In this document: one piece after another, positions 1 through 64,000 of the stretch
How the letters are laid out: every line of letters starts with the position of its first letter
How positions within the stretch are numbered: the stretch's first letter is position 1
From: Perna viridis
Taxonomy: Eukaryota
Length of the DNA stretch: 64,000 nucleotides
Direction: 5' to 3'
Assembly: GCA_037379345.1 (NCBI GenBank)
Contig: CM074513.1
Span: 15,376,001 to 15,440,000 of the forward strand
Program-made: the position numbers and the translations under genes
Notes under the pieces: model-generated
The model's input: only the letters and a program-made list of their open reading frames with translations
Database searches by the model: none
Told to the model about the DNA's origin: nothing

Positions 1-13999: not shown

Positions 14000-14856
14000 T
14001 TACCATGATAATTAGACTACAGATGGACTTCATCATGCTGAATATGTGAACCTGATGTCAGAGTTTGGCTAAACCTACGGTTTAGGACATATATGCGAAA
14101 AACTTGTCTGACCCTAATAATCTATTTTTTAAGTCACAGCGGCCATGTTTTTTTGACGGATCAAAAATACTCCCATTAGTTCCATGCAAAATACTCTAAG
14201 AAACATTCATACCAAATTTGGTTCAAATTGCTCATGTAATGTGAAAGGAGAAGAATTTTTGAAAGAAACAAGAGACTCCCAGGAGCCTTAATCGCTCACC
14301 TTGTTCAAGTTTGTCTTTCAAGGGCAATAAATTTAACAAGTTGTCCAACAATTTTGACTCAAGAAAACTGGTAGGACTATCATAATGATGATTTCAGTGA
14401 TTGAAAGTTTCTATCATAATTTTCAAGATATTGACTGACAACTGTAAAAAAACGTCATTTTTCATCTTTCAAGGCCTTATGATAAGGATAATTTCAGCAA
14501 TTGAAATAATTATGCTAAACCTAACAGTTTTGGAGATATATGCGAAAAACTACTGTCTGATCGCATTGTTCTATTCTTAGTAATGGTGGCCATGTTTTTC
14601 AACAAATCATACATCCCCACATCAGTTCTATGTAGGATGCCCAAAGGAACATTCATACCAAATTTGGTTCCAATTGGTCAAGTAGTGTCAGAGGCAAAGA
14701 TTTTTGAAAAAAATAACATTAATAATAGCAAAAAAATGTTGAAAAGGGCAATAACTCCAACATGGCTGAACAGATTAATATGAAAATTTGGTAACGAGAA
14801 CAGACGCCAAGTAATCGCAGTAGTTCACATGACCTATGCCCAGGTGAGCTAAAAAA
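14000..14856. repeat. Composite bivalve interspersed repeat with an internal duplication
   Basis: Two similar units (about 14070-14260 and 14515-14710: GCGAAAAACT..TCTGA, GGCCATGTTTT, AACATTCATACCAAATTTGGTTC); ends CCAGGTGAGCTAAAAA. Confidence 0.6.
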
Positions 14857-17104
14857 GGTAAAAAGTTTATTTATGACTGGAAAATCTGAAATAGGTCTTC
14901 TTGTATAATGAATAAACCACAGCCTACTGGGGCATGGATAGTTCCAACCACCACATTTGTCTGAATTCATTATTTGTTTGGTTCATCTCAAGTTTCTAAT
15001 GAAAGTTAAACTTCTAATACAGAATGTAAATCTTTCCAATTCACAAACACCGACAGAAACAAAAACAAAAAACACAATAGATCCCTAAATCATAAACCTT
15101 GAATTCTTCAAAAGCACAAGTCTCCCCACGTTCCAAGGTTCAATGGGGTAGAACTCCCACAAAATTGAATGAATCATAAATTTCTAGTAATATGCGCAAC
15201 TAAATATCATATCTAAACTACCCTTGAAGTTTTATGAAATTTGTTGCAACAATTTCCGTGGATTTGCCCTCATTATAGTGTGACTGACAAATAGACAGAT
15301 AGGAGGAAAAAACTGCAAGTCCACCCACCTAAGTTGGAAAGGGGAGGGCAAATAATTTACAAACAAAAGTTTTTCAATCTGTACTGAATTATGACCTTTA
15401 AACTCGTATCCTTTCCATGCTTCAGGAGTTATGTTACAGACATTTTTTCATTCTTAATATAATACATGTATTAAGAGTTAATTCAGAAATCTGTGTTGTT
15501 TCTAAGGAAATAATAACATCTATACAGTAAAATTTAGCAGACCACCAATCTAATTGAGCTCTTCATAAGAATGAAAGACAAGATATTTGCAAGTGTGTTT
15601 ATTCTTACACAAATTCTACAAGGATATATATTTTTCCGAAATAAGTGAATTTTTAATATAGAGTGTAAAAACAACAAAATTTCATTAATTTCAATTCTCC
15701 TAACATGCATTAACACAATTTACTCCCAGTACATGCTTTGGCATTTCTATAAACTTCACACTCTACTGAAATCTATTTCAATCAGTTGGTTAATTACATG
15801 TCTTCTTTTCTAACTGGTTCTTTCAAAATATTATGAAGTCATTTCATTCTTATACCCTTTCTTTGCTTCTGATATATATTTATCTAGGCACAGCACTATT
15901 ATATCTTTGGTCATAGAATATTACACAATGTTAAGTTAAACAAACTAAAAAATAACTTATTCCACATCACAATGTCAAATTCAGATAACAACTAAAGAAG
16001 TTGGCAAACGTCTAAGATGTAACACACAAAATACACACATAATTTTCAAAATAACAAAAAATCATTGAAAATAGGAATTTAGTTTAAAGGAGTTCAAAGC
16101 GTTTAATTCCTCCAGGACTCAAAGCTTCATCTATCCATTCCTTGTACCCAGATATCTTTTTACAGTGAATCAAATCTGCTTCTTAAAAATTCAACTCGCA
16201 ATTACCAAACCAGCAAACTGCTAACAATTTGATTTCATACTATTAGTTGAATTTGGTCTCTCTTTACATCCCATACAATGATGATGTCCAGGGGATAGAG
16301 TTGGGTCTTCCACTGGTCAAATAGTATTCACATATAGAACTTCTTTAGGTAGCTGACTAGACACTTGAGAAGGAGACTGGAACTTCTAGACGACATTTCA
16401 ATAGATATTGATAGAAACAATTTAGAAGCAACTACCTAACGATAAGTAGTTAATCAGGTGACTGCCACCTATCCCCTGAGCAACATAATTGTATGAGTTA
16501 TAAATATCCATTTTTTTTTTTTACCTTTAAGGAGGATAGAGGAACAACAATGTGAAACGCCAAATACAGTTGCATGCACAATACAAAAAATACTGTAAAC
16601 CCAAGCATGAACAAAAATATATAATTATATTATTAGCAGTACATAAAAAAAAAAAAACAATAACTAAGACTATAAACTATCTGATTAGAATATACATCTG
16701 ATCTGGTAGGCAAAAATGTTTCCAGAAAAGGGAAAAAAAATAATAATCACAGTTAACAAAAATGATTGTTTTTTTTTTAAACAAGAATTAATCGATCATT
16801 ATCAAGTTCCACATTCCACTGATTTTATTTCCGCAGTGTCCGTCTCTACTTCCAGTCGAAAACTTCCCGAGCACCACCTGGTGAACAAACATGGATGGCA
16901 GCTAATGTGCTACGGTTTGGTTGAGGCTTCGTTGCACATTTTTTATTTTTACTCAGCGAGAGCAGGCTGGTTGCGTTTGTTGTCAGGTAGGCCCCCATGA
17001 TTTACAGACACTACTCCTCCTTCACCACGTCATTTTGTTGTGAATTTAGTCCATTATGTTTAGCTCCAGTGTGTACACTGCCACTGTTCGACAGTCCTTT
17101 TCAC

Positions 17105-33096
<15,992 letters not shown>

Positions 33097-33100
<4 letters not shown>

Positions 33101-33212
33101 GTTTTCATTTCGACTATCTCTGATTCAGTTGACGTAGTTTTGTTGTTGTTATTTCCTTCGCATGTCCGCCGAGTTAAACTGCTTCTCTGAATGTGTTTCC
33201 TCCTCAACTCAT
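33097..33212 (-). promoter_or_regulatory. Three micro-uORFs upstream of the UPF1 start codon
   Basis: MS* at 33212-33204, MRRK* at 33163-33149, MKT* at 33108-33097 (its TGA overlaps the main ATG as ATGA). The transcription start is unknown. Confidence 0.5.
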
Positions 33213-33713
33213 GCCAATTGTGTCCAAGGCCGTTGACGTCAGGATCACAGCAAATAATGATGACGAGAGCTGCGAATAAAAGAGAGAACACACGAAATTG
33301 CACGATTAAACTCCCGGGGTTTCGACACCCGCATTTTGTTTGTTGTTGTTATTTTTATATTATAATGATATGTTTAGATATTAGATAAATAATGAAATTT
33401 AATCCATTTTAGTTTTAAAATAAACGTTAAATGATTATGAGGCTGGAATCGATATCGCGAACTTGAAACTATGTGAGCACTTTAGTATATCCAAAACGAC
33501 CATCATAAATGGGTTGCCGAGTAAAATAATTCTATATCATACTTACCTATTTTATTTTAAAAATGTACTACATAGTTTTATTGCTGTTTAATTTCCATAT
33601 ATAGTTTACATGGATTAAAGCTATACATGAAAGGCATTGATGAATTGAAGCTATATAAAAAATATTACTTTCAGGTATATACCTGATATTTTCTTTGGCA
33701 TGCACCGATTAGT

Positions 33714-34228
33714 ATAGGAGAGTTCGCAAATCTCATTAGTGATGTCATATTCACTAATTTGCATATCATTAAGTGTCAAATACAACTAAATAAACAATTA
33801 ACAATTTCATGATTAGAATCCCAATTTTCAAAACTTTATAGCTTTGTTATTTTACATCCAATTTTGGTTCATTTGGTTCAAAATGTTTCATTTACATAAA
33901 AGAATTCATATTTTATATGTGAGTTTATGACTGTTTTACTTGAAGAATAAATTTGAAACGATATTTATATGTAAACCTCTTTTTTCATATAATATTGTCT
34001 TTAAAATTTTATGCTCATATAGTCTAGTTACTGAATATTTCTTCAAGAATTTTATGGATAAAAAGAGTTTTATTGGCAGTTTAGGGAACCAAAAGAATTT
34101 TTCAATTATCTTAAAAAAACGAAAAAGTTATGATGATTTAAAGTTGATGCCCAATGCCACTCAATGGATTTTTTGCCAACCAAAACCAAATCACAGGTAA
34201 GTGATGACATCACGAAGAACTCTCCTAT
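33714..34228. mobile_element. MITE with TIRs ATAGGAGAGTTC...GAACTCTCCTAT
   Basis: Perfect 12-bp TIR, subterminal GTGATGTCA/TGACATCAC, TA/TATA flanks. Confidence 0.75.
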
Positions 34229-34985
34229 ATGCAGCATACACTTTTTATGTTCTAAATTAACTCCACAGCAATTTGTTTCTTAAAAATTTTATGTAACATT
34301 CATTTTCCCTCCCTAGTGATAAGCCAAATAATTATTTGGCTTATTATCTAAAAACAAGCTTTTATAAAAAAATCCACATTTCTCCCCCGGAAAATTAAAT
34401 GGTTGCAGTCTTTATATTTATATGCCCAAACATTGCATGCAACTTTGAGTAAAAAGACTCGAGTGAATCATTTATAGAGGGTATTGAGAACCTACGCGTA
34501 CACCACATTCTTATGTTAACCACGAAAATTACTAAAAAAAATTAATAGAAATTGATAAAAAAAATATCATGAAACTTCTTTATCTGCTGTATTTTATTGC
34601 ATATTTATTTTGGCCCCCTTTTACGAATCCTTGGATTTACAACTGGTACTTAGCTGTGGTTTCAGAGTAGCGTAATTATCCCTGAAAAATTGCCAATCAG
34701 AGATTCAGATGCCCCTTGGTGAATAAAGTGAAACCATAACTGAATCGGCCGTGGAAGCTCTTTGATTAAACCATTCCTGTCAAGCTTTGTGAAATCAGTC
34801 AATGCAAGGAGTGCTCAAATGTTCTTGAGCAAAATTGGAAAAACGCAAAGTGGTGGCATAAGTTTACATGAATCTCTGACCTTTACTTTGTGTTAAAACG
34901 TTGGCAAATCAGGCCAGTTACCCTATTGTTTTGGAATTAACATTTGCTATTATTTAAATGATGTCACACATATACAATATAGATG

Positions 34986-35098
34986 CATCGTCGAAAATTA
35001 TTGAAGATATGTGACGAGGCGACAGAACGGGTAGGAAATGCGAGCTTTTTCTCTGGTTCCAAGCCAAATACACTTACCTTCAATAATTTCCGACAATG
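34986..35098. repeat. Short inverted repeat / hairpin
   Basis: CATCGTCGAAAATTATTGAAG pairs with CTTCAATAATTTCCGACAATG. Confidence 0.65.
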
Positions 35099-35599
35099 TA
35101 CCTATACTTTTTTATCCTGTTATATTAATATGGAACACTTAAAAAAATTAAATTTAATAATGCATTTCCCCTGAGGAGCTCCGGTCGTTAAACTGAAGAA
35201 AAATTATTGCAGGATCAAACTATATGTACATTGTACTTAATTATGTAGTATTAACCAGACATCAGTTTCGTGGAGTATTCTTAAAAGGCAGTCTGTACAA
35301 ATGTAGTATATTAGTTTGTAAAAAAATGCGGTATCCTTTACTGTTCAGCTACGTGCATGAAATTAATGATATATTTGCAGAATTTATAGAACTTTTGTTT
35401 AAAAATATATATAATAGCTAGGAGCTAAAATCTTCCAATTTCTGTTTAAATTAGACAGCTAGTATTTTTCATTTGGTGCTCTTTCACTGCTTTCAGTGCT
35501 TATTTAACTTATAATTTAAACTGAGGTATTTTTTAAACCTTGCTAAGATTTTCTGGAAACTCTCAATTCAAGATTATTATCAGAATACAATTGCATTTA

Positions 35600-36670
35600 A
35601 ACAAATAATTTTTCAACTCTTTATACTTCTATTCCCAATACTAATGTGAAATCCTAACATAAATGTTACTCCAAAAAAGACGGTACACCTAGAAGCAGAT
35701 ATGTAGTACTTGATAGATATTCTTCATACTTTGTAAATAACGATTCCAAATCATCTCCCAAATATACTGAAGAAGATGGAATTTTGTTATCGACAACATA
35801 TTTGTCCAGTGTGGTGGACTCGTTTTCAACAGACGGTCGGCATTCCAATGGGAACAAATTGTGCTCCTGTACTCGCTGACCTATCCCTTCACTCTTATGG
35901 GGCTGATTTTATAGCTGATCGTATCCAAAAGAAGAAACATCGTTTAGTCAAATCCCTTGATCTCAGTTTCCGCTATATAGATGACGTATATTACCGTTGT
36001 ACAATCCTAGATTCGGGGATTTTATACATCGCATCTATCCCAAAGAACTTGAGATAAAGGATACTACAGACACTGTGAAGTCAGCCTCATATCTTGACCT
36101 ATACTTAGATATCGATGGTAAAGGAAAACTATTAACCAAACTATACGGCAAACGCGGTGACTTTAATTTTCATTCCGTATTTTCTCTTTCATTTGTACCA
36201 CCATGCCTTCAGCAACTGCGTATGAAATGTTCATATTACAACTCATACGTTATGCCAGAGCTTGACGTATCTACTCAGACTTTTTGTATCGCGCTAGACT
36301 TCTTACAATTAGGCTTCTGGAACAGGATTATGTTACTACCAGATTGAAATCATAACTACAGATCGTTACGGTCTATATCAATCTGCACCATGAGAACCGA
36401 TTTGTTCAACGTATCACAGTTTCCCTTTCCTCTCTCGTCGGTGGGTGTTTCTAGAAAGGCAGAGGACGCCTTTAACCAACCGATGCACCTGCTTTATTCT
36501 TCTAGTTTTTAGTGGAGTCCGAGTAGCTCATTTACTTTTGTTGCTTTGTACGTATCATTTAGGTTATTTAATGTTCTTTGTTGTATGTGTCCATTATTCA
36601 GGTCTTTCCCTAGATTACATTCTTTTGATTTCCGCTAGAATCTTGGCTCCTTTGATTACTTTTTTATGCG
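35600..36670 (+). mobile_element. Decayed Penelope-like retroelement (RT fragment plus 3' tail)
   Basis: Frameshifted RT motifs STLYTSIP, IDNIFV, QQTVGIPMGTNCAP, FRYIDD, IYPKELEIKDTT, SASYLDL, KLYGKRGDFNF; internal deletions; followed by a noncoding tail to about 36670. Confidence 0.85.
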
Positions 36671-39161
36671 TATGTTATATGTTTAAACATTCGTCAACTA
36701 TCAGTTTCAAAAGCTCTATCAATCCTATGTTTATTGTGTTCGTAATGTACCGAATTAAATGAATTTTACTGGACTTGGCTTGTCTTGATTCTCTTAAGAC
36801 TGTAGTAAAAATTGCCTTGCAGGTTCTTTTTTAAAAGATATATCTTTTATTAACTGTAGTTTAATGTAGTCCAAACGCTTTAACCTTGCAACTGTCTTCA
36901 CTTCCAATATGTTCAGTTGTAGTACTTTTTGAATGTAAATGTATGTATTAAATGTCGTGTGATAAAAATATCTGCCCTTTACTCAAAAGGACGAACACAG
37001 ACAATGGTGACGTAAAGCACAACACAGTTTATCCACATGAGCTGATCTCAACTTCTTGTCAAAGTAAACGGAGTATGTCTATTTTAAAACCAGTCATGTG
37101 TGTAAAGCTATGATCTAATGTAAATAAGAATCATTTACGTTCGTATCTAAATTAAAGGTTTTCACATTTCATCATTAATTTACAGCTGTCAGTTATTCAT
37201 AAACTTGCAAATCAAACTTTTATAAATCTGTGCAAGTAAAGACTAAAGTGTTCAATATAAATATTAAAACACTCCCGGACATACTACTTAATGTCTGATT
37301 AGGTTTCTAATTATAATTTATTTTCATGAAATTTGTTTCTAGAGTGTATATTAAACATGCCTATGGACCACCCTATAATTTACATTGTTTATATTTAACA
37401 GGAGAGGGTCTATAATTTACTGAATTAGGGTTAAACCCCATTCGAGGATTTATAGTAGTAATGTTTTAATCATTATGGAATTAGGTAGTAAGGAAAAGTA
37501 ATATTTTAGTTTATATTGAGAATATCTATTGTATTTAAAGTAAGATTCTGTACACTTAATATATAAAAAGTTGCAGACCATGAAATAAAATGTGTATTGC
37601 ATTTCATTTGAGTCTGTAACTTTTGAATTAATGAAAACAATACTGTACTTCCTTTGCCAAAGCTTCTCAAGAGTACACTAATATTCCCACTTTTTAACAA
37701 TATTTCATACGAAGAGCTTTTTTATTTTTGTAATGGATGTAAAAAACAACCACATTCATGTAGGATACATATATGTAGTACATTTCATTTACAGGACTTG
37801 TTCTAAACCTGATAAATATAATGATTAGACATGTATGATGATTGGGGTTTTTACAGTCATGACTATCCTTATGGATGATCACCCTTTACGGGGATTCTGT
37901 TAGTAGATTTCTGTTAGTAGTTGGAGGTAGCCCTGCTAGCAGCTGGGCTGCTGGGTTGACGCTCTGGCCTACTCCAAGACCCCACATGGGTTTGAGATAA
38001 TTTCCCCTCTCTTAATGTTTGGAAATTGGAAGTACGTCATTGGAGTGATTAGACATGTACACGACTAGGAGACATTTAAAGAAACACAAAAAGACACCTA
38101 GCACTGTTTAGATATAGATACATTAATGAATTGCCTTAATATGCTCCAGTACTACATGCATTGATCAGAAATAAATATTTATAAATAAATATTTCCCAGT
38201 GGTTCCTCCTGAGATTCTATTTTTAGCACTATTTCAATTGTGCTATTGGGATCAAGGCCGAGTTAATGACAAAATTATGTCATTATTTCACAGTTATATT
38301 TAGAATTGGTCTAATGTTATGACATTTTTTTCCCAACAATTGGACCACCCCCCTTCCCCACTGATAGTGATGCCTCGATAAACAGGTACAAATATAGTTT
38401 ATTGGATAGGAAAGTAAGTGTAGTCAAAGTGTTATGTAATTTCAGTGACTGTATATCATCAATAAATATTATATTGCATTTTGGTAGCATGACAAAGATT
38501 GACAACTCCCCAAGGTAATATATAATTATTTTGATTTAAAGCGCACCAACACTAAAGCAAAGGCATAATTAAACATGTGATCTGTGAATCCCTATTGAAT
38601 CATTTTGATTTTTTTATGCCTTTTCTTGGTTATTGCTTTAAATTTTCCTAATGTGTTTTCTTTTATTTTTTTGCCTAATTAATGGTCCTCATTAAGTTCA
38701 TATATGTACATGTGCATATGTATCTTTACCCCTAATATTTTTTCACAGATGTGGTTATCAAGTCGTGTATCTAATAAAATGGTCTGACCAATTGGACTTA
38801 ATTCCCCACCATTGTCAGGGCACTTAAAAGCCTATGCAGAATTTTTTAGAGTTGTTATGTGTACAAATATGTGTGCATGTAAATACAAGTGCATTTAATC
38901 TATTCATATACAATATTTAATTTACTTTAACCCAACAACTTATATTTGTACAGTCCAGTAACTATAGTGGATCAGTAATTGATTGATGAATTCACTCTTC
39001 AACCAGTTGATGAAGACTGAAAAGAAAACAAAGCTGAAGGAATGCAATAATCAACTGGTTGCAAAGGATAATTCTATATACCTTCTATTAAATAAAATTA
39101 ATATAAAATTACTATCGCTATAACTATGATAAAGATCCACTGGTCTTTCTTTGCAGATTAT

Positions 39162-42100
39162 ATGGCATGTAGTGTTCCAGGATTTTTTCAGTCATCAAGA
39201 AAGCAGTCAATCCTCCAAAAGCTTCTAAAGTGGATATGCATACTAAACACAAATTGGCTATGTGAGACAGATAAATATCTTGCATGTAGCTCCACTGGAA
39301 ACATGTATCGGAAATATCTTCCAACTACAAACCAAAACTATGTACCAGTCTATGATTTGTCCCAACAGTATCAGCAACTACATGTGCCTCAGCAATATCA
39401 ACAACTACACAATTTATATGCCAACATGCCATATGCAAATCACAATATCCTGGCACCTGTCAATTACAACTTCAGGCCACGCCCACCTTTTGCAGGTGGG
39501 AGGAGACATAAACAGTTTCAACAGTTTTCAAATTTTCACTATGTGAATATGCAACAGCCTTCATATCATCAACAGGCTCAGGTAGAAATTGTTGACAATG
39601 AAGACCACATGTCATTTGCAACACCTAGAAAGTACGTGTTCATTGTAAACAACGGTTTGTTTAAAATTGAGATGTCATCTCTTCATAACTCACTGTAAAC
39701 TGTTGTTATAATCCTTAGGGAATTCTGCTAGAAATTTTCCTACAATGTATTTCTCATTGTCTTGTTGCAATCAGTTTTCATACTTGTCATGTAACGTCCA
39801 TTTGAAATATGCATATGGCAGTGACACTTGCTACACTGATAAGACTTGAACTTTCTGACATGGACAATTGGTCAGTTTCAATTTCTGACATTTTTTAATG
39901 GTTTTTTATTAGTAAGTATGCTTTCCTTAGAGTAATCATCAGTAATCATTTCTTCAGTGCTCAGAGAAGTGAAATATGAGAAAACTGATTAATTCCACAC
40001 TCAACAAATCCAACAAAAATTCAAGTTATCTACAAGGGAATTGTTTTGAACATTATGGAAAAACTTTACCTGTATACCAAAATTCCACCATTCGCTGGAG
40101 ACAGATATTGCGAATATTAGAACATTATATTTATATAATGCATGTGTAGCTTGAATTTTAAGATTGCACGCGTTCAAATCGGCTTGTAGAATGGTACAGT
40201 AAATGCTGGTCAGGCAGACAGGCAGTGGATGGTGTACAGGGAAAATATTTCCGTAACATTTTTCTCAGCCACTATAAATCACACCTATTAGATATTTGGT
40301 ACACAACTTCAGTATGAGGTCTGATATTGTTAGATACAATTTCAGGTCTGTCACACTTCTACTTCCTGTTTTTTCTTACTTTAAGGCAACATGGCCAAAT
40401 CTGTTTTTTTTTGTTTTTTTGTTTTTTTTTTGTAAGTATTTACTATTTTCAATAAAGGTTATATTTTGGTGCATTTGTTGCATTTTAGCATTGTTCCTTA
40501 TTTCTATATTTTTTAGACCTATTTTTGTTAAATGTTTAACTAATATTTCAGGAGGAAGGCTGATGATAATGATGATGCCAGTAAACCGAAGAGAGTCAGA
40601 GAAGATTATGTACTGAAAATACCTCCCACACCAAAGACTTCCTCAAATTCTGAGGTAAATGTAATGTACAGAATATGAATAGGAATCAAATATGAATGTT
40701 GTATATTAAATTTGGGGCATTTACACTGCACTACATAGCTCCAAGATGTACACTTTTGGGTTTTGAACATGGAATTTTAATGGTTCAAGTATTTTACACA
40801 TGTACATTGTATATCAAAGTTTTCATTTAAAATGCTTTTTGACTACTAAAATACTTTTACAAAATGTATGTATAACGGAATTTAATCACACAATTATGTT
40901 ATTAATACTGTTAATTAAAAAATGAATGCATGTATTTACTGATGTTAAAACTTTTTACGAAAAAAAAAAATTTGACTTTTGTGAAATTCACTAATTGAGA
41001 AAAAGCCTGCTTAATTTATGCAAGTTTTAAGTTCTGTGTGAAGTGCAACCTGCTGAAATCACACCATGAATAATCTGAAAACCTGTCTAAACCAGATATC
41101 TTTCAAAGTCCCTTTATATCATTTTAAATGTATTTTGAAACTTGGTAAACCATACACCTGTCTAAACTGGACCCATTTTAAAGACCAAAAGGGTTTGGTT
41201 AAGACAGGTTTCACTGTGTTGAAGAAAAAATTTGTATTCTAAAATTACTGGCAAAGTTTGGCAATTTTACTGATTTAGGAAAGTTTTGTTTTTTGTTTGA
41301 ACATGTGACAACTTTTAACTTAGAACTTTTTTTAACAGATAAGCCAAGCCATGATAGAGTATTTCATAAAATATCATCAGACAGAAGACATGTACCTGAA
41401 AAAAGTCAAGTTACGGGATGCACTGTATGAAATTTTGAATGGGGTTTTGACTCGTAAGTTGTAATATGGGTTGAAGCTGTTTTTACATTTTCATAATATC
41501 TGTCTTGCTGTTCTTCATGTACGATAGAAGATTGATGAAATGCTGTAAAACTTGAAACAGAAATTACTGGTTTGGTAGGGCAAACTTGAAACAAATTAAA
41601 AAAAATGTTGAACTTAAATACTACAATCATAGAGAATGAAGTTCTCAAAATGGTCATCAATATAAATTTAATCTTTGACCCTAGAAGCACTGAGAGTCTG
41701 ATTTCAGTCTGACAGGAAGTTAACTTGTAAAACCAAGGGTAATACAAAGCAACATTTTTCTTTCTGACAGTCAGTAGTTTGGCTTTTTAACCTTTGACCT
41801 CAAAGATGCCCTTCTATGGAAACAGGTCACCTAATCAAAATTCTGTTTTCAGAGGAAATTGAGGAAGGGGACAGAAGCATACCAAAATGATGTTCTTTCA
41901 TGTATGACAATTTAATCCCTGCATTTACTGAATATCTTAATAGCACTGCAATTTAATTAGAAATTAAAGTAAAAAGTACTGAATGATGGGTGTAAAATTT
42001 GGCGATTTTGAGTTAAAAAGGTACATGAAAAATTTTGGTAATTTTAATTTTGACAGATGCTATGTGGTTCACTAAATACTTAATACCAGAGTAAATATAA

Positions 42101-45100
42101 TGAGGAATATTTTTAGACAAAGTGTTTAAATACACCAAAATTAGTATCCAACAAACATTACCTGCTATACAGTTAAATCTCTCTGCTTGTTGAAGTTCTT
42201 ACTTCTATTTGAGGTTAGGGATTATTATGAGCATGTAATATTCATATACAGACTTGTCACAAGGTTGTTCATATAATCTTGAATAAGTTTCTTTCCTTTC
42301 TTTACAGAAAGTGGTCTGTATATTGTTGGTTCATCAATGAGTGGCTGTGGGACGATGACCTCTGATATGGATCTGTGTCTAATGATAACAGACCATCACG
42401 TATGTATAGTAGGGCCCCCCCCCCAGATTTGGGATTTGAATTTATTGGCACATACCGGAGACACGATTGCCTTGGATTTTTAGTGAGGAATTTGGCAATC
42501 TTTTGAATGTGAGGCAAAATTGCTGCTTAAAAGGGTTTTGGTGGCTTGGCATGGTCTTTTGGGTGATGAATTTGATGGTCATTGCAAAATGTTTGAAAAA
42601 TTGCAATTTACAAGGGTTTTGGTTGGTAGCAGAAATAAAGGTCGGTTCAGTTGACAATCATGTCACCACGTTTATTGTTGAATTCGATTTTCAAACAACG
42701 GGTCATTTTATGTCCTACAAAAGAGCTCAAAATTTTCAGGTTGTTGGAGAATGTTTGATTCATTACCAATTTAAAGGAGTTTTCATAACATTTAACATGT
42801 GGAATTTTCATAACATAAACATTTTGTAATGGAAAAGAAGGTTGATTTGATGTGGAATCTTTTTATGAATCATTTAATTCTTTAGAGTTCACTTTTTGCT
42901 CAAAAGAAGAGAATTGTTTGTATGACTTTTTATGCTTTTTTTAATATAGATAGATCAGGCAAAAGAGGCACCAGAGCTGTTGTACATGATACAAAGGGCT
43001 TTCCAGAAGTGTTGTAAGTATAAACATTTGAATTGCGCTTGACCTCATATTTTTCTATTATTAAGGCCATATCAAGTGCATTGTTTGTTTCTAAGACTAT
43101 TTATTTTTAGTATTTTGATTAAAGCTAATAGATACTTCATGCACAATGGTCTTTAAAACAGGCATGATTTTTTTTGGCTTTTTAGTGGAATTCCACTATT
43201 TCAAATCTGGATTTTACTGTTACCATTTCTTTTTTTTACTCTCTATTTACTTCAGAGTTTGCCAATTTCTGCTTTGTTTGTTGACTTCTTAAAATCATCA
43301 GTGTTAAAATATGGAAAAAAAAGAGAGAAACTCATGTAACATATGCATATTCAAATGTGTGTCAGTTCTGAAACTTCCGTCAAGCAATAAAAAATTATGC
43401 TTGTAAGGCTGTGTCTGACATTAAAGGTTGTCTTATTGCCCAAGACAAGTATAATTACCATTCAGACAAGTAAAAGTTAAATTTCACTTGCTTGAAGAAT
43501 AACATAATTTTATGGATTTTTCACTTGCATTAACTAAGACAATCTAGTTTTCAAATTGGACAAATAGATTTTTTTCAAGTTGCCTGATAGGACATGGTTC
43601 ACAAAATGTTAACATCATACACTATATAAAGGCAATTTGAAGTAAACGAGATGAGTTTATACATAATCTTTTAAGAAAGTTAATTTTTTTTAAATATAAA
43701 AAAAATACATTGTCATTGTGATTCTACTTTTCAAACATAAGCATCTCAACAGAAAACCTTTTGACATTTTCATAGAAGAAAACAAGAATTTACTTTACTT
43801 ATGAATGATTTTGGTAGTCATAGAATTTCGATGTCTAAGCATAATTTGAAGCTGCAAATAACATTAGCGACAAAACAAACACTGGCAAATCGGTAGAAAT
43901 AATTCTTTCTATGATAAATTATGAATAGAAGTAATATGCAGAAGTAAGAGCAACATGTATGAATGTAAATTTTTCTTTCAGCATTTTTACACAGTTGCAT
44001 GGTAATTCGAGCCAAAGTGCCAATTCTCAGGTTTACTGATACGATAAGGTTAGTTATGTAGTTGTCTGTAAGAAACATGCAATTTCTGTAAAATATGATA
44101 CACCCCAAAAAAGGCTACACATTTTTATTAATTTTGTTGCTTTATATGGCTATATGATGAAATGCCTAATTATTCATTCCAATATGTCTGCTCTTAGGAG
44201 ATAATCCACATTGAAAAACTGACAGTGTCTATTGTATTTTAGTGTCATTTACAGAGTTATCTCCCTTAATTTTAAATTGTACAGTACATTTTATATAATT
44301 TTTATCTCCTAAGAACAAGGGTTATATGAAAAGCCACATATTAATTTTTGTTTACTATAACATTTCAAACAAAATATCAAAAATAAAAATATATAGGCTT
44401 TCCAACCATGAATCACATTTTGCATGATTCTGATCTGGAGTGCTACTTAAACAGTTGGATTTTAACCACATTTGTTGTTTCTTTTGAACGCTATTTAAGG
44501 GGAAAAAACTCTTGTTTCATTTTGATTTTGTCAGTATAGTCATAAAGGATATATTTGAGAGTAATTTATCCTTATCCTAACAATGATATCAGTTAGACTT
44601 GTTTTCATGGAAAAAATGATGAAATATTACTTTTTAATATCTTATTTATTGATGTTTTTAAAAGTGCAAATTATCATCAGTGAATATGATTTTGTAAGAC
44701 TTTTTCTCTATTTTTTTTTATGGATTTTCACACTTCCTGACCAAATGAAGCTTATGATTTCATTTTGAAAAATTAAAAGAAACAGAAAAATAAAAGTTCA
44801 TAGTTTTAATATCTCTGCAAGCCTCGATATTAAAACTATGAAAGTTTATTCCTCTTGATCTGAGAAAATAATCAACTTGCTATCATTTTAGATTCTATAT
44901 GTAGCTTTAAAGAAAAAAAAAGTCTTACTTTAATTTACCAACTTTCAGATATCACATTTTGTTCCTTAACCTAAAAAATTAATATTCCAGCAAAGTTGAA
45001 TGTGATTTGAACATTAATAACAGAGTTGGAATCAGGAACACACATTTAATAAAGTACTACTGCATGTGTAAGTATATGATATAAGATAGATGTAATCTGT

Positions 45101-48100
45101 AACAGGAAGAAATTATAAACCAAGGGCTTGGACGTTAACACCCAAGAAACAAACAAACATAAACCAAGGAGGGCGTATTAGTAGAATGTCACTTTTGAAA
45201 TGAAAAAAAATGAAAAGAAACAATTGAGTTTTTTTTTTCTAAATTCTCGGAACTGTTTTGTTTGTTTTCTAATTTATCAAGATGTGAAACAGCTTTCCAT
45301 TCGAACTTGATTAAAGATTGAATCTCCTGATATTTTGTTTACTGAGACTTTCATCTCCACTGCTCTATACATGAAGCTTGTAGCCATATTTGCTAGATGA
45401 CCAGTTTTGTTCAAACATGGTTTTTTTCTGCTTTTTCAAATCCAGATTTTACCATTATACTGTATATTTACTTCCTATTTTACCAATTTCAAAATTTCAA
45501 ACATGGACATTAGATGGATCAATGAATTCTTTCAGAAATTGTTTAGTACCACAAAATACAGGTTAATTTTCAGCAAAATCCAAAATGTAGTTTTCAAGTT
45601 TTATAGGACATTTGAAAATTTTGTCCTCCCCCTTTTTTCGCCTAATGTTAAAAAAATATCCTATATTTTTCAAATCTAAAATGTTGACCAAAAAAATCGC
45701 TGGACAAATTTAAGGAGATAGACCTAAGGTAAGGGACACAACTCTTTCAAATCATTGGAATATTTGTATTCACCATTTTACATCAATCTAAGTAAACTTC
45801 AAAATAAACCAGACATATTTCATTCTGTCTCAAAGGAAAGCTTCAAAAGGCTTTGGCGAAATTGAATATGATACAAACAAGATTTCAAGAGTTATTTCCC
45901 TTACCCTAGATCTACCTCCTTGATATACCACTAGCAGTTACATTTATGATCAAATAAGGTACAAGATAAATAATACTGCTGTTTCAAAATGTATATTTGT
46001 AGTGGATTGGCGAGTGCGACCTTTGATGTTGTACATTAAGATGTGGTCCCGTTTCCATGACATCAATGATGCCAGGAAGATGACAATTTCTAGTTATTCT
46101 CTGTGTCTCATGGTTATTCATTATCTGCAGTGTAAGGATACAGATATATATATATATTGCAAGAGTGCTCATTAAATATTTGGAAATAGATTAAATTGAA
46201 ATGAGTCCTTAATAAATAATTTTATTTTTTTTTAAATAAATAAATATTTAAGAGAAGACCTTGGTATAGATGACTTTTTCCCCATTTACGTCAAATCTTG
46301 TGGAAACTGGTTCATAGTTTTAGAAAGGATATTGGATTTAAATGTACACAGACAGTAATAGTTGTGTGGCAGTATGTCTCGGAACATAAAAAAATATCTT
46401 AAATGCTTCTATAATATAGGTACCATTTAAAAAATTTTTATAGCGTCTGTTACCTTGGCTCTTATTGTGAAGTCTCCAAACTTATGCTTGTTGACCTCAG
46501 TTGACTGTGATATAAATAAAGAACTATACTGGAACAGAAATGAATGTGAAAATCATCCATTGAATACAACTGAATTTTAAGTGTTATCGTTATAATAAAA
46601 TTCTTACATATAATGATACTGTGCAGGTCCATTTTACAACAAGAATGGTACATGTACATATTCTTGTGCATGTTAACAGTTTTGCTTTATTTTGTTTCAG
46701 TTTCCTGTAAACCACCAGTACTGCCTTCATTACAGAAACTATATCCAGTAAGTTAATACATGTATGACTGGCTTTTGTGAATTATTTGAGCTGTTCAATT
46801 AATTCAATATTTTAACATAAATTTTAGGTGTAAATTTTTTTCATCATGGAAGAGCATTTCAGCATTCTTCTGGTCCTAAATACTCTCAAGCACTTTGATT
46901 GGTCTAACATGTGGATAGTGTTTAGCACAATTATCTTATATAAATCTAACATGATAATTTTGTTCTATTGTTTTTTCTTCTTTATTTAAGTCTTTTTATA
47001 TTTTAGGATATTTTTAACTCCAATTCGGATATCAGAGCACTTAGGTTTGACCATCAATTGAAGTACAAGAGTCAAAATGAACAGACATTAGGGGATTTGT
47101 TTCTTGGATTCTTAGAGTACTATACTAATAATTTTGAGTAAGTTTATACAGTCCTTGAACCGATCCGCACAATGATTTGACGGATCGATGACTGGTGACC
47201 TATCCAATCACAGTTTTGTTATGTAAAAATGATGTAAGATCTGTTTGAAATAAAAGAAAAGTAAAATAAAAGTTCAAATTGATGTTTAAATATATTACAA
47301 TATGTAAATATGTGTAAAATTGACAAAGATAACAACGAAAACCGGAAAATACAGTGACTGATCTGTGGTCATGTGAAGTGATTACCGGTATCATGGATCA
47401 GTTTGATGGATCGATGACTGACTGGAAACTGATCGGTGATCGATGACCAATCGCAATTTTTGATGCACAGATCGGTTCTAGTACTGTATGTGCAACCTGG
47501 TGGAGTATAAAATTTCTTTGGTTGCTCAGTCTATTTTGGAATGACTTATATTTTTCATTTATGAAGAAAAAATCTCATTAAAGTACATTAAATAACATGC
47601 ATAGCAGATTAGTTTCAAGTGAGCACCATGGGCATTGTGGTTATTTCAAATAGACCAAACTATGTAACAGTCATTCCTTATAATTTAATTTTAGTATTAA
47701 AACTCAATGAGTATATCATAAAAAAAAATGGTTGACGGTCACATTACACAATTTTGGTCTATGAGATGATGGACAAAATTTTTATCCAACCAGAATGTAT
47801 GTTACTTCTTAAATTAAATTATAAGAACTGTTGAGGCAATAGCCTAAACCTGAGATACTCAACTCTCTGCAGAGGACTTCACTGTAGAAAAAGTGTATAT
47901 TACAATTACACCAATTATAGACCTCATATTTAATATTTTAAAATCTATTTACCTGGAATTGTTCGAGATATTTTAAGGGCCATGTTTTTCTTTTTTTTTC
48001 TTTCTAGTTTTATGAATCAAGTAATAAGTGTGAGAACAGGTGAAAGGACTAAGAAGTGGATTGCTCAAGGACAGGTTGACGATGGTAAACAGTGGAAATT

Positions 48101-49293
48101 TCTCAATATTGAAGGTACATGTAAGGCCAAATAGAATTAATTAGTAGATGCAATTGTCATATCTCCTCCTGCCCCTGAAATATTAACAAAAATTAAAAAA
48201 ATGGGGAAAATTTCAAAATGAGGATTTTTTTCACATCAGTTTTAGGTATTGAGATACTATAACACACAAATCTTTCATGTAATGGCGACTAAAACGATTT
48301 TTTTTTATCTGAAACAGATGTGGCTATAGATTTAGAACATATTTATACTTCAAATAGCGAAAATTAGGCTAGCAAGTATCTGGTAAAAAATAAAATCCTT
48401 TTATCTGCCCCATATTTTTGTGAAGGTTGGATTAGAATCTACTATTTATGTTTACTTGGCCTAATAATAAAATTTTACATTCCATTGACAAATATTTTGA
48501 GTTCGTGTACCCTCTATCCTTTAAATTGTTTGTCTGTCTTGCTACAATTTCGAAGATTTGCATCAATTTTTTTTTGTGTACATCATTTTGTAATTTGGTA
48601 CTTATATGTATATTTCTTTTATTATACATGTCAGCATTTGTTAGTTTTTAGTACTATGTAATACCACTGTAAAGAAGGAAATCTCATATGAATATTGTAA
48701 TTAAATTTGGTTAAGTGTCTTTTTGATAAGACTGCCTTCATGTTCTCATGGTAGGGTGCTCACCTTGAGAGGAAAAAGGTTGTGAATATTGGATTCTCTG
48801 AGTGAAAAACTTTCAATTGGTAGTCATTGCTTCTCCACCATTAATTGATGAAAGAAAAGAAATTAAATGATGACTGGGTGGCTTAGAGTCAGAAAAATGT
48901 GTCAAAGTGGAATGACTTGTCTGCCTGCTGTGGGTTTTGCATCTGACAGCCAGTACATCAAGTATCGGGCTCAGCACATCAAACTAGTACAGATTAAATT
49001 GATGTGTAGTCATGTCTGTGGTTTACCATTAAGCAGGTTGTTTTGTTTAACTGATCTTTTGACCTCTGTACCAATATAAATGAGTGCTTGATCAACTTTC
49101 ATGATAATTTAATGAGCATTTCCAATAATGATGTACTTTATCTATTCTTGCAGAGCCATTTGACCTAACCAATACTTCTAGGAGCTGCTATGACCAACAC
49201 ACATTTGAGAGAGTGAAAAGAGTTATCAGAATGAGTTATCAAAAACTGTCAAGGTCAAGAGATGTCAAAACTATTCTGTCACATCCATTCTGA
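39162..49293 (+). CDS. TENT2: Cytoplasmic poly(A) polymerase GLD-2 (TENT2/PAPD4), 12 coding exons, about 513 aa
   Basis: Exons: 39162-39631, 40552-40654, 41339-41453, 42308-42399, 42950-43013, 43982-44048, 44991-45067, 46003-46131, 46701-46747, 47007-47137, 48008-48114, 49154-49293; total 1542 nt in frame, ending in TGA. Nucleotidyltransferase motif VGSSMSGCGTMTSDMDLCL, IRAKVPILRF, third Asp in ECDLNINN, GIRNTHL, PAP-associated IEEPFDLTNTSRS. The start codon is uncertain because the first coding exon has an acceptor at 39156. Confidence 0.93.
41060..41218. mobile_element. Tc1/mariner-like MITE fragment; related copies at about 56815-57097
   Basis: Repeated CCTGTCTAAACC/GGTTTAGACAGG motifs with a ...GGTTTCACTGT end; the same motifs occur upstream of the LPMO gene. 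Confidence 0.6.
44167..44450 (-). mobile_element. Kolobok-like element fragment, copy 2 (TENT2 intron)
   Basis: Reverse complement of 23268-23545; TTAA at the terminus. Confidence 0.75.
45712..45921. mobile_element. TTAA-associated (Kolobok-like) MITE of about 210 bp; further copies at about 49791-49994 and a left end at about 51544-51580
   Basis: TIRs AAGGAGATAGACCTAAGGTAAGGGACACAACTC...GAGTTATTTCCCTTACCCTAGATCTACCTCCTT; copies 1 and 2 share the interior. Confidence 0.8.
47149..47486. mobile_element. Tc1/mariner-like MITE, 338 bp, TA TSD
   Basis: TA|CAGTCCTTGAACCGATC...GATCGGTTCTAGTACTG|TA with internal GATCGATGACT repeats. Confidence 0.8.
48735..49000 (+). repeat. Old, degenerate tRNA-derived SINE (Meta-SINE-like)
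   Basis: ATTGGTAGTCATTGCTTCTCC...GACTGGGTGGCTTAGAGTCAG..AATGTGTC resembles, from memory, a molluscan SINE core. Confidence 0.5.
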
Positions 49294-52200
49294 TTGGCTA
49301 AGATGAGATTCTTTCAAAGGCTGTGATAGACCAATTTCCATTGGTCAATAGATAAACTTACAAAAGTAGTAATGAAGGATGTGTCAATGAAAAGGGTTCT
49401 TATGTACAGTTCAAGAATAGAACAGTCATTGTAAGTTGAACAAAAATGTGTGGAGTACAATAGAGATAGTTTTGGAAGAATTTACGATAAGAAACATTTG
49501 GGATCTTATGATCAAAAGAGGAAAGGAGTAACGTCATAAGTGAAATTTTTTTCAATTAAATGAGGTTAAAAACTTAACATTGAAGGTCACATCAGCAATG
49601 GCCAGGTCTAAGTGGTGCTTAATTAGTATGTTGAAGCATTTTTATGTTATTTCGTAAGGTAAAGCAAGGTATATTTTAAAAATTTTATTTCTACAAAAGG
49701 TGGTAAGGCTTAAAGGAGAGCTGCTAGATTTCATACACATAGGGGACAATTTTTGTGAAGTTATATTGACTCATTTCAAACTATTCAGTTAAGGAGGTAG
49801 TCGTAGGGTAAGGGACACAACTCTTAGAAATCATTGGAACGATGGTATTCATTATTTTACATCAATCTCATGTAAGCATCAAAGTGACTCGCACTGATTT
49901 CATTCTGTTATAGAGAAAAGCTTGAAAGGCTTAGGTGAAATTGAATAAGATAGAAACATTTCTCTGATTTCATGAGTTATGTCCCTTACCCTAAATTGTA
50001 AATTTAATGACATTTTTTTTGTGCTTTATAAGTCATAAAATGTTCCTTTTACAATGGCAGCTATAAAAAAATATCATTGTCTTTCAGGTATATAGCCAGT
50101 GTTTTGATTACCTTGTAAATTAAATGCTGCCTTTTATAAGTTTGACTAGTGTTGGACTGGTCCTTCACACATGCAGTGTTTCTTGTGAGCTTAAATACTG
50201 ATAAGTATTGATAAGTAAGAGTGATAGTGTGTGCAGCATAATATGTCTGTACAGTGCAATATGTATGCATGTAGTAGTGAGTACACATGTATTCATCATA
50301 TGCCAGGGTAATAGGAAAACACCATTTTTTTTTGGATGTGTACAAAATTAAAAAATGTGAATATTGTATGTGCGAAACATACTGCAACTGCGATTCTTGG
50401 TCATGTGAAATTTTTTTTTCTGTTACAAAATTCAAATTAGTGATGTAAATATTTTTTGAGACAGCACCCTGATCATGCTATTAATATTTGTGTCAAGTTT
50501 TTGAAATCATTACATATTCAAATTGAAGATTTTAGCCAAACTATTAAAAAGATTTGATTCAAACATCAGTTTTGTCATGGTTGTCTCCCACAACTCATTC
50601 TATTTATTAAAATTTATTGATGTCACAGTTGAAAAAATGTACATGGAACTTCTGATTTCTATAAAATTAAAATTTTAAAAAGTCAAAATATCAAATTTTT
50701 CAACATCTTACTTCCATATTTTATTACATTTAATAGCTCACTAAAACTTTCAGTATAATGTATGTACATTCTACATTCACAAATAAAACTTGAACTTTGA
50801 CCTGGAAATAGAAGGTGATCTGATGTTTTTGTTGATAGGTCACAATATTTTTGTAAATAATAAAAATCAGCTCTGTGTCATCAACATAGAGAAAACTAAT
50901 CTTTCAAGAAACAGACAGATATTAATGTAATAAGTACCATTCTGTGTAAAAATCTTGTAATGGATGGCTCATAATTTCTCTCAATTTGGTCTTTTTTACC
51001 TCAAAATATTTTCAATTTGACTAGACAACAACCAGTATGTTGTTTAAAGTAATCCTGAAGCATCTGTGACATAGATATTTTTGACTGCTTATATAGGGAA
51101 AAAGTTTGGGAAAAATTTCCTGTAATTTTTCCATATTGCATTTCAGCTAAATTTGACCTAATAATATCTTAAAAAGGTAAACTTTACAAACACTTTGATA
51201 ATTATTTATGAAGGTTATGAGGTATAAATACTTGGATAATGCAAAAAATCTTTTTTTTTGTCATGTGGAACACATTTTGCCTGATTCTTAGAGAAGTACT
51301 TAAATGGCTTTTAAATGGACAAATGTAAACCTTTGGCTGACCCTTTGTGGCCAGGATTGCATGACATTTGTTCAGATGTAGAGTAAGAACCAATTGTCAA
51401 GAAAAATAATTGTTTTTGTAAAGTTAAAGAGTGTTTGGATGCTTTGGTATACACTGTATTTGTTTAAATAAATGAGTTAACTCTTGTTTATGGTTATTTA
51501 GTTATTGATATCTGTATGGCAAGGATATAGATTTTAAATATTTAAGGAGGTAGACCTAGGGTAAGGGACATAACTCTTTAAATCAGTGATAAGTTTGCTC
51601 CATCACATCAAACTAAATAACATTCTTTTGATGGAGTAGATAAATGAACCACTGTGCTACTTTTCCCATGTGAAATATATACCTTGTTCAGACTAGATAA
51701 CTAACAAATATATATGCTATCTAGTCACAGATTCAGTATGAATTCAAGACTGCAAAAATCTAAAGATGTAGTGAAGATTCTAATGCAATTCAACTCGAAG
51801 TGAACAAATGCATTCCCGGCTTGCATTTAAGATGCATTTTTTATAAGAAAAACATGAATTTCACTAATTCTGCGGTCATGCATGAACAAAGCCTTATATA
51901 ATTTCTACACTCATGTGAACAAAGCATCATAAATTCTACAGGCATGCGAAGGAAGTGTTATCCGAATGGATTCAAAATACTGAACCAAATGCCTAGTCAC
52001 ATGGTTACATCATTCACACATGAACGCTAAACGACAGTGCACATTTGGATGCCAGTGATGTCACGAGATCTTCGCATTGAATGCAGATTACGTTTGAAGG
52101 GGGCAATAATGTAGTCAATACTTGCAGGAATACAAAGGAGACCATTTTACTGGTATTAAATTAGTATGAAAACGTTCGAGACCAGAAATATCAAGGAGCC

Positions 52201-53320
52201 AATGATGTCATTAGTTCAAATATTTAGTCATCCGACTAAGAATAATTTCCTCGTGCATCTGCAATACTTCTTCTAATTACACAATTTACATCGAATATTT
52301 GTTAATGCATCGTTCACCAGTTCATCAAACAGATTTTGTACTTTTGACGAACAAGGGAGGTTACTAGTATATAAGATAGTGGTAGTATAGATAGTATAAA
52401 GTCCCGGTACGCAGTAAAGAAAACCAAATGCAGTTGAACAATTTTGAAAAATGATTTTGTGTGAATTTTTTTCTCTCGATATCAGGACTGGCTTCATTTA
52501 ACGGAAAACAAAATACCTTTTATTTATACATTAAAGTAAATTGCTAGAACAAAGGGAACACATTAGATTAAGTCTTTGGTAAATATCCTTATAGAATAAC
52601 TAGATGATTTTTTTTTAGATCTGGCAGTTTTGTTAAGGAAGACTTTTTTACCCGGATTTCCCGAAAGAAAAAATCTGGTATTTGTATGGGGAAAATATTT
52701 AGTTCAATTGCTTTCAAATTTTAATATGTTTGGGATGACAAAATAAAGGTCATGTTCGATTTTCACAAATATCGGTTTTCGTTTCCAAGTGGTGGCCATT
52801 TTTGTAGAAGAAATGGGGAATTTGAACCTTGTCCGTTCAATAATTTAAAAAGCATTTAGTCAATAGCTCGGGAACGGGATGGTGGCATTTGTAAAGGAAT
52901 TATTGATAATAGCAAACTTTAATTAACAGCCTTAAGAAGAAATTACATCTCAATGATAAAGAATTTACAATATTACAAATAGTTTATTCAGACAGTTCAT
53001 TTATCATAAATCACCATTCTAGGTATGTAACACAAAAAAAATTATAACCATTGAGTCAACTTTGTCAACCAACTGACAGGGCAAATATATTTGTGCTGGA
53101 AAATCCGGTTTGCTGTCTCTTTGACAGCCTCGTGTTGAAATATATTCTATTGGTTTTATTTCTACGTCCACAGAGTATTTTGTTTCTATGAATTCTATAT
53201 ATTGCTTTATGTAGGCAATTTAATTAAAAGATCAAATCTGACAGAACTTCTTAGATTATTAGTAAACATTATGTTTTACATAGGCAGTAAATATGCAGCC
53301 AACTGAGTTTTAAAATATAA

Positions 53321-53452
53321 GTTCTAAGCTCCTAGGTGACTGTCTATGGTTATTTAGACAGCCAGTAGATTCAGTTAGAGTGTGAGGCGTTATAGCCTAA
53401 TCCAACAGATCTACTGACTAAGTAATTATAGACAGTTATGGGAGCTTATAAC
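53321..53452. repeat. Palindromic foldback element upstream of the kinase-Nudix ORF
   Basis: Paired arms TAAGCTCC/GGAGCTTA, ACTGTCTAT/ATAGACAGT and CAGTAGAT/ATCTACTG. Confidence 0.7.
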
Positions 53453-53971
53453 ATTTTTTGACGATATTATAGGGAAATATATCAATCTTCGTATCGAACC
53501 ATATTTCTTCGAAGTTTTGTGGGAAATCATCCGGTAATTATTAGGTAAAATCTATTTTTTTCTTAGCGTTCAAGTCAAATGTACACACTGGTTAATGGCG
53601 TGATTTAACTATGTTTGTCATGACATTCAGGTCAAATTGTTTGAAAGTGCTATATTAGTCTCATTGGTGGATGCTTTCATGGTCATATGCATTTTGTTCA
53701 TTCAAATATTTTCATTAACAGTGGATAGATGTTTATGTATCGTCTACATTTGCATATTGCTGCTTCGGTTGTTTAGACGAATGATTGTAGCCAATCCCTA
53801 CCTTATCTAATCGTTTGACACCTAGTTACGACTTTTAAGTAAAATCATCATCCGATTTCTTTTTTTTACACGTAATCTCTATTTATAACCGGAGCTTTTA
53901 AACTAGGAAGTATATTATTAAGATACTTGTATTGAGAAGCTAGAGTTATGGAGTCATTCGCTAATTTATGA

Positions 53972-56119
53972 AGTCTTCTTCTAACGTGGACCGGAAAAAC
54001 GCTTCAAGATAGTGATATTGAAAATGCCTTAAAATTACTCGATTCAGCTCGGGATTATACCAAAACATTGTCCGAGGGCGTAATCAGATACATTAACCCA
54101 CAAGACTTGGATCCTAAATGGACCCCGGTCGGATCGGGGCACTTTGGATATGTGTATTCAAGTAGGTATGGAGGATCAAGAGTTGCTATCAAAGTCTTCA
54201 AAGAAGAATCCAAATCACAATTTAGAGAGGGAAAAATTCTCTATTCATTAAGCCATGAAAATATAATCGCTTTCCGTGGAACGGGATATTTACCAGTAAA
54301 TATGTTGAAAGAATTGCAACTTGGATTAAACAGTTGTCAGCACAACACTCACTTCCAATCGGAAGAATCAGAAAACTTGTTTCTTGTTATGGAATTCGTC
54401 GATCAGAACCTATTAAGATATGTAGACAATCTGTGGAAACATGAAAGGAAAGGTTTAGGTTTTGACGTTACATGGTCCATAGGTCAACAGATCATTAGTG
54501 CCCTCCAGTACCTTCATAGTTTAGATATTGCACATCGGGACCTCAAGCCCGATAATATCCTCCTTGACGTTGGACCCAAAAGAATTGTAGTTAAACTTGC
54601 CGACTTCGGTTTAGCAACAGATCCTAATCTTATAAATACCGTTCCAACATCTGAAAAGGGAATACTATCTAAAAAATCTTCAAGTTCTTCGGCGTATGGT
54701 TCATATGCTGGAAATGTAAGATGGGGTGCCCCTGAAGTTCGAACTTTTTCATCGGACCACAAGTGTAGCTTAGAAGATTTCAAAGCAGCTGACATATACT
54801 GCTTCGGAAATGTCCTTACATTCACCATGACGGGTGAAAAACCATATGCAGAAATGTCGACTGCAGCAATAGACGACCGTATAGGGGGATTTAATGATAA
54901 TGAGAACGTGTGTGTTCCGTCATTGCCGACGTCTCTAATCGGAGTATTACTTGATGCGACAAATGATTCTATGAAAAAGGCATCGCATGAGAGGCCCAGT
55001 GCCAATAAACTGTTCAATGATTATTTTTCATCTGAGGAAAATCCATACAGACTTCAAATGAATCCAAAGGAGGAAGCAGAGTTTTTCAGCTGTGGGTTTA
55101 TGGACAAGACTGATATTTTTGTTGCCGATTCTTGCATTGACAAAGAAGCAACACAGGTCGGATTTTATGAGTCTGGTATTGAACCGACGGGATACGACCA
55201 CGAAGATTTGGTATGTGAAATTGAAGTTGAAAAAGCCCCATATCGGGACATCCCAGAAAACTGGTCACTAGAACAAACATACAAGGACAAATATGATGAA
55301 TTTCTGGAAAAGGAAAAGAACAAAGAAATAGACAATAATCCTACGGTTTCTCTAAAAGGCTTTCAATTCGCAAGACCAGGAGAAAAGGAACGTCAAAAAA
55401 TTAAATTCAAATTCAAAGAATCGAATTATGTACACCATAGAGCTATGAGGGAAGTCTGGCTTTATACTCTTACTCCGGAAGATAGATTGCAGGAAGTACC
55501 GTGCAAATCTATTGTCAATGAGTATTTCAGCAACGCATATGCTCTCCATGTTGCTGTCTTAACAAATGAAGGGGAAGGGAAACTTCAAAAATTTCTTTTT
55601 GCCCGCCGAGCTAACATACCAGGGATGCCTGCTCCAGGCAAATTTACATGTGGCGCGGTAGAAAGTGCATCAAAGCCAGATTTCAATGTGAAAGAAGATG
55701 GAAAAACATATGTTAACTTGATTAATACTGCCGCTAGAGGACTACAAGAAGAAATCGGAATAGAACTGACTAAGTCAGATCGCCATGCTATATGTTTAAC
55801 GACAGTATACCTGAAATATGATACTCATGAGTGGGGACTCTGTGGGTTTGTGAACTTAAAAGACAAAAGAATTTGTGAAAAGCATAGGCTTAGTGCTGAT
55901 TCTATTAAAGATATATTTAGTTCAGGACCAAAGGACAAATTTGAGCACCAGACACTTACCTTTGTAGACTTCGACTTAAAAACGATGGTCGAGTTTGTAT
56001 TTAATAACCACGAAAATTTTGCTAGCTCGACAAGACTCGTTGTTGTGAAAACTTTGCAGGCATTCTTTGGATGGCAAATAGTCCAACAAGAATTTGAATC
56101 GATGAGCTTCGGGAAATAA
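53972..56119 (+). CDS. Intronless Ser/Thr protein kinase fused to a C-terminal Nudix-like domain (start unresolved)
   Basis: Open frame from 53972 to 56119. Kinase motifs VGSGHFGYVY, VAIK, LVMEF, HRDLKPDNILL, KLADFG, VRWGAPE, ADIYCFG, RPSA. C-terminal region FLFARRA..PGKFTCGAVES..TAARGLQEEIGIEL is a variant of the Nudix box REUXEEXGU. AATAAA overlaps the stop codon. Confidence 0.85.
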   Translation, partial: SLLLTWTGKTLQDSDIENALKLLDSARDYTKTLSEGVIRYINPQDLDPKWTPVGSGHFGYVYSSRYGGSRVAIKVFKEESKSQFREGKILYSLSHENIIAFRGTGYLPVNMLKELQLGLNSCQHNTHFQSEESENLFLVMEFVDQNLLRYVDNLWKHERKGLGFDVTWSIGQQIISALQYLHSLDIAHRDLKPDNILLDVGPKRIVVKLADFGLATDPNLINTVPTSEKGILSKKSSSSSAYGSYAGNVRWGAPEVRTFSSDHKCSLEDFKAADIYCFGNVLTFTMTGEKPYAEMSTAAIDDRIGGFNDNENVCVPSLPTSLIGVLLDATNDSMKKASHERPSANKLFNDYFSSEENPYRLQMNPKEEAEFFSCGFMDKTDIFVADSCIDKEATQVGFYESGIEPTGYDHEDLVCEIEVEKAPYRDIPENWSLEQTYKDKYDEFLEKEKNKEIDNNPTVSLKGFQFARPGEKERQKIKFKFKESNYVHHRAMREVWLYTLTPEDRLQEVPCKSIVNEYFSNAYALHVAVLTNEGEGKLQKFLFARRANIPGMPAPGKFTCGAVESASKPDFNVKEDGKTYVNLINTAARGLQEEIGIELTKSDRHAICLTTVYLKYDTHEWGLCGFVNLKDKRICEKHRLSADSIKDIFSSGPKDKFEHQTLTFVDFDLKTMVEFVFNNHENFASSTRLVVVKTLQAFFGWQIVQQEFESMSFGK

Positions 56120-56537
56120 ATGTAATATTTCATTAAAATCTTATATGTACTGTATTTTTTAGTTTAACTAGCTAATAACTTAAGAATCCAAGATGCAATT
56201 GTTATCAAATGTAAATGAAATACTCGTAGATTGTTTCAATTTCAGCATTTTTAATTTTCAGTTATTTTTAACAGACGTCAAACAACGTTATTTAAAATAA
56301 TTTTGCAACATGGTCCATTTTCGGTATATTTTTTAAGTTTGTCTTTTTATTGAGACTACTCTATACAGCCACATTATTGTTGTCGTCAAAACTTTCTATA
56401 AACATTCATCTCAAATTCTTCTCAAATTGGTACTCAACCACCTCATACTAAATTTTTAAAAGTGGTAATTCTACTTTTCCACAATGTATCTAGCATGTCA
56501 TTAATTCCCTCACTTACTTACCGCTACAGACAGGCCT

Positions 56538-56705
56538 TTCGAAATTATCGGGCGTTATTCAAATCATACGTCGTTTGACAATCGGAAAATGTCGCGTAAA
56601 ATTATTCACTTTTTCCCGACTTTGCAAGATTCTTGCATTTTTCTTAGAGGGCTGACCGCAGTGTCTGGAATGAATTTCGAACGTCAGACGCTGTTCGGGG
56701 CTTAG
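56538..56705 (+). repeat. Dispersed repeat; a diverged second copy lies at about 59440-59605 in LPMO intron 3
   Basis: Shared collinear blocks ATTCAAA..ACGTCGTTTGA.AATCG..AATGTC..ATTCACTTTTTC..ACGTC.GA.GCTGTTC. Confidence 0.7.
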
Positions 56706-57313
56706 TTGGTTGTTGCATCTGCAAGTCAGCAAATTGATGTTTCGGCTCGTGAGTGAATCGATATACTTTCTAAACCAGATATTTCTTAAATTCGCTTTGT
56801 ATAAGTTTAAATGCATTTTGAACCATAGTAAACCGAATCGTTTACTAAACAGAAAATATTCTAAAGTCTAATAGGAGTTCGGTTAGATAGATTGCATTGT
56901 GTCGATTGAACGATTTTTTTTCAAAGGACCAGGCTATACATTGAGTCATGTCTAAACCAAAGCTCTTCGGTTTAGACAGGTTTTTGGTTTCCATTGTTCA
57001 TTTTTATACATTTGATTGAAAAAGGGACTTTAAAAAGTGTCTGGTTTGGACAGGTTATCGGATTTTCCAGGGCTCGGTTTAGATAGGTTTTACTATATTT
57101 GTTTAGATAGTTTACATGTCAACATCAATTTGTAAAGATACTACTGGTATATTAATACAGGTTTTATATTTGTTAATAATTATTTAATTAATTATGGTTT
57201 CCTAATTAGTATGCACCCCATTACTGCCCATTACATTAAATGTGTCAGTCTAGACAAACGTGTTTCTATGCAAGTTAAGCAATGTGACGTTTGCTTTGTG
57301 AAAAAGGAATATA

Positions 57314-60300
57314 ATGGCGGTTATTTCATCAGTATCATACGTGGTATTTGTTCTTTACTTTACATTACCCGTCATAAATGGCCACGGAATGATGATAGAA
57401 CCAGCCATGAGGTCGTCACTATGGAGATTTGACTACCCGGATGCTGTTCCAAATTACAATGACAATGGATTAAACTGTGGAGGATTCACGGTAAGATTTA
57501 TGCAAGAGTCACGTACGTTGTACTTTTTTTAAACTAATTTGTGTAGACAAGTCATATAACAAATTTATATACATTCCCTTTAAAGAATCGGGTTTGCCAA
57601 ATTCTTTATGATTTTAAGTTTTCTCATAATAAAGTATTAAAGTATTCCCAAATTCTTGTAGGAATCGAAAAATGTAACCGAATGAGACAAACAAATTTCG
57701 ACGTGTCATTCATATCAGGTGCCGGAAACTGAAGAGCAAAAAATTCTTTAATTTTTTTTCATTTTCTGTTTGATCATATTAAGTGCTTGGAAACTTTAGA
57801 CAACCATTTAACTTTATTTACGATTGTGTGTCTATCAAGTAGTCTTACTACTTGCTTATATCTCTGTGAATTAAAAACAACCTTTAAAGAACAAAAAATA
57901 TCTATACAGCCATCAATGCCAAATACACGTCAGTTTTTTTAAAACTAAAATACGAGGATATCAAATTTTTGTCTTGGTGACTTTTGGTCATTTACAAATT
58001 TGTGTTTTGACCTGTGAAATTTGACCCATTTCAGAACCAACATGAAAAACAGCATGGCAGATGTGGAGTATGTGGCGATCCGTACCAAGGTCCAAGAGAT
58101 AATGAATTCGGTGGAAAGTAAGTCAAGACTGTAAGATAATAATATACGGAATTTACCTCCGATATGAATAGGTGTTTTCTTACAGTTTTCAGTTTTTATA
58201 GTAAATTCTTGCCATGTTACCTTTACGAAAAGAAAAAAAAACACACGCTCACCAAAGACATGAAGTCGTGTTCATTATTATGCGTATATAATGTAAATAA
58301 ATAGTGATAAATTTCCTCGAAGACATGATAACAATATCTAGACGGTTTAGCGGAAACCAAAATGAAAAGAGTGTTGAAAAGGGGAAGAATATAATTATAG
58401 GATTAAAAAAAGAAGAATATAATTGTGGGGTAAAAAAAGAAGAATATAATAATGGGGTAAAAAAGGAAGAATGTAATGATGGTGAAGAGTCATCGAAATG
58501 GAAGGGCACGATTTTCAAAAAAAATAATTTCAATAAATAAACTATTTTCCTCCAAATTGGAATGGGATACATTCAGAGGCAACATGGGTACCGTCCCTAT
58601 TCATTTTAGGTTTGACAGAACATGAACTAAAAGCATTAAATGAAACACATTCCAAAAGGAAACAAAAAATGCACATCCATCAATGAAAGGCAAAGTTGTT
58701 ATAAATCACTATAAACATACAATATTTTTGCTGGAAAGTGACATCAAAATTGCCAGACATTATAAGCATCATTTATTTTCTAAGGAGAAAATAACGAGCC
58801 TTCGATTGCATGTGAAATCAAATCAATGGAAGGTTCCGTTTCAGAAAATTTAAAATTGGGGATGCCAGGCTACTATTTGCTAATTCTTTTAACAAAATTT
58901 TTGCCCACAATTGACAATTCTTAAAGGGGGAGAGTCTAACCCCCGGTTCTCTATCCCTAGATCCACCAATGAAAGAAAAATTGCTCTGTTGTACTTATAT
59001 ATTTAATATTCCTTTACGAAATTATAAACGGGGTCTGTTTTCCTTCCAGATATGCAAAAGGAATTATTGCTAAAACGTATAAAGCTGGACAATATATAAC
59101 CGTTGTATCGGATATAACAGCCAACCATGGTGGATTTATTGAAGTTAGGCTATGCCCACACAATAATGCACGAGCACCAGTTTCCCAGAGGTGCTTAAAC
59201 CAAAATTTATTGCAAATTAAAGGCCATGGAACCAGATACCTATTAACATCCAGTAAAAAGAGAAATTTCAGAATACGTCACACAGTTAAGCTTCCAGATT
59301 ACATCACCTGTAGACAATGTGTTCTGCAGTGGTTTTGGAAGGCCGGTTAGTAAGTATGCGACTTTGACTTTTTGTTCTAATATTGCTTCAGATTTCACGC
59401 GACGACAGACGTTTGATTTCTTGCTTACTGCAGTCATACCTTTTAAAATTCTCAGACATAATTCAAACCAAACGTCGTTTGAAAATCGAATAATGTCTCT
59501 TAAAGTCATTCACTTTTTCTTGACTGCAGTAGTCTTACATTTTTATTAAAGGGGTGGCTCCAGCGTCTATTATGAGTTTTGGACGTCGGATGCTGTTCTG
59601 AGCTTGATATTTCTGATCAATTAATTATCGACTTTTTTGTTTTGTTTTTGTTTTGTTTGTTTATTTTTGTTTGTTTGTTTGCTTGTTTTGTTATTGAGAT
59701 TTATAACTAAATGGTTAAAAATCCGTTAGACAGTGTGTGACGGTATGAAACTGAAATAAAATTAGAGAAGTTTAACTTTTTTATTGTCACGTTGTATTTC
59801 CTTAAATTGCTTGATTGAATCTCGTTTACTTCAAATTTTCAAATTAATAAGTGTGCCGTGGTTGCCCAGTATAACACCACGTTACTATTACAAGTATTCG
59901 TAAACGAAAGTACTAAAACATATTTATTACCAAGCCTGAAATACGTGTTTCAAGTAGTAACCTCTCATCCTCATCATTAAAATAAAAAAACAAATGAAGA
60001 AGATCTGAATAAAAAAATGTGTACAAGAAGTTCTCAAAACTATCGCTATTGATAGTCAAATCAACCATAAAAATAACGAACCAAACAAGATGCCTGCTTC
60101 CAGATTTCTAACAAGTAAAAATTGACATAACTAACGATCATATAAAAAAACGAGATAAAAATCAAAGACAATCGTCAAATAGATCTAATTAATATCACTT
60201 GCAAAATTTAGTAAAAGACGGAAAAAAATTAAAATACTAGAAATGATACTGATTTGGTAAAAGGAAACCCTGGTTGGTAGATGGTAACTTTACATGCTAA

Positions 60301-63300
60301 TAATATATCACGATGTTTATATCTTGATTTGTAGGTCAGCATAATGGGATAAATCCTGTTACAAATAAAGAATGCATAGGATGTGGAAGACAGGAAGAGT
60401 TTATAAACTGTGCTGATATTGCCATTACTGATGAGTTTGGACAGTTTCCAACTCCAGCACCTCAATTTCAGGCAACAACGCCAATGCCAATGTATGACCA
60501 GTTTCTATTTCAACAGAATGGAATGTATCCGGATTATTTCGATGAATTCAGTCCTTTCTATGGTGATCCGTCATTTTTAAACCCGTTCAACAGCCCATTT
60601 TTAAACAGCGAATTTGCAAGCTTGAATCAACAATTTGGCAATAACGAAATGCAAAATCCTAGCATGCATACCAATAATGGAATGCAGAACCGTGGTATGA
60701 AAACTAATATTGGAATGCAAAATCCATCAATGCACGCTAATAAAGGAATGCTGCAGAATACAGGTTTGCCTAGTAATAAAAGAATACAGAATCAAGGAAT
60801 GCATTCTAATAATCACATGCAAAATCCAAGTATGCTAGCCAACAACAAAATGCAAAATCCCTCAATGTTTGTCAATAACAGAATGCAAAATTCGGGAATG
60901 ATTGCAAATAACGGAATACAAACTCAAAATATATATGCCAATAATGGAATGCAACCCACAGGCATGCACAATATCTACCTGAAAGACCCATTAAGAGGAC
61001 TACCTCAACAAACGCCACAAAACGTGGGACCACGAGCAATGGTCCCAACAACTGCGGTAACCAGATCTCGTCCTTACACTCAAACTAGATATCAAACCAT
61101 TAACACCCGACCTACAGTAGCTAATAGTAACAGACGACCCTTAATACCAAGAAATAGAAGACCGGTTGTACCACGAACCAACAGTCCCCAAGTCAAACTA
61201 AATACAAACAAACAAATGCGTCCAGCTCTTGCTGATAACCAAAGAGTACCACCACAACCAAGCAGTAGTATTTCATATTCAACAAGAGCGCCAACGATTG
61301 GTCCTCAAGTTGTACAAAGAAAACTTATAACACAGCAGGAACCTAATTTTGGAGATTCTGATGTGGCTGAGGCTTTCGAGGATCTAATGGACAACGAAGG
61401 AGAGTTTTTAAAAAATATGGATTTTTGGAATGATTTTAACAAATTATTAAACATGTCTTCTCCAGAAACTAAACAAGCCCTTTATGAAATTGCAGATGAT
61501 GCGGAAAATTTGCAAGAATTTCATCGAAATGTCAGGCTTATGATGCAGATGATGGGTGACGGAGTAGACCCAAAAACTGCCGTGGAATTAGGAATTGACT
61601 CTGATGATTCTCTGGATATCAATTGGCTTTTAAAAGAAGCTAAAGAGCAAGGTTTGGACAGTGACGAATTGAGTCTTTTAGAGGACGCAAAAGATAAACG
61701 TGATAGTGGTGAAAGTGATAATAACGAAGAGAATGAAGAGAGTAGCACACAAGAAAAGCAAAAAATGCAATATTATGGCAACAATGATGAAAATCGATTG
61801 TTAGATGATTCGGGTATTGAAAGTGATGATAGTGCTCAATCCGATGGTAAAAACGATAAATTCGATTACAGTGATAGGGAAAGTTTTGAAAAGGAATATA
61901 ATTCTTTATCATCCGAAGAAGATCACTCTGAAATGGCAAACAACGATTTAAACAAGGATTATGATAGTGACGAGGATAGCTACCAACACAATGAGATCAA
62001 ACTTAATGTAAAAACCAGCAGCTCTAGTTTGAACTGGGGTTATAACCAACCAACTCCAACACCATCATCTGTTAGAACAAACCCATGGAACGAGAATTCT
62101 TTATACCGATCTAACGTTGACTACGATGACAAAGACGTAAATGTAGAGGGCGACTCTGTCAATGCATTTAAAAAGATTGTTCCAGGTTTCACAGAGAAAA
62201 CACCGTCCTATAATTACATGGAAATACAAAATAATAAATTACAGGTGAATACGTTTGGGAGCGATACTAATGACTATTCAGAATCGGAAAACGAAAAGGA
62301 AAATGAAGGAGATGATGTCGGGGATGGTGATGAAAACAAGAAGTGGAATAAATTTTCAGAGGAAAAGGAAGATAAACAACAGAATGAGCATTGGTCGGCG
62401 GGAGCTGTACCCGATATTTACGCAGGCACAGTCATTGTAACTTCTCGCAAGAGAGGTTCAAGGATAGACAATACTGGAAAGGAAAAAGAAAATGAAAATG
62501 AAATAGAAAATGAGGATAAAATATCTTCAAAGAATTCAAAACTTCTTGGAGTTAAAAAGGGCAAGAAAGTTTCGTCGTGGGGCGGTCAGGAAGGTAATTC
62601 TGCTGAAAAAGCCGAAAATGAAGTTGTAGAAAAATCCCCGGATGCAGAAAATGAAAAACCGGAAAAAGGTAGCTTGGATAAACAAAAAGAAGACGAAAAC
62701 TCAAACAACCTTATAGGTTTAACTACAATTTATCAGGAAGAAGGTGATGGAAAATCGGCAAATGAAGAAAATGAACTTAAACAATCTGTGAAAGAAAATA
62801 GCAAGAAATCTCTTAAAGAGGAAAATGAAATGAAAACGCTGAAGGAAGAAAATGAAATTAAATCACACAAAGAAGAAAATGAAATGAAATCACCGGAGGA
62901 AGAAATAAAAATAAAAACACCAAAGGAGGAAAACTCATTTGGTGAAATGAAAGTAGATTTGGCTGGCCATATTGGGGACAGTAATATAGTCAAACCAGAA
63001 GAAGACATTGGTGAATCAAAGAGTAACTCAGTTTTTATGAATAATCAGCAGTTTAGAAATGTTGACGATCCTAGCGAACCTGTTAAAAGTGCATCGAATT
63101 CCATGGGAGTAAAGCCGTTTATTGGTGATTCGCCAAAATTTATGGGAAATATGAAACAAGCACAAATGTTTTATCCTACGGCCTTTCCAGCTATGAACTC
63201 GTTTACGACCAGAGGTTCTCCTTTTATGATGATAGATAACAGGTATTCTACCCAGTATCAACAAACGCCCAATCAACAACATACTACAATGTCCGGTTTC

Positions 63301-63759
63301 CGAAAGCGTGTTCAGAACAGAATATCTAAGTCAATGGGTCATAATATTGATGATCCTGTCATGACACAACCTTTGACTCTCAAAGTCAAAATAAAATCTA
63401 CTAGAAAATCTAAAAAAGGATTATCTCCTAATCTTTCCAAACTGGTACTCAAGATGTTTATGAATAGTAAATCGGGTGCACCTCCTTGCGATGGAAATCT
63501 AAAATCGGTCTGCCGCCCAGTAAAGATGTGGAGCAAATATCAACAGGTGGCCGATTGGTGTACATCACTTTGTCCATATGGTCAGTGTCCGTCCGCTGTA
63601 TGCAAGTGTCAATGCACAGGCAGTCCCATGGGATCAGTAGGGCAGAAAAAATGTCGTGCAACTAATACTTACAAACAAAATTCGGGTGAACTCGATCAAT
63701 GGTGTCAAAAGACTTGCAGCAAAGGTGATTGCCCAGCATTGCTCTGTGTATGTTCATGA
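57314..63759 (+). CDS. Secreted AA15-type lytic polysaccharide monooxygenase with a giant low-complexity linker and two C-terminal Cys modules, about 1326 aa
   Basis: Exons 57314-57490, 58035-58117, 59050-59345, 60335-63759; total 3981 nt in frame. A 23-aa signal peptide precedes H-GMMIEPAMRSSLWR, then NDNGLNCGG, GRCGVCGD, TANHGG (second His), CRQCVLQWFW and CIGCGRQEEFINCADIAI. Confidence 0.92.
58384..58485 (+). repeat. Minisatellite of about 27 bp, 3-4 copies, in LPMO intron 2
   Basis: Units approximating GAAGAATATAATNNTGGGGTAAAAAAA. Confidence 0.7.
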
Positions 63760-64000
63760 AACCTTGTAAACTTGAAGTGAAGCTTCAAGTTTAAATCTCT
63801 TACGCATATTTTTTTTTATTCTAGCGTTTCCGAAATAACAGTATTTGTTCTAAGTATTGGAGATCGATGTTTTGTCCTGTGACTTATGTATTTGGTTCTA
63901 TACGGACAGTTCTGTTGATTGTATGTTGTTTCAAATCTGATATTTCGCCACATAGTTACCTAATACGTAGCTAGAAATGAAGCATTTGAAAAAATCATTA

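What the first reader, a model, noticed from the sequence alone, without database searches (positions are those of the whole stretch)
53972..56119. Intronless protein kinase-Nudix fusion: candidate undescribed signalling or immune effector
Seen: a catalytically complete Ser/Thr kinase (Gly loop, VAIK, HRDLKPDN, DFG, APE) followed by about 350 aa containing FARRA..PGKFTCGAVE-x22-ARGLQEEIGI. This is a Nudix box with Gly in place of the Glu of RE and a long insertion. More than 2 kb is uninterrupted, whereas UPF1, TENT2 and STOML2 are split into small exons. Known: kinase plus enzymatic effector fusions (RNase L and IRE1 kinase-KEN, plant kinase-fusion resistance proteins) act in defence and stress responses, and Nudix domains hydrolyse NAD, ADP-ribose, RNA caps or nucleotide alarmones. 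I know of no characterised animal kinase-Nudix protein. Inference: a kinase-gated nucleotide or cap hydrolase, arising by retroposition or by capture of a bacterial-type Nudix effector, possibly part of the dispensable immune repertoire of bivalves.
Basis: partly seen in the sequence, partly recalled or inferred. Interest (0 to 1): 0.85.

Follow-up and report, generated by a model that had tools for sequence, protein, structure and literature searches.

The report
Ancient kinase fused to NUDT22-like Nudix
This mussel gene encodes an active-looking protein kinase joined to a nucleotide-sugar-hydrolase-like (NUDT22-type Nudix) module; the uncharacterised family runs from sponges to amphioxus, and its bacterial cousins are fused to TIR, caspase or membrane anchors, some beside defence genes, which suggests an old immune or stress-signalling device.

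Summary
A single-exon gene (ATG 53948 to stop 56119, + strand, 723 codons) encodes an N-terminal helical hairpin, a Ser/Thr kinase with every catalytic motif, and a 359-aa C-terminal module. That module folds confidently (pLDDT 90) as the whole two-domain structure of human NUDT22 (Z 22.9; the next Nudix scores 13).

Contigs from two other runs read AGA (Arg), as does a database contig that may be one of them.

The gene is transcribed in sense and under strong purifying selection. The genome holds two copies.

The architecture is not a bivalve novelty. Sponges, cnidarians, molluscs, a brachiopod, a hemichordate, tunicates and amphioxus all have it. It has about 9 to 13 coding exons in Nematostella, amphioxus and Haliotis, so the intronless state of mussels and oysters is derived.

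More distant relatives are kinase fusions in protists. Others are rare bacterial proteins in which the same module follows a membrane helix, TIR, caspase (with EACC1) or HTH, several beside restriction or toxin-antitoxin genes.

The Nudix glutamates are conserved throughout. My best reading is an NDP-X-binding and hydrolysing module coupled to a kinase in conflict or stress signalling. The direction of coupling and the substrate are unknown, and I found no paper describing the family.

The parts
53948..56119 (+). Complete single-exon coding sequence (723 codons plus stop) of the kinase-NUDT22-like protein
   Evidence: Colinear with Logan contig L001 over 53689-56243, with 5 mismatches and no gaps. 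L001 encodes the intact 723-aa P0001. No read joints fall inside the CDS.
53969..53971 (+). In-frame TGA at codon 8 in this assembly (AGA Arg in other data sets): a nonsense allele or a base error
   Evidence: Contigs of runs X1 and X4 read A at 53969. P0001 has Arg there.
53948..54073 (+). N-terminal helical hairpin (aa 1-42)
   Evidence: The full-length AF2 model has helices at aa 2-12 and 21-42. No Pfam match.
54125..55018 (+). Ser/Thr protein kinase domain (aa about 60-357) with Gly loop, VAIK, HRDLKPDN, DFG and APE, and a long Ser-rich activation loop
   Evidence: Pfam Pkinase E 2e-29. Motif positions. The catalytic residues are at least 90% conserved in 33 animal sequences. The nearest solved kinases (PKR, RAF, DLK) reach only E about 1e-15.
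55040..55099 (+). Conserved junction motif NPY...AEFFSCGF linking the kinase to the C-terminal module
   Evidence: Near-invariant N365, P366, F380, C382, G383 and F384 in A4. The linker aa 370-376 has low pLDDT.
55079..55519 (+). N-terminal subdomain of the NUDT22-like module (aa about 378-524)
   Evidence: The AF2 model aligns with NUDT22 from its residue 1. The family profile matches NUDT22 residues 16-151 at E 1.3e-6.
55532..56074 (+). Nudix-fold subdomain (aa about 529-709)
   Evidence: Nudix-only structures (NrtR, NUDT16, IPP isomerase, ADPR and NDP-sugar hydrolases) align to model residues about 165-345 at Z 10-13. Weak Pfam NUDIX hit.
55637..55762 (+). Divergent Nudix box: GKFTCGAVE, a 24-aa insert, then RGLQEEIGI (RE replaced by RG; EE kept)
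   Evidence: E572, R597, E601 and E602 (E208, R233, E237, E238 in domain numbering) are invariant or at least 90% conserved in both animal and bacterial members.
55931..55948 (+). Conserved KDKFEH motif (D663, E666), probably part of the active-site cleft
   Evidence: D299 is invariant and E302 at least 90% conserved across A2. It aligns, non-significantly, with the GPEAHE stretch of NUDT22.
56115..56120 (+). AATAAA overlapping the stop codon; possible polyadenylation signal
   Evidence: A probable transcript contig of X7 nevertheless runs on to 56261, so its use is uncertain.

Best explanation
What is shown: the locus is an expressed, single-exon gene for a 723-aa cytosolic signalling enzyme. 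It comprises a short helical hairpin, a catalytically competent Ser/Thr kinase, and a C-terminal two-domain module homologous to NUDT22, the atypical Nudix UDP-glucose/galactose pyrophosphatase. The module keeps the metal-binding Glu-Glu pair and other cleft residues. The gene belongs to an uncharacterised family that already existed as a multi-exon fusion gene in the cnidarian-bilaterian ancestor and occurs in sponges. Bivalves carry an intronless derivative. In bacteria the same module is a rare accessory unit placed behind a membrane helix, TIR, caspase (EACC1 system), kinase or HTH, in several cases beside restriction or toxin-antitoxin genes.

What is inferred: the NUDT22-like module binds and hydrolyses a nucleoside-diphosphate-X compound, such as a UDP-sugar-like or ADP-ribose-like metabolite or signal. 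Occupancy of its cleft controls the N-terminal output domain, which is the kinase in animals and TIR, caspase, membrane helix or HTH in bacteria. Hydrolysis resets the switch. On this reading the animal protein is a nucleotide-ligand-gated kinase acting in stress or innate-immune signalling.
For: Fold and homology:
- AF2 model with pLDDT 90.2 and pTM 0.89.
- Foldseek best hit is NUDT22 at E 1.8e-12 and TMt 0.72 over the whole chain.
- VIA-align gives Z 22.9 with 275 of 282 residues aligned; the next best is 13.3.
- The family profile hits NUDT22 at E 1.3e-6.

Catalytic conservation:
- E208, R233, E237, E238, D299 and E302 are conserved from bacteria to animals.
- Kinase catalytic residues are at least 90% conserved.

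A real, constrained, expressed gene:
- Sense-strand RNA-seq reads cover the CDS only.
- pS is saturated while pN is 0.17-0.45, and the Nudix half is the more constrained.
- Identity is 43-71% across animal phyla.

Ancient fusion:
- Orthologues are multi-exon with roughly shared intron positions in both halves.
- Metazoa form one clade next to other kinase fusions, including the jakobid Andalucia.

Conflict context of relatives:
- TIR fusions P0100, P0121, P0135 and L018; caspase fusions P0174 and P0196; HTH fusion P0146.
- Neighbours include Type ISP and MmeI restriction systems, FokI, HicA, BrnTA, HipA, IS elements and EACC1.
- The module was found in 3 of 401 sampled genomes of one phylum.

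The sensor reading:
- All the variable N-terminal partners are typical output domains and none is a typical sensor.
- From my own knowledge there are precedents for a Nudix module acting as ligand sensor for a fused output. NrtR and AraR both appear among the structural hits. The third is the NUDT9-homology domain of TRPM2.
Against: - No substrate, ligand or activity has been measured.
- The full-length model gives no fixed kinase-Nudix interface (pTM 0.53).
- In the published EACC1-caspase system the variable C-terminal position is read as an effector, not a sensor (PMC7159879).
- Conserved catalytic residues fit a plain hydrolase at least as well as a sensor.
- No signal-generating enzyme is consistently encoded next to the bacterial homologues.
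- The low copy number and strong constraint in animals are not typical of fast-evolving immune genes.
- There is no infection-response expression data.
- The Death-domain fusion in one amphioxus model (P0045) lacks the kinase N-lobe and may be a mis-prediction.
Confidence: 0.45

Rival explanations
1. Kinase-gated hydrolase. The NUDT22-like module is the output, an effector that destroys a nucleotide-linked metabolite such as a UDP-sugar, ADP-ribose or NAD-derived compound. The kinase switches it on by autophosphorylation or nucleotide-driven dimerisation, as the kinase-like domains of RNase L and IRE1 control their RNase.
For: - The catalytic Glu pair and cleft residues are conserved in every lineage.
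- In the EACC1-caspase two-gene system the C-terminal variable domain is interpreted as the deployed effector (PMC7159879), and a Thermomonospora homologue has exactly that arrangement.
- A TIR plus Nudix protein could act as a two-step NAD-to-AMP degrader.
- The NUDT22 fold is that of an active enzyme (abstract of PMC10101856).
Against: - The partners seen in bacteria (TM helix, TIR, caspase, HTH) are themselves outputs, so this reading needs two effectors and no sensor.
- No kinase-Nudix interface is predicted.
- No activity data exist.
Confidence: 0.3
2. Housekeeping metabolic enzyme. This would be a nucleotide-sugar or pyrimidine-salvage hydrolase like NUDT22 with an attached regulatory kinase and no role in immunity. 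The bacterial defence-island neighbours would be coincidental.
For: - NUDT22 hydrolyses UDP-glucose to UMP and glucose-1-phosphate and feeds pyrimidine salvage (PMC10101856).
- The family shows strong purifying selection, one or two copies per genome and slow evolution.
- Two bacterial loci have only housekeeping genes on at least one side.
Against: - The family did not appear among named hits from vertebrates, arthropods, nematodes or echinoderms, which is unusual for core metabolism.
- Bacterial relatives are rare (3 of 401 genomes) and are repeatedly fused to TIR or caspase, or lie next to RM, TA or EACC1 genes.
- Identity to NUDT22 is only about 12%.
Confidence: 0.15
3. The copy in this window is a dead or dying allele. 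The TGA at codon 8 makes it a null, and the next in-frame ATG (codon 117) would remove the Gly loop and the VAIK lysine.
For: - TGA at 53969-53971.
- The X7 contig starts at 53970, directly after the variant site, as expected if a variant bubble sits there.
Against: - The rest of the 715-codon frame is intact, with only two other amino-acid differences from P0001.
- Contigs of X1 and X4 read A at 53969, giving AGA, and L001 encodes Arg there; L001 may be the same data set as X4.
- The gene is transcribed.
- A single-base assembly error cannot be excluded.
Confidence: 0.1

Closest known systems
Human NUDT22 (UDP-glucose/UDP-galactose pyrophosphatase; PDB 5lf9, 5lor, 5lou)
   Same: It shares the whole two-domain fold, an N-terminal beta-rich domain plus a Nudix domain: Z 22.9 with 275 of 282 residues aligned and Foldseek E 1.8e-12. 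The family profile detects it at E 1.3e-6. Both have a non-canonical Nudix box (PMC5688067).
   Different: Identity is only about 12%. NUDT22 stands alone at 303 aa with no kinase. The box here (R-G-L-x-E-E-x-G-I) differs from the canonical one mainly at RE to RG and in a 24-aa insert. The substrate is unknown. The bacterial 370-aa proteins are closer in sequence (25-32% identity) than NUDT22 is.
EACC1-caspase two-gene conflict system of multicellular bacteria (Kaur, Burroughs, Iyer, Aravind 2020, PMC7159879)
   Same: A Thermomonospora homologue of the C-terminal module (P0196/P0206) is the C-terminal domain of a caspase protein. The gene directly upstream, overlapping it, encodes EACC1 at E 7.8e-21.
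   Different: This applies to one bacterial branch only. The animal protein has a kinase, no caspase and no EACC1 partner. The one mention of Nudix that my term search found in that paper is generic, and NUDT22 was not searched for in it.
Nudix modules used as ligand sensors for a fused output: NrtR and AraR (Nudix plus HTH), and the TRPM2 NUDT9-homology domain
   Same: A Nudix-fold module sits next to an output domain. NrtR and AraR appear among the structural matches. One bacterial relative is an HTH fusion (P0146).
   Different: Those Nudix domains are single-domain ADPR-pyrophosphatase-like, not NUDT22-like. From my own knowledge, many have lost catalysis, whereas here the catalytic glutamates are conserved. 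The output here is a protein kinase.
RNase L and IRE1 (kinase or pseudokinase followed by a C-terminal effector enzyme)
   Same: They share the order kinase-like domain then C-terminal enzymatic domain, and a role in stress or antiviral signalling is plausible.
   Different: Their effector is a KEN RNase, not a Nudix domain. Neither was among the 60 best solved kinases listed; the top hits are PKR, RAF and DLK at E about 1e-15. No ankyrin or lumenal sensor is present.
Thoeris ThsA-type effectors (TM-Macro, SIR2-SLOG) and CBASS TIR- or TM-sensor fusions
   Same: The grammar of the bacterial relatives matches: a TM helix or TIR at the N-terminus and a nucleotide-binding domain at the C-terminus. 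One locus has a separate TIR_2 gene two genes away.
   Different: There are no PADLOC hits beyond the TIR part. No conserved signal-producing partner gene was found. The sensing role of the Nudix module is untested.

Membership tests
Eukaryotic protein kinase superfamily (active Ser/Thr kinase) | Gly-rich loop, VAIK Lys, alphaC Glu, HRD catalytic loop with Lys (Ser/Thr type), DFG and APE | tested here: met
   Pfam Pkinase E 2e-29. The motifs are located. G62, G64, K82, E94, H196, D198, K200, N203, D219-G221 and P262-E263 are at least 90% conserved in 33 sequences.
Eukaryotic protein kinase superfamily (active Ser/Thr kinase) | Assignment to a named kinase subfamily | tested here: not met
   The best solved relatives (PKR, RAF, DLK) reach only E about 1e-15 to 1e-13. 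It is an orphan lineage.
Nudix superfamily | Nudix alpha/beta/alpha fold | tested here: met
   The top 50 entries in VIA-align and the Foldseek hits at E 1e-3 or below are Nudix-fold proteins. Nudix-only chains align to model residues about 165-345 at Z 10-13.
Nudix superfamily | Canonical Nudix box GX5EX7REUXEEXGU | tested here: not met
   The box reads G..E, then 24 residues, then R-G-L-Q-E-E-I-G-I. The spacing is 24 instead of 7 and RE is replaced by RG. The Pfam NUDIX score of 12.3 bits is below the 21.1 cut-off. The EE pair, the upstream E and the R are conserved.
Nudix superfamily | [quoted passage not shown] | not testable with these tools
   This needs a biochemical assay.
NUDT22 family | Two-domain architecture (N-terminal domain plus Nudix domain forming one cleft) | tested here: met
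   Z 22.9, rmsd 3.5 A, 275 of 282 residues aligned. TMt 0.72.
NUDT22 family | Detectable sequence homology | tested here: met
   A profile of 32 animal and bacterial sequences hits NUDT22 at E 1.3e-6, but only over the N-terminal domain and the first Nudix strand.
NUDT22 family | Orthology to vertebrate NUDT22 and UDP-glucose/galactose specificity | not tested
   Identity is about 12%. No NUDT22 sequence was available by reference for a tree. I did not check whether this genome also has a stand-alone NUDT22 orthologue.
EACC1-caspase conflict system | 5' EACC1 gene followed by a caspase-N-terminal protein with a variable C-terminal domain | tested here: not met
   This is met only by the Thermomonospora homologue. 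The window gene has no caspase and no EACC1.
Retrogene (processed copy) | Intronless CDS where outgroup orthologues have introns | tested here: met
   The CDS is a single exon in this genome (both copies), in M. galloprovincialis and in C. virginica. Nematostella, amphioxus and Haliotis have 9 to about 13 coding blocks.
Retrogene (processed copy) | Poly(A) remnant, target-site duplications, parental copy elsewhere | tested here: inconclusive
   No repeats were found downstream of the stop, at 56200-56800; the 5' flank was not examined. The second copy, on contig C8, is also an uninterrupted frame. The event predates the mussel-oyster split, so such marks would be erased.

The most novel reading that the evidence does not exclude
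The NUDT22-like module is a receptor, with built-in turnover, for a nucleotide-derived immune signal, either an ADP-ribose-type or an NDP-sugar-type messenger. It would have been inherited from, or shared with, prokaryotic conflict systems, where it drives TIR, caspase or membrane effectors. In animals and some protists it gates a protein kinase. That would define a previously unrecognised small-molecule-to-kinase innate-immune pathway, present from sponges to amphioxus and lost in vertebrates and ecdysozoans.
Probability: 0.25. Interest if true: 0.9.

Novelty: new variant of a known kind. Interest (0 to 1): 0.68.

Why it matters
Several pillars of animal innate immunity, including cGAS-STING, TIR, gasdermins and viperin, turned out to be shared with bacterial anti-phage systems. 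This family has the same signature. One conserved module is fused to a kinase in animals and protists, and to TIR, caspase or a membrane helix in rare bacterial genes, several of them beside defence genes. Yet it has no Pfam family, no name and no paper that I could find.

It is missing from the usual model animals, which would explain why it was overlooked. It is present in tractable ones: Nematostella, Ciona, oysters and amphioxus. If the module binds a nucleotide signal, the family would give a direct small-molecule-to-kinase link. It would also suggest an ancestral role for the odd human enzyme NUDT22.

Even on the most conservative reading, the work adds a new architecture and a bacterial radiation to the NUDT22 branch of the Nudix superfamily.

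Tried and rejected
- Sequence-family searches on the C-terminal half. Pfam gave only a sub-threshold NUDIX hit, and NCBIfam and PADLOC gave nothing.
- The search for related loci on genome contigs failed with alignments A2 and A3 because no stretch was conserved enough. Named bacterial hosts are therefore few: Lentisalinibacter, Thermomonospora, and the phylum hints from the Atlas.
- The mixture-model tree did not finish in two runs. The LG+G4 quick tree was used instead, so its long branches (Andalucia, P0164) are unreliable.
- Full-length AF2 gave pTM 0.53, so nothing can be said about a kinase-Nudix interface.
- The viral structure library gave only generic Nudix hits.
- A shared partner gene was sought next to the TIR fusions. 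The two adjacent unknown ORFs are unrelated, and no conserved operon partner was found.
- dN/dS could not be computed because synonymous sites are saturated; only pN and pS are given.
- Rejected: recent bacterial capture, because of the shared introns and the single metazoan clade.
- Rejected: a bivalve-specific expansion, because there are only two copies.
- Rejected: RNase L/IRE1 membership, because there is no KEN domain.
- Rejected: a pseudo-enzyme like TIRR/NUDT16L1, because the catalytic glutamates are conserved.
- The Death-domain link (P0045) is treated as doubtful because that model lacks the kinase N-lobe.
Full report
**Observation**

The + strand frame from 53972 to the stop at 56119 is open.
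- Kinase: GSGHFG, VAIK, HRDLKPDN, DFG, APE.
- C-terminal half: FARRA, then GKFTCGAVE, 24 residues, and RGLQEEIGI.

Pfam scores the first half as Pkinase at E 2e-29. The second half gets only a sub-threshold NUDIX hit of 12.3 bits against a cut-off of 21.1. NCBIfam and PADLOC give nothing for it.

**Gene model, allele and expression**

The real start is ATG 53948, and the window reads M-E-S-F-A-N-L-stop.

A database protein, P0001 (723 aa), matches the window frame except for Arg at codon 8 and two further substitutions, W163R and A430V. Its 2555-bp contig is colinear with window 53689-56243, with 5 mismatches and no gaps.

Laying public runs on the locus showed the following:
- Contigs of two other data sets read A at 53969, giving AGA.
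- There are no read joints inside the CDS.
- Raw stranded RNA-seq reads cover the CDS only, at 0.4-5x. All have the first mate on the minus strand, which is the usual sign of a + strand RNA. Both flanks have zero depth.
- A probable transcript contig of another run has word depth 49 over 53970-56261.
- A 299-bp skip at 56261-56561 also stands in a run that looks like DNA (its kind is not on record), so it is probably an indel and not an intron.

So the gene is a transcribed single exon. The stop at codon 8 is either a nonsense allele of the sequenced individual or a base error. I could not tell which.

**The kinase half**

The catalytic residues are at least 90% conserved across 33 animal sequences. 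No solved kinase is close: PKR, RAF and DLK reach only E about 1e-15. The activation loop is long, Ser-rich and of low confidence. Two N-terminal helices (aa 2-42) precede the kinase.

**The C-terminal half**

An AlphaFold2 model built on 37 sequences is confident, with pLDDT 90.2 and pTM 0.89.
- Foldseek ranks human NUDT22 first, at E 1.8e-12 and TMt 0.72 over 338 columns. All other Nudix proteins are far behind.
- VIA-align gives NUDT22 Z 22.9 (rmsd 3.5 A, 275 of 282 residues). The next entry scores 13.3.
- A sequence profile of animal plus bacterial members finds NUDT22 at E 1.3e-6.

NUDT22 is the outlier of the human Nudix family and 'lacks a conventional NUDIX box' (PMC5688067). It hydrolyses UDP-glucose to UMP and glucose-1-phosphate (PMC10101856).

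In the present family the box reads R-G-L-x-E-E-x-G-I after a long insert. The upstream Glu, the Arg, both Glu residues, and D299 and E302 of a KDKFEH motif are invariant or nearly so, in animals and bacteria alike. The module therefore looks like an active NDP-X hydrolase and not a dead scaffold.

**Distribution, age and selection in animals**

Searching with the C-terminal region found 72 proteins, nearly all with the same kinase plus module architecture, at 43-71% identity. A few shorter ones, without a kinase call, look like partial models. The named ones come from bivalves, Haliotis, a chiton, Lingula, amphioxus, tunicates, a hemichordate, many cnidarians and the sponge Oscarella. All are 'uncharacterized' or mis-named by kinase similarity. 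No named hit is from a vertebrate, arthropod, nematode or echinoderm.

This genome has two copies, on contigs C3 and C8, at 72% identity. Both are uninterrupted frames.

Gene structure varies by lineage:
- The M. galloprovincialis gene (which has a tandem paralogue) and the C. virginica gene are single exons.
- The Nematostella, amphioxus and Haliotis genes span 8-12.5 kb with 9 to about 13 coding blocks.
- Several intron positions roughly coincide between phyla, in both halves of the protein.

The fusion is therefore older than the cnidarian-bilaterian split, and the intronless state arose in the bivalve lineage.

Between copies and species, synonymous sites are saturated (pS 0.79-0.96) while pN is 0.17-0.45. 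The Nudix half is the more constrained.

**Relatives outside animals**

A scan of 1.84 billion representatives gave 137 hits. Beyond the animal proteins there are two groups.

(a) Other kinase fusions. These include a protein of the jakobid Andalucia godoyi and metagenomic proteins with eukaryote-like low-complexity regions.

(b) Bacterial proteins. Most are about 370 aa with an N-terminal hydrophobic helix followed by basic residues. Examples are WP_405222218 of Lentisalinibacter, and the Atlas points to Actinomycetota, Chloroflexota and Pseudomonadota. Others are fused to:
- TIR: P0100, P0121, P0135 and a TIR-TM form, L018.
- Caspase: P0174 and P0196, the latter being Thermomonospora WP_286991012.
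- HTH: P0146.

On a domain tree the animals form one clade (SH-aLRT 99) within a group that holds all the kinase fusions. The bacterial forms lie on the other side, and TIR was fused at least twice (quick LG+G4 tree, midpoint-rooted, long branches unreliable).

Gene neighbourhoods of the bacterial forms are as follows:
- One TIR fusion lies beside Type ISP restriction, a FokI-domain protein, DUF3800, UvrD and IS66.
- A TM form lies beside an MmeI-type enzyme, HicA and an ISL3 fragment.
- A second TIR fusion is followed by an alpha/beta-hydrolase-like ORF and a separate TIR_2 gene, with BrnTA nearby.
- The TIR-TM form lies beside HIRAN and HipA genes.
- The caspase fusion is directly preceded by an EACC1 gene at E 7.8e-21. 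This is the published EACC1-caspase conflict system of multicellular bacteria (PMC7159879).

Only 3 of 401 sampled genomes of one phylum carry the module. One further locus has only housekeeping neighbours, and no conserved partner gene emerged.

**Mechanism**

Shown:
- An active-looking kinase is joined to an active-looking NUDT22-type hydrolase.
- The fusion is ancient, constrained and expressed.
- The same module is a rare, mobile-looking unit in bacteria, repeatedly joined to classic conflict-system output domains.

Inferred: the module binds and hydrolyses an NDP-X compound and is functionally coupled to its N-terminal partner.

Two directions of coupling are possible.

I favour ligand-to-output at 0.45. 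Every variable partner (TM helix, TIR, caspase, kinase, HTH) is an output and none is a sensor. Nudix modules also serve as sensors in NrtR and AraR (both among the structural hits) and in TRPM2 (my own knowledge). Hydrolysis would then reset the switch.

It is supported by the EACC1 grammar, in which the C-terminal variable domain is read as the effector, and by the universal conservation of the catalytic residues.

A purely metabolic role gets 0.15.

The full-length model gives no help, since pTM is 0.53 and the linker is flexible.

**Comparison with what is known, and novelty**

The C-terminal half passes the fold test for the Nudix superfamily and for the NUDT22 two-domain architecture. 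It fails the canonical Nudix-box test. Orthology to NUDT22 and substrate specificity are untested.

It is not an RNase L/IRE1 relative, because there is no KEN domain. The animal gene is not part of an EACC1 system.

Six literature searches found no description of a kinase-NUDT22-like family, of TIR- or caspase-NUDT22-like proteins, or of any of the annotated loci. The Aravind-group paper on NTP-dependent conflict systems mentions Nudix only generically, and their NAD-ADPr survey does not mention NUDT22.

I class the finding as a new variant of a known kind: known domains in an uncharacterised, deeply conserved architecture with an unrecognised bacterial radiation.

**Limits**

- Taxon names are available for only a minority of hits.
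- The eukaryotic origin of the metagenomic kinase fusions is inferred from sequence features, not shown.
- Intron positions come from tblastn blocks, accurate to about 5 residues.

Noticed in passing
window 53969-53971: An in-frame TGA sits at codon 8 of an otherwise intact 723-codon gene. Contigs of two other runs read AGA (Arg) there. It may be a segregating null allele or a single-base assembly error. The X7 contig starts exactly one base after the site, as a variant bubble would cause.
   Followed up: partly
window 56262-56560: A 299-bp presence/absence polymorphism lies just downstream of the gene. It is skipped in contigs of X1 (kind not on record, looks like DNA) and of X7 (probably RNA), and its ends are TT..TC. 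It is therefore probably an indel and not an intron. No terminal repeats were found.
   Followed up: partly
window 53268-53803 and 56484-56751: The gene is flanked by very high-copy repeats. Summed word depth reaches about 800-1100 upstream and about 17000-18000 downstream, against about 100 for single-copy sequence. These are probably interspersed mobile-element fragments.
   Followed up: no
G000:C8:4934219-4935283 (L007 403-2574): A second, intact, intronless paralogue (723 aa, 72% identity in the C-terminal module) lies on another chromosome-scale contig. On the tree the two copies of this species pair with each other and the two tandem M. galloprovincialis copies pair with each other. That suggests independent duplications or gene conversion.
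   Followed up: partly
L003 8562-9494, L010 10506-11393, L009 7744-8592: In three unrelated bacterial loci, a dienelactone-hydrolase or alpha/beta-hydrolase-type gene is the next gene downstream of the NUDT22-like gene. The match is weak in L009. This may be chance or a loose association.
   Followed up: no
P0045 (Branchiostoma belcheri, 1015 aa): One amphioxus gene model puts a Death domain (E 2.6e-9) in front of the kinase-NUDT22-like body. The kinase N-lobe is missing from that model, so it may be a chimeric prediction. If real, it would tie the family to death-fold signalling.
   Followed up: partly
The region has raised GC and strong AT skew in the composition profile. I did not examine it.
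   Followed up: no

Follow-up and report, generated by a model that had tools for sequence, protein, structure and literature searches.

An AA15 LPMO gene of Perna viridis whose long charged tail matches an orphan protein of the shell proteome

Introduction

The locus studied here lies in a 64,000-nucleotide stretch of the Perna viridis genome (GenBank assembly GCA_037379345.1, contig CM074513.1, positions 15,376,001 to 15,440,000), hereafter the window, to which positions refer unless a locus is given otherwise. A preliminary description, made from the letters alone, read it as a giant secreted AA15 LPMO carrying a shell-matrix-like tail of about 1000 residues, and proposed that a single polypeptide couples oxidative remodelling of chitin to Ca2+ or mineral binding, or to the formation of condensates, in shell, periostracum or byssus. 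This raises the question of whether such a protein exists as one chain and, if so, where it resides and what it might do there. The question matters because shell proteomics treats PF03067 proteins as passive chitin binders. In this report, we follow the gene from its exons and transcript to the catalytic domain, the tail, the published shell proteomes and its molluscan relatives.

Gene model and transcript

The gene is real and is transcribed as one unit, which is built from the following coding exons.

57314..57490, forward strand: exon 1 (coding part), with the candidate signal peptide, His1 and platform Tyr25; joint seen in assembled runs
58035..58117, forward strand: exon 2, AA15 domain with a CGVCGD motif
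59050..59345, forward strand: exon 3, which carries Ala88 (A111) and the second brace His90 (H113) in the AA15 core; joints seen in assembled runs
60335..63759, forward strand: exon 4, 3425 nt, unbroken, with the end of the AA15 domain, the 1110-aa tail and the stop codon

These exons join in phases 0, 2 and 1 into 3981 nt encoding 1326 aa with no internal stop, across introns of 544, 932 and 989 nt that are all GT..AG. The assembled runs that bear on splicing are RNA by our guess, none being on record as such. In a first set, each of the three introns is a joint in three of four runs; of the second set, also of four, a single run shows the joint of intron 3, run X15 covers the introns and looks DNA-like, and another run contains no part of the gene. 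One contig of run X2 (contig 18, 4762 nt) reaches from 57088 past 64000, contains each of the three joints and leaves exon 4 unbroken. In-phase splicing into one protein, as first proposed, is therefore upheld by the open frame, the joints and this contig. The same contig rules out introns inside exon 4, so the objection raised in advance by the preliminary description—that transcripts might skip most of this exon—fails. The 16 coding variants in exon 4 comprise nine synonymous changes, seven missense changes and no stop.

Several further observations concern the same region. The spanning contig reaches 226 nt upstream of the ATG (57088-57313), a stretch that contains several upstream ATGs; an in-frame stop is found immediately before 57302. 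Dispersed repeats at 56500-56700, 56970-57060 and 59470-59610 attract many loose-ended contigs, and one repeat is common to the regions of 56640 and 59573. Contig depth rises steeply over the 3' part of the gene (60993-64000) in runs X11 and X13, where cover thicker than upstream starts at 60993 and 61220. A tail-only transcript may lie behind this rise, but 3' bias is the simpler reading because the depth of contigs cannot be used to compare parts of one gene, and the points of onset vary from run to run.

Catalytic domain

By sequence, the N-terminal part of the protein is an AA15 LPMO with an intact copper site, predicted to be secreted.

57314-57382, forward strand: candidate signal peptide, aa 1-23, a hydrophobic stretch before H24
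57383-57385, forward strand: mature His1 (H24), aligned with residue 1 of 5MSZ via the Mytilus orthologue
59126-59128, forward strand: second brace His90 (H113), in TANH
60335..60426, forward strand: end of the AA15 domain, with N189 (mature 166), E206 and axial F208

Exon 3 alone matches Pfam LPMO_10 (E 1.3e-8), and the M. coruscus orthologue, used as a stand-in, has 5MSZ (TdAA15A) as its sole PDB match (E 2.5e-46), starting at residue 24. The histidine brace is as the preliminary description had it: the N-terminal His, the His of TANH and the Phe of QEEF are H24, H113 and F208, equivalent to His1, His90 and axial Phe185. Ala88 is A111, platform Tyr25 is Y48 and second-sphere Glu183 is E206, while ten Cys lie within aa 24-216, one of them shifted inside the last loop. 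The two database matches together with the Ala, the brace, the axial Phe and the ten Cys likewise bear out the assignment to AA15. TdAA15A (PMC5823890) shares the His brace, the Ala, the equivalent of its Tyr24 and the ten Cys, and differs in being a catalytic domain only, with axial Tyr184 and a retained Tyr166.

That last residue marks the main peculiarity of the domain. N189 takes the place of the second platform aromatic, which is Tyr166 in TdAA15A (PMC5823890) and Trp188 in TcLPMO15-1 (PMC9156745), a change not mentioned in the preliminary description. This aromatic is missing in 15 of 15 rows of the molluscan subclade described below; among the 41 other rows, 34 retain it, four lack it and three gave no reading. 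Because this aromatic is lost, the substrate may differ.

The P. viridis genome contains at least 20 AA15 exon matches, among them the following loci (handles of our genome survey).

G000:C3:15444042-15453285 (L026, L027), reverse strand: nearest AA15 paralogue, tail-to-tail with the gene and 4.3 kb downstream
G000:C4:18110421-18111320 (L008), forward strand: AA15 paralogue with a hydrophobic C terminus (membrane or GPI type)
G000:C15:13825921-13826202 (L003), reverse strand: AA15 without the second brace His
G000:C2:56690982-56691248 (L015), reverse strand: AA15 without the second brace His

The nearest paralogue is 49% identical over exon 3, has a Q/R/S-rich tail with twin Cys modules, and is the orthologue of M. 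coruscus CAC5399938 and of scallop proteins. The survey of the second brace His covered 16 of the 20 loci.

The missing aromatic and the two paralogues devoid of the second brace His both favor an alternative that we consider unlikely, namely that the protein is a shell-matrix component that cuts no chitin and acts instead as a Cu-binding structural linker of chitin and protein, on another glycan, or as a source of H2O2 for matrix cross-linking. LPMOs release H2O2 when free of substrate. By our own reading of the listed sequences, both brace His are also absent in two PF03067 proteins from the shell of Tridacna crocea (PMC8217771), so this fold appears to be used noncatalytically in shells. 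Against such a role here, the copper-site residues, the second-sphere Glu and the ten Cys are all kept across mytilids and unionids.

Tail and C-terminal modules

The remainder of the protein is a succession of zones that differ in charge and in conservation.

60427..60642, forward strand: F/P/Y-rich linker, aa 217-288, its first part well conserved in Mytilus
60643..61344, forward strand: basic block, aa 289-522, with 11-aa M/N/Q repeats (33-nt period) and then a P/R/T-rich part
61345..63078, forward strand: acidic region, aa 523-1100, net charge -72, with short conserved islands
61366..61563, forward strand: conserved island, aa 530-595, a helix by low-confidence prediction, without known family
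about 62790-62930, forward strand: 9-aa E/K repeats (27-nt period), not kept in Mytilus
63289..63486, forward strand: basic block, aa 1171-1236, with a conserved predicted helix at its end
63487..63756, forward strand: twin 6-Cys modules, C-X15/16-C-X3-C-X4-C-X4-C-X-C, and an additional pair of Cys

As judged from the alignments, orthologues retain the basic-acidic-basic order, the likely helical island at aa 530-595 and a number of short islands; the M/F/P block and both kinds of repeat, M/N/Q and E/K, are particular to the lineage. Per 50 aa, the residues identical to those of M. coruscus number 35-43 in aa 1-250, 8-10 in aa 301-450, 25-30 in aa 551-650, 24 in aa 751-800 and 6-11 in aa 1001-1150, and the C-terminal end reaches 35/50 and 22/26; against Mytilus, blocks of the AA15 domain stand at 35-43/50, repeat zones at 6-11/50 and aa 551-600 at 30/50. 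The zones listed in the preliminary description thus exist, but several are species-specific repeats poorly matched in Mytilus, and the tail, with its conserved islands, is not of low complexity throughout. The basic blocks carry net charges of +6 and +17 (aa 289-522, whose Mytilus counterpart is a shorter, R/N-rich basic block) and +13 (aa 1170-1236). A search with the island at aa 530-595 gave no atlas match.

The acidic tract is also present, although its acidity is only moderate: the 578 residues of aa 523-1100 have a pI of 4.36, and the mature protein one of 5.55. With 10.2% D and 14.5% E in this region, the protein does not fall among Asp-rich SMPs of the Aspein/Asprich type. In those acidic SMPs, Asp makes up about half of the residues. 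S-x-E sites (FAM20C-type) show no enrichment, with 10 against 8.8 expected; the same applies to four mytilid rows, and enrichment is weak in two unionid rows.

Some 1020 aa separate the AA15 enzyme from the pair of Cys modules, which have spacings of 15-3-4-4-1 and 16-3-4-4-1. Searches of Pfam, PDB and NCBIfam gave no match, and there was one atlas match, with a score of 0.75. A model of the modules reached a pLDDT of 67, and neither Foldseek (best E 5.9) nor VIA (best Z 2.2) matched it; a low-confidence model without structural match does not show a new fold, and we dropped this idea. The module recurs in four other loci of the P. viridis genome, on two GH18 chitinases with three copies each, and, in 20 copies, on protein P0014 (ENA record, 1459 aa), which is without a Pfam domain. 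Because the module sits with chitinases, the twin modules likely bind shell chitin.

Shell, byssus and foot proteomes

The published P. viridis shell proteome lists an orphan with an internal repeat, Unigene25503 (683 aa), as having no homologue or else a pearl-oyster chitin-binding protein at E 0.039 (PMC6641155). This orphan is the tail of the LPMO, because residues 644-1326 match it.

61708..63756, forward strand: Unigene25503, aa 644-1326; its first 400 residues read as aa 644 onward, and the length of 683 fits
62077-62109, forward strand: shell peptide of Unigene25503, aa 767-777
63214-63303, forward strand: shell peptides of Unigene25503 within aa 1146-1175 (at 1146 and 1156)

Its peptides are listed in all four fractions, with three in the soluble and two in the insoluble matrix of the myostracum, and three in each matrix of nacre (PMC6641155). 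The protein is thus very probably a true component of the shell matrix, present at least by its tail. Of the locations first suggested, the shell is the one that gained support, the search of its proteome having been positive for the tail. Byssus is without support: the readable supplements of the P. viridis byssus proteome gave no motif match (PMC6508894), nor did those of a foot-gene study, where the gene could stand unannotated (PMC7971044). That all clear orthologues come from mytilids, which make byssus, would suit a byssus or foot protein, but these negative searches and the similar protein present in unionids make such a role highly improbable. The shell signal could also be carry-over from a protein whose true role is chitin turnover or defense in soft tissue, mucus or gut, considering that the same proteome lists the cellular proteins myosin, filamin and GAPDH (PMC6641155) and that AA15s are gut-enriched in Thermobia (PMC5823890). 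We find this very unlikely: tail peptides occur in every fraction, the architecture is predicted to be secreted, the database searched was a mantle transcriptome, from which the Unigene25503 fragment comes (PMC6641155), and the neighboring paralogue is found in nacre too. The latter is represented in the nacre insoluble matrix by one peptide each from its LPMO domain and its tail, and L008 matches Unigene29213, with one peptide in the nacre soluble matrix (PMC6641155).

The claim of a single polypeptide holds at the level of the transcript, as the spanning contig indicates; peptides of the catalytic half are absent from the shell listing. For aa 24-643, where a predicted tryptic digest gives 30 peptides of 7-25 aa, five motifs had no match in four supplement files, within the first 400 characters of long fields (PMC6641155). 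Listing of peptides from the C-terminal half alone, together with dibasic sites at 640-641 and 890-892, might point to a Pif-like precursor cut after secretion, with the acidic C-terminal half and its Cys modules entering the mineral and the LPMO half being discarded or working at another site, such as the shell edge. This bias is, however, fully explained by the transcript fragment searched, which starts at aa 644. The dibasic sites are moreover not preserved as such in orthologues, and the LPMO domain of the neighboring paralogue does reach nacre, so that a cut precursor seems decidedly unlikely.

Other shells yielded less. No trace of an orthologue was present in the supplements of the M. 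galloprovincialis shell proteome (PMC4517812) or in the readable supplements of a unionid/Modiolus shell dataset (PMC6542584). P. viridis nacre itself is etched by chitinase, and chitinase-3 occurs in the same proteome (PMC6641155).

Distribution and phylogeny

Whole-tail homologues, mytilid where named, were found in M. coruscus, M. californianus, M. trossulus, M. galloprovincialis and M. edulis, plus a 1093-aa record. When 1.84 billion representatives were searched with a profile, 93 matches came up, two of them full-length. Among 66 candidates, 31 were long AA15s of 647-2060 aa (10 exceeding 1100 aa), from snails, Solemya, oysters, unionids and mussels. Long-tailed AA15s are therefore common in molluscs, and the "giant" size stressed in the preliminary description is not unusual. 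What is rarer is the charge: a 200-aa window with a net charge of -25 or lower occurs in five of 33 long AA15s, and a strongly acidic tail combined with two Cys modules is confined to the same three mytilid and two unionid proteins, the latter from Sinanodonta (916 aa) and Potamilus (923 aa).

In a quick tree built from 56 LPMO domains after 46 partial or near-duplicate rows had been dropped, the protein belongs to a 15-row molluscan clade (SH-aLRT 96) whose members all have two Cys modules, and a 17-row tree recovers the same clade at 97/97. Unionids carry a similar acidic form that may be orthologous to the mytilid genes. The grouping of the two scores 7.5/30 on the joined alignment and 89/89 on the C terminus alone, and an AU test of their orthology, run with few replicates, did not discriminate. 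Matches between the unionid proteins and the island are weak, at 7.4 and 6.2 bits (the best of 1000 shuffles scores 7.4), and were not found by BLASTP; an alignment-query search dominated by low-complexity candidates yielded just these two unionid proteins. By locus number, they adjoin a same-clade paralogue, as in Mytilus. Modelled as a whole, the unionid form (pLDDT 36) gives no more than a hint of helices.

Discussion

The architecture described here is less new than first claimed, because Mytilus orthologues are already annotated, long-tailed molluscan AA15s are common and shell proteins with PF03067 and low-complexity tails are known. The Mytilus models filed as "chitin-binding type-4 domain-containing" (CAC5399936, XP_052100864, XP_063432002, VDI31704 and CAG2257224) are full-length orthologues, 1153-1190 aa when complete, with a similar domain order, charge blocks and islands; they differ in the repeats of the basic and late acidic zones and carry automatic annotation only. 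Among the matches listed in open-access text, no paper names the six accessions searched, none concerns the gene itself or LPMO activity in shell, and nothing relevant came up for the accessions of a P. martensii chitin-binding protein; the main texts of PMC13190495 and PMC8194122 do not mention LPMOs. PF03067 proteins have been treated as a family of the mantle secretome in which low-complexity domains are gained (PMC5400390), and LPMO_10 is a listed SMP domain in Magallana gigas, filed as chitin-binding (PMC11464482). The Tridacna proteins Tcr_684209 (about 2461 aa) and Tcr_714405 similarly combine PF03067 with a low-complexity tail and occur in shell, although their tails are G/P/T-rich rather than acidic, and they too are filed as chitin-binding (PMC8217771). 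Oyster CgCBP was considered as a relative and rejected, since it is a ChtBD2 protein.

Two better-known systems offer further parallels. Insect LPMO15-1 (TcLPMO15-1 and OfLPMO15-1), which acts in cuticle chitin turnover, has a signal peptide, an AA15 domain with axial Phe and the same domain order, ending in two copies of a C-X15-C-X3-C-X6-9-C-X4-C-X1-C repeat (PMC9156745). The P. viridis protein has X4 where the insect repeat has X6-9, a C-terminal part of 1110 aa instead of about 120, and a mineral matrix instead of a moulting cuticle as its site (PMC9156745). We take it to resemble LPMO15-1 in layout and do not count it as a member, because Asn (N189) replaces Trp188 on the platform and the tail is so long. 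C-terminal extensions as such occur in about a third of AA15s (PMC5823890). Pif/BMSP are likewise large secreted matrix proteins with chitin-contacting and charged mineral-contacting parts, but they have VWA and chitin-binding domains and no enzyme (PMC11291548).

We propose, as the likeliest reading, though one about evenly poised between right and wrong, that a chitin-tethered AA15 LPMO trims the chitin scaffold of the shell while a charged spacer holds the protein in the mineral. Removal of the signal peptide would expose His1 and allow Cu to be bound. The C-terminal Cys modules would then tether the protein to chitin, compensating for the missing platform aromatic, and the catalytic domain would nick chitin oxidatively during matrix deposition, creating new ends for GH18 chitinase as well as carboxylated ends. 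The charged spacer and its conserved islands would bind Ca2+, mineral precursor or matrix proteins, so that the protein becomes trapped in mineral. A bolder version, to which we give a distinctly smaller chance, is that nacre is built with an active copper LPMO, in which an old mytilid/unionid gene unites a 6-Cys chitin tether, nucleation-ready carboxylated ends and an acidic mineral-binding arm. If true, this would be an animal LPMO that constructs a mineral skeleton rather than one that digests or moults. In any event, an orphan tail is now joined to an intact LPMO, which allows two questions to be put directly: does oxidation shape the chitin of the shell, and does a single chain carry both enzyme and mineral-binding functions? 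Two further leads are a molluscan subclade of AA15s whose substrate face is altered and a 6-Cys module that the protein shares with chitinases.

Upstream of the gene, the window contains an intronless frame of 715 codons on the forward strand (53972-56119) with a Pkinase domain (Pfam E 2e-29). The approximately 340 aa that follow the kinase match nothing in Pfam, NCBIfam or PDB, and within them a short stretch resembles a Nudix box by eye.
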